This document shows positions 1-64,000 of a stretch of DNA of 64,000 nt, piece by piece. The position numbers and the translations under genes are program-made. Origin of the DNA: Myxococcota bacterium (GTDB taxonomy: Bacteria > Myxococcota_A > UBA9160 > JAFDDA01); the NCBI GenBank assembly GCA_965228475.1, contig OZ245817.1:2464001-2528000 (forward strand), given 5' to 3'. Under the pieces are notes generated by a model. It was not told where the DNA came from. It saw only the letters and a list, made by a program, of their open reading frames with translations, and searched no databases. Each line of letters starts with the position of its first letter. The first letter of the stretch is position 1.

Positions 1-3000
1 CCAGGTGGCCGAGCTGGCGGTCCTTCTCGTCGTCGCTCGAGCGCATCAGATCCCGCGCCCCCGCCGCCTCCTCCGGCTCGGGATTCAGGAAGGTGTTCAC
101 CCCGACGATCGGGAGCTCGCCCGAGTGCTTCAGCGTCTCGTAGTGGAGGCTCTCGTCCTGGATCTTCCCGCGCTGGTAGAGCGTCTCCATCGCACCGAGG
201 ACGCCGCCGCGGTCCGAGAGCCGCTCGAACTCCGCCAGCACCGCCTCCTCGACGAGATCCGTCAGCTCCTCGATCACGTAGCTCCCCTGCAGCGGGTTCT
301 CGTTCTTCGAGAGCCCGAGCTCGCGGTTGATCACGAGCTGGATTGCGAGGGCGCGCCGCACCGACTCCGGCGTGGGCGTGGTCACGGCTTCGTCGTAGGC
401 GTTCGTGTGGAGGCTGTTGCAGTGGTCCTGGAGCGCGGTCAGCGCCTGGAGCGTGGTGCGGATGTCGTTGAAGGACATCTCCTGGGCATGCAGCGAACGC
501 CCGGAGGTCTGGACGTGGTACTTGAGCTTCTGGCTGCGCTCGCTCGCCCCGTAGCGCTCCTTCATGGCGACGGCCCAGATGCGGCGCGCCACCCGGCCGA
601 TCACGTTGTATTCCGCATCGAGTCCGTTGCTGAAGAAGAAGGAGAAGTTCGGCGCGAAGTCGTCGATCGAGAGGCCGCGCGCGAGGTAGTACTCGGCGTA
701 GGTGAAGCCGTTCGCCAGGGTGAAGGCGAGCTGGCTGATCGGGTTCGCTCCGGCTTCGGCCATGTGGTAGCCCGAGATCGAGACCGAGTAGAAGTTCGCG
801 ACGTCGTGCTCGACGAAGTACTCCTGGATGTCCCCCATCATCTTGAGCGCGAACTCCGTCGCGAAGATGCAGGTGTTCTGGGCCTGGTCCTCCTTCAGGA
901 TGTCCGCCTGCACGGTGCCGCGGACGCGCGAGAGCACGTCGGCCTTGATGCGCGCGTAGGTCTCCGCATCGACGGCCTTCGAGCCCGGGATGCCGAGCAG
1001 GCCGAGACCGTTGCCGTCGTGGCCGGGCGGGAGTTCGCCGTCGTAGGCCGGAAGCTCCCCCGCCTTCGCCCGCACGGCCTCGAGCTGGCCGGTCTCCTTC
1101 AGGTGGCGCTCGACCTGCTGGTCGATCGCGGCGTTCAGGAAGAAAGCGAGCACCATGGGCGCCGGCCCGTTGATCGTCATCGAGACGGACGTATTGGGCG
1201 CACACAGGTCGAAGCCCGAGTAGAGCTTCTTGGCATCGTCGACGGTCGCGACGGAGACGCCCGAGTTCCCGACCTTCCCGTAGACGTCCGGCCGGGCGCC
1301 CGGATCGCGCCCGTAGAGCGTGACGCTGTCGAAGGCCGTGGAGAGCCGGGCGGCCGGCTGGCCCTCGGAGACGAGATGGAAGCGGCGGTTGGTCCGCTCC
1401 GGCGTCCCCTCCCCTGCGAACATGCGCGCCGGATCCTCGCCGCTGCGCTTGAACGGGAAGACGCCGGCCGTGAACGGGAACTGGCCCGGCAGGTTCTCGA
1501 GCCGGCGATAGCGCAGGATCTCGCCCCAGTCGTCGCTGCGCGGAACGGCGACCTTCGGGAGCTTCGTCCGCGAGAGCGTCTCGCTGTGGTTCTCGACCGG
1601 GATCTCGCGGTCGCGCACGCGGTAGGACTGGCGCTCGGCCCGGTACTGCTCGCGAAGCGACGGCCAGCTCGCGAGGCGCTCGCGGTCCTCGGCGTCGAGC
1701 GCCTCGAGCGCGCGGGCGTAGCGTTCGCGGAGGGCTGCGACCTCCTCGCTCGCGGGAGCCGGCGCATCGCTCGGGTACGGCGCACCCATGGGCGGCGGCG
1801 CGTCGCCGAGCAGGCCGAGCGTGCGTGCGAGGGCCGCGGCGTCGCGAGCCCGGTCCGCACGATCGGACGTCCCCTCCCGGAACCCGCGCACGGTCTCGGC
1901 GATCTCCGCCAGGTAGCGCGTGCGCTTGCGGGGGATCGAGACCTCGCTCGCCGCGCCGCGGGTCTCGGCGGCCGGCGCCTCGGCCACGGCATGCGGCGAC
2001 GTGTTCTGCACCGCGGCGGCCAGGCCCGCATAGAACGCGTCGAGCCCCGGATCCGTCCAGCTCCGCGCGACGGTGCCGAAGACCGGCACTTCGTCTCCCG
2101 GCGCGAGGTCCGGCCGGGTGCGCCGCCACTGCTTGCGGACGTCGCGCAGGGCGTCCTCCGCCCCGTGGCGATCACACTTGTTCAGCACCACGAGGTCCGC
2201 GAGCTCGATCATGTCGATCTTCTCGAGCTGCGAGGGAGCGCCGTACTCGGGCGTCATCACGTAGACCGAGACGTCGGCGAGGTCGACGATCTCCGAGTCG
2301 CTCTGCCCGATGCCCGCGGTCTCGACGATGATCCAGTCGTAGCCCGCGGCCTGGAGGACGCGGACGGCATCCTTCACCGCGGCCGAGAGCGCCAGGTGGG
2401 CCTGCCGGGTCGCCAACGAGCGAACGAAGACGCCCTCCCCGTGGATCGCGTTCATGCGGATGCGATCCCCGAGCAGCGCGCCGCCCGAGCGCCGCCGGCT
2501 CGGGTCGACCGACAGCACCGCGAGCGTCCGGTCCGGCTGGTGGCGGCGGAAGCGGCGGACGATCTCGTCGACCACGCTCGACTTGCCCGCGCCCCCGGTC
2601 CCGGTGAAACCGACCACCGGAGCCCGGGGCCCGGCGCGCCGCCCGTCGAGGGCCGCACGGACGGACTCGACGCCCTCCCCGCCGGCTTCCCCGTTCTCCT
2701 CGAGCCACGTGATCATGCGGGCCACGGCGAGGGGGTCGCTCGGCGCGAGCCGCTCCAACTCGTCCCCGACGCGCTCGATCGTGCGGCGCTCGCAGCGCTC
2801 GACGATCGTTCGGATCATTCCCTCGAGTCCGAGCGTGCGGCCATCCTCGGGGCCGAAAATCTTGGCCACTCCGTAGGCCTCGAGCTCGGCGGCCTCTTCC
2901 GGGGTGATCGTCCCGCCTCCGCCGCCGAAGACCTGGACGTCCGGGGCCCCGAGCTCCCGCAGCCGGTCGACGAGGAAGCGGAAGAACTCCATGTGGCCGC

Positions 3001-3235
3001 CCTGGTAGGACGAGATCGCCACCGCGTGGGCGTCTTCCTGGACCGCGGCGCGGGCGATCTCCTCGACGGAGCGGTCGTGACCGAGGTGGATGACCTCGGC
3101 CCCCTGGCTCTGCAGGATGCGGCGCATGATGTTGATGGCCGCGTCGTGGCCGTCGAACAGCGAGGCGGCCGTCACGACGCGCACCCGGGTCGGCGCGCGG
3201 TGGATCGGCGTGACGTCGGCGACGGCTTCGCTCAT
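1..3235 (-). CDS. icmF: Fused isobutyryl-CoA mutase/MeaB-like GTPase IcmF (3' end runs off window)
   Basis: Not in ORF track. Manual minus-strand translation from ATG 3235 gives MSEAVADV...VVTAASLFDGHDAAINIMRRILQSQGAEVIHLGH (B12-binding DxHxxxxN), then P-loop GFTGTGGAGKS, and mutase motif SLHTNAYDEA. ATGA overlap with merR stop. Confidence 0.95.
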   Translation of the reverse strand, partial: MSEAVADVTPIHRAPTRVRVVTAASLFDGHDAAINIMRRILQSQGAEVIHLGHDRSVEEIARAAVQEDAHAVAISSYQGGHMEFFRFLVDRLRELGAPDVQVFGGGGGTITPEEAAELEAYGVAKIFGPEDGRTLGLEGMIRTIVERCERRTIERVGDELERLAPSDPLAVARMITWLEENGEAGGEGVESVRAALDGRRAGPRAPVVGFTGTGGAGKSSVVDEIVRRFRRHQPDRTLAVLSVDPSRRRSGGALLGDRIRMNAIHGEGVFVRSLATRQAHLALSAAVKDAVRVLQAAGYDWIIVETAGIGQSDSEIVDLADVSVYVMTPEYGAPSQLEKIDMIELADLVVLNKCDRHGAEDALRDVRKQWRRTRPDLAPGDEVPVFGTVARSWTDPGLDAFYAGLAAAVQNTSPHAVAEAPAAETRGAASEVSIPRKRTRYLAEIAETVRGFREGTSDRADRARDAAALARTLGLLGDAPPPMGAPYPSDAPAPASEEVAALRERYARALEALDAEDRERLASWPSLREQYRAERQSYRVRDREIPVENHSETLSRTKLPKVAVPRSDDWGEILRYRRLENLPGQFPFTAGVFPFKRSGEDPARMFAGEGTPERTNRRFHLVSEGQPAARLSTAFDSVTLYGRDPGARPDVYGKVGNSGVSVATVDDAKKLYSGFDLCAPNTSVSMTINGPAPMVLAFFLNAAIDQQVERHLKETGQLEAVRAKAGELPAYDGELPPGHDGNGLGLLGIPGSKAVDAETYARIKADVLSRVRGTVQADILKEDQAQNTCIFATEFALKMMGDIQEYFVEHDVANFYSVSISGYHMAEAGANPISQLAFTLANGFTYAEYYLARGLSIDDFAPNFSFFFSNGLDAEYNVIGRVARRIWAVAMKERYGASERSQKLKYHVQTSGRSLHAQEMSFNDIRTTLQALTALQDHCNSLHTNAYDEAVTTPTPESVRRALAIQLVINRELGLSKNENPLQGSYVIEELTDLVEEAVLAEFERLSDRGGVLGAMETLYQRGKIQDESLHYETLKHSGELPIVGVNTFLNPEPEEAAGARDLMRSSDDEKDRQLGHL

Positions 3236-3621
3236 CGGCTCTCCTCCGCGCGCAGCAGGTCCGCCCGCTCGCCCACGTGGCTTCGATACTTCCGGATCTG
3301 GTCGCGCAGGGTTCCGAGCTCCGTGATGCGCGTGTCGAGATCCTCGAGATGGGCCTCGAGCAGCTCGTCGAGGCGCCCGAGCATCTCCTGGGTGCCGCCT
3401 CCGATCGCGTGGACGGCGTTCAGCTCCTTGATCTCGGCCAGCGAGAGCCCGAGGGCCTTCAGGCGCGTGATGAAGCGGAGACGCTCCTCCTCGTCCGGCC
3501 CGTAGACCCGCCGGCCGGCCTCCCGCCGCCGGACCCCGGGCAGCAGCCCCAGCTCCTCGTAGTACCGCACCGTCCGGGCGGAAAGCCCCGTTTTCGAACA
3601 GATTTCGCCGATCGAGTCCAT
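3232..3621 (-). CDS. MerR-family transcriptional regulator
   Basis: SIGEICSKTGLSARTVRYYEELGLL...RRVY...LRFITRLKALGLSLAEIK MerR HTH plus coiled coil. Confidence 0.93.
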   Translation of the reverse strand: MDSIGEICSKTGLSARTVRYYEELGLLPGVRRREAGRRVYGPDEEERLRFITRLKALGLSLAEIKELNAVHAIGGGTQEMLGRLDELLEAHLEDLDTRITELGTLRDQIRKYRSHVGERADLLRAEESR

Positions 3622-3634
3622 GCCCGCACCCGGT

Positions 3635-3664
3635 TGCCAGTTGACGTGAGCTGGCAGAGTAGCA
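3635..3664 (-). promoter_or_regulatory. Extended -10 (TGcTACTCT) and dyad operator TGCCAG-ttgacgtgag-CTGGCA upstream of merR-icmF
   Basis: Inverted repeat 3635-3640/3651-3656 centred on ACGT, immediately downstream of a TGn-TAnnnT element on the minus strand. Confidence 0.55.
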
Positions 3665-3704
3665 TCGGCGAGACGGGCCGGCTCCTTCGCTAGTTTCCGC
3701 GGCC

Positions 3705-4727
3705 ATGTCTCGCTTCGCGGTCCGTGGCGCCCTGGCCGCCTTCGCCTTCCTCGCCACTTCGACCCTGCTCGCGGCCCTCGCGCCCCTGCCCGAGGCCGCG
3801 GACCTCCACGGAAGAGCCCGGCAGCTCGAGGCGGGCGGCTACGACGTCGTCTTCCTCGGCCCGAGCACGGTCCGCTGCGGCCTCATCCCCGACGTCGTCG
3901 ACGAAGAACTCGCCCGGCTCGGGCGGCCGCTCCGCTCCTTCAACCTCGGGATCCCCGGCGCGCGCGCCTTCGAGCTCGACTTCTGGACCCGGCGCATCGC
4001 CGAGGATCCGCCGCCGGGGCTCCGCTACGCCGTGATCGAGCTTCATCCCGACGCGGCCACCCGGCTGATCGGGCCGCACAACCATTTCACGGACCGCGCC
4101 ATCTACTGGCACACCCCCACGCAGCTGCGCGGAGTCTTCGCCGACCTCCGGGCCTCCGATGCCTCGCCCCTCGTCAAGCTCGACCGCCTCCTGCTCCACG
4201 GACAGCACTTCCTCTGGCGCGCGACGGGGTTCGGCCAGGCCGAGCGCGCCCTGACCACACGCATCGCCGGGAGCGATGCGGCCGCGGTCGAAGCGCGTGG
4301 GTTCTCGACCGCCGATTGCACCGAGGGAGAGCGCGCCGTCACCTCTCGACAGCGATATCTGGAGAACACGGCCGAGGTCACCCGCCTGAAGGCGACCCTC
4401 GACGTCCAGCGCCGGCGCCAGGTCGACATCGATCATCTTCGCCCGGCCCACCTGCGTGCCCAGGTCGAGCGGCTTCGCCGGGCGGGGATCGAGCCGGTCT
4501 TCGTGCTCTCGCCCATTCTCGGCGCCGTCCCAGGCATCCACTCCCTGCGCACGGAGCAGATCCTGCCCGCACTGCTCGCCTTCGACTCGCCGCGCGGCTA
4601 CCCGGCGCTCTACGCACCGGAGGCGCGCTTCGACATGTGGCACCTGAACGCGGAGGGCGCCGAGCGCTTCAGCCGCGCCTTCGCCCGGCGCTTCGTCCGC
4701 TGGCTCGCGAGCGGAACCGACGGCTGA
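3705..4727 (+). CDS. Exported SGNH-like protein (AlgJ/PatB/DltD-type O-acyltransferase partner)
   Basis: N-terminal hydrophobic segment, VVFLGPS, FNLGIPG, C-terminal FDMWHLN (DxxH). TGATG-coupled to MBOAT. Confidence 0.7.
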   Translation: MSRFAVRGALAAFAFLATSTLLAALAPLPEAADLHGRARQLEAGGYDVVFLGPSTVRCGLIPDVVDEELARLGRPLRSFNLGIPGARAFELDFWTRRIAEDPPPGLRYAVIELHPDAATRLIGPHNHFTDRAIYWHTPTQLRGVFADLRASDASPLVKLDRLLLHGQHFLWRATGFGQAERALTTRIAGSDAAAVEARGFSTADCTEGERAVTSRQRYLENTAEVTRLKATLDVQRRRQVDIDHLRPAHLRAQVERLRRAGIEPVFVLSPILGAVPGIHSLRTEQILPALLAFDSPRGYPALYAPEARFDMWHLNAEGAERFSRAFARRFVRWLASGTDG

Positions 4728-6115
4728 TGCTCTTCTCCGAGCTCGTCTTCTTCGTCTTCTTTGCCGTGGTGCTCGTGCTCCATTGGAGCGTCTCGAGCCC
4801 GACGGCGCGCAAGCGCATCCTGCTCGGCGCGAGCTACGTCTTCTACGCAGCCTGGGACCCGCGCTTCTGCGGCCTCATCCTGGCCTCGACGCTCGTCGAC
4901 TTCTTCGCCGGCGCGCGCATCGCCGGGAGCGGTTCGCCCGCGGCCCGCCGGCGCTGGCTCACCGCGAGCCTCGTCGCGAACCTCGGCATCCTCGGCTTCT
5001 TCAAGTACTGGAACTTCTTCGTCGTCTCGACGGGGAGCGCGCTCGCCGCCCTCGGGCTGCCGGCCGAGATCCGCACCCTCGAGATCATCCTGCCGGTCGG
5101 GATCAGCTTCTTCACGTTCCAGTCCATGAGCTACACGATCGACGTCTTCCGCCGCCGCATGGATCCGGCGGAGTCCTTCATCGACTTCGCCCTGTTCGTG
5201 AGCTTCTTCCCGCAGCTCGTCGCGGGGCCGATCGTCCGCGCGAGTGAGTTCATCCCCCAGCTCGCCCGCCCCCGGGTGCGAAGCGACGTCCGGATCCGCG
5301 CCTCGCTGACGCTCTTTCTCGTCGGCTTCGTGAAGAAGACCTGCATCGCCGACCGGCTGGCCGAACCCGTGGATGCCGTCTTCACGCCGGGCGCGGGCTT
5401 CGACGCCGCGAGCCACTGGCTCGCCACGGCGCTCTACGGCGTCCAGATCTATTGCGACTTCTCGGGCTACACGGACATGGCCATCGCGACGGCGGGCCTG
5501 CTCGGCTACCGCCTCGTGCGGAACTTCGATTTCCCGTACCTCTCCCGGAGCGTGCGCGAGTTCTGGCGGCGCTGGCACATCTCGCTTTCGAGCTGGTTCC
5601 GCGACTACCTCTACGTCCCGCTCGGGGGCAACCGGCGGAGCCAGGCGATCACCCTTCGCAACCTCCTGCTCGTCTTCTTCCTGTGTGGGCTCTGGCACGG
5701 CGCGGCCTGGACCTTCGTGGTGTGGGGGCTCCTGCACGGGGCCCTGCTCGTGGCCGAACGCACCGCCTTCGGCCCGTGGCTCGCCCGGAGGCCCCGCGCC
5801 CTGCAACACGCCTACGTGTTGTTCGGCGTCGGGCTCGCGTGGATCCCCTTCCGCGCCGAGAGCCTGCCCCACGCGGGCGATTTCTTCCGGGGTTTGCTGG
5901 GCTCCGGCGGCGCGGCGGAGGCCCTCGCGTTCGGGTGGTGGCTCGTGCTCGCCGCCTTCGCGGCGCTGCACCTCGCCAACGCACGCTTCGCGCTGCCGAA
6001 GCGCCTGGCCGGATTCTCGCCCGAGGCCTTCGCCGCGGCCTACGGCGCGCTCTGGGCGGTCGCGCTCTCGCTCGTCGCCACGGGCCACCGGCCCTTCATC
6101 TACTTCCAGTTCTGA
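4727..6115 (+). CDS. MBOAT O-acyltransferase (AlgI/PatA/DltB family)
   Basis: LPVGISFFTFQSMSY, FFPQLVAGPIVR, YCDFSGYTDMA, FWRRWHISLSSWFRDYLY, GLWHGA, C-terminal PFIYFQF. Start at ATG 4727. Confidence 0.95.
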   Translation: MLFSELVFFVFFAVVLVLHWSVSSPTARKRILLGASYVFYAAWDPRFCGLILASTLVDFFAGARIAGSGSPAARRRWLTASLVANLGILGFFKYWNFFVVSTGSALAALGLPAEIRTLEIILPVGISFFTFQSMSYTIDVFRRRMDPAESFIDFALFVSFFPQLVAGPIVRASEFIPQLARPRVRSDVRIRASLTLFLVGFVKKTCIADRLAEPVDAVFTPGAGFDAASHWLATALYGVQIYCDFSGYTDMAIATAGLLGYRLVRNFDFPYLSRSVREFWRRWHISLSSWFRDYLYVPLGGNRRSQAITLRNLLLVFFLCGLWHGAAWTFVVWGLLHGALLVAERTAFGPWLARRPRALQHAYVLFGVGLAWIPFRAESLPHAGDFFRGLLGSGGAAEALAFGWWLVLAAFAALHLANARFALPKRLAGFSPEAFAAAYGALWAVALSLVATGHRPFIYFQF

Positions 6116-6127
6116 GGAGGCGCGTTT

Positions 6128-7012
6128 CTAGACGTAGCCGAGGCCGGTGATGCGCTTGCGCTTCTTGAACCAGGCCGGGTCGACCTTCACGAAGAGTTCG
6201 AGGTGCACGCGCTGCCCCATGAACTTCTCGATGCTGCGCCGGGCGCGTGAGCCGATCGCCTTGATCTGGTGCCCCCCGGCACCGATCACGATGCCCTTCT
6301 GGGAGGAGCGGCGGACCAGCAGGTTCGCCCGGATGCGGGCGATCTCGGGCCGGCTCTCGTCGAACTCGAGGATCTCGACCGCGAGCTCATAGGGAAGTTC
6401 GTCCTCGAGTTCCTGGAAGGCCGCCTCCCGAACCATCTCCGCAGCGAGGAAGCGCAGCGGGCGGTCCGTGATCTCGTCGTCCGGGTAGTACGGGGGCGAT
6501 TCGGGCAGGTAGCCGACCAGGGCGTCGAGCAGCGTCGGCGTACCGTGGCCCTTGTCCGCGGCGATGCGGAAGACCGCATCGGGCGAGCCGGCTCCCTCCG
6601 GCGGCCAGGGCCGGCTCATCGCCCGGGGCAGGTCCGACTTCGTCCCGACCAGCACCCAGGGCTTCGACGCCGCGTCGAGCCGCTCGCGCAGGGCATCGTG
6701 CCGCTCCTCCCAGCCCCGAGCGAGATCCACGAGCAGCAGGGCGACGTCGCAGTCCGAGAGCGCCTCGTCGACGGCCTCCTGCATCATCTCGTGGAGCGCG
6801 CCCTGTCCGCGGTGGACGCCTGGCGTATCGACCAGCAGGAGCTGGGCATCGGGCCGCGAGACGATCCCGAGGATCCGGCTCCGCGTGGTCTGCGGCTTGT
6901 GCGTGACGATCGCCAGCCGCTCCCCGACCAGCCGATTCAAGAGCGTCGACTTCCCGGCGTTCGGCATTCCGAGCAGCGCCACGACGCCGGCGCGGTGGGC
7001 GCCGTCAGCCAT
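6128..7012 (-). CDS. era: GTPase Era
   Basis: GMPNAGKSTL, KPQTTR, DTPG, KH motif VIGAGG, follows rnc. Confidence 0.97.
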   Translation of the reverse strand: MADGAHRAGVVALLGMPNAGKSTLLNRLVGERLAIVTHKPQTTRSRILGIVSRPDAQLLLVDTPGVHRGQGALHEMMQEAVDEALSDCDVALLLVDLARGWEERHDALRERLDAASKPWVLVGTKSDLPRAMSRPWPPEGAGSPDAVFRIAADKGHGTPTLLDALVGYLPESPPYYPDDEITDRPLRFLAAEMVREAAFQELEDELPYELAVEILEFDESRPEIARIRANLLVRRSSQKGIVIGAGGHQIKAIGSRARRSIEKFMGQRVHLELFVKVDPAWFKKRKRITGLGYV

Positions 7013-7727
7013 GCTCGACCCCGAGGCCCGCGATCGCCGCGGCCGCGGCCCGCTGTTCGGCCTCCCGCTTGGTGCGGCCCCGCCCTTCGCCGACCGTCTT
7101 CGGGCCGATCGCGACCTCCGCCGTGAAGCGGGTCTCGTCGTTCTCGACCCCGCTGTCGTGGACGAGCTCGTACGCCGGAAGCACGTGTTCCTGCGCCATG
7201 CTCCACTCCTGGAGACGGGTCTTCGCATCGCGTTCGAGCATGGCGTCGACGTCGCGCTGGTCTCCGACGGTCCGGCGCAGGAAGGCTTCGGCCGCCTCGA
7301 GCCCGCCGTCGAGATAGATCGCGCCGATCAGGGCCTCGAAGAGGTTCCCCAGCAGGCGGTCGCGGTCGGCGCCGCCCGCCTTCCGCTCCCCGCGTCCGAG
7401 CTGGACGAAGGAGCCGAGCTCGAGCCGCCGGGCCTGCTCCGCCAGGGCCCGGTTGTTGACGAGCGTCTTTCGACCGCGCGTGAGCTCGCCTTCGCTCCAC
7501 TCCGGGTGGGCGTCGAACAGCAGGTGCGCCACGACCAGGTCGAGGACCGCATCGCCCAGATACTCGAGGCGCTCGTTGCCGCGCGTGCCGTCCGTTTCGT
7601 AGGAGTAGGACGGGTGCGTGAAGGCCCGCTCGAGCAGGCCGGCATCGCGAAACGTGTAGCCGAGACGGTCTTCGAGCTGCTTCGCCATCGCCGGGTCCCA
7701 GCGGCCCTGCGCCGCGGGTTCCGTCAA
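7005..7727 (-). CDS. rnc: Ribonuclease III
   Basis: NERLEYLGDAVL signature, FEALIGAIYLDGG, dsRBD DAKTRLQE. Start TTG 7727 (overlapping mnmA stop) or ATG 7688. Confidence 0.97.
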   Translation of the reverse strand: MTEPAAQGRWDPAMAKQLEDRLGYTFRDAGLLERAFTHPSYSYETDGTRGNERLEYLGDAVLDLVVAHLLFDAHPEWSEGELTRGRKTLVNNRALAEQARRLELGSFVQLGRGERKAGGADRDRLLGNLFEALIGAIYLDGGLEAAEAFLRRTVGDQRDVDAMLERDAKTRLQEWSMAQEHVLPAYELVHDSGVENDETRFTAEVAIGPKTVGEGRGRTKREAEQRAAAAAIAGLGVEHG

Positions 7728-8791
7728 GAGAGCGCCTCGGCGATCCAGCCGCCGCCCAGCACCTCGTCTCCGTCGTAGAAGACCGCGGCCTGGCCCGGCG
7801 CCACGGCGCGCACGGGCTCGTCGAAGTGGACGACGGCACCGCCGTCGCGCGCGGGCTCCACCTTCGCCGCGGCGCCTTCGTGCCGGTAGCGGACCTGCAC
7901 GGAGGCCCGGACGCCCGCGGCCGGCGCCTCCCCCGCGACCCAGGCCACCCGCTCGAGGCGCGCACGCGCGGTCCCGAGCGCGTCGACGGAGGCCACCACG
8001 ACCCGGTTCCCGGCGGCATCGATCCGCTTCACGTACATGCGCTCGGCCGAGGACAGGCCGAGCCCGCGCCGCTGCCCCACGGTGAAGTGGTGGATTCCCT
8101 CGTGACGCCCGAGGACGCGACCGAGCTCGTCGACGATCTCCCCCTGCCCCGGCAGCCGATCGGGCCGGATCGCCTCGACCACGCGGGCGTAGTCGCCGTC
8201 CGGGACGAAGCAGATCTCCTGACTCTCGGGCTTGTCCGCCGTCTTCAGGCCGAGCGCCCGCGCGCGCGCGCGGACCGCCGGCTTCTCGAGGTCGCCGAGC
8301 GGGAACTCGATGCGCTCGAGCTGTTCCTGGCGGAGGTCGAACAGGTAGTAGCTCTGATCCTTCTGGCGGTCGCGGCCGCGCAGGAGCCGCATGCGGCCCG
8401 TCGCCGCGTCGCGCGCAACGCGGGCGTAGTGGCCCGTCGCGACCCGCTCGGCCCCCAGCGCCTGGGCGCGCTCCATCAGGTGATGGAACTTGAAGCGCTG
8501 GTTGCAGGCGACGCAGGGGATGGGCGTGCGACCGGCCAGGTACTCGTCCGCGAAGGCTTCGATCACTTCCTCGCGGAAGCGCTCGCGGTAGTTCGCCACG
8601 TAGAACCGGATCCCGAGCCGTTCCGCCACGCGGCGGGCGTCCTGGGTGTCTTCGAGCGAGCAGCAGCGTGAAGCGTCCCCGGCGAGCGCCAGGGTGACGC
8701 CGATGACCTCGCGGCCTTCCTCGGCCACGATCGCCGCCGCGACCGAGGAGTCCACGCCGCCGGACATCGCCACGACCGTGCGCTCGCTCAC
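7724..8791 (-). CDS. mnmA: tRNA 2-thiouridylase MnmA
   Basis: VAMSGGVDSS, RCC, TPIPCVACN, ATGHY, KDQSY, ESQEICF, PGQAAVFY. GTG 8791 overlaps iscS stop. Confidence 0.97.
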   Translation of the reverse strand: MSERTVVAMSGGVDSSVAAAIVAEEGREVIGVTLALAGDASRCCSLEDTQDARRVAERLGIRFYVANYRERFREEVIEAFADEYLAGRTPIPCVACNQRFKFHHLMERAQALGAERVATGHYARVARDAATGRMRLLRGRDRQKDQSYYLFDLRQEQLERIEFPLGDLEKPAVRARARALGLKTADKPESQEICFVPDGDYARVVEAIRPDRLPGQGEIVDELGRVLGRHEGIHHFTVGQRRGLGLSSAERMYVKRIDAAGNRVVVASVDALGTARARLERVAWVAGEAPAAGVRASVQVRYRHEGAAAKVEPARDGGAVVHFDEPVRAVAPGQAAVFYDGDEVLGGGWIAEALS

Positions 8792-9924
8792 GGCGCACTC
8801 CCGCGCACCCGCTCGACGAGCCGGGGCAGGAGCGCGAGCACGCGATCGATCTGCACCTCGTCGGTCCCGTGCCCCACGCTGAAGCGGACGGTGCCGCGTG
8901 CTTCCTCGGGCGTCCGGCCGAGGGCGACGAGCACCCGCGACGGCTCGATCGACCCCGAAGCACAGGCGGCGCCCGCCGAGACACACACGCCCTCGAGGTC
9001 GAGCGCTTCGACGAGTACGTCGCCCGCCGCGCCGCAGAACTCGACGGAAAGCGTGTTGGGCAGGGCCGCCTCGAAGGGCGTGTTCGAGCGCACCTCCGGA
9101 ATCGACCCGGAGATGCCGCCCCAGAGCCGGTCGCGCAGCACCGCGAAACGACGGGCCCGCTCCTCGAGCCCGCGCGAGGCGTGGAAGGCCGCGACCCCCA
9201 TGCCCACGATCCCCGCGAGGTTCTCGGTCCCACCTCGGAGGCGCCGCTCCTGCGGGCCTCCATGGATCAGCGGCGAGAGTTCGCCGCCCCGCATCGCGAG
9301 GAAGCCCACGCCCTTGGGCCCGTTGAACTTGTGCGCGGAGCCGGAGAGGAACGTCACCGGCACGGCCTCGCCGTCGACCGGAACCTTGCCGAGCGCCTGC
9401 GTGGCGTCGCAGTGGAGCGGCACGCCGCGGCGCGACGCGTCGGCCGCTACCTCGGCCACGGGCTCGACCACGCCCGTCTCGTTGTTCGCCCAGATCAGCG
9501 AGACGAGCCGCGTCTCGGCCGAGAGCGCGGTGGCCACGGCGGACGGGTCGATCCGGCCGAGGGCGTCGACGGCCACCCGCGTGATCTTCACGCCCTCGCG
9601 CTCGAGGAGCGCCGCCGGGGCCTCGATCGACGGGTGCTCGACCGTGCTCGTCACGAGCTCTCCGCCCGAGGCGAGGAGGGCCGAAAGCACGGTGTTGTTG
9701 GCCTCGGTCGCCCCGGCGGTGAAGACGATCTCCTCGGCCCCGAAGCCCACCAGCGCCGCCACCCGCTCCCGCGCGACCTCGAGCTCGGCCCGTGCCCGCG
9801 CGCCCAGGGAGTGGACGCTGGACGGGTTCCCGTAGACGTCGCGCAGGACGTGGGTCATCGCCTCGACCACTTCCGGCAGGACCGGCGTGGTGGCGTTGTG
9901 ATCGAGGTAGACGGGGTCGCCCAT
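8788..9924 (-). CDS. iscS: Cysteine desulfurase (IscS/NifS class I)
   Basis: YLDHNATTP, GNPSS, ANNETG, SAHKFNGPKG, RGGTEN, SAGAACASG. Confidence 0.95.
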   Translation of the reverse strand: MGDPVYLDHNATTPVLPEVVEAMTHVLRDVYGNPSSVHSLGARARAELEVARERVAALVGFGAEEIVFTAGATEANNTVLSALLASGGELVTSTVEHPSIEAPAALLEREGVKITRVAVDALGRIDPSAVATALSAETRLVSLIWANNETGVVEPVAEVAADASRRGVPLHCDATQALGKVPVDGEAVPVTFLSGSAHKFNGPKGVGFLAMRGGELSPLIHGGPQERRLRGGTENLAGIVGMGVAAFHASRGLEERARRFAVLRDRLWGGISGSIPEVRSNTPFEAALPNTLSVEFCGAAGDVLVEALDLEGVCVSAGAACASGSIEPSRVLVALGRTPEEARGTVRFSVGHGTDEVQIDRVLALLPRLVERVRGSAP

Positions 9925-9933
9925 GGCCCGAGC

Positions 9934-11316
9934 TTAGCCCGCGGCGGACGGTTCGAGCGGCTCGCCGGCTCCGGCGGAGCTCGTCGCAGCCTCCATTGGG
10001 CTCCGGTTCAGGGCCTCCGCCAGCGTCATCTCGCCGCCGGCCTTGGCCGCCCCTTCCTCGATGCGGCCCAGGATGCGCGCCACCGAGGGATGGATCCGCG
10101 CACCGTCCTCGCCATCGAGTTCGCCGCGCAGGGCCCCGAGCACGTCGAGCACGGTGACTCCGTCCGCGGCGCGCCCGAGCTGGTAGCCGCCCTCTTTGTC
10201 CGTTCCGTGCGGGGCGGCGATGCCCGCGGTAATGAGCTCGCTGCACAGGTCCCGGACTGTCCGCACCGGCACGTCGAGTTCGCGTGCCAGCTCGTCCGCG
10301 GTCCACACCTTGCGTCCATCGCGGAAGGCGCGCGCCAGCTCGAGCGCGATCTCGAGCCCCATGGCCTCCCGCGCGGCGGCACCCGGGGGTGCGCCGAGCA
10401 CTTCGCGCCGGTAGTGCTCGAGGTTCTGATGGGCGAACGCCAGCTCCGCACCGATCAGGATGATCGCCCACGAGAAGTAGATCCAGACGAAGAGCAGCGG
10501 CAGCCAGACCGCGCCGCCGATCAGGGCGTTGTAGCGAGCGGCCCCGACGTTCAGTCCGACGTAGGCCGCCTGGGCCAGGGAGAACAGCACGGCGGCCAGC
10601 ACTCCGCCGAGCGCCGCCGAGGTGATCTTCACGTGGGTGTTGGGCAGGAAGCGGAAGAGGAACGTGAAGGCGGCCGCCATCACCAGGACCGGGACGTAGC
10701 CGAGACCGATCTGGTAGAGCGAGGCCATCGTGTCGTACTCGAGGAGCCGCTGCACGACGGTCTGGCTGCGCAGCGCCGCCCCCGCCGAGATGGCGAAGGC
10801 GAGCAGCAGCGGTGCGGTCACCAGGACGGCCAGGTAGTCGGTGAAGCGGCGGACGTAGTCGCGCTGCTCGCGCACGCCCCAGATCTCGTTCAGCGCCTGC
10901 TCGACGTTCCCGATCGCGAGGATGGTCGTCACGAGCAGCGTGATCGCGCCGACCGTCCCGAGCTGGCCGAGCTTCACGTTGCCGACGACTTCGAGGAGCT
11001 TCGTCTGGGCTTCCGGGCTCCCCGCCGCGACGTAGCGCACCACGATGCCGACGAGATCGTCCGACACGCCGATCGCCCCGACGATCGAGAAGGCGAGCGC
11101 CAACAGGGGAATCAGCGAGAGCAACGTGACGTACGTGAGCGCGGAGGCCCGCAAGAGGAGCTGGTCCCGGAGGAAGCCCTCGGCGAGGAGCACGGCGAGC
11201 TGGAGCGGACGGACGGCCCAGGCCGCCCAGGAACTCGGCTGCGGTTCCCAGGCCCAGAGGTCGCGTTCGACGAAGCGCCGCGCGCGTTCGAGGAGCCCGG
11301 GGCTCGTTGCACTCAT
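9934..11316 (-). CDS. YihY/BrkB-family membrane protein with C-terminal Rrf2-like winged helix
   Basis: RASALTYVTLLSLIP, multiple TM segments, WIYFSWAIILIGAEL. C-terminus ELARELDVPVRTVRDLCSELITAGI...GGYQLGRAADGVTVLDV. Confidence 0.85.
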   Translation of the reverse strand: MSATSPGLLERARRFVERDLWAWEPQPSSWAAWAVRPLQLAVLLAEGFLRDQLLLRASALTYVTLLSLIPLLALAFSIVGAIGVSDDLVGIVVRYVAAGSPEAQTKLLEVVGNVKLGQLGTVGAITLLVTTILAIGNVEQALNEIWGVREQRDYVRRFTDYLAVLVTAPLLLAFAISAGAALRSQTVVQRLLEYDTMASLYQIGLGYVPVLVMAAAFTFLFRFLPNTHVKITSAALGGVLAAVLFSLAQAAYVGLNVGAARYNALIGGAVWLPLLFVWIYFSWAIILIGAELAFAHQNLEHYRREVLGAPPGAAAREAMGLEIALELARAFRDGRKVWTADELARELDVPVRTVRDLCSELITAGIAAPHGTDKEGGYQLGRAADGVTVLDVLGALRGELDGEDGARIHPSVARILGRIEEGAAKAGGEMTLAEALNRSPMEAATSSAGAGEPLEPSAAG

Positions 11317-11379
11317 GGCGTCTCCCAGCCCTCCCGGGGCCCCCACGGCCTCCATGCCGGCGGAAGGCCCCCGCGGAGA

Positions 11380-11428
11380 GGTTGCCCAAAACGGCAACCC
11401 GCCGCCCCCCACGAGGGAGAGCGGCGGG
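11380..11428 (-). promoter_or_regulatory. Perfect dyad GGTTGCC-N6-GGCAACC plus adjacent GC hairpin (possible ompA terminator and/or operator)
   Basis: 11380-11386/11393-11399 inverted repeat; CCCGCCGC...GCGGCGGG stem 11398-11428. Confidence 0.4.
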
Positions 11429-11489
11429 CACCTGTCTTTTCGGCGAAGCGCAGGCCCAACGAGAGGCCCGGGCTCCTGGAGCGAGGCCC

Positions 11490-12398
11490 CTATTCGAGGA
11501 CCTTCATCTCCACGCGGCGGTTGCGGTCCCGGCCATCGCGCGTGTCGTTCGGCGCGACCGGCTGGGATTCACCGAAGCCCGCGGTCGACAGCCGCGCGTC
11601 CTCGATGCCCTGCTCCACCATGTACTTCTTCACCGCTTCGGCACGGCTCTCGGAGAGGCTCTGGTTGTACTCCTCCGGGCCGGTCCAGTCCGTGTGGCCT
11701 TCGATCACGACCTGCCGGTCGGGGTTGCGGGCCAGGATCGCGGCAGCCTCGTCCAGGATGACCGCGGCGTCCGAGCGGATCTCTGCGCGGTCGAAGTCGA
11801 AGTTCACGCCACGCAGGACGATCTTCTCCTTCACCGGGTCCGGCGGCGGAGGCGGTGCGATCGGCGGAACCGGCTCGGGCTCCGGCTCCGGAGCCGGCGG
11901 CGGCTCGGGCGGTGCGGGCACCGGCGCGATCTGCGGCGGAAGCTTGCGCATGGGCGGAGCGACCGGAGCCGGCGGAGACGGCATCGGCGGAACGTCGGAG
12001 GCCTCGGGCGCCTTGGGCGCGGCCGGCTCGGGCGCGAGCGGCGGCGGCGGCGGCGGGAGATCCGGGATGCCCCCGACGGGCTCGGGCAGGCGCGGCTGGT
12101 AGGCCGGCGTGCTCGGCGTCGAGGCCGCGGCGCCGGGCGACGGCGGCGGCAGCTCGTCCGGGTCTTCCGCGGCGAAAGCGTTGCAGATGTAGTAGGCGGC
12201 GGTTCCGACGAGGACGCCACCGACGACGGCGCCCGCGGCGCCACCCTCGAAGCCAGCAGCCTCGTTTCCGCCGGCGTAACCGCCGGCACCACCCAGCAAT
12301 CCACCGATGACGCCACAGGTGCGTCCGGCCGGCGCACTCGCACAGGACGAGACGAACAGCGCCAGACAGGCCATGGCCAAAACTCGAGTCAGTCGCAC
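11490..12398 (-). CDS. OmpA-family lipoprotein with glycine zipper and Pro-rich linker
   Basis: RBS AAGGAGG then GTG 12398, lipobox VSSC, GxxxG zipper, poly-Pro linker, VNFDFDR...IEGHTD...NQSLSESRA...NRRVE. Confidence 0.93.
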   Translation of the reverse strand: MRLTRVLAMACLALFVSSCASAPAGRTCGVIGGLLGGAGGYAGGNEAAGFEGGAAGAVVGGVLVGTAAYYICNAFAAEDPDELPPPSPGAAASTPSTPAYQPRLPEPVGGIPDLPPPPPPLAPEPAAPKAPEASDVPPMPSPPAPVAPPMRKLPPQIAPVPAPPEPPPAPEPEPEPVPPIAPPPPPDPVKEKIVLRGVNFDFDRAEIRSDAAVILDEAAAILARNPDRQVVIEGHTDWTGPEEYNQSLSESRAEAVKKYMVEQGIEDARLSTAGFGESQPVAPNDTRDGRDRNRRVEMKVLE

Positions 12399-13063
12399 GA
12401 GGGGAGTCCTCCTTGGAGAGCCCGGGCTTTGCAACCCGGACACAGCGATCCGCAATGCGGATCCAGCGGTGATCTCGACAGCGATTCTCTCACCGTGAGA
12501 CCCTTCTCGTCACCCACGAGACGGCCTCTGCCGAGGGCTGGATCGGCCCGATGGTTGTAGCTGTTTTCGCATGGATTTGAAAGCAATTGGGGGCGTTTTT
12601 GCGATTCTGCACACGCCCTGCGAGCGTCGCTGCACGCACCCTGCGCAACCGTGACCCACCCGCCCAATCGAGCCACCGTGACGGGGCCGATCCCGGCCAC
12701 GCGCTCGAGGTCGTCCACCGCGCACAGCGGCTGGCGCACTCGCTCGGCCACCACCGCGCGTGCGCGGGCCGGCCCGATCCCGGGCAGGGCCTCCAGTGCC
12801 CAGGCGGGCGCGCTCGCCACGTCGAGAAGCCGGCCGAAGAGCAGCGGCGCGGCCCCCCGGAGGGGTATGGCTGACCGTTCTGGGTTGCAGTCCACCCACG
12901 ACGACCCGCGGTCGCGGGCGACCTCGGTCGGTCGCAAACAGGGTTCCGGACCGGGCGCCCGCGACCCGGCGCTCGCCAGGTGCAGGAGCACGAGGAGCAC
13001 GAGCGCGGCCGGCACGGCGGGCGCTTTGCCGCGAGCGACGCGAACCGGGGGAGACGCGAGCAT
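12389..13063 (-). CDS. comEA: ComEA-like helix-hairpin-helix DNA-binding protein
   Basis: N-terminal TM, two HhH motifs LEALPGIGPARA and LERVAGIGPVTV. 3' tail doubtful. Confidence 0.75.
   Translation of the reverse strand: MLASPPVRVARGKAPAVPAALVLLVLLHLASAGSRAPGPEPCLRPTEVARDRGSSWVDCNPERSAIPLRGAAPLLFGRLLDVASAPAWALEALPGIGPARARAVVAERVRQPLCAVDDLERVAGIGPVTVARLGGWVTVAQGACSDARRACAESQKRPQLLSNPCENSYNHRADPALGRGRLVGDEKGLTVRESLSRSPLDPHCGSLCPGCKARALQGGLPSCD
12554..12582 (-). promoter_or_regulatory. Putative sigma70 promoter of ompA-like gene
   Basis: TTTCAA-N17-TACAAC in an AT-richer patch. Confidence 0.45.
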
Positions 13064-13102
13064 CGAGAGGCTCCCGGGACCGGGAGATCCGGGCGGGCGG
13101 GG

Positions 13103-14344
13103 TCAGGCTTCGGGCGAGGGCTCCGGGGCCCCGGCCTCGACGAGCGCCTCGTGCAGCGCGCGGACGGCGAGCTCCGAGTACTTCTCCTCGATCACGACCG
13201 AGACCTTGATCTCCGAGGTCGAGATCATCTGGATGTTGATGCCCTCGGCGCCGAGGATCGCGAACATGCGCTGGGCCACGCCCGCGTGGTCCTTCATGCC
13301 GAGCCCGACGATCGAGACCTTGGCGATGTTCTCGTCGCCCTCGACCGTGGGGGCGCCGAGCTCCGGCGCGAGCTCGCGCATCTTGGCCATGGCATCGGCG
13401 TAGAGCCCGCGCGGCACGGTGAACGTGACGTCCGTGCTGCCGTCGTCCGAGAGGTTCTGGACGATCATGTCGACGACGATGCCCGCGCTCGCGAGCGGCT
13501 CGAAGAGGCGGCCCACCACACCCGGCGTGTCCGCGACGCCCTTCACACGGATCTTCGCTTCGTCGTTGTTGTACGTGACGCCGGAGACGACCAGGCGTTC
13601 CATCACATCCTCCTCGGGGGTGACCCAGGTTCCTTCGCCGTCGTGGAAGGACGAGCGCACGTGGAGCGGCACCCGGAAATCCATGGCGAACTTCACCGAG
13701 CGGATCTGCAGCACCTTCGCGCCGAGGCTCGCGAGTTCGAGCATCTCGTCGTAGGAGACGCGGTCGAGCTTCCGGGCGCCCGGGACGATGCGCGGGTCCG
13801 TCGTGAGCACGCCGTCGACGTCGGTCAGGATCTCGCAGGCGTCGGCCTCGATCGCCGCGGCCACCGCCACGGCGGAGGTGTCCGAGCCGCCCCGGCCGAG
13901 GGTCGTGATGTTGCCCTCCTCGTCGACGCCCTGGAAGCCGGCGATCACCGCGACGGCGCCCGTATCGAGCGTGGCGAGGATGCGCTTGGCATCGATCGAG
14001 CGGATGCGTGCGCGGCTGTGGGACTGGTCGGTCTTCATCCCCATCTGGCCGCCGGTGAAGGAGCGCGCCGCGTGGCCCCGCTGCTGGATGGCCATGGCGA
14101 GCAGCGCGATGGTCTTCTGCTCGCCCGTCGAGACGAGGACGTCGTACTCGCGCGGGTCCGGGTGGTCGCCCGCGATGCCTTCGGCGAGGGCCACGAGGGC
14201 GTTCGTCTCTCCGGACATGGCCGAGACCACCACCGCGACGCGGTTCCCCGCCTCGACGGTGCGGACCACGCGGTCCGCCACGTTCTGGATGCGCTCGAGG
14301 TCCGCGACGCTCGTGCCACCGTATTTCTGGACGATCAGTGCCAT
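13103..14344 (-). CDS. lysC: Aspartate kinase
   Basis: [35 protein letters not shown], two ACT domains (ISTSEIKVS). Confidence 0.97.
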
Positions 14345-14352
14345 GGTCTCTT

Positions 14353-14823
14353 CTAGGAGGTCTCTTCCGCTCCGACCGCTCGCAGGACGCGCTCGCTCGC
14401 GGCGCCCGAGGCGCGGGCCGCGATCGCCCGCTCCTGGTCGCCGGTACGCTCGATGCGGACCTCCAGCCGATCCTGGGGTAGCGCGTCGGGGAAGCGATCG
14501 CCCCACTCCGCCACGACCAGCGCCCCGGGCTCGAGCCAGTCGAGGAACCCCGCCGCCAGGAGTTCGGGCTCGGATTCGATCCGGTAGAGGTCGCCGTGGA
14601 CGAGGACGCCCTGCCCTTCGTAACGGTTCGCCAGGACGAAGGTCGGGCTCGAGACCTCCTCCGGCGGGATGCCGAGCGCCTCGGCCGCGCCCTTCACGAA
14701 GACGGTCTTGCCGGCCCCGAGCGGCCCGGTGAGCGAAATGAACAGGCCCGCCTCGGGAATCGACGCCGCGATCCGCCGGCCGAGGCCGGCCGTATCGCTA
14801 GGGCCGAGGGAACGCCACTGCAA
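14353..14823 (-). CDS. tsaE: t6A biosynthesis ATPase TsaE
   Basis: [22 protein letters not shown]. Confidence 0.93.
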
Positions 14824-16405
14824 GGGCGGCCTCCGCCTCGGGCTCTTCGAAGGATTCCCGGGCCGCCTCGCGCAGCGCCTCGAAGCTCGCCGGGAGCTCT
14901 TCGAGCAGGTCGCCCGCGAGATGGCCGGACTCTCCGCTTCGCGCCGCGAGCCGGTCGCCCGCCTCGCCGTGGACGAAGGCCGCCAGCGCCGCCGCCTCGA
15001 AGGCCTCGCAGCCCTGGGCGAGCAGCCCGGCGCAAAGCCCCGTCAGCACGTCGCCCGTCCCGCCGGTTCCGAGGGCCGGGCCTCCCGTCGGGTTGATGGC
15101 GACGCGCCCGTCCGGGCCGGCGACCACGCTCGCCGCGCCCTTGAGCAGGGTGACGGCGCCCGAGAGCTCGGCCAGGCGCAGGGCCGCGCCGACGCGATCC
15201 GCATTGACCGCCGCGGCGTCGGTCTCGAGCCAGCGCGCGGCCTCGCCCGGATGCGGCGTCAGGATCGTCGCGGCCCGGCGGCCCCGCAGCGCGCCCATCG
15301 CCTCCGCATCGGCGGCCAGCACGTTCAAGCCGTCGGCGTCGAGGACGAGCGGCACGCCGACCCCTTCCACGACGCTCCGCACACACTTGCGCGTCTCCTC
15401 CGAAGCCCCGATCCCCGGCCCGAGCGCCACCGCGTCGCGCTCGTTCGCGAGCGCGATCAGCCGGGCCGCCGCCCCCGCCGAGAAGGCCCGATCGGCCGTG
15501 TCGGACACGGGGACGGTCATCGCTTCGGTGCACTTCAGTTCGAGGATGTCGTTCAGACCCGCCGGACAGGCGAGGGTCACGAGCCCGGCTCCGCCGCGGC
15601 CGGCCGCCGCGGCGCACAGCGCGGCCGCCCCCGTCTTTCCCTCGGAACCGGCGACGGCGAGCACGTGCCCGAAGCTCCCCTTGTGGCCCGCGGTGGGCCG
15701 CTCCGGAAGGCGCAGGCCCGCCGCGGCCGGAGACCAGAGCTCGGCTTCGGCCGGACGATCCTCGTCGGGGTCGGCGATCCCGATGCGAGCGACGGTCACC
15801 GCGCCGGCGAGGCTGCGCCCCGGCTCGAGGGCGAGCCCGAGCTTCGGCAGGCCGATCGTGACGGTGAGGTCCGCGTCGACCGCCACGCCGTGGATGCCGC
15901 CGGTGTCCGCATCGACGCCCGAAGGCAGGTCGACCGCGACGACGATCGCTTCGTCGTCGGCCGCATCGAGAGCCCGGATCGCCTCGGCCGGGGCGCCCGT
16001 GATCTCGCGGGAAAGCCCCGTCCCGAAGAGCGCATCGACGATCACGTCGGCCTCGGGGAGTGCGCCGTCGAAGGTCTCGATCGGGACGCCGAACGCGCGG
16101 GCGCGCGCGGCGTTCGCCGCGACGTCACCGGCCAGGCTCTCCGGGTCGCCGACCAGCACGACGCCGACCTCGATGCCCAGCGCCGCGAGCTGGCGCGCGA
16201 CGACGAAGCCATCGCCGCCGTTGTTCCCGGCGCCGCACACGCACAGCACGCTCCCCTCGCGCGGGCGCACCGCCAGCACGGCTTCGCAGACCGCGCGGCC
16301 CGCGCTCTCCATGAGCACCTCGCCGGGAACGCCGAGGTCCCCGATCGTGTGCTGATCGAGGGCGCGCATGGTCCGCGCGCCGACGAGCGGGAAGATCGTG
16401 CTCAC
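14798..16405 (-). CDS. nnr: Bifunctional NAD(P)HX epimerase/dehydratase
   Basis: LMESAG, CGAGNNGGDG, DALFGTG, DLPSG, HKGSFG, TPHPGE, GTGDVL. GTG 16405. Confidence 0.95.
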   Translation of the reverse strand: MSTIFPLVGARTMRALDQHTIGDLGVPGEVLMESAGRAVCEAVLAVRPREGSVLCVCGAGNNGGDGFVVARQLAALGIEVGVVLVGDPESLAGDVAANAARARAFGVPIETFDGALPEADVIVDALFGTGLSREITGAPAEAIRALDAADDEAIVVAVDLPSGVDADTGGIHGVAVDADLTVTIGLPKLGLALEPGRSLAGAVTVARIGIADPDEDRPAEAELWSPAAAGLRLPERPTAGHKGSFGHVLAVAGSEGKTGAAALCAAAAGRGGAGLVTLACPAGLNDILELKCTEAMTVPVSDTADRAFSAGAAARLIALANERDAVALGPGIGASEETRKCVRSVVEGVGVPLVLDADGLNVLAADAEAMGALRGRRAATILTPHPGEAARWLETDAAAVNADRVGAALRLAELSGAVTLLKGAASVVAGPDGRVAINPTGGPALGTGGTGDVLTGLCAGLLAQGCEAFEAAALAAFVHGEAGDRLAARSGESGHLAGDLLEELPASFEALREAARESFEEPEAEAALAVAFPRP

Positions 16406-17763
16406 GCCGCCAGCGACTTCTGGAGGCGTTCGGCGAGATCCGCGGCGACCTCCGCCACGCGCGCCTCGTCCTCGCCCTCCACCATCACGCGGGCCTTCGA
16501 CTCGGTCCCGCTGTAGCGGACGAGCACGCGCCCGCGGTCGCCCATCTCGGCTTCCACGGCGGCGAGGGCCTTCTGGAAGTCCGGCAGCTCCTCGAGCGGC
16601 CGCTTCTCGGCGACGCGCACGTTCACGAGGACCTGGGGGTAGCGGGTCATCTCCGCCGCGAGCTCCGAGAGCTTGCGTCCGGTGCGCAGCATGATCGCCA
16701 TCACCTGGAGGGCCGTGATCATGCCGTCGCCAGTGCGGTTGTGGTCGAGGAAGACGACGTGGCCGGACTGCTCGCCGCCGAGGTTGCAGCCGTTCTCGCG
16801 CATCGACTCGACGACGTAGCGGTCGCCGACGGGGGTCCGCAGCAGGCCGACCCCGATGCCGTCGAGGTAGCGCTCGAGGCCGAGGTTGCTCATCACCGTC
16901 GCCACGAGGTTGCCGCCGGAGAGCGCGCCCCGCTCCTTCAGGTCCGCGCCGCACATCGCGAGCACGGCGTCGCCGTCCACCGCCTCGCCGTGTTCGTCGA
17001 TCAGGATGCAGCGGTCCGCGTCGCCGTCCAGACACACGCCGAGATCGGCGCCGGATTCGCGCACCGCCCTCCCCGCGTTCTCGGGGTGCATCGCCCCGCA
17101 GCCTTCGTTGATGTTGCGCCCGTTCGGCTCGCTGGCCAGCACGACGAGGTCCGCGCCGAGCTCCGAAAGCACCGCCGGCCCGACCTTGTAGGCGGCGCCG
17201 TTCGCGCAATCGAGCACGATCTTCATCCCGTCGAGGGTCCGGTCGGCGGGAAACGTATGCTTGAGGAAGACGACGTAACGCCCCTCGGAGTCTTCGATTC
17301 TGGTGACCTGGCCGATCTCGTCGGCCCCGGCGCGGACGGCGTCGAAGTCCGGCGATTCGATCAGGCGCTCGATCTTCGCCTCGATCTCGTCGGGCAGCTT
17401 GAAGCCGGTGCTCGAGAAGAACTTGATCCCGTTGTCCTGGTACGGGTTGTGGCTCGCCGAAATCATCACGCCGGCGTCGCAGCGCATGTCCGCCGTGAGG
17501 AACGCCATGGCGGGAGTCGGCATCGGGCCGACCACCAGCACGTCGACGCCCATGGAGCAGATGCCCGCGGTGAGCGCGTCTTCGAAGACGTAACCCGAGA
17601 GCCGCGTGTCCTTCCCGATGATGATCTGATGGCGGCCGCCGTCCCCGCGGAAGATGTGGGCCGCCGCTCGGCCCAACGAAAGGGCGATCTCCGCGGTCAT
17701 CGGATAGACGTTCGCCGTCCCCCGCACGCCGTCGGTTCCAAAAATCCTCGATCGCTGCGCCAT
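16402..17763 (-). CDS. glmM: Phosphoglucosamine mutase
   Basis: FGTDGVRG, ISASHNP, DGDADR, GGEQSGH, RYSGTE. Confidence 0.97.
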   Translation of the reverse strand: MAQRSRIFGTDGVRGTANVYPMTAEIALSLGRAAAHIFRGDGGRHQIIIGKDTRLSGYVFEDALTAGICSMGVDVLVVGPMPTPAMAFLTADMRCDAGVMISASHNPYQDNGIKFFSSTGFKLPDEIEAKIERLIESPDFDAVRAGADEIGQVTRIEDSEGRYVVFLKHTFPADRTLDGMKIVLDCANGAAYKVGPAVLSELGADLVVLASEPNGRNINEGCGAMHPENAGRAVRESGADLGVCLDGDADRCILIDEHGEAVDGDAVLAMCGADLKERGALSGGNLVATVMSNLGLERYLDGIGVGLLRTPVGDRYVVESMRENGCNLGGEQSGHVVFLDHNRTGDGMITALQVMAIMLRTGRKLSELAAEMTRYPQVLVNVRVAEKRPLEELPDFQKALAAVEAEMGDRGRVLVRYSGTESKARVMVEGEDEARVAEVAADLAERLQKSLAA

Positions 17764-17823
17764 CGAATCTCGACTCCCACTCCGCGCGCCCGGGCGGCGC
17801 GGCTCGTACTCTGACCGGACCGA

Positions 17824-18483
17824 CTAGCGATTCTTCGCCGCGGTCGCCCGCTGAACCCGGATCGTCGCCTTCAGCACGCGGTCCTCGGCCAGCCACACGT
17901 TCGGGCGGTTGAGCGAGATCCGGACCTCCCGCTCCTCGGTCTCGTCGAGGCCCGTCACGTCGATGTTCTCCGTCACGATCTCGCCGCGGCGCCGCACCTC
18001 GCTCCGAGCGCCCGTGATCCGGACCTCGGAGGGCTGCAGATCCACGCCGACCACGGCGAACCCCTCCGCCGGAGTCCCGCTGATGTCCGGCTTCACGCGG
18101 ACCACGCGGCTGCTCCTCCGCTCGAAGTTCACGATCAGGTTCGAAGGCGAGCGGGAGACCGGATTCACGCCGCGCGGGAACTCGATCTGCCCGAGGTCGA
18201 CCTCGAAGTTCGCCCGGCCCGAGCGCGCGCCCGAGGCATCGACCGGGTACTCGAAACCTTCGACGGCCATGCGGCGCAGGCCGGCCCGGCTGCCGCGCAT
18301 GCGCACGTTCACCACGTCCGAGTTCTGGTCGACGATCACGAGATCGTCCGGGAGGTTCGTGAAGAGGACGGGAATGTCGTAGCCGCGCTCGATGTCCGCC
18401 GTGCCGTGCGCCACGCTCCAGAGCACGAGGGAGCTCAGGATGGCGAGGATCTTGTACCGCAGGTTCCGCGTCAGGAAGCCCAT
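17824..18483 (-). CDS. cdaR: CdaR/YbbR-domain protein
   Basis: N-terminal TM (YKILAILSSLVLW), two YbbR-like beta repeats, lies between cdaA and glmM. Confidence 0.85.
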   Translation of the reverse strand: MGFLTRNLRYKILAILSSLVLWSVAHGTADIERGYDIPVLFTNLPDDLVIVDQNSDVVNVRMRGSRAGLRRMAVEGFEYPVDASGARSGRANFEVDLGQIEFPRGVNPVSRSPSNLIVNFERRSSRVVRVKPDISGTPAEGFAVVGVDLQPSEVRITGARSEVRRRGEIVTENIDVTGLDETEEREVRISLNRPNVWLAEDRVLKATIRVQRATAAKNR

Positions 18484-18485
18484 GC

Positions 18486-19379
18486 CTAGCCTCCGCTCGG
18501 GGTCGGGGCATCGGCGGCACCCGTGTTCGAGTCTTTCTTCTGCGCGGGGGGCGCGGCGTCTTCGGCTTCCTCCTCCGCCTCAGCCGGGATCGGGGCCGCG
18601 GCCATCTGGTCGCGCAGCATGTCGCGAAGCTGCGGCGGGTCGAGCGCCGCGAAGAGCTCCCCCCGGCTCGAGAGCGCGATCTGCCCCGTCTCCTCCGAGA
18701 CGACGACGACCAGCGCATCGCTCTCCTCGGTCAGGCCGACGGCCGCCCGGTGACGCGTCCCCACCCCTTCCGGAAGGCCCGCGCGCTGGGTCAGGGGCAG
18801 CACGCAGCGCGCCTGGCTGATGCGGCCATCCTGGATCACGGCGGCGCCGTCATGGAGCGGCGAGGTCGGTTGGAAGATCGCGGCGAGCATCTCGCGGTTC
18901 ACGACCGCGTCGATGGGGACACCGCCCTCGACCTGGTCGTCGAGCCGGTTGTCCCGCGCGAGCACCATGAGCCCGCCGACCGCGTTCTGCGAGAGCCGCT
19001 GGGCGGCGCGCACCACCTCCTCGAGGATCTCGGACTGGTTCAGCTGGGTCCCGCTCGTGAACAGCGGGCGGCCCATGCGCGTGAGCGCGCGCCGGATGTC
19101 GTGCTGGAAGATCACGACGAGGATCACGACGGCCCAGCCGAAGAAGTTCTCGAGGATCATGGCGACCGTCTCGAGGTTCGCCCAGTCGGCGACCAGCCGG
19201 ACGCCGGTCAGGAGCAGCAAGCCCGTCACCATCTGCACGGCCCGCGTGCCGCGGATCAGCATCAGCACCCAGTAGATCGCCAGGGCCACGGCCGTGACGT
19301 CGACGACGTCGATCAGGGTGACCGTCGTCGTCAGGTACTCCCAGACCGATTCGAGCTGCTCCCAGAGGAAGGTGATCAC
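18486..19379 (-). CDS. cdaA: Diadenylate cyclase CdaA/DacA
   Basis: 3 N-terminal TM, IRGTRA, PLHDGA, GTRHRAA, VVVSEETG. GTG 19379. Confidence 0.95.
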   Translation of the reverse strand: MITFLWEQLESVWEYLTTTVTLIDVVDVTAVALAIYWVLMLIRGTRAVQMVTGLLLLTGVRLVADWANLETVAMILENFFGWAVVILVVIFQHDIRRALTRMGRPLFTSGTQLNQSEILEEVVRAAQRLSQNAVGGLMVLARDNRLDDQVEGGVPIDAVVNREMLAAIFQPTSPLHDGAAVIQDGRISQARCVLPLTQRAGLPEGVGTRHRAAVGLTEESDALVVVVSEETGQIALSSRGELFAALDPPQLRDMLRDQMAAAPIPAEAEEEAEDAAPPAQKKDSNTGAADAPTPSGG

Positions 19380-20260
19380 GGCTGCGCCCCGGATCGCTCG
19401 CCGCGGAGCGCTGCGGCGACCGCGGCGGTGCGGGCCGCCGCCGCCACGTCGTGGACGCGGACGGCATCCGCGCCCTGGAAGATGGCGATGGCGTCGGCCG
19501 CCTGGGTGGCGGTGCCGCGCTCGCCCGCCTCGTCGCCGGTCAGTCGGCCGAGGAAGGACTTGCGCGAGGTTCCGACGAGCACCGGGACGCCGAGCGCCGA
19601 ACGCAGCCGGTCGAGATTCGCGAGGAGCGCGAGGTTGTGCTCGAGCGTCTTGCCGAACCCGATGCCGGGGTCCGCGACGAGGCGCTCCTCCGGCACCCCG
19701 GCCGCGCGGGCCGTCGCGAGCGACGCCTCGAGCTCCGCCGTCACCTCCGCGACGACGTCCTCGAATTCCGGGTCGGCCTGCATGCTCGCGGGCTCGCCGC
19801 GCAGGTGACCGAGCAGCAGCGTCGCGCCGCGCTCGGCGCACAGGCCGGCCAGCTCGGGCGCGTGGCCGAGGCCGGAGACGTCGTTCACGATCCGGGCGCC
19901 GGCGTCGAGCGCCGCCTCGGCGACCTCGACCTTGCGCGTATCGATCGAGATCGGGACCTCGAGGTGCTTCGCGAGCGCAGCAACCACGCCGGCCGTCCGC
20001 CGCACCTCCTCGGCCACCGGGACGGCCTCCGCGCCCGGGCGGGTCGACTCCCCGCCGACGTCGAGCACGTGTGCGCCGTCCGCCACGAGCTTCCGGCCCG
20101 CGGCGACCGCAGCGTCCACGTCGACACCGCCGTCTCCCCAGACGAAGCGCCCGCCGTCCGAGAAGGAGTCGGGCGTCACGTTCAGGATCCCGACGAGGGT
20201 CACGCGGGTTCGAGGGAAGAACGGTTCGGGGCTGCGCGGGAAGAAGGGCTCGTCCATCAC
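19376..20260 (-). CDS. folP: Dihydropteroate synthase
   Basis: GILNVTPDSFSDGG, GGESTRPG, DPGIGFGK, SRKSF, RVHDV. Confidence 0.97.
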   Translation of the reverse strand: MMDEPFFPRSPEPFFPRTRVTLVGILNVTPDSFSDGGRFVWGDGGVDVDAAVAAGRKLVADGAHVLDVGGESTRPGAEAVPVAEEVRRTAGVVAALAKHLEVPISIDTRKVEVAEAALDAGARIVNDVSGLGHAPELAGLCAERGATLLLGHLRGEPASMQADPEFEDVVAEVTAELEASLATARAAGVPEERLVADPGIGFGKTLEHNLALLANLDRLRSALGVPVLVGTSRKSFLGRLTGDEAGERGTATQAADAIAIFQGADAVRVHDVAAAARTAAVAAALRGERSGAQP

Positions 20261-20293
20261 GCGGGCCTCCCGTTCTCCTTCATGGCTGCGGCT

Positions 20294-22216
<1,923 letters not shown>

Positions 22217-22334
22217 CCGATCCTCCGCGGCGCGGCGGCTGAAAACGCGAGGGAGCGCCCTGGCTTCGAGCTCGGCTCGAGGCCAGAAACGTCCATGTGG
22301 TCACAGGTTAGCACCCGCCCCGCGGGAAGACCCG

Positions 22335-23315
22335 TTACCCGGCGCGGCTGAGGCGAAAGCTCCCACCCTCGTGCGCCAGCACGAGGCCCCCGGGAAGCTC
22401 GATCGCGGTTCCGGGCCGGCCGGTCCGAAAGAAGGCGACCATCCGCCGCAGGTGAACCCGAGAGACGTCCCGGCCGCCCCCCATGAGGCGCAGGGCCCGC
22501 CGGGCGAGGCGAAGCGCCAGCGCGTCGGGCAGGGCCTCCCAGTCCTTGGGTTCGATCCGCAGGCAAGAAGCCTCCTCCTGGAAGCGGGCGGCCGCTTCCC
22601 GGGCCACCTGGCCCTCGATCCACTCCGCATCCCCACGCAGCGTTTCGGCAAGTTCGCCGAGACTCCTGAGGAGCCGCGGGTTGAAATCGCGTGCGAGCCC
22701 CGGGAGCCAGTGTCGGCGGAGCCGGTTGCGGGCGTAGTCGTCGCTCTGGTTCGAGGCGTCCTCGCGCCACGTGAGGCCGTGGGCGCGCGCGTGGGCCTCG
22801 ATCTCCGCCCTTGAGACACCGAGCAGCGGCCGCAGGATCCGCCCGTCCGGGGAGACCGGGGGAATCCCGGTGAGGCCGTCGAGCCCCGTCCCGCGGAGCA
22901 GCCGGAAGAGCACGGTCTCGGCCTGGTCGTCGGCCTGGTGGGCCGTGGCGATCCGGCGAGCGCCGGCCTCTTCGGCCATCTCGTCGAGCGCCGCGTAGCG
23001 GAGGGTCCGGGCCGCCTCCTGGAGCGTCGGGCGGGCGCGCGACGGCCCGCCCTCGCGCAGCTCGGCCGGTGCGACGCGCCGCACGAGGAGGCGCACGCCG
23101 AGGTCCCGCGCGAAGCCGCGAAGGAAGGCCTCGTCCGCTTCCGATTCCGCGCCGCGCAGGCCGTGGTTCACATGGCCCAGCGAGACGCTGCCCGAGTGGA
23201 TCGCGGCGAGCCCATGGGCCAGGACCACGGAATCGATGCCGCCGGAGATGGCCACGAGGACCGGACCTTCGAGCCCTTGGGCACGAAGCGATCGCTCGAC
23301 CGCTGTGTCTTGCAC
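22335..23315 (-). CDS. tilS: tRNA(Ile)-lysidine synthetase (short form)
   Basis: SGGIDS, HVNHGLR, AHQADDQAET, RPLL, EDASN, RNRLR. RBS GGAGG then GTG 23315. Upstream of ftsH. Confidence 0.93.
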   Translation of the reverse strand: MQDTAVERSLRAQGLEGPVLVAISGGIDSVVLAHGLAAIHSGSVSLGHVNHGLRGAESEADEAFLRGFARDLGVRLLVRRVAPAELREGGPSRARPTLQEAARTLRYAALDEMAEEAGARRIATAHQADDQAETVLFRLLRGTGLDGLTGIPPVSPDGRILRPLLGVSRAEIEAHARAHGLTWREDASNQSDDYARNRLRRHWLPGLARDFNPRLLRSLGELAETLRGDAEWIEGQVAREAAARFQEEASCLRIEPKDWEALPDALALRLARRALRLMGGGRDVSRVHLRRMVAFFRTGRPGTAIELPGGLVLAHEGGSFRLSRAG

Positions 23316-23356
23316 CTTCCGCCTCCCCCGTGCGTCTCGGACCCCAGAGCCGATGG

Positions 23357-24559
23357 CTATCGAACTTCGCGAGCGGGTGCGCGCGCCCGAACGCGACCGA
23401 GCCAGAGTACGACGGCGCCTCCGCCGATGGCGAGCAGCACCGCCGCCATCCGATAGACCGCCTCGATGCCGAAGCGCTCGGCCAGGGCGTAGGCCAACGC
23501 GGGCGCAAGTGCGGTGCCGAGGTCCGAGGCGTTCGCGAACCAGCCCATGAAGCGAGCGCGCCCCTGCTCCGGGGCCGTGTCTCCGGCCAGGGCATCCGAG
23601 GTGACGCGGAGGACCCCGCCCGCAAGCAGGGCGGCCAGCGCCGCGAGCAGGGTCCGGGCCACCCCGCCCTCTCCGGCCAGCGCCCACAGCGACAGCGCCG
23701 TCACGAACGCCGCCCCGCCGGCGAAGCGGAGCCGGCCGATGCGGTCCGAGAGATGCCCGGCGAACGGCGCCCAGACCGGGTTCAGCGCGAACCGGCCGCC
23801 GAGGAAGAGCCCGTTCACCGTGGCCGTCCCGACCAGCGCACCGCCGATCCCGATCGAAGGCCCGAAGCGCTCGGCGAGGACGAGCCCGAGGGTCGCCACC
23901 ACGAGCGGCCCTCCGGCCGCCACGAGCAGGGCCAGCGCGTAGACGCCCCAGCGCTCGGAAACGCCCGGCAGCTCGGCCGGTGCTTCCTCGGCTTCGGCGG
24001 ACGGAGCCTCCGGCCCCGGCCCCTCCCGCCACATCGCGAGCCCCGCCGGCAGCGCCACGGCGGCGAAGCACAGCAGCGTCGCCTCGAGCCCGATGCGATC
24101 CGTCAGGAAGCCGCCGGTCGCCATCGCCAGGAGCGTGCCGATGTTCGCGACGCCGTTGTAGAACCCGAGCGCGTAGCCGCGGCCGATCTCACCCGCCGCG
24201 AGCGCGGCGAGGAAGCCACCGAGGCGCAGGACGGACCAGAGTGCGCCCCAGGCCAGCCGCAGCGCCAACCAGACCGCGAAGCCCGGCGCTGCGGCGTAGG
24301 CGGCGGTGACGGCGGCCGTGAGGAAGATCGCAAGGGTGAAGGGGCGATGGATTCCGAAGCGCTGCGCGGCGAGGCCCGCGAGCGGGTTGGTCACGAGGCG
24401 CACGGCCCGGTTCGCGGCCAGCAGCGCCCCGACCATCCAGAGCTCGAGCCCGAGTTCGGCGTAGAGAACGGGGAGGACCGCGTAGAGCAGCGCGTCCCCG
24501 GGGAGCGTCGCCGCCACGGCCAGCGAGACGATGGCGACGCGGCGGGGAGGCAACTGCAC
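23357..24559 (-). CDS. MFS transporter
   Basis: About 12 hydrophobic segments, GDALLYAVLP, motif A GHLSDRIGR. Confidence 0.9.
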   Translation of the reverse strand: MQLPPRRVAIVSLAVAATLPGDALLYAVLPVLYAELGLELWMVGALLAANRAVRLVTNPLAGLAAQRFGIHRPFTLAIFLTAAVTAAYAAAPGFAVWLALRLAWGALWSVLRLGGFLAALAAGEIGRGYALGFYNGVANIGTLLAMATGGFLTDRIGLEATLLCFAAVALPAGLAMWREGPGPEAPSAEAEEAPAELPGVSERWGVYALALLVAAGGPLVVATLGLVLAERFGPSIGIGGALVGTATVNGLFLGGRFALNPVWAPFAGHLSDRIGRLRFAGGAAFVTALSLWALAGEGGVARTLLAALAALLAGGVLRVTSDALAGDTAPEQGRARFMGWFANASDLGTALAPALAYALAERFGIEAVYRMAAVLLAIGGGAVVLWLGRVRARAPAREVR

Positions 24560-24607
24560 GCCCCGGGTGTAGCCGAAAGCCGAGCCCGGGGCTGGCCGCG
24601 TTGCCGT

Positions 24608-25480
24608 CTAGAGAAGCGCGCTCGCCTCGCCGAGCAGGATGCGCGTGCCGTCGGTCTTGTCGCACCAGACGTCGCACACGACGCGCGTCCGGGTCCCTTC
24701 GGTGCGCTCCTCGCGGACCTTCCCGTGGGCGGAGACCGATTCGTCGACCCAGAGCACGTTGGTCAGCTTGAGGCTCGCCTTGCCGCCCTCGAGCCAGCCC
24801 GTTCCGAACTCGTTCAGCATGACCTCGGAGATGAAGCAGGTCGACATCATCCCCTGCACCACGATGTTCGGGAAGCCGAGCTGCTTCGCTGCCTCGGCAT
24901 CCGTGTGATAGTTCTTGCCCGGGCCGGAGAACATCCAGCAGCGGCGCGCGTCCACGGTCTTCTTCGTGGGTGCGAGGTCACGGCCCGTCGCCGTCGGGAA
25001 CGGCGGGCGCGGCGCCTTCTTCGCGGCCGTCTCGCGATCGACGACGAAATCGCCGCCGCCCTCCGCGGCCTCGCCTTCCTTCTTCGGCGGCAGGAAGGAT
25101 TGGTGGGTGCGGCCACGGACCAGCAGGGCATGGCTCTCGGCGTCCATGATGTCCGTCTCGTTCACGACGTAGTTGCGGCCGCGCTTGTCGTAGCGGTCGA
25201 TGATGGTCGAGCGCGTACGGATCCGGCTGCCGACCGGGATCGGCGCGAAGAGTTCCCAATCCTGCTGGCCGTGCAGATTCCCGAACAGGTTCTTCAGGTA
25301 CCACTCGCCCAGGTGCTCGTAGCACTCGGAGTGGTGGAGGAGCGGCGGCGCGAAGCGCTCGTAGAGCGGGTGGTGGTCGTCGAGGGCATCCGCGTAGAAC
25401 GCGACGACCTTCTCGGAGACGTCGTACTCCCGGCTGCCACAGTGCCGGCCGACGTGGGCCGGGGCTCCCTTCAGATTCAT
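24608..25480 (-). CDS. Double hot-dog MaoC-family acyl-CoA hydratase/dehydratase
   Basis: YADALDDHHPLY...NLHGQQDWELFAP and second domain FSGPGKNYHTD...GFPNIVVQGMM. Confidence 0.8.
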   Translation of the reverse strand: MNLKGAPAHVGRHCGSREYDVSEKVVAFYADALDDHHPLYERFAPPLLHHSECYEHLGEWYLKNLFGNLHGQQDWELFAPIPVGSRIRTRSTIIDRYDKRGRNYVVNETDIMDAESHALLVRGRTHQSFLPPKKEGEAAEGGGDFVVDRETAAKKAPRPPFPTATGRDLAPTKKTVDARRCWMFSGPGKNYHTDAEAAKQLGFPNIVVQGMMSTCFISEVMLNEFGTGWLEGGKASLKLTNVLWVDESVSAHGKVREERTEGTRTRVVCDVWCDKTDGTRILLGEASALL

Positions 25481-25650
25481 CCTTGGCTCCAGTCTGGCGC
25501 CCCGCACGAGGCGACGAAGCGCGTTCCGGGACGCACCCTGCCCCATCCGGCCGAAGCGTGGCAAGAGCCTCGTTCCCAGAGCCCGTCTTCCGGCGCGATT
25601 TCCCCGGCGCGGGCGTGGCGGGACCGCGCCGCCCCTGGTATTCCCGCGCC

Positions 25651-27210
25651 GTGGAGCAAGCCGCCCCGGAACACAACTTCGCGAGCCGGATCGAGCGCCA
25701 CGCGAGAGAACGGCCCGAAGCCCTGGCCCTCACCGATGCGCGGCGGCGCCTGAGTTACGAGGCGCTCGCCGTCCGGGTGCGGCGCTGCGCCGGCGCCCTG
25801 GCCGAAGCCGGCGTCGGCCGGGGCGACCGCGTGGCCGTGCTCGGCGGAAACCACACGCCCTACGTCGAGACGGTTCTGGCGGCGACGCGGCTCGGCGCCA
25901 TGGCGGTGCCGGTCAACTCCCGCTGGTCTCCGCGCGAGCTCGCCGTCCTTCTCGACGACTGCACCCCGCGCGCCGTCGTCCACAGTGCGGGGCTCGGCGA
26001 GACCCTCGAGCGCGGCTACGAGCGCGCACGCCACCGCCCGGCCTGCTCGCTGCCCTTCGGCGGCGACCCCGCGCGCGACGCCTACGAGGCCGCCCTCGAC
26101 GCCGCCAAGACCGAGGCGCCGCTCGCGCCGGTCTCCCCCGAAGACCCGATGATCCTGATGTACACGTCGGGCACGACGGGAACGCCCAAGGGCGCCCTCC
26201 TCCCGCACCGCAAGACGGACTACAACTGCCGGAACGCGGAGATCTACTTCCGCATGACGGCCGAGGACCGCGTGCTCGTCGTGGTCCCGCTCTTCCACTC
26301 CTTCGGGCTCGCGATCCTCACGCTCCCCACGCTCTACGTCGGCGGTGCTGCCCTGCTCCTTCCCGAGTTCGACGCCACGGCCGTCTGGAAGACCGTCGAA
26401 GCCGAGAAGATCACCTTCTTCGGCGCGGTGCCGACGATGTTCCAGCGCCTGCTCGACGAACACGACCGGCCCGAATCCCCGGCCCGGGACCTCGAGAGCC
26501 TGCGCTTCCTGTTCTCCGCCGGCGCGGCGATCCCCGTCGAGCTGATCCGCGCCTACGAGCGCCACGGCCTGACCGTGAAGCAGGGTTTCGGCCAGACCGA
26601 GACCTCCATCCTCACGTGCCTCGATGCCGAGGACGCCGTGCGCAAGGCCGGGAGCGTCGGGCGCCCGGTGCGCCATGCGGAGATCCGCGTCGTCCTGGCC
26701 GAGAGCCTCGAGGGGCCGACGGAATCCTGGCGCGACGCCGCCGTCGGCGAGACCGGGGAGATCGTCGTGCGCGGCCCGATCAACATGCTCGGCTACTGGC
26801 AGCGGCCCGAGGACAGCGCCGCGACCCTGCGCGGCGAATGGCTCCGCACGGGCGATCTCGCGCGCCGCGACGAAGAAGGCTTCATCACCCTCGTCGGTCG
26901 GGCCCGGGATCTCTACATCTCGGGCGGCGAGAACGTCTACCCCGCCGAGGTCGAAGCCGTGCTCGAAACGCACCCGGGCCTGCGCGAGGTCGCGGTGGTC
27001 GGCGAGGCCGACGAGCGCTGGGGCGAGACCGGCTGCGCGTACGTCGTGCCCGAAGCGGGCACCCGCTTCGACGAAGAGGAAATCGCCGTGTGGGCCCGGG
27101 ATCAGCTCGCCGCCTTCAAGATCCCGAAGCGCTGGGTCGTGCTCGACGCGCTCCCCCGCACGGAAACCGGGAAGGTCCAGAAGTGGCGGCTCGGAGAAGT
27201 CGGGCCATGA
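25651..27210 (+). CDS. Acyl-CoA synthetase (FadD/MenE-like)
   Basis: YTSGTTGTPKG, GFGQTE, TGD, GGENVYPAEVE, PRTETGK. Confidence 0.93.
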   Translation: MEQAAPEHNFASRIERHARERPEALALTDARRRLSYEALAVRVRRCAGALAEAGVGRGDRVAVLGGNHTPYVETVLAATRLGAMAVPVNSRWSPRELAVLLDDCTPRAVVHSAGLGETLERGYERARHRPACSLPFGGDPARDAYEAALDAAKTEAPLAPVSPEDPMILMYTSGTTGTPKGALLPHRKTDYNCRNAEIYFRMTAEDRVLVVVPLFHSFGLAILTLPTLYVGGAALLLPEFDATAVWKTVEAEKITFFGAVPTMFQRLLDEHDRPESPARDLESLRFLFSAGAAIPVELIRAYERHGLTVKQGFGQTETSILTCLDAEDAVRKAGSVGRPVRHAEIRVVLAESLEGPTESWRDAAVGETGEIVVRGPINMLGYWQRPEDSAATLRGEWLRTGDLARRDEEGFITLVGRARDLYISGGENVYPAEVEAVLETHPGLREVAVVGEADERWGETGCAYVVPEAGTRFDEEEIAVWARDQLAAFKIPKRWVVLDALPRTETGKVQKWRLGEVGP

Positions 27211-28367
27211 GCGCCACGACCCTGCGTTTCGCGACGCTCAACGTCTGGGCCCTGCCCTTCGGCGTCGCCCGGCACGTCCCCGAGCGCATGATGGCCATCG
27301 CGCGGGAGATCGAGCGGCTCGAGCTCGACGTCGTCGGGCTCCAGGAGGTGTGGACCAACGAAGCCCGCGCGCAGCTCATCGCCGAGACGCGCGGGGCCGG
27401 CTACGTCCACACCTGGCACCGGCCCGGCGATGCGCGGGGCGGAAGCGGGCTCATGTTCCTCTCGCGCGAACCCCTCGGCGACGTGCGCTTCGAACCCTTC
27501 TGGCTCGCAGGACTCCCCCAGCGCATCCACCACGGGGACTACTGGGGCGGCAAGGGGTTCGCGACGGCCCGGCTCACGACGCCGGGCGGCCCCGTCCTGG
27601 TGATCAACACGCACCTCCAGGCGCAGTACACCCCGGACCCCGTGGACGAATACCGCGGCATCCGGACCGCGCAGGGGATCCAGATCGCGGGCTCCGTGGC
27701 ACGGCGGCCGGAACCCGTCGTGGCCCTCGGCGACTTCAACATGCGCGAAGGCAACCCGGACCACGCCGTCCTCCTGGGCCTCTCGCAGTTCACGGACCCG
27801 GCGGTCGCCCTCGACAACCCCCAGGACACGATCCTCGCGCCCCACCCCTACCGGGGCGCCGGCCACAGCGGCGGGGAGCGCATCGACTACGCGTTCTGCC
27901 GGCCCGGGACCCAGACCGGGGCGCGGCCCTTGAAGATCGAACGCGTCTTCGACGGCACCTTCGAGGTGGCGGGCGAAGCGGCAACGTTCTCGGACCACGC
28001 CGGCCTGTGCCTGACGGCCGAGATCGCACCGCAGCCCGCGCGCATGCTGCCCGCCGTCGATGCGGAGGCCATCGACCGCGCGCGGGGCCTGCTCCGGCGC
28101 GGCCGGGCCGAGGCGGCGCGGCGGCGCGGCATCGAACGCTCCCTCGCGCTCGGGAGCGGCGCGCTCGCGGCCGCGGCCTTCCCCGGCGCCGCCCAGCTCC
28201 GCGCTTCGCGCCGGCGCTTCCTGGCGGCCCTGGCCACGGGGGTGGGCTTTGCCGCGCTGCCGGGAGCGCTCGTCGCCGGGTTGCTCTCGGAGCGGGCCGT
28301 GCCCGCCGAGCTCGACGCCTACGAGCGCATCGAAGAGCTGCTCGAGGACTTCGTCGTCGCCGCGTGA
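27207..28367 (+). CDS. EEP-family phosphodiesterase resembling neutral sphingomyelinase, with two C-terminal hydrophobic helices
   Basis: TLNVW, LQEVW, GSGL, IHHGDYWGGKG, THLQAQY, GDFN, RIDY, SDH. ATGA overlap with ligase. Confidence 0.85.
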   Translation: MSATTLRFATLNVWALPFGVARHVPERMMAIAREIERLELDVVGLQEVWTNEARAQLIAETRGAGYVHTWHRPGDARGGSGLMFLSREPLGDVRFEPFWLAGLPQRIHHGDYWGGKGFATARLTTPGGPVLVINTHLQAQYTPDPVDEYRGIRTAQGIQIAGSVARRPEPVVALGDFNMREGNPDHAVLLGLSQFTDPAVALDNPQDTILAPHPYRGAGHSGGERIDYAFCRPGTQTGARPLKIERVFDGTFEVAGEAATFSDHAGLCLTAEIAPQPARMLPAVDAEAIDRARGLLRRGRAEAARRRGIERSLALGSGALAAAAFPGAAQLRASRRRFLAALATGVGFAALPGALVAGLLSERAVPAELDAYERIEELLEDFVVAA

Positions 28368-28398
28368 TGCCGGGCGCGGGTGCGGCCCGGAAGGCGCC

Positions 28399-28878
28399 TC
28401 AGTGGTTCAGGAGCTTCATCTCGCGCCGCACCTCGAGGGCCTGGGCGAGATCGTTGAGATCGTCCGAGAGGTCCCCGAACGGGTCGCCCGCGCGCAGCGT
28501 GTTGCGCGCCTTGTAGTTGCCGCGGCGCAGCGACTCCACCTGACGGCGGAAGGCCACGACCGGGCCGACCACGCGACGCAGGTAGGCGATGCACAGACAC
28601 ACCACCACGAAGCCGTAGGCGACGAGGAAGAGGAACGAGATGCCCATGAAGTTGCGCGTCTGATCGCCGAGCAGCTCGAGGTAGCCGTCGGGCGCGGAGG
28701 GCACGCTCCGCAGGAGCTGCGAGTAGGCCCACCAGCTGTGGAGCGTCGCGGCCACGGCGAAGGCCACCGTCACGCCGACGACGAGCAGCGGCAGGCGAAG
28801 CTGGAGCTCCGGCTCGACCAGGCGCAGCGTTGCGCGCTTGGGGCGAGCCTCGGGCGTCGAAGGGGCAGCGGCTTCCAT
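28399..28878 (-). CDS. Small 2-TM protein with HAMP-like domain
   Basis: Two hydrophobic helices, RVVGPVVAFRRQVESLRRGNY...LRAGDPFGDLSDDLNDLA. Confidence 0.75.
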   Translation of the reverse strand: MEAAAPSTPEARPKRATLRLVEPELQLRLPLLVVGVTVAFAVAATLHSWWAYSQLLRSVPSAPDGYLELLGDQTRNFMGISFLFLVAYGFVVVCLCIAYLRRVVGPVVAFRRQVESLRRGNYKARNTLRAGDPFGDLSDDLNDLAQALEVRREMKLLNH

Positions 28879-28917
28879 CACGTTCACTCCGCAGGCGTGG
28901 ATCGCCCTACGGAGACG

Positions 28918-28944
28918 TTTTCGGCCGTTTCCCGGAGGCGCTGA
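28918..28944 (-). promoter_or_regulatory. Sigma28(FliA)-like promoter
   Basis: TCAG-N15-GCCGAAAA about 40 nt upstream of the HAMP gene. Confidence 0.4.
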
Positions 28945-28995
28945 AGACGATGCGCGGCGCAGCGGAAGCGCGCAGGCAAGCGAGTGGCAGGAAGG

Positions 28996-29072
28996 TGGTG
29001 GCGGAGGAGAGACTCGAACTCTCGACCTCGGCTTTATGAGAGCCGCGCTCTAACCGGCTGAGCTACTCCGCC
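28996..29072 (-). tRNA. tRNA with CAT anticodon, most likely elongator tRNA-Met
   Basis: GGCGGAGTAGCTCAGCCGGTTAGAGCGCGGCT-CTCATAA-AGCCGAGGTCGAGAGTTCGAGTCTCTCCTCCGCCACCA. Full cloverleaf, encoded CCA, paired G1-C72 (not initiator). Ile2 not excluded. Confidence 0.95.
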
Positions 29073-29118
29073 TCTGGGGCCGCGGGCCGAGCGAGCCGGC
29101 CACCGCGAGGGGCGGAGA

Positions 29119-29820
29119 TTAGCGAAGGCGGGTCTCGGGGGAAGCGCCCTCTTCCGGGGCCGCCTCGGCCGTCTTTTCCTCGGCCTTCCCGCTGAAGAGG
29201 AAGTCCTCGATCGTCTCGAGCCGGCGGCGGAGATCCTCGAGGCCGGCCTCGTTGGCGGCTGCGCGGGGGGCCGCCGGAGCGGGCCCCGCTGCGACGGCCG
29301 GGAGCTCCGGCTCCGCCACGTGGGCCGAGCCGGCGACGAAGAGGCTGATCTTGCCGGCCGTGGCGTCGAGCTGCGGGATGATCTCGCCGACCGTGCCGGA
29401 CTGGATGAAGATGCGCCGCGCCCGGGGGTCGTCGTCGTTGCCGAAGGCGGCGGCGTCGAGACACTGCACGTCGAGGGAGGCGCCTTCCCCGAACTGGGTG
29501 AACGCCCCGAACACCGCGTACTGAGCGCCGTTCTCGATGGCCAGGGCAGCGGCCCGCTGGGGATCCGACGTCGCGAGGGCTTCATCCTCGATGCGAACGA
29601 CCGCCAGCTCTGGATTGCGCCCCAGGCGCGAGGCCAGCATGTCCGCGAGGCCCGAGCGGAGGTACGCCTGCTCACCCGAGGTGTTCACCACCATCGGAAG
29701 GATCGCGATCCGCGCGCGCGAACCGGCGGGGGCCGCGGCAGTGACGTCATCGGCACGCAGCTCCGCTCCACCGGCGAGCAAGGCGACTGCAAGAGCGAAC
29801 AAAAGACCCGTAGCGCGCAC
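29119..29820 (-). CDS. Exported protein, TolB-N/CsgG-like domain
   Basis: Signal peptide, RIAILPMVVN...GLADMLASRL...AVFGAFTQFGEGASLD pattern. Confidence 0.6.
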   Translation of the reverse strand: MRATGLLFALAVALLAGGAELRADDVTAAAPAGSRARIAILPMVVNTSGEQAYLRSGLADMLASRLGRNPELAVVRIEDEALATSDPQRAAALAIENGAQYAVFGAFTQFGEGASLDVQCLDAAAFGNDDDPRARRIFIQSGTVGEIIPQLDATAGKISLFVAGSAHVAEPELPAVAAGPAPAAPRAAANEAGLEDLRRRLETIEDFLFSGKAEEKTAEAAPEEGASPETRLR

Positions 29821-29898
29821 GCGATCTCCCAAAGAAGGTCTCCTGGCCGCAACGCGCAGCCAAGTGCGTGGTTTTACTACCAATCTCGATGGGCGGGG

Positions 29899-32892
29899 TC
29901 AAGCTGTCGCGCGGCTCCCCCAAAGAAACTCACGCGCGCGGCCCAGAAGCGGCTTCATCCCGAGAGCCTTCGCCTTCTCCTCCGACCGCAGCGCCATCTC
30001 GCGCGCCTTCCGCCCATCCCCGGGCCCGGCCCGCTTCCGAAGCAACTCCGCATACCCCAGCTCGATGTGCGCGACCCAGGGCGGCGCCTCCGCCGCCTCA
30101 GCCTGCGACAGCGCCTTCTCGAAGAGCTCCTCCGACCGCTCGTACTTGCCAGCCGTCATGGCCAAGCGCGCGAGGTAGTAGTTGACTGGGCGCCAGACGG
30201 CTACGGAGTAGACCACGACAAGGTACTGGTCTTCGTACGGGAACAACGCGTCGAACAACACCTCGGACCGACGCTTGTCGCCGAGAAGGACACATGGCTC
30301 GACGATCAGCGCGACACTGATCAACCACTCAGCTGTTTGCGGCAATCGAACAGCAGATGGCGAGACGATCTTCGCGAGGGCGGCCTTCGCCTCCTCCCGC
30401 CGGCCCGCGCCGGCGAGGAAATGGATTCGCGCGCACTCGTAGGCACGGAGTCGCGGATAGAGCAGCGCTTGGCGCTCGGCGATCGCGACCCCTTCGGCAA
30501 GGCTTCCGATCTCGATCTCTCGATAGAGTCTGTGAATCACAGCCGAGTTCTCGGCGTTCCGGTCGTTTAGCTCTCTCCCTCGCTCCTCAAAGCGTGCAGC
30601 ACACTCCTCCGCATCGCCCCACCTACCCTCTGTCATAGCCTGCATCGCAGAGAAGAGATCCCGATACCACAGCGCGCTTGGGTTGAGAGAAGCCGCGGCC
30701 TTCCTTGAGAACTCCGCGACCTCGACCTCCGCCGCCTCAAACTCTCCGACCTGAAGCAACCCGGTCAACCGATACAGGCGATACACGAGCTCCATCTCCC
30801 GGTCCTCGTTGTCGACAGCATGCGCGATCGCCCAACTCGCGAGCGCCGCCCTCTCAGACGCCCCACCTGGCCCCCAGCAGGCAACCTCCCTGGCCGTCGC
30901 AGCGAAGACTTGCGATTCCGGCGAGCCCGCCACTGCCGCCTTGTCCAACGCTTCTTGCGCAAGCCCCACACACTCGTCGTGTCGCACGGACCAATACAAT
31001 GCTATCGCCAGCTGACCGCAAACCTTGGCTTGAAGCTCTAGGGGAACCCGAGCGCCGAGTGAGCGGACTTCTTCAAGTGCCTCAATCAAGAATTCATCGA
31101 CTACGCCCGCCTCGATCGCGAAGAAGTCGGGCGCGTATCCGAGTGCCGCCCGGGCCAGCGTCTCTGGATCACCACACGCTCGTGCCAACTCCGCCGCGCG
31201 CTTGCAAGACCTCTCGGCCTCCCGGGGAAGGCCTGCTCGCCGCTGGGCCGTTCCTAGCCTTATCAGAAGATCCGCACGCAGCATCGGATCTGCCGGCCCC
31301 GCCCGATCTAGGAGATCGACGGACTCTTGCAGATACTCGACTGCCTCGGGGAACCCAAGATTCCTTGCCGACCACTCCGCAGCCTCTTCAAGCGTCTTCA
31401 GCCAGCCATCTGTGTCATCAAGCCTTCCCGCCGCGAGCCCATGCGGAGCCGCCAAACATGCGACCTCACCGACGAAGACACCATGTATGTCTCGCAGGGC
31501 TGAGACGACCCCCAGATGTGCACGAGAACGCTCCTCAGCAGAGAGAGAAGAGTACAGAACGTCCCTAAGAAGACCGTGCGCGAACACAAACTCGAGAGGC
31601 CCAACCTGACGGAGGATTGCCGCACCGACTCCCTCCTCGAGTTCCGGCAGAACCTCCGCGGGCTCTCGCCCTAGCAAGCGACTCAGGACCCCCACATTCG
31701 GCTCTTGCCCCACGACAGCCGCCGCCTGCAAGACATCTCGAGTCTCGGCTCTGAGGCGATCGAGTCGCGCTTCGAGCATCGCCTCGACGCCTGGAGCTAC
31801 CCAGCCCACCGGAACTGATCTCATCCCCGCCATCTTCATCTCATGGGCGAACTGCTCAAGAGCGAAAGGATTTCCTGCGGTTCGCGCCATCAGCTGGTCC
31901 ACCGTATCCTCGTCAAAGCCCTCGCAGCCAAGCCCACCCAAGAGGGAAATTCCCTCTCCTCTAGTCAGCCCGTGCAGGGCCACCGTGTTGACAGGGCTTA
32001 GCCTCTGGATCTTCGCCGCCAGCTGCGCCGGCATTCGCTCGAGCTCGTGCGATCGAAATGACGCGACCAGCCGAACACCAGCGGGACGCAGCTCCCTTGC
32101 CAGAGCTTCGAAGAGCACGATAGATGACGGATCACCGACCTGGAGGTCGTCGATCGCGACCAAGACAGGCGAATCCACTGCCAGATCCGACAGCGCCTGC
32201 CCAATGGACTCGAACGCATCAAAGAGAATCATGCTTGCGGAGCTCGCCGCTTTCGCCTGCCGGGACTGCATCGCAGAGAGCTCCGACTCCCAGCGATCAG
32301 CCAGGCCGAGTGATCGAAACACCTGCTGCCACGGGGTATACGGAGCGCCTCGGCGCGCCTCAGAACAGCGCCCCACCGCAACGCGACATCCCCTCCGTCT
32401 AGCCCGCAGCGCGAACTCTTCTATCAGTCGAGTCTTTCCTATTCCCGCCTCTCCCAGCACCAGCGCAACTCCGGTCATCCCAAGATCGAGATCGATCACG
32501 CTTGTCAACTGCGAGAGCTCAGTTCTCCTCCCTACAAACCCTTGAGACTCGGTTCGCAGCTCGATGTTCTGATGATCGCTGTCAGCTTCTCGGACATTAA
32601 CGAGCCACCGATACCCCTTCCCGTACACTGCCTGGATCGTTGTAGGATTGTCCGCCGAGTCGCCGAGGGCAGTCCTGAGTGAATTGATGGCAGTCGGAAT
32701 AGTCGAAGCAGCGATCGCCCGCCCTTGCCAGATCTCCTCTTGAAGCTCGGCTTTTCTGACTACTCGATCGCGATTGCGGATGAGATAAAGGAGCAAGTCA
32801 AAGACCAACTGCCCAATCTCTACGGGCTGGCCGCGACGAAGCAGAAGCCGCCTGCCTTCGTCCAACTCGAAGTCCGAGAACTGAAAATGCAT
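29899..32892 (-). CDS. Winged-helix (Trans_reg_C) + AAA/STAND ATPase + TPR transcriptional regulator
   Basis: FSDFELD...LLLYLIRNRDRVV...LRTALGD...IQAVYGKGYR, Walker A GEAGIGKT, Walker B IDDLQ, GNPF, FAHGLLRD, helical repeats. Confidence 0.9.
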   Translation of the reverse strand: MHFQFSDFELDEGRRLLLRRGQPVEIGQLVFDLLLYLIRNRDRVVRKAELQEEIWQGRAIAASTIPTAINSLRTALGDSADNPTTIQAVYGKGYRWLVNVREADSDHQNIELRTESQGFVGRRTELSQLTSVIDLDLGMTGVALVLGEAGIGKTRLIEEFALRARRRGCRVAVGRCSEARRGAPYTPWQQVFRSLGLADRWESELSAMQSRQAKAASSASMILFDAFESIGQALSDLAVDSPVLVAIDDLQVGDPSSIVLFEALARELRPAGVRLVASFRSHELERMPAQLAAKIQRLSPVNTVALHGLTRGEGISLLGGLGCEGFDEDTVDQLMARTAGNPFALEQFAHEMKMAGMRSVPVGWVAPGVEAMLEARLDRLRAETRDVLQAAAVVGQEPNVGVLSRLLGREPAEVLPELEEGVGAAILRQVGPLEFVFAHGLLRDVLYSSLSAEERSRAHLGVVSALRDIHGVFVGEVACLAAPHGLAAGRLDDTDGWLKTLEEAAEWSARNLGFPEAVEYLQESVDLLDRAGPADPMLRADLLIRLGTAQRRAGLPREAERSCKRAAELARACGDPETLARAALGYAPDFFAIEAGVVDEFLIEALEEVRSLGARVPLELQAKVCGQLAIALYWSVRHDECVGLAQEALDKAAVAGSPESQVFAATAREVACWGPGGASERAALASWAIAHAVDNEDREMELVYRLYRLTGLLQVGEFEAAEVEVAEFSRKAAASLNPSALWYRDLFSAMQAMTEGRWGDAEECAARFEERGRELNDRNAENSAVIHRLYREIEIGSLAEGVAIAERQALLYPRLRAYECARIHFLAGAGRREEAKAALAKIVSPSAVRLPQTAEWLISVALIVEPCVLLGDKRRSEVLFDALFPYEDQYLVVVYSVAVWRPVNYYLARLAMTAGKYERSEELFEKALSQAEAAEAPPWVAHIELGYAELLRKRAGPGDGRKAREMALRSEEKAKALGMKPLLGRAREFLWGSRATA

Positions 32893-32959
32893 CGGCGATC
32901 AGTCTAAGGCGAGGGGAGGCCGGTCTGCGCCGAACCGATGCAAAGAGCCGAAAAGCAAG

Positions 32960-33000
32960 GTAGAAACCCTCGCTAGATCATCAGAAAGCCTCAGAAGCCC
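32960..33000. repeat. Direct repeats (gtAGAAaccc, tcAGAAagcc, tcAGAAgccc) upstream of wHTH regulator
   Basis: Copies at 32960, 32981, 32991, about one or two helical turns apart. Confidence 0.45.
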
Positions 33001-33018
33001 CGCAAGGCGCAGGGCGCC

Positions 33019-34485
33019 TCACCCGATCGAAACCGAGACCCGAAGCTCCTCGCCCGCGGGGTTGAGTGGCCCGACACTCAGCGGTCCAAAGAAGCCGGCA
33101 CCGAGCTCGGAAGCGGCTGCCAGCTCAAGGGATTCCATGACCCTCGAGGCCACCAGGTCGGGCGCCACTCCAGGATCGAGGGGCACCACCAATGCAACCC
33201 GCCCACCCGCGATGGTGACCCCAATTGTGCCACCTCTCCTAGCGAGCCCGACACAGAGCACGAGGAGCAAAGCAAGGCAGAGAGTGAGACGAGACCTCGG
33301 CCCCGAGACTTTGCCCGACTCGACGTCCGTCGCGATTGAAACCCCGGCCCGGCCCACGGCCGCAGCGATCCCCTCAGCAGCCTCGGAAAGCAGCTCGCTC
33401 AAATCGCACAAAGTGCAAGCCTCGATTCGATCGCTGCGGACCTCAGCGATTAAGTCCTCCAAGACCCTCGCTGGACGGAACCCTGAAGCTAGCAATAGGG
33501 CCGGCGCCGCAAGGACCTTGAGCTGATCGACTTCGACCGACACCGATTCAGCCGGCTCCATCGAGCGAGCGTTCTCGATCGCAAGAGAAACCTGAGAGGC
33601 TAAGCCCTCCAAGAGTGCGCGTTCGGCTGCCCGAAAGGACCTCCCGCCCTTCCGATTGTCAACCACCAACACGCCGACCGCGCCTCTTGGCCCCACAAGC
33701 GGAACAGAAAGGATCTCTTCTGCGGCTAGCTCCACAGCCAGGGTTCTGCCGACCGGGCCGAGCTCCGTCGCGGTCTCTGCAACGACCAACTTCGTCTCTC
33801 CCGAGCGAACGGATTCGAGCCACGGCCCCCCATTTGCCTCGTCGATCGAAAGCTCACAGGCAAGACCGCCATCGGGGTCGGAGCTCTCTGAGCTAGCCAC
33901 CATCGTCAACCGGACTCCTGCCTTGTCGAGGATTCCGATCATCGCAGCATCGAACCCAAGATCTGAGGCCACAGCCCGGACCACAAGCTTTGTGAGGCGG
34001 TCAAGGTCGGATTCAGAGCCGATTTGGTGGCTAATCGATCGGACGGCTGTCAGTTCCCGGAGAAGCGAGTCCTTCTCAGACTCCAGGGCATAGAGGTCGA
34101 TGGCTTGCACCACCACCTGCCTCATCTGATCGGGCGACCAAGGCTTCGGGATGTACCGGTAGATCTTCCCGTGGTTGACTGCGTCCGCCAGGGTTTCTGC
34201 GTCACCGTATGCGGTGACCAAGAGGCGCACTGTCCTCGGGTCGACCTCCCGCACCCGAGAAAGAAAATCGGTTCCCGTCATCTCGGGCATTCGGTGGTCG
34301 CTGAGCACGACGGAAATAGGGTGTTGATTGATCAGGTCGAGCGCGTCAGCGCCGCTCTCAGCCGTATAAATCGTGAAATCTCGACGAAAGGCGAGTTCGA
34401 AGGCGCGCAGGTTCGCCCTCTCATCATCTACGTAGAGGACAGGGAACTCTCGTCGATCCACGAGGCGTTGCGGCTCAGGCTGCAT
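33019..34485 (-). CDS. Response regulator REC + GAF + degenerate HATPase-like tail
   Basis: LYVDDE, SDHRMP, TAY, KPW; GAF SVPL...GVLVVDN...LASQVSLAIENAR; tail lacks H, N and G boxes. Confidence 0.88.
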   Translation of the reverse strand: MQPEPQRLVDRREFPVLYVDDERANLRAFELAFRRDFTIYTAESGADALDLINQHPISVVLSDHRMPEMTGTDFLSRVREVDPRTVRLLVTAYGDAETLADAVNHGKIYRYIPKPWSPDQMRQVVVQAIDLYALESEKDSLLRELTAVRSISHQIGSESDLDRLTKLVVRAVASDLGFDAAMIGILDKAGVRLTMVASSESSDPDGGLACELSIDEANGGPWLESVRSGETKLVVAETATELGPVGRTLAVELAAEEILSVPLVGPRGAVGVLVVDNRKGGRSFRAAERALLEGLASQVSLAIENARSMEPAESVSVEVDQLKVLAAPALLLASGFRPARVLEDLIAEVRSDRIEACTLCDLSELLSEAAEGIAAAVGRAGVSIATDVESGKVSGPRSRLTLCLALLLVLCVGLARRGGTIGVTIAGGRVALVVPLDPGVAPDLVASRVMESLELAAASELGAGFFGPLSVGPLNPAGEELRVSVSIG

Positions 34486-37261
34486 CAATGTTCTCTTCTG
34501 GGAGCCAGATCTCGAAGCAGGCGCCGTCGCCTAGAACAGAAGACACTCCGATCGTCCCGCCGTGGCTCTCGATAACCTGCCTCGAGATCGAAAGGCCGAG
34601 CCCCGTGCCCTTCCCTGCACCTTTTGTCGAGAAGAACGGGTCGAACAGTCGCGCTATGTCGTCAGGCTCGATCCCGGGCCCATTGTCACGAATCGCCACT
34701 TGAACCCCGCTGGCGTGGGCCTCGATCGATACCGAGATCTTTCCACCCCCTCCTTCTTCGAGAGCCTCCGACGCGTTCTTTAGGATGTTCAGAAGGACCT
34801 GACCGATCGCCTGTGGGTCTCCCACCACAAGAGGAACGCCCTCTGCGCAGCTAACCGCGACAGAGACGTTCTTCTCTGCCATGGAGTGCCGCAAGAATCT
34901 CGAGACAGAATCAACAGACTGGACGACGCTGAAATGGACCTTCTCACCGAGGGCTGGCCTGGAGAAGTCTCGAAGATCTCCTACAAGCTTTCCCGTTCGC
35001 TCGAGGCCTTCTTCAACGATACCGGCGAGCTCTATCACCGCGCTGGACGTATCGCTCAACTCAGCCAGCCGCAACCGCTCGGAAATCTTGGCTTTCTCTT
35101 CACCTGACAGAGGCGGCCCGCTCTCTTGAACCAGCCCACAAACCTCACGAGCTGCCGATACGAGATCCTCGATGTAGGGCTTCATGGCACGGACCGCATT
35201 CACGGAGTAGTTCACAGGGTTGTTGACTTCGTGAGCGACACCAGCTGCGAGTTCGCCTACCGCTGCCAAGCGCTCCGATTGTACGAGCTGGGCCTCCGCC
35301 TCCTTCAGCTCATCCAGCGTCGTCTCAAGTTCGTCGTTCGCATGCTCTAGAGCGCGGTTCCGTTCCGCAAGCTCAGTCTGCAGCTGCCTGAGCCGTACCA
35401 AGCTCCGCACCCGGGCGAGCAGCTCCCGCGAGTGGAAGGGCTTCGTAACGTAGTCGTCAGCCCCCAACTCAAGGCCCTCAATCTTCATCTCGCGCTCTGC
35501 CTTGGACGTGACCAAGATCACCGGCAGAGCTTCAGTCGTCGAATCACATTTCAACGTCTCACAGAGCTCAGTCCCCGACATCTCCGGCATCATCACGTCC
35601 GTCAACACCAGATCTGGCATTCTGCGCCGCACTTCCTCGAGGCCCTCCCGTCCATTCTTCGCCGTCCGGACTGCGAACTCACTCGACAGGACGTGAACCA
35701 AGAGCCTACGCATATCCGGGTTGTCCTCGCAGACCAAGACGTCCGGCATGTCCGCTCCGCCCTGGCCAGCCTGCGCCCCCTCATCGTGCGCACTCCCTTT
35801 CGTACGCTCCCATCGGTCTACCGATCGCTCTAGATCCAGGAGCTTGCTCGCCTCCTCATGGTCCCGCGAGAGCTGAGCGTCCAAATCTGCGAAGCCTGAG
35901 ACCTGCGACCTTTCCCTGGGTGCATCCGCAAGGACATCTTCCCTCGCAACGTCCTCTTCTCCTTGTGGCAAGGTCACAGCCACGTTGGTCCCGAAGCCTA
36001 TACCCTTGCTAACCGCCCAGATCTTTCCACCGTGCAGCTCGACCAGCTCTTTCGAGAGCGCCAGGCCAATCCCCGTTCCTTCGTGCCGACGAGTTGACGA
36101 ACCATCGGCCTGGGCGAAGCGATCGAAGATCCTCTCGCAGTCACGAGGCTCAAGGCCGATGCCTGTATCCGACACTTCGAGCCTTATTCCATCACCATCA
36201 GCACGAGCGCAGACAGAGATCGACCCGCCCGAATCCGTGAACTTCAATGAGTTTCCAACTAGGTTGATCAACACCTTCTCGAGTGCATCCGGGTCCGCGT
36301 TGATCGAGAGAGACTCATCGAACTCGCCAACGCTGAGATTGACTCCCTTCTTGCGAGCCAGAGGCTGAGCTCCCGACACGATGTCTGCCGCAAGCTGAGC
36401 CGGCGATACCAATCGGCGCTCGATCCTAAGTTGATCACTCTCAATCTTCGCCAGATCGAGCAGGTTATTGATCAGCTTCAGTAGCCTGAGCGCATTGACG
36501 TGCATCGTGCGCAAGTAGTCGCGCTGGAGCGGGTTGACTTCGCCGAACTCACCCCCCAGAAGGCTCTCGAGCGGAGCGAGGGTCAACGTAAGGGGCGTGC
36601 GAAGCTCGTGGTGGACGTTCGCAGTGAATCTCGACTTCTGCTGGTCGAGCTCCCGCAGGGTGTCTCGCGCCTTCTCGACCTCTCGACGCCGAACGAAATC
36701 TCGAAAGCGGCTGTTGTCGATAAGCGCGGCACTAGCGATGCAGACGATTCCGGCCGAGAACAAGAACACCGAGCTCATCAAGAATTCACGCCAGGGGATC
36801 TCCCATGGCAAGACCAACGGAGAGCATGCATAGAGTCCGAACGTGCAGACGCTCAAGACTGCCGCTTCTCGTACTGAGAACGGCAACAGGACAGGAACGC
36901 CCGCAAGGAAGAGGATTAGCCCGACGTAGTAGCCGCCAGAGGGCTCGCCGGTACCGAAGATCACCATTCCCAGCATCGCTTCAGTCGACAGAGTCAACGC
37001 CCACTTCGAGACAGGCGCAGGAACCCCACTGGAGGGCGCGAAGAACAGCCCGATCAGTCCGACTTGGAGAGCGCATCGAACCAGGAAGAAGTCTGCGAAT
37101 TGCGCCGGGAAGAGGTAGAAGTCAGAGAAGACGAAGAGGACGTTGACGACAGCAGTCGTCACCACTCCGGTGCGAATGTAAGAGCTTCCACCATAGTGGT
37201 TGAGCTCTCGCCAGTACGCTTCGTAGGAAGCTCTGCCTGCCTCTTCTACCAAACCGGCCAT
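34475..37261 (-). CDS. Membrane hybrid sensor kinase: 6 TM-HisKA-HATPase-REC-HisKA-HATPase
   Basis: HHELRTPL, NLVGNSLKF, DTGIG, GTGIGL; REC EDN/TDVMMP/KPF; second kinase AHEVNNP, NILKNA, DNGPG, GTGLGL. Confidence 0.93.
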   Translation of the reverse strand: MAGLVEEAGRASYEAYWRELNHYGGSSYIRTGVVTTAVVNVLFVFSDFYLFPAQFADFFLVRCALQVGLIGLFFAPSSGVPAPVSKWALTLSTEAMLGMVIFGTGEPSGGYYVGLILFLAGVPVLLPFSVREAAVLSVCTFGLYACSPLVLPWEIPWREFLMSSVFLFSAGIVCIASAALIDNSRFRDFVRRREVEKARDTLRELDQQKSRFTANVHHELRTPLTLTLAPLESLLGGEFGEVNPLQRDYLRTMHVNALRLLKLINNLLDLAKIESDQLRIERRLVSPAQLAADIVSGAQPLARKKGVNLSVGEFDESLSINADPDALEKVLINLVGNSLKFTDSGGSISVCARADGDGIRLEVSDTGIGLEPRDCERIFDRFAQADGSSTRRHEGTGIGLALSKELVELHGGKIWAVSKGIGFGTNVAVTLPQGEEDVAREDVLADAPRERSQVSGFADLDAQLSRDHEEASKLLDLERSVDRWERTKGSAHDEGAQAGQGGADMPDVLVCEDNPDMRRLLVHVLSSEFAVRTAKNGREGLEEVRRRMPDLVLTDVMMPEMSGTELCETLKCDSTTEALPVILVTSKAEREMKIEGLELGADDYVTKPFHSRELLARVRSLVRLRQLQTELAERNRALEHANDELETTLDELKEAEAQLVQSERLAAVGELAAGVAHEVNNPVNYSVNAVRAMKPYIEDLVSAAREVCGLVQESGPPLSGEEKAKISERLRLAELSDTSSAVIELAGIVEEGLERTGKLVGDLRDFSRPALGEKVHFSVVQSVDSVSRFLRHSMAEKNVSVAVSCAEGVPLVVGDPQAIGQVLLNILKNASEALEEGGGGKISVSIEAHASGVQVAIRDNGPGIEPDDIARLFDPFFSTKGAGKGTGLGLSISRQVIESHGGTIGVSSVLGDGACFEIWLPEENIDAA

Positions 37262-37357
37262 TCAGACCAGAATCGGTAGAAAACACAGCTTTCTTGAGCT
37301 GCTATTGCTGATACCGCAGCGCGCGGTCGCAGCTCCCAGCTGACGCAGGGGACTTGG

Positions 37358-39856
37358 CTAACTGGGCCTTATCGCTGACAGAACGATCGCCTGCGGAGGG
37401 TCACCGAACCCACCGGATGTACGCACGGACGAGAAACCTGCCCGCCGAACCATCTCCTGCAGCTCGACTTCATCCCAAAAGTGGAACCGACCGGCCTCCT
37501 CGAGGTCAAGGATCCGAGCGGCGTCGTTGAGAAACCGACGCAGCGACTCATCAACCGCAGTCTCGCCAACACTCCCTAGCAACTCACTCGCTCGACCGGA
37601 CCTCAACTCCCGAACACCCTCGACAAACAGTCGAGAGATGTCCGCGTCCTTCCGGAGCGTCGAAAGGACCAGCCTCCCCGACGGACGAAGCATCCGATAC
37701 ATCAGCTTAATCTGAGCTTCGGGTTCTTCAACGTAGGAGAGAAATAGGGACGCGAGAAGGGCATCGTACCTGCCCTCGAAGCCACCTGCTGAAACCACCC
37801 CTGTATCGGCGAGGTCGCATTCGATGTAACGAAGAGAGACGCCATGAGGCGTGCCGACCTTTTCGATTCGAGTTCTTGCGTGCTTCAATGCCTCGGGAAC
37901 GAGATCTATCAGGTCAACCGTGATTCCCTGCGGAGCCCCAGACTCCAGCAGCCTAAGCGGGAATGCTCCTGTGCCAGCGCCGACATCCGCGACCCGATCC
38001 CCAGAGCCTAGGCCTAAGGCGAGAATCTGCGTATCCATGAGGCGCTGGTACGGCTCGATCGCATTCATCAAATCGATCCCGAGCCCCCCGTCCCGGCCGA
38101 GCAGGTAGTTGCGCCAGAAGTCCACGGCATTGATCGATGGTGCGCCGACCCGTGCTCGCTCTGCCTTCCTCTTCAGCTCCAATGCCGAAACATCGGGAAG
38201 GCCAGGAGCAAGCTCCATTTCCGTAGCCATCTTTCCGATCTCGACTGCGATCAACTGGAACACTTCGATCGCCTCTTGACTACTCCGCAGCTGATGGCCA
38301 GTGGGTACCTCAAGCAGTTTTCGCCTCGACGTATCGCCGAGCGCCATAATCTCGCGGACGCGGGTCAAGTCTAGCCACGCATCGAACTTACCGTGGATCC
38401 AGGTGATTGGAACGTCGATCTCAGCCATCTCTCGACGAGAGTCTTCCAGAAAGGCTAAGTCGTTCCCAATCGCGTCACTCGCGACCCTATCGATGTCTGT
38501 CGTTACGCCCATCAGTTCCTGAATTCCGAACTCCAGTCCCTGCTCGGCGCCACCGATGAAGTCCAGCCCACCCGAGACCTTCTTCAATCCTGACTGGAGG
38601 TCGGGAGCACCGACAACGCTAACCCAACCTTTGATGAGACCAGTCTGGTCTGCCACAACAGCCCTCCTAGCCTCGATCGATGCGGCGCTGAAGCTGACCA
38701 AAATGGCGGTTTGGGTGGCGAACTCAGGAGAGGTTGAGAAGTAATCAACCGTGGCCTGAATGTCCTTCACGCCCTCGGAAATCGAGAAGTGCAGATTCTC
38801 CATTCCTTCGGTCAGGCACTCGGGGTCATTGTGGGACTCACCTCTTTTCCGAACACCATCGAAACGAACGACCACCACAGGAACGTTTGCTTTCTCGAAG
38901 GTGGCCAGAATCGTCGCCGCCAAGGGGAGCAAAGTCTCCTTCGTCCGACCCCAAGCAGGGGGGATAACGACCAGCGTTGCCCCTCTTCTTTCCCCGACAC
39001 TGTCAACGATCGCCACGATCTCTTCGCCGCGGGAATTTGGGTACCTCACCACCTCGATACGTTCCGAGGTTCGTTTCGCTCGCCCGAGGGCTCCACGAAT
39101 CACAGCACTCGCGCCAGCAGCTGCAAGGCTCAGCTTCTGCCTGATCCGAGAGCCTGCTGGTAGTTGGAGAATCGAAGAACGGCGCTCCACTGGGTAGAGA
39201 TCTGTGGGTCGGACAGAACTAGTAGACAACCCAACCCGGCTCCACCCGGCCCGCGTGGGAGCCGCGGACTTTCGGCGCAGCTGTGCCCAGCGAAGCGCCT
39301 CTCCATGAATCTCCACTCGAAACGAGGACTCTAAGTCCTGCGCGCCTCTTGTCGGCAGCTCAACTTGAAGGCCGTCCGCCGAGAGATCAACAACCCGACC
39401 TCTAGCTAGAGTCGCGCCAGACTCTGAGTAGATCGATACCTCTCGCGCTCCCCCCTCATCAACTCGGCTGCGGCGCCGATCCCGGCGCTCCGCGCGGTAG
39501 ATCCTACTGGGCATGGGCGCGACCACGCGGTCCGCCACCCCACAATCAGAACTAGGCAAACAGACGAAGAAGTACGGGAGGCCGTCCAGAAAGAAATTGA
39601 GAAGCAACGAACTCTTCCGTGCCTTGTCAAAGTTCTTAGTGCTGAGCGATACGGAGTCGGACCCGACTGTCTCCAAATACGCGGTCTCGGGATCATCTGA
39701 GCGATGCCTAGCCCCAGAGAGGGGAATACGCTCGCGGCACACCCTGGCTAGAACCGCCTGGATCTCTTTGGAATCCTTGATTGCGCTGGCGTGAAGCTCA
39801 TCAATGACACCCGGAGCTATCGGCTGCCCTAGGCGGTACGTAGGAGAGGTCTGCAC
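37358..39856 (-). CDS. Fusion protein: YcgR-like N domain + PilZ + LuxD-like alpha/beta hydrolase + class I SAM methyltransferase
   Basis: ERRDRRR and DLSADG (PilZ); RFDG...GES, VSFSAAS, HGKFDAW, TGHQL (triad); VADVGAGTG, YDALL, LRPSGRL (MTase). Start GTG 39856 after AAGG. Confidence 0.85.
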   Translation of the reverse strand: MQTSPTYRLGQPIAPGVIDELHASAIKDSKEIQAVLARVCRERIPLSGARHRSDDPETAYLETVGSDSVSLSTKNFDKARKSSLLLNFFLDGLPYFFVCLPSSDCGVADRVVAPMPSRIYRAERRDRRRSRVDEGGAREVSIYSESGATLARGRVVDLSADGLQVELPTRGAQDLESSFRVEIHGEALRWAQLRRKSAAPTRAGWSRVGLSTSSVRPTDLYPVERRSSILQLPAGSRIRQKLSLAAAGASAVIRGALGRAKRTSERIEVVRYPNSRGEEIVAIVDSVGERRGATLVVIPPAWGRTKETLLPLAATILATFEKANVPVVVVRFDGVRKRGESHNDPECLTEGMENLHFSISEGVKDIQATVDYFSTSPEFATQTAILVSFSAASIEARRAVVADQTGLIKGWVSVVGAPDLQSGLKKVSGGLDFIGGAEQGLEFGIQELMGVTTDIDRVASDAIGNDLAFLEDSRREMAEIDVPITWIHGKFDAWLDLTRVREIMALGDTSRRKLLEVPTGHQLRSSQEAIEVFQLIAVEIGKMATEMELAPGLPDVSALELKRKAERARVGAPSINAVDFWRNYLLGRDGGLGIDLMNAIEPYQRLMDTQILALGLGSGDRVADVGAGTGAFPLRLLESGAPQGITVDLIDLVPEALKHARTRIEKVGTPHGVSLRYIECDLADTGVVSAGGFEGRYDALLASLFLSYVEEPEAQIKLMYRMLRPSGRLVLSTLRKDADISRLFVEGVRELRSGRASELLGSVGETAVDESLRRFLNDAARILDLEEAGRFHFWDEVELQEMVRRAGFSSVRTSGGFGDPPQAIVLSAIRPS

Positions 39857-39867
39857 GAGGGCCTTTC

Positions 39868-40056
39868 TCAGTTGAGACGGAGCCTGGAAGGGAACGCAAA
39901 TCCGGCCGTCCTCGACCGATTCCGCCGATCCATCCCGTTTCGCAGGGGCGTGTCGAGCGCTCGCAGGCGCGAGAGGATCTCGACGACCGCGGCGCGGTCT
40001 GCGATGGATTGTCGGTGGAGGGCGCCGAAGGTCGGCTGAGGATTCAGCTGGGTCAT
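39868..40056 (-). pseudogene. 62-aa truncated paralog of the N-terminus of the downstream fusion protein
   Basis: Good RBS (GAAGAAGGA). SIADRAAVVEILSRLRALDTPLRNG aligns by eye with AIKDSKEIQAVLARVCRERIPLSGA. Confidence 0.55.
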
Positions 40057-40173
40057 GCATCCTTCTTCCGTGAAGTCCGCGCGTAGCCAAGTGGTTGCGA
40101 AACCGCATTCTACTTACGGTAGAAGAAGGGATTCAAGCTGTAGTTGCGAGTTTGGGGTGATAACAACGCGGAC

Positions 40174-41181
40174 TCAGGGCCCGCGGCTGTCCACCTTCTC
40201 GAGCTTCACCCCGGCGTCCGAGAGGATCTCGAGGGAGCTTTCCCCCAGCGGGTAGTCGCCGTTGTAGATCACGGCCACGATGCCCGCGTTGATGATCATC
40301 TTGGTGCACTGCAGGCACGGAGACATCGTCGTGTAGATCGTGCCGCCGCGGACCGGGACCCCGTGGTACGCGGATTGGACGATGGCGTTCTCCTCGGCGT
40401 GGGAGCACAGGCAGGTATCGAGCCCCGCCCCGCTCTGCCCGAAGGCGTTGCAGCGCGGGCAGCCCCCTTCGTTGCAGTTGCGCACGCCGCGGGGGGTGCC
40501 GTTGTAGCCCGTGGCCACGAGCCGGCGATCGATCGTGATGACGGCCCCGACCTTGCGCTTCACGCAATTGCTTCGAGATGCAGCCACCTCGGCAATGTTC
40601 ATGAAGTACTCGTCCCAGTCAGGGCGCTCGAAAAAAAGCGAGCGGGAGAGGATGGTCTGGATCGCCTTGTGGAGTTCCTCCTTGCCGCCGTCGTTGCGCA
40701 GGGTGAAGTCCGCCAATGCCTGGACGGCCGCCATCTGCTGCCCGGCGGCGTTCTCGCCCCCGCGCTCCCGGCCTTCGAGCTCCTTCAGGCGCTCGAGGGT
40801 CTCCGGGTCACCCGGGCGGGCCCTGCCCTTCAGGCGCTCGAGCCGGGTCTCCATGTCTGCGTCGACCCACACGAGCTTGAAATCGCCGTGGGCCTCGCGA
40901 AGGGTCTCGACCTCCGCGGGGTGGCGAACGGAATCGACGACGTAGTTGCGGTCCGGCGCGAGCTTGTCGAGCAGGCGGACGGCCAACGCCCCCGGGCCGT
41001 AGCGCTCGCGCAGCTGGGTGCCGACCTCGATCATGCGCTCGCGCGATTCTTCGAGCCCGCGCTCGCGCAGCTCGTCGCGCAGGACGTCGGAAAGCGAGAG
41101 CGCATAGAAGCTCCGGCTTTCGAGGTACGCCATGACCTCGCCCTTGCCTGCACCGTAGGGCCCCGAAAGACCGAGAATCAT
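40174..41181 (-). CDS. P-loop NMP-kinase-like domain fused to dCMP deaminase
   Basis: GLSGPYGAGKG, DSVRHPAEV; then RPDWDEYFM, RSNC, TGYNGTP, HAEENA, PCLQC. Confidence 0.92.
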   Translation of the reverse strand: MILGLSGPYGAGKGEVMAYLESRSFYALSLSDVLRDELRERGLEESRERMIEVGTQLRERYGPGALAVRLLDKLAPDRNYVVDSVRHPAEVETLREAHGDFKLVWVDADMETRLERLKGRARPGDPETLERLKELEGRERGGENAAGQQMAAVQALADFTLRNDGGKEELHKAIQTILSRSLFFERPDWDEYFMNIAEVAASRSNCVKRKVGAVITIDRRLVATGYNGTPRGVRNCNEGGCPRCNAFGQSGAGLDTCLCSHAEENAIVQSAYHGVPVRGGTIYTTMSPCLQCTKMIINAGIVAVIYNGDYPLGESSLEILSDAGVKLEKVDSRGP

Positions 41182-41287
41182 GGTGTTCCCCCCTCCCCTC
41201 ACTTATCCCGGTGCGCTGCGGGGGTCAAGCGTTCCGGCTCCGGACCGGCCTCGGCGAGCTTGGCCGGCCCCAGGAGCGGAGACTCGC

Positions 41288-42028
41288 TCACTTCCGGCGG
41301 CTGGCGAGAAGCAGAAGGCCCGCGAAGCCCGTGGCCATGGCCAGCAGGCTGCCCGGCTCCGGTACCGGCAGGCTCACGTTCGTGAATGTGATCGTCGTGA
41401 AGATCGGGAACTGGTTGCCGAGGACTGAGACGAAGGTCGGCGAAACCAGCGTAAGCGGGCCCGAGGCGCCCGCTAACGTGACGATGTTCGTGCCCGAGTT
41501 CACCGCGCCGACTCCCGTGCTGAAGACGGCGGCGTCTATCGTGAAGGGCGAGGCCGTGGCACCCCCCTGACCGAGCTGAGCCGCGTTCAGATCGACCGGG
41601 ATCGGGACGATGACCGGAGTGAAGACGTTCACGAAGCCGTCGAGGCCCATGGCCCCACCGACACCGCCACCCGTGTTGCAGGCGATGCCCGGTGCGACGC
41701 CGCCACCGCACACTTCCCCTGGAGCATGGACCGTCACGCCACCGGCCGAGAACGTGCCAGCCTGGTTGCTGATGGTCATGGCGGCAATCGAGTTGATCGC
41801 CGTGGTGGAGGTTACGGGCACGACGACCGGAGCCGGCAGCGAAACGGTGCCAGCAGCAATCGACACGGTGCTACCGGACACCGAAACCGTTCCGACTTCC
41901 GAGAAGGAAATCGGGCTCAAGCCCTGAATCGTCAGCGTGAAGATGATGTTCGTCGCTACCGGCGCCGCCTGGACGACTCCGCTCACCAAGAGCGACCACG
42001 CGGCCACGATTCCGAAGAACCAACTCAC
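41288..42028 (-). CDS. PEP-CTERM sorting-domain surface protein
   Basis: RBS GGAGGAG then GTG, signal peptide ...VQA, Thr/Gly/Val-rich body, C-terminal VPEPGSLLAMATGFAGLLLLASRRK. Confidence 0.92.
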   Translation of the reverse strand: MSWFFGIVAAWSLLVSGVVQAAPVATNIIFTLTIQGLSPISFSEVGTVSVSGSTVSIAAGTVSLPAPVVVPVTSTTAINSIAAMTISNQAGTFSAGGVTVHAPGEVCGGGVAPGIACNTGGGVGGAMGLDGFVNVFTPVIVPIPVDLNAAQLGQGGATASPFTIDAAVFSTGVGAVNSGTNIVTLAGASGPLTLVSPTFVSVLGNQFPIFTTITFTNVSLPVPEPGSLLAMATGFAGLLLLASRRK

Positions 42029-42169
42029 GAAAGCTCCTCCCAGCCTGCGGCAACGCCGTCTCCGGACGCCGCGACGACTGACGGAGCCTTCCGCGCCGCG
42101 GCTCCCGAGGCCGCACCGGCCTCGAGTCACGACCCTAACACAGGACTCGGGCGGGCTCGGTACCGGCGC

Positions 42170-43321
42170 CTAGGCCTCGAGCATCGTCACGAAGAGCTCG
42201 CACATGGCTTCGACCTGGGCGGTCTCGACCCACTCGTCGGCGGTGTGGGCCTGATCGATCGAGCCCGGACCCATCACCACCGAGGGGATGCCTTCGGCCT
42301 CGAGGATGCCGCCGTCGGTGCCGAAGGCCACCGTGCCCGGCGCCGTTTCGAGGCCGTGGCGGCGTAGCGCCTCCTGGCAGGCCAGCAGCGCGGGGGCGTC
42401 TTCCGCGGTGCCGAGGGGCGCCTTCATGCGATCGCAGCGCTCGATGGCGACGCAGTCCGCCGCCCCCGAGGCCGCGAGCGCCTGCTCGAGTTCGGCGCGC
42501 ACCGTGGCCTCGTCTTCGCCGGGCAGGAGGCGGCGGTCGACGAGCAGCCAGGCTTCGTCGGGGACGATGTTCGGCGCCTGCCCGCCGCCGACCACGCCGA
42601 CGGAGAGCGTGGCCTCGCCGAGGCGGGGGTCGCGCTTGGCCGCGATCTCGTGGGAGAGCTCGTCGAGCGCCACGATCACGCGCGAGAGCGCGACGATCGC
42701 GTTCCTGCCGAGGGCGGGGTTCGAGCTGTGGCAGGCACGCCCGTGCGCCACGAGCTTCGAGTAGGCGATGCCCTTGTGCGCGGTGACGGGGCGCAGATCC
42801 GTCGGCTCGGTGACGACGGCGATCTCGGGTTTCCGCCCGCCGAGCCAGCGCACGACGTCCTCGGCGCCGACGCTGCCGAGTTCTTCGTCGGACTCGCCGA
42901 CGAGGATGACGTTGCGGCCGAGGCTCCCGCGCGCGAGCACCTGCTCGAGCGCCGCGACGAAGGCCGCCATCCCGCCCTTGGTGTCGCAGGTGCCCCGGCC
43001 GTACATACGGCCCGCTTCGATCTTCGGATCGAAGGGCGGGATCGTCATGCCATCGACGGGGACGGTGTCGAGGTGCGAGGCCATGAGCAGGGTTTCGGCG
43101 CCGGCGCGCGAGGCCTCCGCCGTGGCGACGACGCTCGGGCGCTCGGCATCTCCGATCAGCTCCGCATCGAGACCGATCCCACGGAGCTGCTCCCGCAGGT
43201 GCTCCGCGTAGCGGCGCTCTCCGAGGATCTCGGCGGGCTGGTCGTCGCGCCCCATCGGGTTCACCGAGGGAACGGCGACGTAGTCCCGCAGGTATTCGAG
43301 CGGCTTCGAGATCGTGCTCAC
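42170..43321 (-). CDS. M20-family metallopeptidase (ArgE/DapE-like)
   Basis: SHLDTV, GRGTCDTKG, DEE, EPT, HSS, AHTADE. Confidence 0.92.
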   Translation of the reverse strand: MSTISKPLEYLRDYVAVPSVNPMGRDDQPAEILGERRYAEHLREQLRGIGLDAELIGDAERPSVVATAEASRAGAETLLMASHLDTVPVDGMTIPPFDPKIEAGRMYGRGTCDTKGGMAAFVAALEQVLARGSLGRNVILVGESDEELGSVGAEDVVRWLGGRKPEIAVVTEPTDLRPVTAHKGIAYSKLVAHGRACHSSNPALGRNAIVALSRVIVALDELSHEIAAKRDPRLGEATLSVGVVGGGQAPNIVPDEAWLLVDRRLLPGEDEATVRAELEQALAASGAADCVAIERCDRMKAPLGTAEDAPALLACQEALRRHGLETAPGTVAFGTDGGILEAEGIPSVVMGPGSIDQAHTADEWVETAQVEAMCELFVTMLEA

Positions 43322-43472
43322 GCACGGACGTTAGCGCCGCGCCCGGCGTGCGGTGTCGGCGCCCGGCTGCACCCGACCCTTGCGGATCGCGCCCTGGCGC
43401 CGCTTCCCCTGGCACGCCACTTGCTCCTTCCGTCATCATCGGGGCCCGGCGCCAGCCCCACGGGAGGCGGTC

Positions 43473-44756
43473 ATGCACTGGCGAGTTCGTTTGGATCAGA
43501 CGCTCCAGGCTCTCGAGATGGGAGCCAAGCTCGCGGCCGAGAAGCTCGAGACGGGCATCACGTTCAACCCGATGCGCAAGGAGATGCGCTCGGACCCGCA
43601 CCCCTTCTACAAGGCGCTTCGCGAGCGCGACCCGCGGCACCGCTCGCGGCCGGCGGACGGCTGGGTGCTCTCGCGCTTCGAGGACGTCCACACGGTCCTG
43701 GCCGAGCGCCGCTTCTCGGCCGACGAGCGGAACCTCCGCCGCTGGAAGAAGATGGTCGGCCGGCGCCTCCGCGCCGGGCTCGCCGACCCCTACGAAGAAG
43801 ACCGCGCCTCGATGCTGCGCATGGACGCGCCCGACCACACGCGCCTGCGCAAGCTCGTGAACAAAGCCTTCACCCCGCGGGCCGTGGAAGCCATGCGCGG
43901 GCGGATCGAGCGGCTCGTGGACGAGCAGCTCTCCCGCTTCCGGCCCGGGGAGCCCATCGAGCTGATCGGCGATTTCGCCTCGCCCTTCCCCGTCACCATC
44001 ATCGCCGAGATGCTCGGCGTACCGCCCGAGGACCACGCGCGCTTCCGGCACTGGTCCGACGAGGCGATCCGCAACCTCGGCGACGGTGATCTCGAGGACG
44101 CCCGCCACGGCGAAACGGCCATGATCGAGCTCGGCGAGTACCTGAAGGCCGTGGCGGACGCCCGCCGCGACGACCCGCGGGACGATCTCATCACGGGCCT
44201 CGTCCAGGCAGAGGAAGAAGGCGACCGCCTGCGCAACGACGAGCTGGCGACGATGTGCGTCCTGCTCCTCGTCGCCGGGAACGAGACCACGACCAAGCTG
44301 ATCGCGAACTCGATGGTGGCCCTCATCCGGAACCCCGAGCAGCTCGCCATCCTGCGCGAAGAGCCCAAGCGCATCGCGGGCGCCGTGGACGAGCTCCTCC
44401 GCTACGACGGCCCCGTCCAGCTCACCTCGCGCATGGTTCTCGAGGACGAGGACTTCGACGGCTGCCGGTTCGAGAAGGGCCAGCAGATCGTGCTGCTGCT
44501 CGCCGCCGCCAACCGCGACCCGGAGCAGTTCGATCGCCCCGATGAGCTCGACGTGACCCGCGAGAACGTCCGCCACCTGGCCTTCAGCCACGGCGCGCAC
44601 TTCTGCCTCGGCGCGCAGCTCGCCCGGCTCGAAGCCTCCCTCGCACTCGAAGGCCTGGTCACCCGCTTCCCGGACATCGGTTTCGGCGACGCGCCGATCA
44701 CCTGGGGCAGCAACACGGTGCTCCGCGGCCCGACCTCGCTGCCCCTTCGGCTCTAG
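43473..44756 (+). CDS. Cytochrome P450
   Basis: DAPDHTRLR, AGNETT, ELLR, AANRDP, FSHGAHFCLG. RBS GGAGG then ATG 43473. Confidence 0.96.
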   Translation: MHWRVRLDQTLQALEMGAKLAAEKLETGITFNPMRKEMRSDPHPFYKALRERDPRHRSRPADGWVLSRFEDVHTVLAERRFSADERNLRRWKKMVGRRLRAGLADPYEEDRASMLRMDAPDHTRLRKLVNKAFTPRAVEAMRGRIERLVDEQLSRFRPGEPIELIGDFASPFPVTIIAEMLGVPPEDHARFRHWSDEAIRNLGDGDLEDARHGETAMIELGEYLKAVADARRDDPRDDLITGLVQAEEEGDRLRNDELATMCVLLLVAGNETTTKLIANSMVALIRNPEQLAILREEPKRIAGAVDELLRYDGPVQLTSRMVLEDEDFDGCRFEKGQQIVLLLAAANRDPEQFDRPDELDVTRENVRHLAFSHGAHFCLGAQLARLEASLALEGLVTRFPDIGFGDAPITWGSNTVLRGPTSLPLRL

Positions 44757-44919
44757 CGCGGGCGGGCCCCGGGTCACCGCCCACCCGGATTCGACGTAGG
44801 CGAAAGGCCGCGGGCACCCCGGAAAGCGCGATGGAAAGCAGCGCTTTACAGGCCCCCGTGCGGCTGCGACGATGGGGGCTCGACACCCTCGTCTCCGACT
44901 TTCCCGAGAGGATCTACCC

Positions 44920-45942
44920 GTGACCCGAGCCACCTGGAACCCCCTCGCTTCGCGCCGCGCCGGCGCGGCCGCGCTGACCCTGACCTGCCTCGCGTTCGCC
45001 TTTCCCGCCCAGGCCGACGAGCGCTGGATCGTCCCGAGCTCCTTCTACACCGAGTTCGCCGGCGGCATGGAGTGGGTGAACCTCTCGGAGACCACGGCCT
45101 ACTTCAGCCCCACGCCGGCAGCCGGCAACGACTTCAGCCACACCGACGACGAGTTCACGCGCTGGTTCGCCGAGGCCGTGATCGGCTACGCCGACCCCGA
45201 CGGCCTGAGCCTTCCGGACCCCTTCGGCCAGAACGCCCGCGTCGAGCTGCGCATGCGCTACAGCGAAGGCGACAGCGACAACCAGGACACCTCGCTGAAC
45301 AACCTCGGCATGGTGAGCCCGGACCTCACGGTCTTCACGACCTTCCCGAACCGCAACACGCTGCGGGCGCTCACCAACACGAGCCTGCAGACGTGGGACG
45401 TGGCCGCCATGTACGAGACCGACGTCGTCCTCGACCCGGTGCTCGTCTTCACGCCTTCGGCCGGAATCGTCTACTCCCGGCTCGACCTCGCGAACGATTT
45501 CAAGATCGTCTCGACCTCGCCGACGCGCCCGACCACGACGGCCGAACTCAACGACGAGATCACCGCCCACTACTACGGCGTGGCGGTCGGTGCCGAGTTC
45601 TCGCTGCGTCCCGCGGATTGGTTCCGCTTCGACATCGGCACCCGCGTGGACCTCATGGGCGCCACCGCGAATCTCGACGCCAGCCAGGACTTCAACTTCA
45701 ACACCGTGAACTTCACCGAGAGCGATAACGACACGAACTTCGCCCCGCGCGTGACGGGAACCGCCGGCATCCACCTGAGCTGGCAGTACGTGTCGCTCGG
45801 CATCGAGGGTCAGGCCCGCTACGTCGGCTACCTGCCCCTGGCCGACCACCCGACCTCCACGACGGATCGCGCCTCGAACATCGACGGCGACGACCTGTGG
45901 AGCATCGGCGCCATGGGCCGGCTCACGATCTGGTGGCCCTAG
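44920..45942 (+). CDS. Putative outer-membrane beta-barrel protein
   Basis: Signal peptide ...PAQA, alternating aromatic beta strands, ends LTIWWP. Confidence 0.65.
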   Translation: MTRATWNPLASRRAGAAALTLTCLAFAFPAQADERWIVPSSFYTEFAGGMEWVNLSETTAYFSPTPAAGNDFSHTDDEFTRWFAEAVIGYADPDGLSLPDPFGQNARVELRMRYSEGDSDNQDTSLNNLGMVSPDLTVFTTFPNRNTLRALTNTSLQTWDVAAMYETDVVLDPVLVFTPSAGIVYSRLDLANDFKIVSTSPTRPTTTAELNDEITAHYYGVAVGAEFSLRPADWFRFDIGTRVDLMGATANLDASQDFNFNTVNFTESDNDTNFAPRVTGTAGIHLSWQYVSLGIEGQARYVGYLPLADHPTSTTDRASNIDGDDLWSIGAMGRLTIWWP

Positions 45943-45960
45943 GCCCAGGGTCGACGGGCC

Positions 45961-46662
45961 TCAGTCCGAAAGCAGCGCGTCCGCGAAGGCCGTGAGGCTC
46001 GCAGCGCGAGCGCACTCCCGCTCCGCGTAGCGCCCGAACGGGTCGAGCAGGCACGGCGCGAGCCCGGCGGCGCGGGCTCCGAGCACGTCCACCGTGTAGA
46101 TGTCTCCCACGTAGATGGCGCGCTCGGCCGCCGTTCCGCTGCGCGCGACCGCCCGGTGGAAGATCTCCGGGTCGGGCTTCTCGACGCCTTCCTCGTGGGA
46201 GTCGATCACGTAGTCGAGGCCGTCCGCGAGCCCGGCGCGCTCGAGCACGGCGCGCACACGGCCGTCGGCGTTCGAGATCACGCCCGTGGCGAGCCCCGCG
46301 CCGCGCAGGCGCGCCAGCACGCCGGCGGCGTCCGCGTAGGGAACGCGCCAGAGGTTCTCCTCGAGGTGCGCCGCCCGGACCCGCGGGCCGAACTCCGCCG
46401 CCGCCCCGGCCTCCATCCCGGCCCCGACGAGCAGGTCATGGAAGTAGCCGCCGACCCGCGCCGCATCGTTGTCCTGATCGGCGGAGAGTCGGGTGAGGCG
46501 CTCGTCGACGCGGAGGCGCGCCGCCGCGTCGCCCTCGGGCAGCCGTGCGCGGTCGACCGTTCCCCCCGCGCCGCCGACGACCTCGGCCACGCGGTCGTAG
46601 TCGATGTGGACGAGGGTCCCGCCCGCGTCGAAGAGCACCGTATCGATACCGTCCGGAAACAT
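45961..46662 (-). CDS. HAD-superfamily hydrolase
   Basis: FDAGGTL, ISN, EKPDPEIF, VGD...DV. Confidence 0.92.
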   Translation of the reverse strand: MFPDGIDTVLFDAGGTLVHIDYDRVAEVVGGAGGTVDRARLPEGDAAARLRVDERLTRLSADQDNDAARVGGYFHDLLVGAGMEAGAAAEFGPRVRAAHLEENLWRVPYADAAGVLARLRGAGLATGVISNADGRVRAVLERAGLADGLDYVIDSHEEGVEKPDPEIFHRAVARSGTAAERAIYVGDIYTVDVLGARAAGLAPCLLDPFGRYAERECARAASLTAFADALLSD

Positions 46663-46703
46663 GGAGCGGTGGTAGCACGGCGGCCCGCGATCGGGCAGCT
46701 TCG

Positions 46704-47573
46704 CTAGGTGCGAAGCCGACGCGCCACCAGCCCGAGCCAGCCTTCCCCGCTCGCATCTTCGAGCACGCATTCGGTGCGGATGGCGAGCCCACTCGCGCCG
46801 AGCGCCTCCTCGAAGGCGGAGCGGTCGCTCGCGAGGAGGCCGGCGAAGACGGCATCGCCGCCCGGCTCGACGCGGGCACCGATCCCCGAGAGGATCGGAA
46901 GCACCTCGCGGCGCAGCAGGTTCGCCACGACGAGCGCGAACGGCGGCGCCGTGACCGCTTCGATGCCCCCGGTGAAGAAGCGCGTGCGCTCGCTGGCACC
47001 GTTCGCCCGCGCGTTCTCCCGGGCTGCCTCGGCGGCCAGCGGGTCGAGGTCGAAGCCCACGGCATGGCCGATGCCGAGCCGCACGCCCGCGATCGCCAGG
47101 ACGCCGGACCCGGTCCCGACGTCGAGCATGCGATCGAGCTCAGCCCGCTCCGCGATCACCTCGTCGAGCAGCGCGAGCGCGAGGCGGGTGCTCTCGTGGC
47201 CGCCGGTCCCGAAGGCCTGGCCCGGCTCGATCACCACCGCCGTCTGCCCCGGGCGCGGCTCGCGCGCGACGAAGGGCGGCCGGACGAGCAGGCGCGGCGA
47301 GATCTCGATCGCCTCGAGCCCTTCCCGCCAGCGCTCGCTCCAGTCCTCCTCCGCCACCGCCTCGTGCGGCGCCGCCGCCGCACCGGCTGCGCGCAGGGCG
47401 TCTTCCACTGCCTCGGCGCACTCGCCGGGCACGTACAGGAGATAGCGGGTGCCGCCCTCGGTCTCGGACTCTTCACAGCCGCTCGCACCGGCCGCGAACG
47501 CCTCGGCGAGCCACCGCTCGCCCGTCTCGGCGTCGGGCGCATCGAGGATCCGCTGGCGGAAGTTCTGGCTCAC
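46704..47573 (-). CDS. prmA: Ribosomal protein L11 methyltransferase
   Basis: EDWSERW, IEPGQAFGTGGHEST, LDVGTGSG, VANL. RBS AGGA then GTG 47573. Confidence 0.93.
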   Translation of the reverse strand: MSQNFRQRILDAPDAETGERWLAEAFAAGASGCEESETEGGTRYLLYVPGECAEAVEDALRAAGAAAAPHEAVAEEDWSERWREGLEAIEISPRLLVRPPFVAREPRPGQTAVVIEPGQAFGTGGHESTRLALALLDEVIAERAELDRMLDVGTGSGVLAIAGVRLGIGHAVGFDLDPLAAEAARENARANGASERTRFFTGGIEAVTAPPFALVVANLLRREVLPILSGIGARVEPGGDAVFAGLLASDRSAFEEALGASGLAIRTECVLEDASGEGWLGLVARRLRT

Positions 47574-48564
47574 GCTCGTCGTCCTGTTCGTCTCGTTCGG
47601 CTCGAGTGGCTGCTACTACCTGCACCTGGCCTCGGGCCAGTGGCGCATCCTGCGCGCCAGCCGCCCCATCGACGACGTCCTCGCGGACCCGGCGACCTCC
47701 GACGAGCTCCGGACCCGGCTCGAGCGCGTCCTCGAGGCCCGCGAATTCGCCGCTGTCCTCGGCCTCGACGTCGGCGAACAGTACACGAGCTACGTGCCCT
47801 GGCCCGAGGACCGCATCGTGACGAGCGTCGTCGCCGCGCGCCCGGGAGAGGTCGTCCCGGCCGGGTTCGACTTCCCGATCGTCGGGCACGTCCCCTACAA
47901 GGGCTTCTTCGAGCGGGATCGCGCCGAGGCCGAGGCCGAGCGTCTGCGCGGCGAGGGGCTCGACGTCTGCGCCCTCGCCGTTCCGGCCTATTCGACCCTC
48001 GGCTGGTTCCCCGACCCCATCACCGACCCGATGATCCGCCACGGCGAGACCTACCTCGTCGAGACCGTGATCCACGAGCTCGTGCACGCGACCGTCTTCT
48101 TCGCCGACCACGCCGACTTCAACGAGGGCATCGCGAACTTCATCGGGCAGGAGGGCGCCGTGCGCTTCTATGCCGAGCGCGGCCGCGCCGCGGAAGTGCG
48201 CGCCGCCGTCGCGGACGATCGCCGGGTCGCACAGGAAATGCTCGCCTTCCGCGAGGCGGTGGCGGGCCTCTATGCGGAGATGCCCGCGGGCGAAGCGCGC
48301 GACGCGGCACGGGCCCGGCTCGAAGCCGAGGCGCGGGAGAAGCTCGCGGGCCTCCCGCTCGGCTCGATCGATGCGGCGCGACTCTCCGAGCGGGCGCGCC
48401 TGAACGACGCGTGCCTCTCGATCGCGGCCACCTACGCCGGCGACCTGCCCCGCTACGCCGAGCGGCTCGAGGCCCTCGGCGGAGACCTGCCGGGCCTGAT
48501 CGCACGGGCCATCGCGGCGCGCGACGCCGAGGACCCCCGGGCCGCCGTCCTGTCCCTCGACTAG
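47449..48564 (+). CDS. Putative zinc aminopeptidase lipoprotein
   Basis: Signal/lipobox SSGC, YYLHLASGQW, FPIVGHVPYKGFF, AYSTLGWFPDP, HELVH, FNE. Start uncertain (overlaps prmA). Confidence 0.85.
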   Translation: MPPSVSDSSQPLAPAANASASHRSPVSASGASRIRWRKFWLTLVVLFVSFGSSGCYYLHLASGQWRILRASRPIDDVLADPATSDELRTRLERVLEAREFAAVLGLDVGEQYTSYVPWPEDRIVTSVVAARPGEVVPAGFDFPIVGHVPYKGFFERDRAEAEAERLRGEGLDVCALAVPAYSTLGWFPDPITDPMIRHGETYLVETVIHELVHATVFFADHADFNEGIANFIGQEGAVRFYAERGRAAEVRAAVADDRRVAQEMLAFREAVAGLYAEMPAGEARDAARARLEAEAREKLAGLPLGSIDAARLSERARLNDACLSIAATYAGDLPRYAERLEALGGDLPGLIARAIAARDAEDPRAAVLSLD

Positions 48565-49754
48565 AACCCCTCGGCAGGCACGTACACGACGCGAGGCGCG
48601 CTCATGCCGATCGGAATCCCCTCTTCGGCGAGCCCCCGCACGACGAACACGTAGGCGTGCCCCGGCCGGAGCTTCCCGCGCGCCCAGGCCGAGAGCGCCG
48701 CCTCGTGGGTCTCGCCATCGACGAGGACGCCCGCCACCGGCTCGCCGGTGGGCGTCTCGAGGGCCTCGGGCGCCGCTCCGGGACCGAAGCGCTCGAAGGC
48801 GGCTCGGTCCTGGCTCGGAGTCCCGAGGTCCGCGAAGGCGGGGTGCTCCCGGTCGAAGCGCAGGTGAGGGCCGTCCGGCCGGTCGTGTTCGTAGAGCTCG
48901 AGCCGATACGCGCTCGCACCCTCGAGCGGCGCCCAGGTGAAGCGCGTCTCCTTCCCGAGCCGGCTCGCGTGGGGCGGTGCGCGCACGCCGATCACGGCCG
49001 GTGCCGCGCGACCGACGTCGCTCTCGGTGACGTAGTAGCGAAGCGTCGGTTCGACGAAGGCGAGCGCCGGCGTCTCGATCACGAGGCGCAGGAGATGGAG
49101 CCCGGTCACCTCGGTCGGAAGCCGCGGGCTCTCGATGCTCACGCGCCCGCCGCCGGTGATGTAGCGGCGCACGCGCGAGAGCACGCGGAAGACCGGCGTC
49201 CCCGCGGTCGACTCGGGCCCCGCCACCTCCCAGCGCGCGACGAGCTCTCCGTCGCCGGTGTAGACGAGGTCCGCGTAGGCCGTGATCTCGTCGAACTTCG
49301 GAACGATCCGCAGCGGCGAGCCTTCGTCGAAGCGGAGCTGGATGCGGTTCACGTCGAGGGGGCCGCCGAGACCGGAGCCGAACTCGACGATGGCGGCACA
49401 GAGTCTGGGATCGCCCGCGAGGGCCATCGGGTCTGCGTAGGCCCGAACGATGGTGATCCGCCGTGAGCCCGATTGGATCGCGCGCTGCACCGCCGCTTCG
49501 TCCAGGACGACGGTCTGGGTCACCGGCCCGGCCGGGAGCGGCCCGAAGCGCTGGATGATCCCGGCGCCGTCGGCGAGCACGGCCCCTTCGATCGATGCCG
49601 CAGGGAGGAGCCAACGGAACGTCAGCGGACGCTCCGTGCTGCGCCCGATCTGGAGCCGGACGTAGGAAGGCGTTACGCAGGTCGACTGCGCCAGCGCCTC
49701 CTCGGCTGCGCCCAGGCAGGCGAACAGGACGAGCGCGATCCGCAGCGACCGCAT
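48561..49754 (-). CDS. Secreted hypothetical protein with Ig/FN3-like beta domains
   Basis: Signal peptide ...ALA, FTWAPLEGASAYRLE, LRPGHAYVFVVRG pattern. Confidence 0.6.
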   Translation of the reverse strand: MRSLRIALVLFACLGAAEEALAQSTCVTPSYVRLQIGRSTERPLTFRWLLPAASIEGAVLADGAGIIQRFGPLPAGPVTQTVVLDEAAVQRAIQSGSRRITIVRAYADPMALAGDPRLCAAIVEFGSGLGGPLDVNRIQLRFDEGSPLRIVPKFDEITAYADLVYTGDGELVARWEVAGPESTAGTPVFRVLSRVRRYITGGGRVSIESPRLPTEVTGLHLLRLVIETPALAFVEPTLRYYVTESDVGRAAPAVIGVRAPPHASRLGKETRFTWAPLEGASAYRLELYEHDRPDGPHLRFDREHPAFADLGTPSQDRAAFERFGPGAAPEALETPTGEPVAGVLVDGETHEAALSAWARGKLRPGHAYVFVVRGLAEEGIPIGMSAPRVVYVPAEGF

Positions 49755-49786
49755 TCGGTACCTCGGGCTGGCCCTTCGGAGCTGCA

Positions 49787-51853
49787 TCAGTAGCCCCTCC
49801 CTTGCCTCGACTGGCTCGGTTGGCCCCACGTCCCCCGCGGCGACCAGACCAGCGTCACCCGACCAAAGACTTGATAAGCGTCCACGGAATTCATCCGGGT
49901 GACTTCGTCGATCGCCGCCTGGTAGAGGCCCAGCACGGCGAAGCTCAGGCCTGGGCGATTCCCCTGGGGCTGGATGGCGTGCCAGCTCGTTTCCGCCGAA
50001 GCCAGCCAGTCCCGGCGGTCCGACGTGCGGAAGGAGTTCTGCGACTGCTGCCAGTCCACGCGCAGGGTGCCGTCGAGCCGCCCGGGCAGGATCTGGTGGA
50101 AGATCGAAGCGCCCAGCCGCTTCGACGTGCTCTTGAAGGCCGGGTCGCGGAAGCGGCCGACCTCCCGGCTCCCGTTGATCTGGAGCGAGAGCCGCTCATG
50201 GATGCGCCACTGAAAGTGGCCGCTGATCGACTTGCTCGCCTGGTCCTCGAAGGGGCTCGAGGTCTCGTCGAAGCGGCGGTCCGTGTAGCTCCCGCCGATG
50301 CTCCAGCGCTCGAAGCTCGTCTGCACGGCGACGTAGAGCGTGCGCGTGGTCCGGTTGGAGACCGGAACGGGAATGATGTCGATGATGTTGAACATCCCGT
50401 CGAACACGAAGATGGGGGGCGGCTCGTTCGCGATCGGCTTCGAGCGATACCGCGACCAGCCGGCCTGGATCGTGGGGATGCCGAAGTACTTCCGCCACCA
50501 CGGGTCGTCGCGCAGGACGGGGGTATAGGAACCGTCGAAGGACCAGCTCTCGTCGCGACGGGTCGTGAGGTCTTCCTCGTCGTCGATGTTGTCCTCGAGG
50601 CGGGCATAGCTGCCGCTGAAGGCGAAGCCGGCCCAGGAGAGATCGAAGCGCGAGTTCCAGCGGTGGAGGTCCACCGGCGATCCCGGGTTCCCGAGGCTCC
50701 GGAAGAAGGGGTCGGTCTCGCTCTCCTGGTAGAAGAGACGCGCGTCGAGCGGATGCCCGAGGACCTCGACGCCGCGCAGGGGCGCCGCCTCGCCGTAGAC
50801 CTGCCAGGCGTGGCCCACGATGGAGGAGGCGCCGCCGCCTCCGTCGAAGTCGAAGCGGGAGCGCGCCCACTCGCCGCCGAGCATCAGGCCGCCGTCGAAC
50901 AATCGCACCTCGGCAGCGCCGTCCATGGCGTGGCCGTGCTCGGTGCCCGGGTCGAAACCCACACCCGCGGTGCTCACGCCGGCTTCACCGCCGGTGGCCG
51001 TGAGCCAGGTGAGCGCCAGCGACATGTCGCCGATCTCGCCGAGGGAGAAGTGGTCGGTGCCGAGCGTGGCGCCGGTCAGCCGGTTGCGGCGATCGTCGAT
51101 GCCGAAGCGCTCGCGGAAGCCCGTGATCGGCTCGGTGCGATAGATGAACCCGCTGGCGTAGGAGCCGACCGGGCCGTCCGCCCGGACCGAGATGCCGCGG
51201 CGGTGGAAGCCTTGCAGGATCAGGCTCGGCCGAGCGGCGCCGTGCTGGCCGATCTGCGCGGAGAACGGTCCGAGCCGGACGGTGCCGAGGAAGTCGGCCA
51301 GGTCCCAGTGGCGCCCGAGGCCCCGCTCCTTGCCACCGCTGTCGTAGAGGAGCGGCGCGTAGATCGACCCGCTGAGCGGACCGCGCTCGAACTCGCTGCG
51401 GACCTGGATGGCGCCCGAGCCTTCCCCACGGTCGAGCTCCGGCGGGTGGGGGATCTGGTTGTCCTGGACGCGGTAGGAACCCTGGCCGTCGACGGCCCCG
51501 GCGAGTTCGACGTAGTACGGCTTCTCGTGCACCTGGAAGACGATCGTCTGCTCGCGCACGCCGTTCGAGATCGCGACCAGAGTGTGGCTGCCGGGCTCGA
51601 GCTTCATCGGGAGCTCGATCACGCGGCGCGAGCCGTCGGCCCGGGCGAAGGCGGTGACATCGACGCCGTCCACCACGAAGACGAAGGAGGCCATGGCGTC
51701 GGCCACGTGGTCCATGACCACGACGAGCGGCTTGCCCGCTTCGATCGAGCCGCCGTCCCCGCCATCCTCGAGGAAGAGTGCGGCGGCCGGCGCTGCGGCC
51801 AGCAGGCAGGTCCCGAGCGAGAAGACGGTCGCGGCGCGAACGAGTGCCCTCAT
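49787..51853 (-). CDS. Large outer-membrane beta-barrel protein with N-terminal Ig-like domain
   Basis: Signal peptide, VVDGVDVTA...LEPGSHTL Ig-like module, many amphipathic strands ending VFGRVTLVW. Confidence 0.65.
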   Translation of the reverse strand: MRALVRAATVFSLGTCLLAAAPAAALFLEDGGDGGSIEAGKPLVVVMDHVADAMASFVFVVDGVDVTAFARADGSRRVIELPMKLEPGSHTLVAISNGVREQTIVFQVHEKPYYVELAGAVDGQGSYRVQDNQIPHPPELDRGEGSGAIQVRSEFERGPLSGSIYAPLLYDSGGKERGLGRHWDLADFLGTVRLGPFSAQIGQHGAARPSLILQGFHRRGISVRADGPVGSYASGFIYRTEPITGFRERFGIDDRRNRLTGATLGTDHFSLGEIGDMSLALTWLTATGGEAGVSTAGVGFDPGTEHGHAMDGAAEVRLFDGGLMLGGEWARSRFDFDGGGGASSIVGHAWQVYGEAAPLRGVEVLGHPLDARLFYQESETDPFFRSLGNPGSPVDLHRWNSRFDLSWAGFAFSGSYARLEDNIDDEEDLTTRRDESWSFDGSYTPVLRDDPWWRKYFGIPTIQAGWSRYRSKPIANEPPPIFVFDGMFNIIDIIPVPVSNRTTRTLYVAVQTSFERWSIGGSYTDRRFDETSSPFEDQASKSISGHFQWRIHERLSLQINGSREVGRFRDPAFKSTSKRLGASIFHQILPGRLDGTLRVDWQQSQNSFRTSDRRDWLASAETSWHAIQPQGNRPGLSFAVLGLYQAAIDEVTRMNSVDAYQVFGRVTLVWSPRGTWGQPSQSRQGRGY

Positions 51854-51989
51854 GCGGCCGCGAGTGTGAAGGTTTGCGGCCGCCGGGTCCAGCGTTCCGG
51901 CCCGGTTCGGGCCGCACGGCGCCGTGTGCGGCCAAAAACGCCCGGCGACCCCGCACCGCGCCGATCGCCGGTTGCTAGCCTCCGCCGCC

Positions 51990-52517
51990 ATGGGACGCTT
52001 CGTCTTCCTCGACCGGGACGGGACGATCATCCGCGATGCGGGATACGGCCCCGAGGTGCGTGACTGCGCCCTCCTCCCGGGCGCCGTCGAGGGGCTCTCG
52101 CGCCTGGCGGCCGCCGGCTTCGAGCTCGCCATCGTGACCAACCAGAGCGGCATCGGCCGCGGCTACTTCGACGAAGCCCACTACGCCCGTTTCCGGGACC
52201 ACCTCGAGGGGGAACTCGAACGCCTGGGCGTCCCGGTCGCCCGGACCTACCACTGCCCGCACGCGCCCGACGCGGGCTGCGATTGCCGCAAGCCCGAACC
52301 GGGCATGCTGCTGCGCGCCCGCGACGAGCTCGGGGCCGACCTCGCCGCGAGCTGGGTGGTCGGCGACAAGCCGAGCGACGTGGGCCTGGCCGAGCGCGGC
52401 GGCTGCGCGGGCGGGCTCCTCGTCGGGCGTGGCCTCGAGCCGGGCACGGTCACGGACCTCCGGGAGGCGGCGGACCGGATCCTCGGCGAGACCGGGGGGA
52501 AGCCCGGGCGCCCCTAG
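51990..52517 (+). CDS. gmhB: D-glycero-D-manno-heptose bisphosphate phosphatase
   Basis: FLDRDGT, TNQSGIGRG, CPH...CDCRKP, VGDK..D. Confidence 0.92.
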   Translation: MGRFVFLDRDGTIIRDAGYGPEVRDCALLPGAVEGLSRLAAAGFELAIVTNQSGIGRGYFDEAHYARFRDHLEGELERLGVPVARTYHCPHAPDAGCDCRKPEPGMLLRARDELGADLAASWVVGDKPSDVGLAERGGCAGGLLVGRGLEPGTVTDLREAADRILGETGGKPGRP

Positions 52518-53308
52518 CGCGCCGACCAGACCGGATGGGTCTGCGGGATCACCCGGACGTCACGCAAGGTGCCGCCGAGGCGGCGCTCGAGCGCGAGCAT
52601 GCGCTCCGCACCCGGCCGCTCCCTCACGCGCGCGGCCGGTGTCACGGGCTGCAGGACGAGCGGGATCTCCGGGTCGACGGCCGCGATCCGCCGCGCCATC
52701 TCGTCGAGCTCCGCGTCGCTCGACGCCGGCGTCACCACCGCCTTCACGTAGACCTCGGCGCCTTCGCGCGCGGTCCGAAGGAACCGCTCGTGGGCTTCGT
52801 GAAAGTCCGGAACGTCGCCGTGGCGGGGGTCGCTCGCGCGGCGGACGTCGCTCGCGAGCTTCCAGTCCATCGAGACCACGTCGACGTCGCCGATCACCCG
52901 GGCGAGCGCCGCCTCGGCGAGCCCGTGGGTCTCGAGGTAGACGCGCGCGCCGGCCGCGCGGAGCCCGCGCGCCAGGGCGCCGACCGCCTCGGGCTGGAGC
53001 AACGGCTCGCCTCCGGTGATCGAGACGAAGCGATGCTCGGCCGCCCCGAGCTTCTCGCACGCCGCGAGCAACGCGGCCACCGTGAGCGGGTTCGCGGCGG
53101 TCTCGAAGTCGCCCTCCCCGGGCGTGGCCTCGAGGCGCGCCTCCGCGGCAGGCCGCCAGGTTCCGGGCGAGTCGCACCAGGCGCAGCGCAGGTCGCACTC
53201 GCCCAGGCGCACGAAGAGCGTTCGCGTGCCGACCCAGGGCCCCTCCCCCTGGATGGAGGAGAAGACCTCGACCACGTTGACCTCGACGACGGGGTCGGCC
53301 GCAGCCAT
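52514..53308 (-). CDS. queE: 7-carboxy-7-deazaguanine synthase (radical SAM)
   Basis: EVFSSIQGEG, CDLRCAWCD, SITGGEP, LQP, IPQTH. Confidence 0.92.
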   Translation of the reverse strand: MAAADPVVEVNVVEVFSSIQGEGPWVGTRTLFVRLGECDLRCAWCDSPGTWRPAAEARLEATPGEGDFETAANPLTVAALLAACEKLGAAEHRFVSITGGEPLLQPEAVGALARGLRAAGARVYLETHGLAEAALARVIGDVDVVSMDWKLASDVRRASDPRHGDVPDFHEAHERFLRTAREGAEVYVKAVVTPASSDAELDEMARRIAAVDPEIPLVLQPVTPAARVRERPGAERMLALERRLGGTLRDVRVIPQTHPVWSAR

Positions 53309-53312
53309 GCCC

Positions 53313-56144
53313 CTAGCCTTCGAGGATCGTCCGCCCCATGCCGATCTCGGCGATCAGGGCATCGAGACGCTCCGGGTGCGCATCGAGACCGTGGACGAAG
53401 ACGCGCGCCACGTGATCGTCCGCGGCGAGCGCATCCACCCAGGCGAGCTTCTGCCCGAGGTGCTGTGCCATCGGCACCACGGCCATCGGTCGCGGCGTGA
53501 GGCCCTCGTGGGTGCCGAGGATCAGCAGACCATCGCCCTCGCGCCGGGCCAGGGAGAGATGCGCGCCGTAGCGCTCGCGCACGACCCGGCCCGTGAGGGA
53601 GAGATCGAACTCCGCCGGCACGTCGATGATCACCATCGCGTAGCCGCCGAAGTGGACGATGCGGAAGTCCCGGCTCCCGACGAACTCGACCTCGGGCGGC
53701 GGCGGCGGCATCTCCGCGCGGTCGGCCTCCTGGGCCAGCTCGCTCGGACGCCCCGTCAGCAGGGCCTGGAGCTCGTTGCGATGCTCGCCCGGGCGCGCTG
53801 CGAGGTCGCCGAGGCGCCACCACCAGAGCCGGCCCCAGCGCTGGAAGTCGTGCTCCGTGAAGCGGCCCGCCGCGAGGTCCACGAGCTTGTCCGAGAAGCG
53901 GCTGCGCCGCGAGCAGCGCGGCAGCACCAGCGGAACGCAGGACTCGAGGTTCTCCCGCACGTCGACGAAGTCCGAACCGAGGGCCTCCTTCAGCTGCGCG
54001 AGGTCTTCGGGCGGCCAGGCCTGCGTGTCGTACCACTCGATGCGGCCGGCGTAGAGCGCCGCCGCCTGGAGCGCGTCGCGCGCCGGCGAGGCCTGGAAGC
54101 CGACCACGAAGATCGTGGTGTCGTCGCGCAGGTCCGTCGCCACGCTGCGGAAGAACGTCATCAGCTCTTCCTGCGGATAGATCCAGACGCCCTCGACCTG
54201 GCGCGCCTCGCGCGCGAGCAGCATGGCCGCGGCGATCGAGTGCCGGTCCGCGTGGGCGAGCACCGCGGCGCGGCGCGGGCGGTCCTGACGCAGGGGCTCG
54301 GGCTCCTCTTCGGGCTCGGGGGCCTCCGCGAGGGCGAGATCCTCTTCGTCGACGGTGACGTCTTCGTCCTGGTCCTCGACCTCCGGGGACTCTTCGTCGG
54401 AAGGGTCGGCGTCCGCAAGGCTCGGGCGGTCGCGTCCCGGAGGACCTTCGCCGTCCTCCTCCTCGCCCTCTTCCTGCCGGCGGCCCCGGCCGCCGCGGCG
54501 GCGGCTGCGCCCGCGGCGCTTGCGGCCCGCGCTTTCTCCCTCGCCGAGGCCGAAGCTGTCGTCGAGGTCGAAGCTCGAGAGCTCGGCGAAGCGCGGGCGG
54601 TCCTCGCCGGCGTCCTCCCCGCCGTCGTCGCCGGAGTCGTCCGAGGCGTCGAGTTCCAGCGCCGCCGGCCCGTCCGGGATGTCGCCGTTCTCGGAGGCCT
54701 CCGCGTTGCGGCCTCGGCCCCCGCGGCCGCGCCCGCGGCCACGGCCTTCTCGGCGGCCGCGCCCAGCGCGGGCCGGCGCCTCGGCCTCTTCGCCTTCCTC
54801 GGCGCTCGCTTCGGCTCCGGCGTCTTCACCTTCGTCTTCTTCACCGCGCTCGCCGCGGGTCCGCCGCGGTCCACGACGGCCGCGCCCGCGGCGACGCCCC
54901 GCCCGCTCGCGGCCCTCACCGACGGCCGGCGCCGAGGCCGGAGCGCTTCCGGCGGGCACGAGTTGGGTCCCGCGAACGTCGAGCCTCACGGTCTCGAGCG
55001 TCAGCCCCTCGAGCACGCGGACCGCACCCGGCGTCATGGTCTCGGCGGCCACGACCAGGCGCGGCGCGCGGTCGAGACGAACCGGAGGCAGGGCCGAGGT
55101 CAGCAGGCCCGGAACCGAGGGCTGCAGCGCGGCCCAGGCATCGAGGATCGGACCCAGCGCGGCAACGTCGAGGGCCTTACGGACGGCCACCACGACCACC
55201 GCACCGTCCTCGCCGACGCCGACCGCATCGAGCACTTCGCCATCGCTCCCGCCGAGCGGGAAGGCGACCACGGAGCGGAGGCCACAGGCCGCCGCCAGAT
55301 TCGGGGCCACGCCGGCGCGCAGGCCGTCTTCGCTGCGCGTCACCGTGCCGTCGCGGAGCCGCTTGCGGAGCTGGCCCTCTAGCCCGTCGAGGGCGTCTGC
55401 GAGGCCCTCGGCCGTGAGCCGCTGGGGCCCCGTGCGAGCGCCGAAGGTCTCGAGCTGAACCTGGTCGTCCCGGGTGGAGAGGCGCGCCACGCGGCGCGCG
55501 ACCAGCACCAGCTCGACGCCGGCCTCGGTCCCGCGGACACCGCCGGCATGCTTGGCCGCGAGCCCGGAGAGCCCCGCCAGGGCCCGGCTGAAGAGTTCGC
55601 GCGCGGTCGGGTCGGAAAGGCCCGCGCCGACCTGCTCCGGCGGCAGCGCCTTCGGCGCCGGCGCGGCCTCGGGAGCCACGCCCGGGCCCTCGAGCAGGCG
55701 CCCGGCCTCGATGGGCCCGACCTTCACGTCGAGCTCCCCGATCAGCGCCAGGCGGCGACGCGCCGCCGCGCTCCAGCGGGAGACCACGTAGGCCACGGCG
55801 GGCTTCGCCTCCGGCGTCTCCGCCGGGGCTTCGGGTTCGGCCGCGTCGCCGTCCGTCTCGGGCGCGGCGGCGGGCGCCGGCGCGCTGCGGTGCGCCGCCA
55901 GCGCGAGCAGCGCATCGCCCGCATCCTGCGGTGAGAAGACGACGAGCACCTTCGCGCCGGACTCGTCCGCGCCCTCGCCCAGCAGCGCCAGGCTCGACGG
56001 CACGTTGTCGTCGGTGATCGTTTCGAGTGTCTCGACCGGGACCAGCCCGGCCTCGGTCAGGCGGGCCAGCCAGCCCGCGTCGATCGGCTTGCGCCCATCG
56101 TCGTCACCGCCGCTGCGGCGGCGACGTCCGAATCTGCGTTTCAT
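53313..56144 (-). CDS. Large hypothetical protein: degenerate PD-(D/E)XK-like domain, long acidic/Arg-rich disordered linker, degenerate DHH/DHHA1-like domain
   Basis: LDAVGVGEDGAVVVVAVRK; RRRGRGRRG and DDSGDDGGEDAGED tracts; AHADRHSIAAA...IEWYDTQAW. RBS GAGGGG then ATG. Confidence 0.65.
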   Translation of the reverse strand: MKRRFGRRRRSGGDDDGRKPIDAGWLARLTEAGLVPVETLETITDDNVPSSLALLGEGADESGAKVLVVFSPQDAGDALLALAAHRSAPAPAAAPETDGDAAEPEAPAETPEAKPAVAYVVSRWSAAARRRLALIGELDVKVGPIEAGRLLEGPGVAPEAAPAPKALPPEQVGAGLSDPTARELFSRALAGLSGLAAKHAGGVRGTEAGVELVLVARRVARLSTRDDQVQLETFGARTGPQRLTAEGLADALDGLEGQLRKRLRDGTVTRSEDGLRAGVAPNLAAACGLRSVVAFPLGGSDGEVLDAVGVGEDGAVVVVAVRKALDVAALGPILDAWAALQPSVPGLLTSALPPVRLDRAPRLVVAAETMTPGAVRVLEGLTLETVRLDVRGTQLVPAGSAPASAPAVGEGRERAGRRRGRGRRGPRRTRGERGEEDEGEDAGAEASAEEGEEAEAPARAGRGRREGRGRGRGRGGRGRNAEASENGDIPDGPAALELDASDDSGDDGGEDAGEDRPRFAELSSFDLDDSFGLGEGESAGRKRRGRSRRRGGRGRRQEEGEEEDGEGPPGRDRPSLADADPSDEESPEVEDQDEDVTVDEEDLALAEAPEPEEEPEPLRQDRPRRAAVLAHADRHSIAAAMLLAREARQVEGVWIYPQEELMTFFRSVATDLRDDTTIFVVGFQASPARDALQAAALYAGRIEWYDTQAWPPEDLAQLKEALGSDFVDVRENLESCVPLVLPRCSRRSRFSDKLVDLAAGRFTEHDFQRWGRLWWWRLGDLAARPGEHRNELQALLTGRPSELAQEADRAEMPPPPPEVEFVGSRDFRIVHFGGYAMVIIDVPAEFDLSLTGRVVRERYGAHLSLARREGDGLLILGTHEGLTPRPMAVVPMAQHLGQKLAWVDALAADDHVARVFVHGLDAHPERLDALIAEIGMGRTILEG

Positions 56145-56190
56145 CGTTTCCCCTCAGGAGAGCATTCATCCGGTGGGATGCGCGTTGGCT

Positions 56191-56252
56191 AGGGCACGTT
56201 GCCTTCGTGCCCTCGGGCACGTCGCCGTGCCCCCGTGGCACGCTGCCGTGCC
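56191..56252. repeat. Three tandem GGCACG-loop-CGTGCC hairpins in the intergenic region
   Basis: AGGGCACG-ttgcctt-CGTGCCCT, GGGCACG-tcgc-CGTGCCC, GGCACG-ctgc-CGTGCC. Confidence 0.85.
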
Positions 56253-56263
56253 GACCGCCCGCG

Positions 56264-57457
56264 TCAGGGCTTCACCACCAGAGACTCGCTCTCGGTTTCC
56301 GAATCTTCGTTTCCTGCTGCGCGGGTTTCTGCGTCCGCCTGCAGCAGCGGGGCGAGCAGCCGGCCGAGCAGCGCTCGGGCCACCGGGTTGCTCCCCGCCT
56401 CTTGTTCGCGAAAGGCGCGCGCCCCCGCCAGACAAGCCCGGGCGACTTCTTCCTCGCCCGTCTTCCAGAACACATAGGCCGATTCCGCGAATCGCGCAGC
56501 CGTGAGCGCGGAAAACCCTTCATCGTAGGCCGCTTCCGACGCTTCCCGCAGAATCTCCTCGAACCGCTCCTGCCGGGCCGGGCCGCTCACGACGATCTTC
56601 GACTCCCGGACCTCTTCGAGGGCATCGATGGCCGGCTTCAGCCGCTCGGGCGGCGGCGGCCAGGGGCCGAGACGCCCGGTCTCGATGAAGCCGAGCAGCC
56701 GGCTGCGATCCTCGCCATCCGGCTCGGGCAGCTCTGCTTCCGCGACGGCTCCGGGCGCCGCCGTGCCTTCCGGCGCTCCGGTGATCTGGCCGCGCCATTC
56801 GCCGAAGGCCCGGGGCAGCGCGCGGTCGGTGGGCTGGGCCTTCGCCGCGTGCCCGACGAGCCAGCGGGCCTGGTCGGGCGAAACCGGGACCCCGGCGCCG
56901 GCGCCCTCCTTCGTCGCATCGCGCAGGAAGCGGCGCGCCTTGCCGCGCGTCGCCCGGTAGACGTCGCAGCGCCGGATCCCGAGCTGATCGTCGATCACGA
57001 GTTCGAAGATCCGGGCGCCGCCCGCCGGGTTGGTGCCGACGATGACGACCGAGCGCGACCCGCCCGCGTCGAGCGGCGAGACGAAGGCCCCTTCGACGCC
57101 CTCTTCCAACTCCGGGAGCGTGGCGACGCGCGGCGCGGCCGGCGCGTCTTCGAGCTTCACGCCGCGGCTGCGGAGCCGATGGCGAACGCGGCGGAGCGCC
57201 TTCTTCCCGGCCTTGGTGAGCTCCTCCTCACGCAGGCCGCCCACGGCCGCGAGGCCCGCTTCCTGCTCGGCCCACTCGGCCGCGAGCTCACAGCCGTCCT
57301 CGGGAACCTCGGAGAGCATCCAGACGAGGACGCTGTGGATCTGCTTCTCGTCGAGTCCGGCGAGCACGCGGTCCGGGTCTCCGTTCGCGGGCCGGATCAC
57401 GTCCTCGAGTTCGGGCAGCGCCTCGGCGGCGCGGTCGAGCGCGTCCGCCAGGCTCAT
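56264..57457 (-). CDS. Hypothetical protein
   Basis: ATGA-coupled to cutA, host-like codon usage, helical, KKALRRVRHRLRSRGV. Confidence 0.75.
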   Translation of the reverse strand: MSLADALDRAAEALPELEDVIRPANGDPDRVLAGLDEKQIHSVLVWMLSEVPEDGCELAAEWAEQEAGLAAVGGLREEELTKAGKKALRRVRHRLRSRGVKLEDAPAAPRVATLPELEEGVEGAFVSPLDAGGSRSVVIVGTNPAGGARIFELVIDDQLGIRRCDVYRATRGKARRFLRDATKEGAGAGVPVSPDQARWLVGHAAKAQPTDRALPRAFGEWRGQITGAPEGTAAPGAVAEAELPEPDGEDRSRLLGFIETGRLGPWPPPPERLKPAIDALEEVRESKIVVSGPARQERFEEILREASEAAYDEGFSALTAARFAESAYVFWKTGEEEVARACLAGARAFREQEAGSNPVARALLGRLLAPLLQADAETRAAGNEDSETESESLVVKP

Positions 57458-57792
57458 CGGCCGGACTCCGCACAGACCCACTCGAGGTAGGGAACGCTGC
57501 CTCCCGCGGCGGGCAGGGCCAGCACCTCGGGCAGGTCGTAGGGATGGAGCGCGCGGACGCGCTCGCACAAACTTTCCATGCACTCCTCGGTCGTCTTGAT
57601 CACGAGCAGGACCTCCGCATCGTCCTGCACCGCGCCTTCGTAGCGATAGATCGAACGGACCCGCGGGACGACGTTCACGCACGCGGCGAGCCGCTCGGTG
57701 ACGATCGTCCGAGCCAGATCCGCCGCGACCGCCTCTTCGGGGGCCGTCACCAGCACGACCCGAATCCGTCCGGCCAGCGCCGCCTCGGTCAC
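57454..57792 (-). CDS. cutA: Divalent-cation tolerance protein CutA
   Basis: LAACVN, SIYRY, IKT, HPYDLPE, YLEW. Confidence 0.95.
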   Translation of the reverse strand: MTEAALAGRIRVVLVTAPEEAVAADLARTIVTERLAACVNVVPRVRSIYRYEGAVQDDAEVLLVIKTTEECMESLCERVRALHPYDLPEVLALPAAGGSVPYLEWVCAESGR

Positions 57793-57814
57793 GCCGCAGC
57801 CTCTCGGGCCCGGC

Positions 57815-58963
57815 TCACCCGCCCTGCCCCACCAACCGGGCATGCTCGGACTGGGCGAAGCGGTCCGTCATGCCGGCAATGTAGTCTGCGATGGCCCTCG
57901 CTTCACCCTCCTCCGGGAAGCGGCTCCGCACGGCCTCCGGCAGCGCCGCGGGCTTCTCGGCGAAGCACTCGTAGAGCTCCGAGAGCACGCGTTCGGCGCG
58001 GCGGTTCACTTCGGCCACCTGGGGATGGTCGTAGAGGTGCTCGAACAAGAACGTCTTGAGGGAGAGGAATCGCTCGGTGACGGAGCGCGAGAACCCGACG
58101 AAGGGGCGCTCGTCGTCGCGCACCGCATCGACGCCGGCGGGCCTCGCCTCCTCGAGCCGGGCCGAAGTCGCTTCGACGAGGTCCGTCACCAGGAGGTTGA
58201 TCAGGCCCCCGACGGTCTGCGCCCGCTTCACGCGCTCCCCCGCCTCCGGCATCTCGGCCTCCACGCGGGCACGCATCTCGTTCCAGAGCGGCGCGTCCTC
58301 GAGCTGCCCGAGCGTCAGCAGGCCGGAGCGCAGGCCGTCGTCGAGATCGTGATTCACGTAGGCGATCTCGTCGGCGCGGTCAGCGATCTGGGCTTCGAGC
58401 GTGGGCTGCCGCCGGAGAGGCGGGAGCGGCACGGGGTGCGGCCAGTTCGCGCCGTGCTTGCAGAGGCCTTCGCGCGTTTCGTGGGTGAGGTTCAGACCGC
58501 CTACGTGCGGGTAGCGCTCCTCGAGCGCATCGACGATGCGCAGGGTCTGGCGGTTGTGGTCGAAGCCGCCCTCCTCCGAAAGGAGCCGGTCGAGCACGCG
58601 CTCGCCGGCGTGGCCGAAGGGCGGGTGCCCGAGGTCGTGGGCCAGGACTACGGCCTCCGCCAGATCCTCGTTCAGCCGGAGCGCCCGGGCGAGCGAGCGC
58701 GTGATCTGCCCGCCCTCGATCGTGTGGGTCAGGCGATTGCGGAAGTGGTCGCCCTCGTGAAAGACGAAGACCTGGGTCTTGTACTCGAGGCGCCGGAAGG
58801 CCGTGCTGTGGATCACGCGGTCGCGATCGCGGTGGAAGACGGTGCGGTAGCCGTGGTGCGGCTCGGGAACCACCCGGCCCCGGCTCTCGGCCGCCCGCAT
58901 GGCCCAGGGCGCGAGCCGTTCGGCCTCTTCGGCCTCGCAGGCCTCCCGCGTGCGCAGGCTCAC
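57815..58963 (-). CDS. dgt: Deoxyguanosinetriphosphate triphosphohydrolase
   Basis: RDRDRVIHSTAFRRLEYKTQV, RNRLTH, HDLGHPPFGHAGE, ADEIAY, DYIAGMTD. Confidence 0.96.
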   Translation of the reverse strand: MSLRTREACEAEEAERLAPWAMRAAESRGRVVPEPHHGYRTVFHRDRDRVIHSTAFRRLEYKTQVFVFHEGDHFRNRLTHTIEGGQITRSLARALRLNEDLAEAVVLAHDLGHPPFGHAGERVLDRLLSEEGGFDHNRQTLRIVDALEERYPHVGGLNLTHETREGLCKHGANWPHPVPLPPLRRQPTLEAQIADRADEIAYVNHDLDDGLRSGLLTLGQLEDAPLWNEMRARVEAEMPEAGERVKRAQTVGGLINLLVTDLVEATSARLEEARPAGVDAVRDDERPFVGFSRSVTERFLSLKTFLFEHLYDHPQVAEVNRRAERVLSELYECFAEKPAALPEAVRSRFPEEGEARAIADYIAGMTDRFAQSEHARLVGQGG

Positions 58964-58991
58964 GGGGAGAAGGCCCCGAGCGGGAGCGGTC

Positions 58992-59264
58992 TCACGGAGA
59001 GAGGCCTTCGCGCTCGAGGAGGCCGTCGAGCTCGCGACGGGAGGCGTCGTCGATGTGTTCCCGGACCGGCGCTTCCCGTGCCTCGGTGGCACGGGGCGCG
59101 GGCTTCGGCTTCGCCGGACGCGCGCCGACGGCCGGGGCACCGCGGCTCTCGGCGGATCCGTCGCGAGCCTCGGGAACCGCCTCCGGGCCGGCCGGGGTCG
59201 AAAGCAGGAGCCAGCCGGCGAGTGCGGCGGCGGCGAGCCCGAAGGGAAGAAGGAGCCAGCGCAT
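58992..59264 (-). CDS. Small membrane-anchored hypothetical protein
   Basis: MRWLLLPFGLAAAALAGWLLL TM, Pro/Ala linker, EHIDDASRRELDGLL. Confidence 0.6.
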   Translation of the reverse strand: MRWLLLPFGLAAAALAGWLLLSTPAGPEAVPEARDGSAESRGAPAVGARPAKPKPAPRATEAREAPVREHIDDASRRELDGLLEREGLSP

Positions 59265-59291
59265 GGCAACGGGCACGATAGGATATGCGCC

Positions 59292-60413
59292 GTGAGCACA
59301 CCCGAAGAAGTCACCGTCCCCGAACGCCTCCTGCTCGGCCCCGGCCCCTCGAACGTGAACGTCCGGGTCCGCCAGGCGATGGGTCAGCCGCTGCTCGGGC
59401 ACCTCGACCCCGCGTTCCTCGACATCATGGAGAGCGTGAAGGCCGGCCTGCGCCGCCTGTTCGGCACCGAGAACGACATGACCCTGCCGCTCTCGGCCAC
59501 GGGCAGCGCGGGCATGGAGGCGTGCTTCGTCAACCTGCTCGAGCCGGGCGACGCGGTCGTGGTCGGCGTGAACGGCGTGTTCGGCAACCGCATGTGCGAG
59601 GTCGCCCACCGCGCGGGCGCGAACGTGCACCGGGTCGATGCGCCATGGGGCGAGCCCCTCCCCGAAGAGGCGATGGTCGCCGCGATCGAGAAGCACGGCC
59701 CGCGCGTCGTGGCCTTCGTCCACGCGGAGACCTCGACCGGGGTCTGCCAGCCCGTCGAAACGATCGCGCGGGCGGCCCGGGAGGCCGGCGCCTTCGTGCT
59801 GCTCGACTGCGTGACGTCCCTGGCCGGCCTGCCCCTCGAGATCGACGCCTGGGGCGTCGACGCCGTCTACAGCGGAACGCAGAAGTGCCTCTCGTGCCCG
59901 CCCGGGCTCTCCCCGGTGAGCTTCAGCCCGCGGGCGGTCGAGCGCGTGGCGGCCCGGCGCACGCCCGTCCAGAGCTGGTACCTCGACGTCTCGCTTCTCG
60001 CCGGTTACTACGGCAGCGAGCGCGTCTACCACCACACCGCCCCGATCTCCGCGATCTACGGCATCGCCGAGGGCCTCCGCGTCGTCGAGGAAGAAGGGAT
60101 GCCGGCCCGGGAGAAGCGCCACCGCGAAGCCTCGGCGCGGCTGCTCGCGGGCCTCGCGCCGCTCGGCTTCGAGCCGCTGGTGGCGGAGCCCTACCGCCTC
60201 CCCCAGCTGAACACCGTGAAGCTCCCGGAAGCCGTCGTGACCCACGGCGAGGGGGCACTCCGAGCCCGCCTGCTCGATCACCACGGGATCGAGGTCGGTG
60301 GCGGGCTCGGCGATCTCGCGGGGAAGATCTGGCGCATCGGCCTGATGGGCGAGAACGCTCGCCCGGAGCCCGTCGAGCGTCTGCTCGGGGCGCTTCGCCA
60401 GGAGCTCGCCTGA
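59292..60413 (+). CDS. Alanine-glyoxylate/serine-pyruvate aminotransferase (class V)
   Basis: LLGPGPSN, HAETSTG, DCVTS, GTQKCL, YHHT, WRIGLMG. Confidence 0.95.
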   Translation: MSTPEEVTVPERLLLGPGPSNVNVRVRQAMGQPLLGHLDPAFLDIMESVKAGLRRLFGTENDMTLPLSATGSAGMEACFVNLLEPGDAVVVGVNGVFGNRMCEVAHRAGANVHRVDAPWGEPLPEEAMVAAIEKHGPRVVAFVHAETSTGVCQPVETIARAAREAGAFVLLDCVTSLAGLPLEIDAWGVDAVYSGTQKCLSCPPGLSPVSFSPRAVERVAARRTPVQSWYLDVSLLAGYYGSERVYHHTAPISAIYGIAEGLRVVEEEGMPAREKRHREASARLLAGLAPLGFEPLVAEPYRLPQLNTVKLPEAVVTHGEGALRARLLDHHGIEVGGGLGDLAGKIWRIGLMGENARPEPVERLLGALRQELA

Positions 60414-60434
60414 TCGCCGCCCCTGCCGGCTGGA

Positions 60435-60463
60435 TTGACCCCACACGGGCCGGGCGGTATACC
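60435..60463 (+). promoter_or_regulatory. Sigma70 promoter for riboswitch-btuB transcript
   Basis: TTGACC-N17-TATACC. Confidence 0.7.
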
Positions 60464-60484
60464 CGCTCCCGTACGAACAGCGCA

Positions 60485-60666
60485 CATGGGTGCCCGGCAC
60501 GTCGCCGGGGTAAAAGGGAAGGCCGTTCAAATCGGCCGCGGTCCCGCCACTGTGAACGGTTGATTCGTCCGCAAGAGGCCACTGGGGTGCGAGCCCTGGG
60601 AAGGCGCGGACGATGTTCGTAGGCTCGGTTGCCTACGGACCACCGTGAGCCAGGAAACCTGCCCAC
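60485..60666 (+). ncRNA. Cobalamin riboswitch
   Basis: GGTG...TAAAAGGGAA...GTTCAAATC...GCGGTCCCGCCACTGTGA...GCCACTGGG...TGGGAAGG...B12 box GAGCCAGGAAACCTGCC. Confidence 0.95.
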
Positions 60667-60759
60667 GTGCAAACGTCAGCGCTCTCCGCGGAGGGAGCGA
60701 CGCTGCGATTCCCGCTCACAGGAATCCCGTCGGTCGTCCGTGGCGAGCATGGAGACACC

Positions 60760-62892
60760 ATGACGCCCGCAGACCGGCGCCGCGCGGAAACGGCAGCCGA
60801 ACGAAGCCTTCCCTTCACCCTCGCGATCCTCGGAACCACCCTCCTCTTCGCGTACACGAACGCCGCAGCGGACCCGCCCACAGGGCCGCCTCCGAAGGCC
60901 GCCTCGGTCGGCGAGGTCACCGCGACGGCGGGCCGGACCGAACGCAACGTGCTCGAGACCGCGGGGCACGTCACCGTGCTCGAGCGGAGCGACATCGAGA
61001 CCAGCGGTGCCAAGAACGTCGCGGAGCTCCTCCGGCGCGAGCCGGGCGTTCTCGTCACGAACTCCACGAGCACGCGCGGCGGCTACGAGGTCGAGGTGCG
61101 AGGCTTCCAGAACGGCTCGGGCGGGGGCTCCAGCCTGCTCGTCCTCGTGGACGGCCGACGCATCAACGAGCCCGAGACGAGCGTCACCGACTGGGGCTTG
61201 ATCCCCCTCGACAACATCGAGCGGGTCGAGATCGTGCGCGGCCCGGCGAGTGCGCTCTATGGCGACAACGCCGTGGGCGGGGTCGTCGAGATCACGACGC
61301 GCAGTGGCGAAGGCCCGCCCCGAGCCACCGTCACCGGCCGGCTCGGCAAGTACCGAACGAAGGAAGGGAGCGCCTGGGCCGGGGGCAGCGCGGGCCCCGT
61401 GGCCCTGTCGGTCTTCTTCGATCACTTCGAGACCGGGGGCTACCGCGACCAGTCGAACTTCCGTTCCCGGGACTTCCAGGGTCGAACGGACATCCAGCTC
61501 GGCGACTCGGCATCGCTGTCGCTCCGCGGCGGCTACGTCACGAACGATCGGCCGCCCCCGGGGCCCCTCAACGAGCTCGAGCTCGACGCGGATCGCCAGC
61601 AGGTCGACCCCGACAGCATCGGCAGCGATGCCATCGCACGCCGGCGCTTCGTGGATGGAACGCTCACGGCGCAGCCCGCCGAAGGCGTCACGCTCTCGGC
61701 GCAGGGCTACTACACCCGGCGCAACGACAGCACCGTCGCGCCCTCCGCCGCGGGACTCTTCTCGCGCGGCTTCGAGACCCAGGCGCTCGGGCTGAACGGC
61801 AAGGCCCAGTTCGACTGGCAGGGCCCCGGGGAAACGAAGCTCCGCACCATCATCGGGCTCGACCTGCTCCGCGAGGATCGCAAGGGTGCCGATACGTTCG
61901 TCTCGGCATTCAACCCGCTCTTCAACAGCGACTCGAAGCGCCGTTCCCGGAAGGACAGCGTCGGAGCGTATCTTCAAGCGGAGCTGGAAGTGCTCTCCTG
62001 GCTCCTGCTGACCGCAGGCTATCGCCACGACCGCGCCGACTACGAGATCAACGACGTCGACCGGATCACGCTGGTCAAGCAGGCCGCGGACCCGACCCAT
62101 ACGCTCCATACGCCACGCTTCGGCATCGTGGCCCGCGCCACGGAGACGACCTCGGTCTACGCCTCCTGGGCCCGGGGGTTCCGTCTCCCGAACCTCGGCG
62201 AGACCGGCGGGGTCTTCGCGAACAACCCGAACATCGATCCCCAGCGCTCCAAGGGGATCGAGGTCGGCGTGAAGCATCGCAGCGAGCGGCTGCGCGCGAA
62301 CCTCGCGCTCTATCGCATGGACGTCCGCGACGAGATCCTGCTCGATTCCGAGGTGATCCAGTTCGGTTTCTTCGGGCTGCAGACCGTCAACATGGACCGC
62401 GTTCGCCATCAGGGTCTCGAGGTCTCGTGGTCCTTCGACCTGTTCCCCGCCCTCGAGCTCCACGGCGGCTACACCTGGGACGACACCCGCATCCGGCGCG
62501 ACAGCACCACGAACCTCGACGGCAAGCGCGTCCCGATCACGCCCGAGCACCGCGGCAGCCTCGGTGTCCTGGCCCGGGGCCCCTGGGGCCTCGAAGCCGG
62601 AGTCGACGTCCAGTTCGTGGGCCGGCGCTACGGTGTCAACGACTTCGGCCACCGGCTCGATCAACTCCAGGACTACCGGCGCTGGGACGTTCACCTCGGC
62701 TGGCGGCCGAAGCTCGGCGAGCACGTGGAGCTGGGCTTCACCTTCGACCTCTTGAACGCATCGAACCGCCGCTACGAGGAGACGGGCGGTCGGCCGAGTT
62801 TCGTGGCCGTCGGCGCCACCGCGGTGCCGGGCTTCTTTCCCGCTCCGCGCCGGCACTACATCGGTGGCGTTTCCGTCACGGTGCGGCGGTGA
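60760..62892 (+). CDS. btuB: TonB-dependent receptor, probably cobalamin (BtuB-like)
   Basis: Plug VRG...LVLVDG...IERVEIVRGPASALYG..AVGGV, barrel strands, downstream of B12 riboswitch. RBS GGAG then ATG 60760. Confidence 0.85.
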   Translation: MTPADRRRAETAAERSLPFTLAILGTTLLFAYTNAAADPPTGPPPKAASVGEVTATAGRTERNVLETAGHVTVLERSDIETSGAKNVAELLRREPGVLVTNSTSTRGGYEVEVRGFQNGSGGGSSLLVLVDGRRINEPETSVTDWGLIPLDNIERVEIVRGPASALYGDNAVGGVVEITTRSGEGPPRATVTGRLGKYRTKEGSAWAGGSAGPVALSVFFDHFETGGYRDQSNFRSRDFQGRTDIQLGDSASLSLRGGYVTNDRPPPGPLNELELDADRQQVDPDSIGSDAIARRRFVDGTLTAQPAEGVTLSAQGYYTRRNDSTVAPSAAGLFSRGFETQALGLNGKAQFDWQGPGETKLRTIIGLDLLREDRKGADTFVSAFNPLFNSDSKRRSRKDSVGAYLQAELEVLSWLLLTAGYRHDRADYEINDVDRITLVKQAADPTHTLHTPRFGIVARATETTSVYASWARGFRLPNLGETGGVFANNPNIDPQRSKGIEVGVKHRSERLRANLALYRMDVRDEILLDSEVIQFGFFGLQTVNMDRVRHQGLEVSWSFDLFPALELHGGYTWDDTRIRRDSTTNLDGKRVPITPEHRGSLGVLARGPWGLEAGVDVQFVGRRYGVNDFGHRLDQLQDYRRWDVHLGWRPKLGEHVELGFTFDLLNASNRRYEETGGRPSFVAVGATAVPGFFPAPRRHYIGGVSVTVRR

Positions 62893-62896
62893 CGTC

Positions 62897-63307
62897 GTGA
62901 GGCGGTACGGAGAGAGGTTCCCGAGCCTTGCGCGGTTCGCCGCGGTCCTCGCGCTGCTTGGGGTCGGGGCCGGGGTGCCGGCGCACGGACAGGAGCGTGT
63001 GGCCCGCGTGACCCTGGTCGACGCACTGCCCCCGAGCCCGAGCGTCGATGCGCGCCTCGAGACGATCCGCGTGCGCATCCAGAGGGCGCTCGTCTATCCG
63101 CCGAACGCGAGGGCCCGGGAGCTCGTCGGGACCTCGCGGGTGGAGTTCGAGATCGACGGCAGCGGCCAGGCGACCGGGTTGGAGACGGTCGCCTCCTCGG
63201 GCCACTGGGTGCTGGATCGCGCTGCGCGGCGCGCGGTCGAAGCCGCTTCGCCTCTCCCCTACGTCTGGGGGAGGCTGGCCGTCCCGGTCCGCTTCGAACT
63301 CGATTAG
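62897..63307 (+). CDS. Short TonB C-terminal domain protein
   Basis: TM/signal, YPPNAR...GTSRVEFEIDGSG...SSG..VLDRAA...VPVRFEL. Confidence 0.88.
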   Translation: MRRYGERFPSLARFAAVLALLGVGAGVPAHGQERVARVTLVDALPPSPSVDARLETIRVRIQRALVYPPNARARELVGTSRVEFEIDGSGQATGLETVASSGHWVLDRAARRAVEAASPLPYVWGRLAVPVRFELD

Positions 63308-63343
63308 GGCCGACCCGGGCAAACCCACCGCGCCCGCGGCGGG

Positions 63344-64000
63344 CTAGCGCAGGGTCGAGGAGAAGAGCTCCTTCACGCGGCGCCAGGCGTCCTTCGCGGC
63401 ATCGGCGTCGTAGGTCGCACGCTGGTCGCAGAAGAAGCCGTGATCGCTGCCCTGGTAGACCACGACCTCGTGGTCCGTCCCGGCCTTGCCGAGCGCGGTG
63501 CGGATCGCATCGACCTGATCGGACGGGATCAGGGCGTCCTCGCCGCCGAACAGGCAGAGGATCCGCCCCTCGATGCCCTCGGTCCGCGAGACCGTCGAAG
63601 GCCCGCCCCCGAGGCCCTCGGGCGCCGCGACGCCTCCGCCGTAGAAGCTCGCCGAGGCAGCGACGTCCGCTTCGCAGGCGGTCAGGTAGGCCATGTGCCC
63701 GCCGATGCAGAAGCCCATGCAGCCGACGGCATCGGTCGTGTCGTCCCGATCCCGGGCGTAGGCGACCGCATCGCGCGCGTCCGAGACCATCTCGTCCGCG
63801 ACGAGCTGGTTCAGCAGGCTCATGCCCTTCTCCATCCCCGCGTCGTCGTAGCCGAGCTCGATGCCCGCTCCGGTGCGATGGAAGAAGTCGGGCGCGATGG
63901 CGACGTAGCCCTCCCCCGCCACGCGCTGCACGACGTCCTGAATGTGGGAGTTCACGCCGAAGATCTCCATGTAGACGACGACCGCCGGGTGCGGGCCGCC
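63344..64000 (-). CDS. Dienelactone hydrolase family protein (5' end beyond window)
   Basis: EIFGVN, GFCIGG, FGGED, HGF. Confidence 0.93.
   Translation of the reverse strand, partial: GGPHPAVVVYMEIFGVNSHIQDVVQRVAGEGYVAIAPDFFHRTGAGIELGYDDAGMEKGMSLLNQLVADEMVSDARDAVAYARDRDDTTDAVGCMGFCIGGHMAYLTACEADVAASASFYGGGVAAPEGLGGGPSTVSRTEGIEGRILCLFGGEDALIPSDQVDAIRTALGKAGTDHEVVVYQGSDHGFFCDQRATYDADAAKDAWRRVKELFSSTLR

Follow-up and report, generated by a model that had tools for sequence, protein, structure and literature searches.

A candidate Phc-like lipid signalling cassette with a non-orthologous, probably c-di-GMP-gated synthase in a Myxococcota genome

Introduction

The Phc quorum-sensing system (phcBSRQ, with the LysR-type PhcA as output) belongs to the Ralstonia solanacearum complex and has homologues in Cupriavidus and Paraburkholderia. 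It is encoded in the order methyltransferase, membrane sensor and REC-kinase without a DNA-binding domain, and its signal is a 3-hydroxy fatty-acid methyl ester; its sensor PhcS consists of a membrane domain and one kinase core in about 442 aa. In Ralstonia, synthase and sensor co-vary with the type of signal (PMC7694676).

Several other described systems share individual features with the locus considered here. YcgR-type receptors consist of a PilZN-PilZ pair and bind the motor. The c-di-GMP-binding PilZ receptors are defined by two motifs, RxxxR and D/NxSxxG. The agrBDC and comQXP pherotype cassettes place a variable, low-GC synthase and sensor input domain before a conserved kinase at a fixed locus. 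LuxD (1THT, PF02273) is a myristoyl-ACP thioesterase/acyltransferase whose nucleophile is Ser114 (PMC6279958). Leptospira LvrA and LvrB pair an HK-REC-HK protein with a REC-HK protein, and the available text of PMC5863495 describes LvrA as lacking a membrane domain and taking its input through a cytoplasmic PAS domain, and mentions no synthase. The window analysed here, a 64,000-nucleotide stretch from a Myxococcota bacterium (GCA_965228475.1, OZ245817.1:2464001-2528000), contains a cassette that can be compared with each of these.

Genomic Setting of the Cassette

Four co-oriented ORFs lie on the minus strand (37358-40108, 34475-37261, 33019-34488 and 29899-32892), in which Pfam recognizes, respectively, a methyltransferase with a weak PilZ match; HisKA, HATPase and REC; REC-GAF; and Trans_reg_C-AAA_16-TPR. 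All four genes of the initial annotation are present. The block 29899-40110 has a GC content of 60.4% against 70.5% genome-wide, a value of 61% or less being found in just one of 500 genome windows of 10 kb, and GC3 is low (0.64-0.69) in all four genes. The lower GC noticed at the outset is real; it marks not a single isolated island but a cassette that varies while its chromosomal address is conserved.

The address is defined by two flanking genes outside the system, both on the minus strand. Upstream, an AAA/dCMP-deaminase gene identified by Pfam (40174..41202) recurs in 28 of 64 related loci and serves as the address marker; in the same-genus genome G040 only about 400 bases separate it from the end of the contig, too few to show what the site contains. 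Downstream, a conserved gene with no family assigned (29119..29883; 24/64 loci) stands between the cassette block and a tRNA-Met (28996-29072). As the flanks recur and synthase GC3 falls below that of the dCMP-deaminase flank in 26/28 loci, low GC is a lineage-wide trait of the cassette, and a recent horizontal island was rejected as the main reading. One public contig matches 28900-41300 with 0 differences and may be where this DNA comes from. In contigs from another study, most of the cassette is present and about 99% identical, and a same-genus genome (89% complete) has no match to the synthase or sensor gene.

The Sensor Kinase and its Membrane Domain

The second gene (34475..37261, minus strand) encodes a hybrid sensor kinase of 928 aa, assigned from Pfam and PhcS homology as a MASE8-type membrane domain followed by HK1 (His218), REC (Asp555) and HK2 (His677). 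His218 and Asp555 are present in all 56 sensors compared and His677 in 55. Of the six-TM kinase initially described, about six helices are retained, as called from the hydropathy plot alone, but the single kinase core gives way to a TM-HK1-REC-HK2 arrangement; likewise, the motifs quoted for it all lie within the sensor, but the H-box belongs to the second of the two kinase cores.

The membrane domain (36707..37189, minus strand), examined by hydropathy, HHalign and trees, is the variable part of the sensor. Its profile aligns with a PhcS-family alignment over 199 columns (HHalign 99.3%, E 3e-20) and gives each of the 120 PhcS-family proteins a score of at least 48 bits, reversed controls reaching at most 4.7; reciprocally, a PhcS profile run against the 24,033 ORFs of this genome has this sensor as its sole significant match. 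The reference P0273 is a named R. pseudosolanacearum PhcS with Leu161, fitting the published allele L161R (PMC6989110). The PhcS resemblance noted in the initial annotation is confirmed as homology of the membrane domain to named PhcS proteins. With the PhcS kinase as the query, HK2 ranks first or second among the matches in the genome. A plasmid match that had pointed to PhcS had an E value of 8 and served as a lead alone.

PhcS proteins bear Pfam MASE8, which is matched in just 11/47 members of the present family; the window domain itself has no Pfam match. Since domains of the MASE8 type occur widely (2,553 clusters at E≤0.001), GGDEF proteins among their carriers, homology to PhcS does not fix the ligand. 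The literature found on MASE8 names the domain only. Searching PDB and NCBIfam with the aligned membrane domains gave no informative match and no CqsS, LqsS or RpfC, to which the domain may still be distantly related.

The Candidate Synthase

The first gene encodes a candidate synthase of about 832 aa (37358..39856, minus strand; model pLDDT 85; 441 homologues) in which a PilZN-PilZ pair, a LuxD-like α/β hydrolase and a class I SAM methyltransferase are fused. The longest ORF reaches an ATG at 40108; the start is probably the GTG at 39856, which follows the ribosome-site-like word GAAAGG and gives the length typical of most homologues.

The tandem PilZ-type barrels (39197..39814, minus strand) are predicted to be the c-di-GMP input of the enzyme. 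The family has a PilZ barrel with an invariant RxxxR (about 39470-39484 in the window) and D/NxSxxG, R115, R119 and G152 being invariant in 45/45 and 35/35 alignment rows, and the tenth Foldseek match is 3kyf, a PilZ protein with bound c-di-GMP. Pfam PilZ is matched in 34/45 family members, the window protein scoring 16 bits, below the cut-off of 22.5. One PhcB-like protein of the same class (L070) passes that cut-off. Between the PilZ domains of the synthase and the N-terminal part of PhcB-like proteins, HHalign gave no significant match.

The central domain (38141..39067, minus strand) resembles the acyl-ACP thioesterase/acyltransferase LuxD. Foldseek places 1tht first (E 1.5e-12, TM 0.80), and the VIA comparison gives LuxD a Z of 28.6 (rmsd 2.6, 275 residues aligned) against 23.0 for the runner-up. 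In the model, a LuxD fold is thus predicted with a Ser-Asp-His triad, Ser380 (38689), Asp482 (38383) and His511 (38296), numbered from 39826 and all invariant; on this model, the Asp and His would be equivalent to the LuxD catalytic residues. The LuxD family PF02273 has no match on the window protein and reaches E≤1 in 6/45 members (best 0.0046); one distant member, L095, passes its cut-off (23.6 vs 20.3).

The C-terminal class I SAM methyltransferase domain (37361..38134, minus strand), recognized by Pfam and an invariant DxGxG and ribose-binding Asp, is outside the PhcB family. PhcB-like proteins align with it over the Rossmann core alone (93%, 121 columns; 96.6%, 140 columns), where the PhcB reference is a Paraburkholderia PhcB-like protein (468 aa, Arg22, encoded upstream of a PhcS orthologue) and not Ralstonia PhcB. 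The synthase is not a PhcB, and a whole-genome search found no PhcB-like gene in this genome. CmoA, BelI, NovO and others are tied as structural matches (Z 19-21), and those within about 1.5 Z span carboxyl-O (BelI), C (NovO) and S (DsyB) methylation and a carboxy-SAM synthase (CmoA), so that the two structural searches single out no acceptor type. The HHD motif given for CysG/BelI in the available text of PMC11408123 was not seen among the invariant columns. No paper joining PilZ, LuxD, thioesterase and methyltransferase was found in the open-access main texts searched.

Conservation and Exchange of Synthase and Sensor

The pairing proposed from this locus recurs strongly in other genomes: the sensor adjoins the synthase in 48 of the 64 related loci (of the 16 without it, 15 are cut off before the sensor could be seen), stands beside it in 78 of the 83 synthase-bearing genomes of the class, and lies directly downstream in 18 of 20 loci of a distant class, although these counts overstate the association because kin are not independent. 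The synthase itself is patchy, being present in 83/225 class genomes. In seven loci of the same class (L067-L071, L076, L078), a PhcB-like methyltransferase occupies the synthase slot before the same sensor type; the sensor is found in 11 of the 12 class genomes with a PhcB-like gene, and no PhcB-like gene occurs in any of the 64 synthase loci. With its LuxD-like hydrolase, and with a PhcB-like gene in its slot in these sister loci, the enzyme bears out the description of a different, thioesterase-containing synthase.

By sequence comparison, the membrane domain tracks synthase type and the kinase does not. The membrane domains of the seven PhcB-linked sensors, four of which are close relatives, cluster together in each of three trees (support 96, 89 and 26, the last from a 24-row tree); the membrane tree quoted is a quick tree, from which L083, a duplicate of L014, was omitted. 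Their HK1 domains do not group (AU p 0.00096, on 24 of 56 rows). For REC+HK2, a motif filter dropped 26 of the 56 rows, and no conclusion was drawn from the tree of the remaining 30. Pairs of sensors whose kinases are 86-97% identical share just 30-47% identity in their membrane domains, and membrane-domain identity follows synthase identity when the kinase is controlled (partial rho 0.39; none of 500 permutations as high). Identity correlations with flanking genes were weak throughout and uninformative.

The variable end of the cassette carries acyl-tailoring genes (cyclopropane synthase, desaturase, P450, radical SAM) and LolA-like or MMPL genes. An MMPL exporter is found in 36/64 loci, LolA-like and DUF1302 genes in a few; the window cassette has no exporter, an MMPL orthologue (44%) lying elsewhere in the genome. 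GGDEF/EAL genes adjoin the sensor in 12/20 distant loci and in none of the 64 class-level loci, the window cassette included. Neighbourhood clustering revealed no recurring acceptor-supplying gene.

The third gene (33019..34488, minus strand), whose start overlaps the sensor stop, encodes a REC-GAF-pseudokinase. Relatives encode an intact REC-GAF-HisKA-HATPase of about 555 aa that keeps the H-box and ATP boxes, which the window copy has lost; the REC assignment made initially therefore stands, with a GAF domain and a decayed kinase to be added to it. A frameshift was rejected as the cause since the motifs are lost in the same frame. For the PhcQ-like protein of a Paraburkholderia phc-like operon, the REC of this gene is the best match in the genome. 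The wHTH-STAND ATPase-TPR regulator (29899..32892, minus strand; Pfam) has at least nine paralogues in the genome, occurs in 21/64 loci, and its cassette-linked copies are not one clade (FastTree, long branches); it is accessory, and its standing as a core member is not supported.

Proposed Function and Alternatives

Given a true PhcS relative, an unstudied three-part enzyme and a PhcB-like synthase in the same slot of relatives, the locus probably produces and perceives a lipid signal not described before. The likely explanation is an autoinducer system of Phc-like type, using a lipid, whose synthase is non-orthologous and probably gated by c-di-GMP; synteny and PhcS homology support the synthase-receptor-relay module for a methylated lipid first suggested, whereas its chemistry and signalling role are what we infer. 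Judging from the motifs, c-di-GMP on the PilZ pair would turn the enzyme on or off, and the LuxD-like domain would release the fatty-acyl chain. The fused methyltransferase would most likely methylate the released acid to a neutral, diffusible fatty-acid methyl ester, a product to which we assign an even chance.

It is unlikely, though conceivable, that the same circuit uses other chemistry, with the acyl group passed to another acceptor or the methyl group to a hydroxyl, C, N or S, giving an acyl amide or ester, a methoxy acid or another lipid. LuxD is an acyltransferase as well as a thioesterase, with an acyl-serine intermediate (PMC6279958), the structural matches are tied among O-, C-, S- and N-methyltransferases, and the CysG/BelI motif, as described in the accessible part of PMC11408123, did not appear; however, the enzyme replaces a PhcB-like methyl-ester synthase before the same sensor family, an acceptor-supplying gene does not recur, and of the reactions open to two such domains, that of a free acid with SAM is the simplest.

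In the autoinducer system favoured here, an MMPL/RND protein, in this genome the orthologue encoded elsewhere, would export the product, and the PhcS-type membrane domain, whose homology is established, would bind it in the membrane and set HK1 activity. As in LvrA/LvrB, phosphate may then pass from His218 to Asp555, controlling HK2, and on to the third protein's REC; having lost its kinase, the third protein would here be a phosphate sink or scaffold, with HK2 carrying the output. The membrane domain would be exchanged together with synthase, exporter and tailoring enzymes, as a specificity cassette before a conserved kinase. This exchange, like the patchy presence of the synthase and its interchange with PhcB-like genes, would not be needed for a housekeeping lipid, making it improbable that the locus serves no cell-to-cell signalling and that the enzyme and MMPL exporter, controlled by c-di-GMP, make a lipid for the envelope or for storage, with the kinase monitoring that lipid or the membrane state within the same cell, even though the MMPL, LolA-like and DUF1302 genes and the promiscuity of MASE8-type domains would suit such a role.

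We give little weight to decay of the cassette in this genome while it works in relatives: the lost third-gene kinase, the non-adjacent exporter, the low GC3 and the same-genus genome matching neither gene would agree with it, but synthase and sensor keep every catalytic, ligand-binding and phospho-site residue, the ORFs are uninterrupted, the 99% identical strain retains the cassette, and the MMPL orthologue persists. Least credible is a signal editor or quencher in which the hydrolase removes and the methyltransferase restores the methyl ester of a foreign Phc-type signal, c-di-GMP picking the direction, since, despite known methyltransferase/methylesterase pairs (BioC/BioH, CysG/CysE; PMC10776993) and several esterases ranking after LuxD in the fold search, LuxD lies 5.6 Z above them, the genome has no PhcB-like gene, and the enzyme substitutes for PhcB-like genes rather than accompanying them.

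A more far-reaching version of the autoinducer reading is offered tentatively. The enzyme may be a second, convergent fatty-acid-methyl-ester synthase, c-di-GMP-gated and swappable with PhcB before PhcS-type receptors, with the loop closed by the second messenger (sensor to GGDEF/EAL to synthase PilZ) and not by transcription, and with synthase, tailoring enzymes and receptor domain acting as lipid pherotypes in a large uncultured Myxococcota lineage.

If the autoinducer reading is true, fatty-acid-ester quorum sensing, so far limited to a few Burkholderiales, would reach into an uncultured lineage that is abundant, a new family of autoinducer synthases would be defined, and MASE8 domains would gain a ligand class. 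It would also offer an instance of a signal synthase switched directly by a second messenger, none of which appeared in the literature listings searched, and a one-protein route from acyl-ACP to methyl ester, of interest to biofuel engineering. The natural allele pairs with near-identical kinases and divergent sensing domains are ready specificity controls. The term UBA9160 was absent from the papers found in the open literature searched.

Comparison with Known Systems

The cassette shares with Phc its gene order and a homologous sensor membrane domain. It differs in its synthase, where a PilZ pair, a LuxD-like hydrolase and another methyltransferase stand in place of PhcB, and in its larger sensor with an extra HK-REC module, the GAF domain of the relay protein, the frequent MMPL exporter and the lack of a separate phcQ in the cassette. 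LuxD is the best fold match by a wide margin and shares the nucleophile serine between strand and helix, together with the invariant Asp and His; however, identity is 15-17%, and the domain is fused between PilZ and methyltransferase in a sensor-kinase rather than a luminescence context. LvrA/LvrB, as far as the accessible description goes, have the same cytoplasmic architecture, and LvrA (NF047465) is the best NCBIfam match of the sensor, though at 311.7 bits against a cut-off of 1200 it lies outside that family, and its input here is a membrane domain. YcgR-type receptors likewise have two barrels with both motifs, and the PilZ structure 3kyf is among the structural matches of the synthase, whereas the PilZ pair here is fused to a lipid-processing enzyme. 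Finally, the agrBDC and comQXP cassettes are alike in how synthase and sensing domain are swapped, but share no homology with this locus, and use Firmicutes peptide signals where a lipid is predicted here.

Organization and composition of the cassette

The four genes of the cassette had been described in the initial annotation as co-oriented, and all are found on the minus strand: the synthase (longest ORF, 37358-40108), the sensor (34475-37261), the relay as third gene (33019-34488) and the STAND regulator as fourth (29899-32892). Homologue lengths and a ribosome-site-like word place the probable synthase start at GTG 39856. The lower-GC block is likewise borne out, at 60.4% GC compared to 70.5% for the genome, with a GC as low in 1 of 500 10-kb genome windows; GC3 is 0.64–0.69 in the cassette versus 0.83–0.90 in the two flanking genes. 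A single public contig covers the region with 0 differences and is possibly the source of the window DNA; public contigs of a second study match it at ~99% identity. Upstream of the flanking dCMP-deaminase gene lies a PEP-CTERM surface protein gene (41288-42130, minus strand), ordinary in this lineage.

The synthase

Homologues of the synthase number 441 among 8,000 scored candidates, the best 119 non-self matches being 43–58% identical, and records of relatives are titled as Myxococcota or Deltaproteobacteria MAGs. An AlphaFold model (45-sequence alignment, pLDDT 85) contains two β-barrels, an α/β hydrolase and a Rossmann methyltransferase. Foldseek ranked LuxD (1tht) first for this model (E 1.5e-12), and VIA-align placed the hydrolase on LuxD with a Z of 28.6 (rmsd 2.6, 275 residues; runner-up hydrolase 23.0); the claim of a different, thioesterase-containing synthase is supported. 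PhcB was ruled out as its identity, as alignment with PhcB-like proteins is limited to the Rossmann core, and no PhcB-like gene was found in the window's genome.

Hydrolase residues Ser380, Asp482 and His511, PilZ-motif residues R115, R119 and G152, and SAM-binding residues D614, G616, G618 and D641 are invariant in 45/45 and 35/35 aligned rows, and the triad and PilZ arginines are kept in six distant synthases (~30% identity). Direct binding of c-di-GMP by the synthase is predicted, and likely. In synthases of other Myxococcota classes (L096, L098-L102, L104-L108, L111) an extra N-terminal PilZ domain is present and many carry a ~100-residue insert within the methyltransferase, features seen in aligned rows and otherwise deduced from split matches.

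The methyltransferase domain modelled alone reaches a pLDDT of 92, and its fold scores are tied between CmoA (20.7), an archaeal methyltransferase (20.5), BelI (20.0), NovO (19.6) and DsyB (19.4). CysG, a homologue of BelI, is described as producing a carboxyl methyl ester (PMC10776993); the ties, though, are compatible with other acceptors as well. There is about an even chance that the product is a methyl ester, the main alternatives for the enzyme being another lipid chemistry and, with the hydrolase acting on an existing signal, a signal-editing esterase.

The sensor and its relation to PhcS

The membrane motifs and H-box cited in the initial annotation were all located in the sensor protein, and the similarity to PhcS proposed there proved to be homology in the membrane domain: HHalign of 47 cassette membrane domains against a PhcS-family alignment gave 99.3% (E 3e-20). 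A plasmid match at E 8 served as the lead to a Paraburkholderia operon of a methyltransferase, a kinase and two REC genes. The first 245 residues of this kinase are 55% identical to proteins named PhcS in Ralstonia, and the operon's methyltransferase agrees with published descriptions of PhcB in its length of 468 aa and its Arg22 (PMC6989110, PMC7694676). A PhcS L161R allele has been published (PMC6989110), and Leu161 is present at the same position in the named R. pseudosolanacearum PhcS. On a conjugative Paraburkholderia graminis plasmid, locus L066 (NZ_CP024936.1:432595-436970) is a phcB-phcS-REC-phcQ-like operon; no other of the 72,556 plasmid records searched gave a full-length PhcB-like match.

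A profile of cassette membrane domains scores at least 48 bits on 120/120 PhcS-family proteins (reversed controls at most 4.7), and the PhcS profile scores a median of 33.6 bits on the 47 cassette members (lowest -0.6), with the cassette sensor as its sole match in the window's genome. Pfam MASE8 is present in PhcS proteins and in 11 of the 47 cassette membrane domains. The cytoplasmic layout is HK1-REC-HK2, with phospho-sites conserved over 56 sensors (His218 56/56, Asp555 56/56, His677 55/56); searched with the PhcS kinase, the genome returns HK2 in first or second place.

At L095:1442-5571, three more ORFs with a cassette-type membrane domain directly follow the main sensor, with which they form a receptor array. 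Stand-alone proteins joining such a domain to GGDEF (L079:9628-10812, L080:8689-9891; no synthase noticed nearby) are possible eavesdropping receptors making c-di-GMP.

The relay

The third gene had been described as a REC protein, which stands; it additionally encodes a GAF domain and a kinase remnant, the H-box and ATP boxes being lost in an unbroken reading frame. Nine aligned relatives retain an intact REC-GAF-kinase, and local decay of the cassette is a main rival to a functional reading. At L088:2641-4002 (genome G070), a REC-GAF relay gene comes straight after the dCMP-deaminase gene and neither synthase nor sensor is present; the variable part of the cassette appears to have been lost cleanly.

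Linkage of synthase and sensor

Synteny across genomes bears out the pairing, the sensor lying directly downstream of the synthase in 46 of 64 genome loci and nearby in 2, for a total of 48/64; 15 of the 16 loci without a sensor stop within 2.7 kb. Among 225 class genomes, 83 hold the synthase and 101 the sensor (96 strong matches), with both genes in 78 of the 83. Other neighbours among the 64 loci are the MMPL candidate exporter (36), relay (28) and STAND gene (21), and the upstream and downstream flanking genes recur in 28/64 and 24/64. A 401-genome phylum sample yielded 24 matches outside the class; in 20 of these loci examined, the sensor is directly downstream in 18, nearby in 1 and absent in 1, and a GGDEF and/or EAL gene adjoins it in 12, an arrangement found in 0/64 class-level loci.

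In the window's genome, the MMPL closest to the exporter of other cassettes (44% identity, against 29% for the runner-up) is encoded at a distance of 1.5 Mb (C1:968710-970890; L065:8645-10951), beside a molybdopterin-oxidoreductase-like ORF identified by eye. In G035 (L082:8338-9960), the PilZ pair shares a reading frame with a fragment of DNA polymerase A where the cassette normally sits, after the dCMP-deaminase gene; the hydrolase-methyltransferase half and the MMPL-sensor-relay genes are elsewhere on the chromosome, reflecting rearrangement or misassembly. Two records titled Spirochaetaceae/Spirochaetales (L014, L038) match genomes G175 and G039, which are classified in the same order or family as the window; their titles are therefore no evidence of transfer to spirochaetes.

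Exchange of synthase types in the same slot

A strong sensor match without a synthase occurs in 18 class genomes. In 20 regions examined, 13 of them from sensor-only genomes, a PhcB-like methyltransferase lies upstream of the sensor at 7 loci (29–33% identical to that of the Paraburkholderia operon, with E-values of 1e-18 to 1e-36), six in sensor-only genomes and the seventh a second cassette in a genome with the LuxD type; 0/64 synthase loci have a PhcB-like gene. MMPL separates the PhcB-like gene from the sensor in 6/7, a desaturase or cyclopropane synthase gene lies beside the cassette in 7/7, and one such locus (L076) has the window's downstream relay and flank. Six further sensor-only loci stop at contig borders upstream, and five more with sensors near contig starts were left out; G020 has a shorter sensor and PhcB-like genes on other contigs.

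At L067-L069 and L071 (G163, G166, G173, G147), a ~330-aa PhcB-like methyltransferase without the N-terminal barrel precedes MMPL and sensor, accompanied by a divergent fatty-acid desaturase and a STAND regulator; it is a third synthase type with the same receptor family. The long PhcB-like genes (L070:10461-12853, whose protein passes Pfam PilZ; L076:7776-10135; L078:8681-11110) adjoin a cyclopropane-fatty-acid-synthase (CMAS) gene, which suggests cyclopropyl or branched signals; a CMAS gene is likewise near the Paraburkholderia plasmid operon (L066:4415-7876).

The seven PhcB-linked membrane domains cluster with an SH-aLRT of 96 in a 59-row quick tree and 89 with FastTree, and only 26 in a 24-row tree, while the HK1 domains of these sensors require four changes, their monophyly being rejected (p-AU 0.00096). 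Some sensor pairs are 86–97% identical over HK1 and REC and only 30–47% over the membrane domain; in others, membrane domains are 79–97% identical. With the kinase held fixed, membrane-domain and synthase identity correlate over 35 loci, kin among them not being independent (partial rho 0.39; 0/500 permutations as high). GC3 of the synthase is below that of the upstream flank in 26/28 loci, and that of the membrane domain is below that of REC in the same gene in 32/38. This low-GC, co-varying pattern resembles the agr and comQXP pherotype cassettes. Candidate tailoring genes chosen by eye, for P450, desaturase, cyclopropane synthase, radical SAM or diiron proteins, immediately precede the synthase in 8/64 loci.

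Proposed mechanism and comparison with known systems

The analysis shows the domain make-up, the preservation of catalytic and phospho-sites, the homology to PhcS, the linkage of the genes and the slot exchange. The synthase and sensor probably constitute a lipid signal synthase-receptor pair. In the proposed scheme, c-di-GMP would gate the synthase, which may cleave acyl-ACP; the released acid would be methylated and then exported, and the sensor membrane domain would bind the exported product, sending phosphate from HK1 through REC and HK2 to a partner REC. A main rival to exchange between cells is a cell-autonomous lipid sensor.

The cassette is real, conserved and undescribed in the searched literature, which includes few subscription papers; neither the enzyme nor a Phc-like system from Myxococcota turned up there. 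The sensor and relay share their HK-REC-HK and REC-HK layout with LvrA/LvrB (PMC5863495), and PhcR is reported to be a kinase under REC control (PMC13269768). The cassette would work like Phc, yet it is not a member, because its synthase is not PhcB and its sensor carries an added module.

Follow-up and report, generated by a model that had tools for sequence, protein, structure and literature searches.

What is made by a bacterial enzyme that carries a predicted c-di-GMP receptor module, a LuxD-like hydrolase and a methyltransferase in one chain? We analyzed such a gene (P0001) in a window of 64,000 nucleotides of Myxococcota DNA. The gene is one open reading frame on the minus strand (37358..39856), with a GTG start at 39856 and its end at 37358, and the protein of 832 aa joins PilZN-PilZ to a hydrolase resembling LuxD and to a class I SAM methyltransferase. 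The original prediction had proposed this three-part architecture and had read it as an enzyme of signal synthesis.

We found that the architecture is conserved. Among 8000 scored candidates, 352 proteins were related to the fusion (E ≤ 0.001), and most of the 120 matches listed had 41–53% identity over nearly the full length of about 830 aa. The AlphaFold model had a mean pLDDT of 90.5 and a pTM of 0.91. The key residues R125, R129, G162, S390, D492, H521, D624, G626, G628 and G630 were present in all aligned full-length homologs (112/112), and the parts of the enzyme were intact both in these 112 short homologs and in 52 long ones. A long form is present in cultured strains of Nannocystis (WP_224197710.1, WP_267688366.1); relatives have up to three PilZ matches each, and some have an N-terminal receiver. 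There are also clusters that combine LuxD and methyltransferase parts but lack PilZ. The region 29000–41500 was identical in spanning contigs from two sequencing runs, either of which is possibly the source of the assembly, and the gene is also present in a second strain, itself about 99% alike. These results confirm that the three-part fusion is real and conserved, and not a product of chance. No description of it was found in the literature searched; supplementary domain-architecture tables could list it.

The database call (P0002) is longer, at 900 aa, and starts with ATG at 40060. This start is probably too early, because it passes through a relic fragment in another frame and because AGAAAGG directly precedes the GTG start. 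The relic (39866..40056, minus strand) has 63 codons and corresponds to the start of an older gene homologous to the fusion, of which it keeps the 5' end. A tandem internal duplication or an assembly error was ruled out as its origin, since the sequence has diverged from the fusion gene as a homolog would, its GC3 is host-like, and contigs of other runs bridge it. The cassette in the window, which has a lower GC content, is located after the relic of an older copy. A sigma-70-like promoter match (40107..40136, minus strand; 9 of 12 positions, by consensus match only) lies upstream of the relic. The kinase-like/dCMP deaminase gene of the conserved upstream flank (40174..41202, minus strand), found in 26/73 loci, serves as a landmark outside the proposed mechanism.

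RxxxR and D/NxSxxG are the defining motifs of YcgR-type PilZ c-di-GMP receptors. Both were found in the PilZ domain (39212..39496, minus strand), and their conservation agrees with the prediction of intact motifs behind a YcgR-like N domain: R125 and R129 were each present in 112/112 aligned homologs, position 157 was D or N in 112/112, S159 was conserved in 108/112, and G162 in 112/112. The motif DLSADG lies exactly where it had been placed (39371–39388). ERRDRRR is present too; its position is 39470–39490, rather than about 39471–39500 as first given. The domain scored below the Pfam PilZ cut-off (E = 0.013; 16.2 bits against a PF07238 cut-off of 22.5), which the long relatives exceed. The YcgR-N-like domain ahead of it (residues about 15–120; 39497..39814, minus strand) is beta-rich in the model. 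Foldseek matched the fusion to 3KYF, a c-di-GMP complex, over 214 columns (E = 1.8 × 10−10, rmsd 12.7). The fusion thus resembles YcgR-type PilZN-PilZ receptors in having two beta domains with both motifs, but its PilZ module is joined to two catalytic domains.

The hydrolase domain (38138..39067, minus strand) contains the three segments pointed out at the outset: VSFSAAS (38678–38698), HGKFDAW (38375–38395) and TGHQL, the His codon of which is 38294–38296. Grouping with unrelated esterases would have spoken against a LuxD-like enzyme. Both kinds of search put LuxD (1THT) first. In the profile search of the PDB, 1THT had an E-value of 2.4 × 10−8 and the next match 1.1 × 10−3; 1THT was also at rank 1 in Foldseek (E = 3.1 × 10−13), and in the fold comparison its Z score was 29.1 (276 residues, rmsd 2.7), whereas the runner-up reached 25.7. 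S390 (38687–38689), D492 (38381–38383) and H521 (38294–38296), invariant in the 112 short and 52 long homologs, align with S114, D211 and H241 of 1THT, of which we take Asp211 and His241 to be triad members alongside Ser114. Profile matches to the LuxD family PF02273 (Acyl_transf_2) were uneven: P0001 had none, 17/59 hydrolase domains matched at E ≤ 1 (best 1.4 × 10−9), and 11/32 distant relatives reached the gathering cut-off. A PF02273 search in 250 genomes of another phylum gave no match and was uninformative, because its controls were silent too. The likeness to the LuxD myristoyl-ACP thioesterase thus lies in the fold, the non-GxSxG nucleophile elbow and the aligned Ser/Asp/His. However, identity is 17%, LuxD proper is a stand-alone gene in the lux operon, and the hydrolase here sits between PilZ and methyltransferase domains of one protein; no lux gene was found in 25 conserved neighbour clusters scanned around the fusion.

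The two catalytic domains might also be opposed, the methyltransferase making a methyl ester and the hydrolase cleaving it, on a signal or on a protein, with c-di-GMP picking the direction. The folds next after LuxD are carboxylesterases and lipases (Z 22–26), Hydrolase_4 was weakly matched by 45/59 hydrolase domains (E ≤ 1), and the PhcB-like genes that occupy the same genomic slot in other genomes lack a hydrolase domain, which means that the slot does not strictly require a thioesterase. However, LuxD stands clear of the esterases in both E-value and Z score, the fusion shares its unusual elbow, and the alignment with 1THT continues across the C-terminal extension to residue 573. We therefore consider the opposed-domain explanation quite unlikely.

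The methyltransferase (37361..38134, minus strand) carries the expected motif I, DVGAGTG, at 37967–37987. Its profile matched N-, O- and C-methyltransferases alike among the best PDB hits, and O-methylation is not readable from its sequence as opposed to N- or C-methylation. We compared it with an annotated PhcB of Paraburkholderia. The pairwise match had E = 1 × 10−5 over 149 columns; the profile matched only at positions 45–163, and it gave an unrelated Sinorhizobium enzyme a higher score. The KPLGYxGD motif, which the annotated PhcB ortholog shares with its Myxococcota relatives, is absent from the A3 consensus. Orthology with PhcB was therefore ruled out, the similarity being at the level of the fold. 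Because the methyltransferase is not PhcB-like beyond this shared fold, methyl-ester formation is not read from its sequence. A shallow alignment gave no PilZ signal in the N-terminus of the Paraburkholderia PhcB. On plasmids, stand-alone relatives of the methyltransferase were generic enzymes alone, the neighbourhood of the best match was unrelated, and tblastn with hydrolase and sensor queries found no match.

The genes downstream give the fusion its context. A putative receptor of 928 aa (34475..37261, minus strand) begins 96 bp downstream and consists of a six-helix PhcS-type membrane sensor (residues about 1–199), a kinase, a receiver and a second kinase. Overlapping it by 14 bp is the gene for a receiver-GAF protein (33019..34488, minus strand), the C-terminal kinase part of which is decayed, with no H-box or ATP-lid motif found; one relative retains HisKA and HATPase. 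A winged-helix/AAA/TPR regulator (29899..32892, minus strand) is a variable member of the cassette (17/48 loci with long flanks). LvrA of Leptospira, the top NCBIfam match of the receptor kinase, was rejected as its identity, being far under the cut-off and outside the sensor.

A profile of the sensor, for which we used the neighbours of the fusion alone, matched a Paraburkholderia kinase at positions 9–194 of 196 (E = 2 × 10−29). In the cluster of this kinase, the source records name members PhcS, and the cluster of the gene upstream has PhcB as product name. Both names are automatic annotations; our comparisons were with these Paraburkholderia proteins, whereas the experimentally studied ones are from Ralstonia. 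The pairwise alignment of the receptor with the annotated PhcS extends through the sensor, and in a quick sensor tree PhcS sits on a long branch whose position is uncertain. The sensor model also matched human AC5 (Z = 17.4), ImcA (16.6) and another membrane cyclase (15.7). The six-helix fold also occurs in the anchors of adenylyl cyclases and in a diguanylate cyclase, so it does not by itself prove a lipid ligand.

Here, we explored the pairing of enzyme and sensor in one sample of 301 genomes of the phylum, in which the fusion was present in 33, the PhcB-like gene in 70 and the sensor in 120. The sensor lay within 5 kb of the fusion in 31/33 genomes and within 5 kb of the PhcB-family methyltransferase in 59/70; sensor plus one of the two enzymes was found in 92 of the 301. 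Both enzymes occurred together in one genome, where each has its own receptor, against 7.7 expected; the p-value of 0.001 for this exclusion overstates the case, because related genomes are not independent. Of 58 genome loci that have at least 6 kb of downstream sequence, 53 show a kinase downstream of the fusion on the same strand. The same sensor follows the fusion in 51/64 metagenome loci with at least 1 kb, or 13/17 clusters at 70% identity; in one cluster, comprising 7 metagenome loci, the enzyme has no adjoining receptor. A first metagenome scan with a single-protein query had found no relative.

Three genomes from the order to which the window belongs have a PhcB-like gene ahead of a kinase with 42–48% identity, and the same MMPL gene lies between them in two. 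Fusion and PhcB-like gene have been exchanged within the same cassette among close relatives. This setting supports, by comparison, the reading of the fusion as an enzyme of signal synthesis: a PhcS-type receptor adjoins it and PhcB-family synthases occupy its slot elsewhere. We also compared evolutionary distances by mirror-tree, after a first attempt with 18 loci. The methyltransferase was correlated more with the sensor than with the kinase core encoded beside it in that gene (ρ = 0.38 versus 0.14, n = 43; 0.26 versus 0.01, n = 30), and so was the hydrolase (0.56 versus 0.48; 0.45 versus 0.40). Because linkage and kinship confound the comparison, this somewhat closer fit of the enzyme domains to the sensor is no more than a weak hint.

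Other genes of the cassette allow a different explanation, in which a membrane or surface lipid is made or remodelled under c-di-GMP control and exported by MMPL, and the kinase senses the state of the membrane, with no diffusible signal. An MMPL gene was present in 30/48 loci with long flanks, a cyclopropane-synthase-family gene adjoins PhcB-like variants, and a membrane role of the DSF thioesterase RpfF is described (PMC13660987, PMC8659556). However, MMPL is missing from the window and gave no match in 80 metagenome loci while the receptor is nearly constant, and the family that otherwise holds the slot is that of a known signal synthase. A purely membrane role is rather unlikely.

The slot is also filled elsewhere by PilZ-bearing enzymes of unknown class with a separate methyltransferase, and by a polyketide synthase. 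This diversity would suit a LuxD-like domain that acts as an acyltransferase, with an amine or alcohol as acceptor, and methylation on N or C, so that the product would be a signal but no fatty acid methyl ester. The mixed matches of the methyltransferase profile are in line with it, and LuxD acts through an acyl-serine intermediate with Ser114 as nucleophile (PMC6279958). However, the cassette has no conserved acceptor gene, and the fusion trades places with PhcB-family genes next to receptors from a single well-supported clade, which points to similar products. We regard this chemistry as very unlikely.

The fusion probably makes a new cell-to-cell lipid signal, because it occupies the place of a known synthase beside the same type of membrane receptor. 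We judge it reasonably likely that it stands in PhcB's place, is gated by c-di-GMP and makes a methylated fatty-acyl signal. From the architecture, the conserved residues, the gene pairing and the slot exchange with PhcB-family genes, we infer the chemistry and signalling of the cassette, including c-di-GMP binding, acyl-ACP hydrolysis, O-methylation and their coupling within one chain. The enzyme would do PhcB's job in a Phc-type quorum sensing cassette with different parts. Binding of c-di-GMP to the PilZ module, as its intact motifs suggest, would switch the enzyme. The LuxD-like hydrolase would act as a thioesterase and free a fatty acid. The methyltransferase and SAM would then methylate the released acid, most simply to a methyl ester, as far as genomic context indicates. 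The product would leave the cell, in many relatives via the MMPL-family exporter, and bind the six-helix sensor of the adjoining hybrid kinase with which the enzyme is paired in genomes. In the window, the kinase would relay to its receiver-kinase partner.

The cassette in the window has no HD-GYP output. In distant loci, the receptor ends in an HD-GYP domain, and HD-GYP motifs were found in 36/59 metagenome receptors and in 1/13 long-form genome loci; an acyl-CoA-ligase-family gene lies directly 3' of the fusion in 11/80 metagenome loci. Such a kinase would relay to its own HD-GYP domain and so feed back on c-di-GMP, and hence on the synthase, which would close a c-di-GMP loop. Our widest reading is tentative, and we hold it as somewhat less than an even prospect. 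It takes the fusion as an undescribed class of autoinducer synthase, directly switched by c-di-GMP, in which one chain would perform thioester cleavage and then methylation. Several interchangeable PilZ-gated synthases would serve one PhcS-type receptor family in Myxococcota and other phyla. With an HD-GYP-ended receptor, two genes could form a closed loop between inner second messenger and outer signal, and whole cassettes may be exchanged between strains like signal specificity types. If our reading is true, the synthases of lipid signals gain a new family and c-di-GMP could have a direct route to set signal output.

Methyl 3-hydroxy fatty acids are the signals that PhcB makes and PhcS senses (PMC11298618, PMC6989110). 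The Phc system (PhcB, PhcS and PhcR/PhcQ) is similar in gene order, with a methyltransferase-bearing enzyme followed by a kinase with a homologous sensor and then a receiver-kinase protein. However, the enzyme here is no ortholog of PhcB and has PilZ and LuxD-like domains in addition, and the receptor here is a 928-aa double-kinase hybrid whereas the Phc kinase is a simple one of 445 aa. If our reading is true, Phc-like synthase-receptor pairs exist in about one third of the sampled genomes of the phylum, far from the Betaproteobacteria in which Phc has been studied.

In the DSF/Rpf system (RpfF, RpfC, RpfG, RpfB), the signal is a fatty acid that a thioesterase frees from acyl-ACP and that a multi-helix hybrid kinase detects; c-di-GMP is lowered by an HD-GYP domain, and an acyl-CoA ligase stands alongside (PMC4504480). 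The likeness is one of logic, and the distant fusion loci have HD-GYP and ligase parts as well. However, RpfF has a crotonase fold and carries neither PilZ nor methyltransferase, whereas the fusion has an alpha/beta hydrolase fold; here the receptor and the HD-GYP domain form one chain, and the putative c-di-GMP sensor is part of the synthase. The resemblance thus appears to be analogy, not homology.

The synthases that belong to CqsS and LqsS are enzymes unrelated to the fusion. By description, CqsS and LqsS share the six-helix design of the fusion's receptor and have lipophilic ligands (PMC4821796). The six-helix anchors of adenylyl cyclases, for which a receptor role is described as still open (PMC12414865), have the same fold as the modelled sensor. 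If our reading is true, the fusion offers a candidate ligand source for this orphan six-helix sensor family, whose fold is shared with the cyclase anchors.

Our analysis showed that the PilZ, LuxD-like and methyltransferase fusion is a real, undescribed enzyme family, which probably works in a variant form of Phc-type lipid signalling. Full-text searches, which covered the main texts of mostly open-access papers, found no paper with all three parts together and none pairing any two of PilZ, acyl_transf_2, PF02273 and myristoyl-ACP. PhcB and PilZ co-occurred in four papers at the listing level.

The fusion gene of the window runs from a GTG at 39856 to a stop at 37358 on the minus strand and encodes 832 aa. 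All the motifs on which the original prediction had based this three-part architecture were present in the open reading frame, at or near the positions it gave. In Pfam, the C-terminal class I methyltransferase was clear, the PilZ match was below threshold and the middle was without a match. The predicted model was of high quality (pLDDT 90.5, pTM 0.91), and Foldseek placed LuxD (1THT) first and also matched class I methyltransferases and the PilZ/c-di-GMP complex 3KYF. Structural realignment gave Z 29.1 for LuxD (rmsd 2.7, 276 residues), with esterases next at Z 25.7 and lower; for a profile of 59 hydrolase domains, the E-value was 2.4e-8 for 1THT against 1.1e-3 for the next match. By residues counted in the printed profile alignment, S390, D492 and H521 pair with 1THT positions 114, 211 and 241, of which we take the latter two to be triad members of LuxD. 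Ser114 is described as the acylated residue of that triad (PMC6279958). The LuxD-like domain is a candidate for acyl release; acyl transfer to a different acceptor is a less likely alternative.

The homolog search, in which 8000 candidates were scored, returned 352 proteins, and most of the 120 listed were 41–53% identical to the query at 97–100% coverage. After the query's own record and eight shorter proteins had been dropped, 111 listed homologs were aligned with the query. No variation occurred at the PilZ arginines, the Ser/Asp/His set or SAM motif I in any of these 112 sequences. The hydrolase part, searched against 50%-cluster representatives, found 430 proteins, with forms of 950–1200 aa among the 150 listed, and the triad plus an RxxxR motif was also invariant in 52 aligned long forms. 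When 32 distant proteins were scanned, most had one to three further PilZ matches, one had an added receiver domain, 31 had the methyltransferase (the exception is a partial protein), and 11 reached the PF02273 (LuxD family) cut-off. In many long forms, such as protein P0216, the methyltransferase domain is interrupted by an insertion of ~150–200 residues. One genome has a second hydrolase match (G304:C34:80146-80940, minus strand), which lies in a 1663-aa open frame and thereby in a still longer fusion. Most of the 72 genome loci were labelled as MAGs of Myxococcota or Deltaproteobacteria and a minority otherwise; a 1080-aa form is present in cultured Nannocystis strains, and further matches were labelled Nitrospirota, Acidobacteriota and Spirochaetales. 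Look-alike ESM Atlas clusters have LuxD and methyltransferase domains in 555–563 aa, with no room for the PilZ module, and are leads only.

We examined 86 genome loci, and a same-strand hybrid kinase followed the fusion in 53 of the 58 with at least 6 kb downstream; one of the five loci without a kinase match nevertheless has a divergent receptor. An MMPL exporter, a receiver protein and a winged-helix/AAA regulator were found in 30, 26 and 17, respectively, of 48 loci with long flanks on both sides. Another 80 loci, from metagenomes, encode proteins with 27–54% identity to the long query; where at least 1 kb of downstream sequence was available (64 loci), this sensor was encoded there in 51. 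These 80 loci form 17 clusters at 70% identity, 13 of them with the sensor; three of the other four stop early or carry inserted genes ahead of the contig end, and the last, of 7 loci, lies among unrelated genes. Loci L122 and L124–L129 form a cluster of 1113-aa fusion forms with housekeeping neighbours and no adjoining receptor. Genes for an AMP-binding ligase (11/80) and a B12 radical SAM enzyme (6/80) are inserted between fusion and receptor in some metagenome loci (e.g., L150, L155, L173, L188), and may serve to tailor or recycle the acyl product.

In the window the putative receptor gene lies at 34475-37261 (minus strand). The C-terminal output of the receptor is variable. In the window and in 48/61 short-form loci it is a second kinase; among metagenome receptors, 15 were cut off and 36/59 have an HD-GYP domain, called by the presence of its two motifs. 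An N-terminal receiver was present on 20/30 complete enzymes beside HD-GYP receptors versus 0/6 beside double kinases. The first 199 residues of the window's receptor are predicted to form six helices (pLDDT 94.4), a fold common to adenylyl cyclase anchors and ImcA (Z 15.7–17.4), and Pfam MASE8 was weakly matched by 7/60 sensor members. The quorum receptors CqsS and LqsS share the six-helix design and have lipophilic ligands, and sequence links between six-helix sensor clusters are reported as weak (PMC4821796). Fatty acids affect cyclases, with no site mapped in that account (PMC12414865). The window's genome has a single copy each of sensor and enzyme. The receiver-GAF protein (33019-34488, minus strand) ends in a kinase without recognisable motifs, though it is kept in relatives.

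The stretch at 30–40 kb of the window, including the fusion gene, has 58–63% GC versus 70% for the genome, and GC3 of the four cassette genes is 0.65–0.69 versus 0.81–0.92 for the flanks. Because flanking genes on both sides recur in relatives (26/73 and 25/73 loci), the cassette site is ancestral. Between the upstream flank gene and the intact fusion gene lies a relic fragment of 63 codons (39866-40056, minus strand), which has a host-like GC3 of 0.81 across its homologous part and matches the N-termini of fusion homologs (best E 2.4e-9, small homolog set). It starts 117 bp past the flank gene, near the 133–344 bp at which the fusion match begins in six relatives' loci. The relic is bridged by contigs of another run and of another strain, and is the sole duplicate of its kind in 60 loci with an N-terminal match. 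We infer that a foreign cassette replaced the native one, the relic being a 5' remnant of the older fusion copy. The upstream flank gene (40174-41202, minus strand) is conserved, and its product combines a nucleotide-kinase-like and a dCMP deaminase domain in one chain; a small secreted-looking protein with a terminal PEP-CTERM motif is encoded at 41288-42130 (minus strand).

In a sample of 301 genomes of the phylum, 120 had a match to the sensor profile and only 33 a match to the hydrolase profile. Of 20 sensor loci retrieved from genomes that lack the fusion, most had another enzyme gene upstream of the kinase. One such family, ~500 aa long, carries a KPLGYxGD motif and combines a PilZ-like part with a methyltransferase. 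At L214:7195-9654 and L212:7766-10273 (both minus strand), the same receptor type is preceded by an 820-aa PilZ protein whose C-terminal domain matches no Pfam family; paired with a separate methyltransferase, it is a candidate third synthase. At L216:6934-12999 (minus strand) a type I polyketide synthase gene is directly upstream of such a receptor. At loci L198, L202–L205, L208–L210, L215, L217, L220 and L222, a PhcS-type kinase has a PhcB-family methyltransferase beside it, and many of these methyltransferases start with a PilZ-like domain. Phc-like cassettes are widespread across Myxococcota, apparently without earlier report; neither phcB nor phcS was mentioned in the ten listed of 50 Myxococcota papers.

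Through the 500-aa family we reached an operon on a plasmid of Paraburkholderia graminis that encodes a methyltransferase, a kinase and two receiver proteins; members of their 90% clusters carry the source names "3-hydroxypalmitic acid methyl ester biosynthesis protein", "sensor histidine kinase PhcS" and "PhcQ". PhcB homologs are known in Paraburkholderia (PMC6989110). The PhcB-named Paraburkholderia protein was matched by the 500-aa family profile at E 2e-74. For the sensor profile, in which all sequences come from fusion neighbours, the match to the PhcS-named protein had E 2e-29 and spanned the whole profile. The window's kinase aligns with the PhcS-named protein across the sensor and, better, the second kinase (34%). 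PhcB and the fusion methyltransferase are relatives at the fold level only, which rules out the latter as a PhcB ortholog.

A PhcB-like gene was found in 70 of the 301 genomes. By coordinates in this sample, the sensor lies within 5 kb in 31/33 fusion genomes and 59/70 PhcB-like genomes. Both enzymes occur in one genome versus 7.7 expected, a pattern rather than a test as kin are not independent, and that genome has two cassettes with a receptor in each. Three genomes of the window's order have a PhcB-like gene before a kinase 42–48% identical to the window's; two of them have the same MMPL gene in between, and one also the winged-helix regulator. In a quick tree, one sensor from these PhcB-like cassettes groups with short-form receptors (99% support). 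Because the same receptors and neighbours occur with a PhcB-like gene in the slot and the enzymes are rarely together, the fusion appears, from sequence, to stand in for PhcB without being its ortholog. The PilZ domain of the fusion aligns (94.8%) with the N-terminal portion of PhcB-like proteins from Myxococcota; thus, c-di-GMP gating may be common to enzymes of this slot.

The methyltransferase profile matched N-, O- and C-methyltransferases alike, so its chemistry is not readable from sequence. Less likely, the enzyme might have a membrane lipid role, or its two catalytic domains might form an ester make-or-break switch. We infer the catalytic and signalling steps, and the simplest reading is a four-step scheme: PilZ would bind c-di-GMP, the LuxD-like domain would release an acyl chain from its ACP or CoA carrier, the methyltransferase would methylate it, and the adjoining kinase would sense the product. 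Phc, whose PhcR is covered in PMC9102662, offers precedent for methyl ester signals and for this receptor type (PMC11298618, PMC11960443), and DSF signalling (PMC4504480) for a fatty acid released by a thioesterase, for an output through HD-GYP and for a ligase linked to the system.
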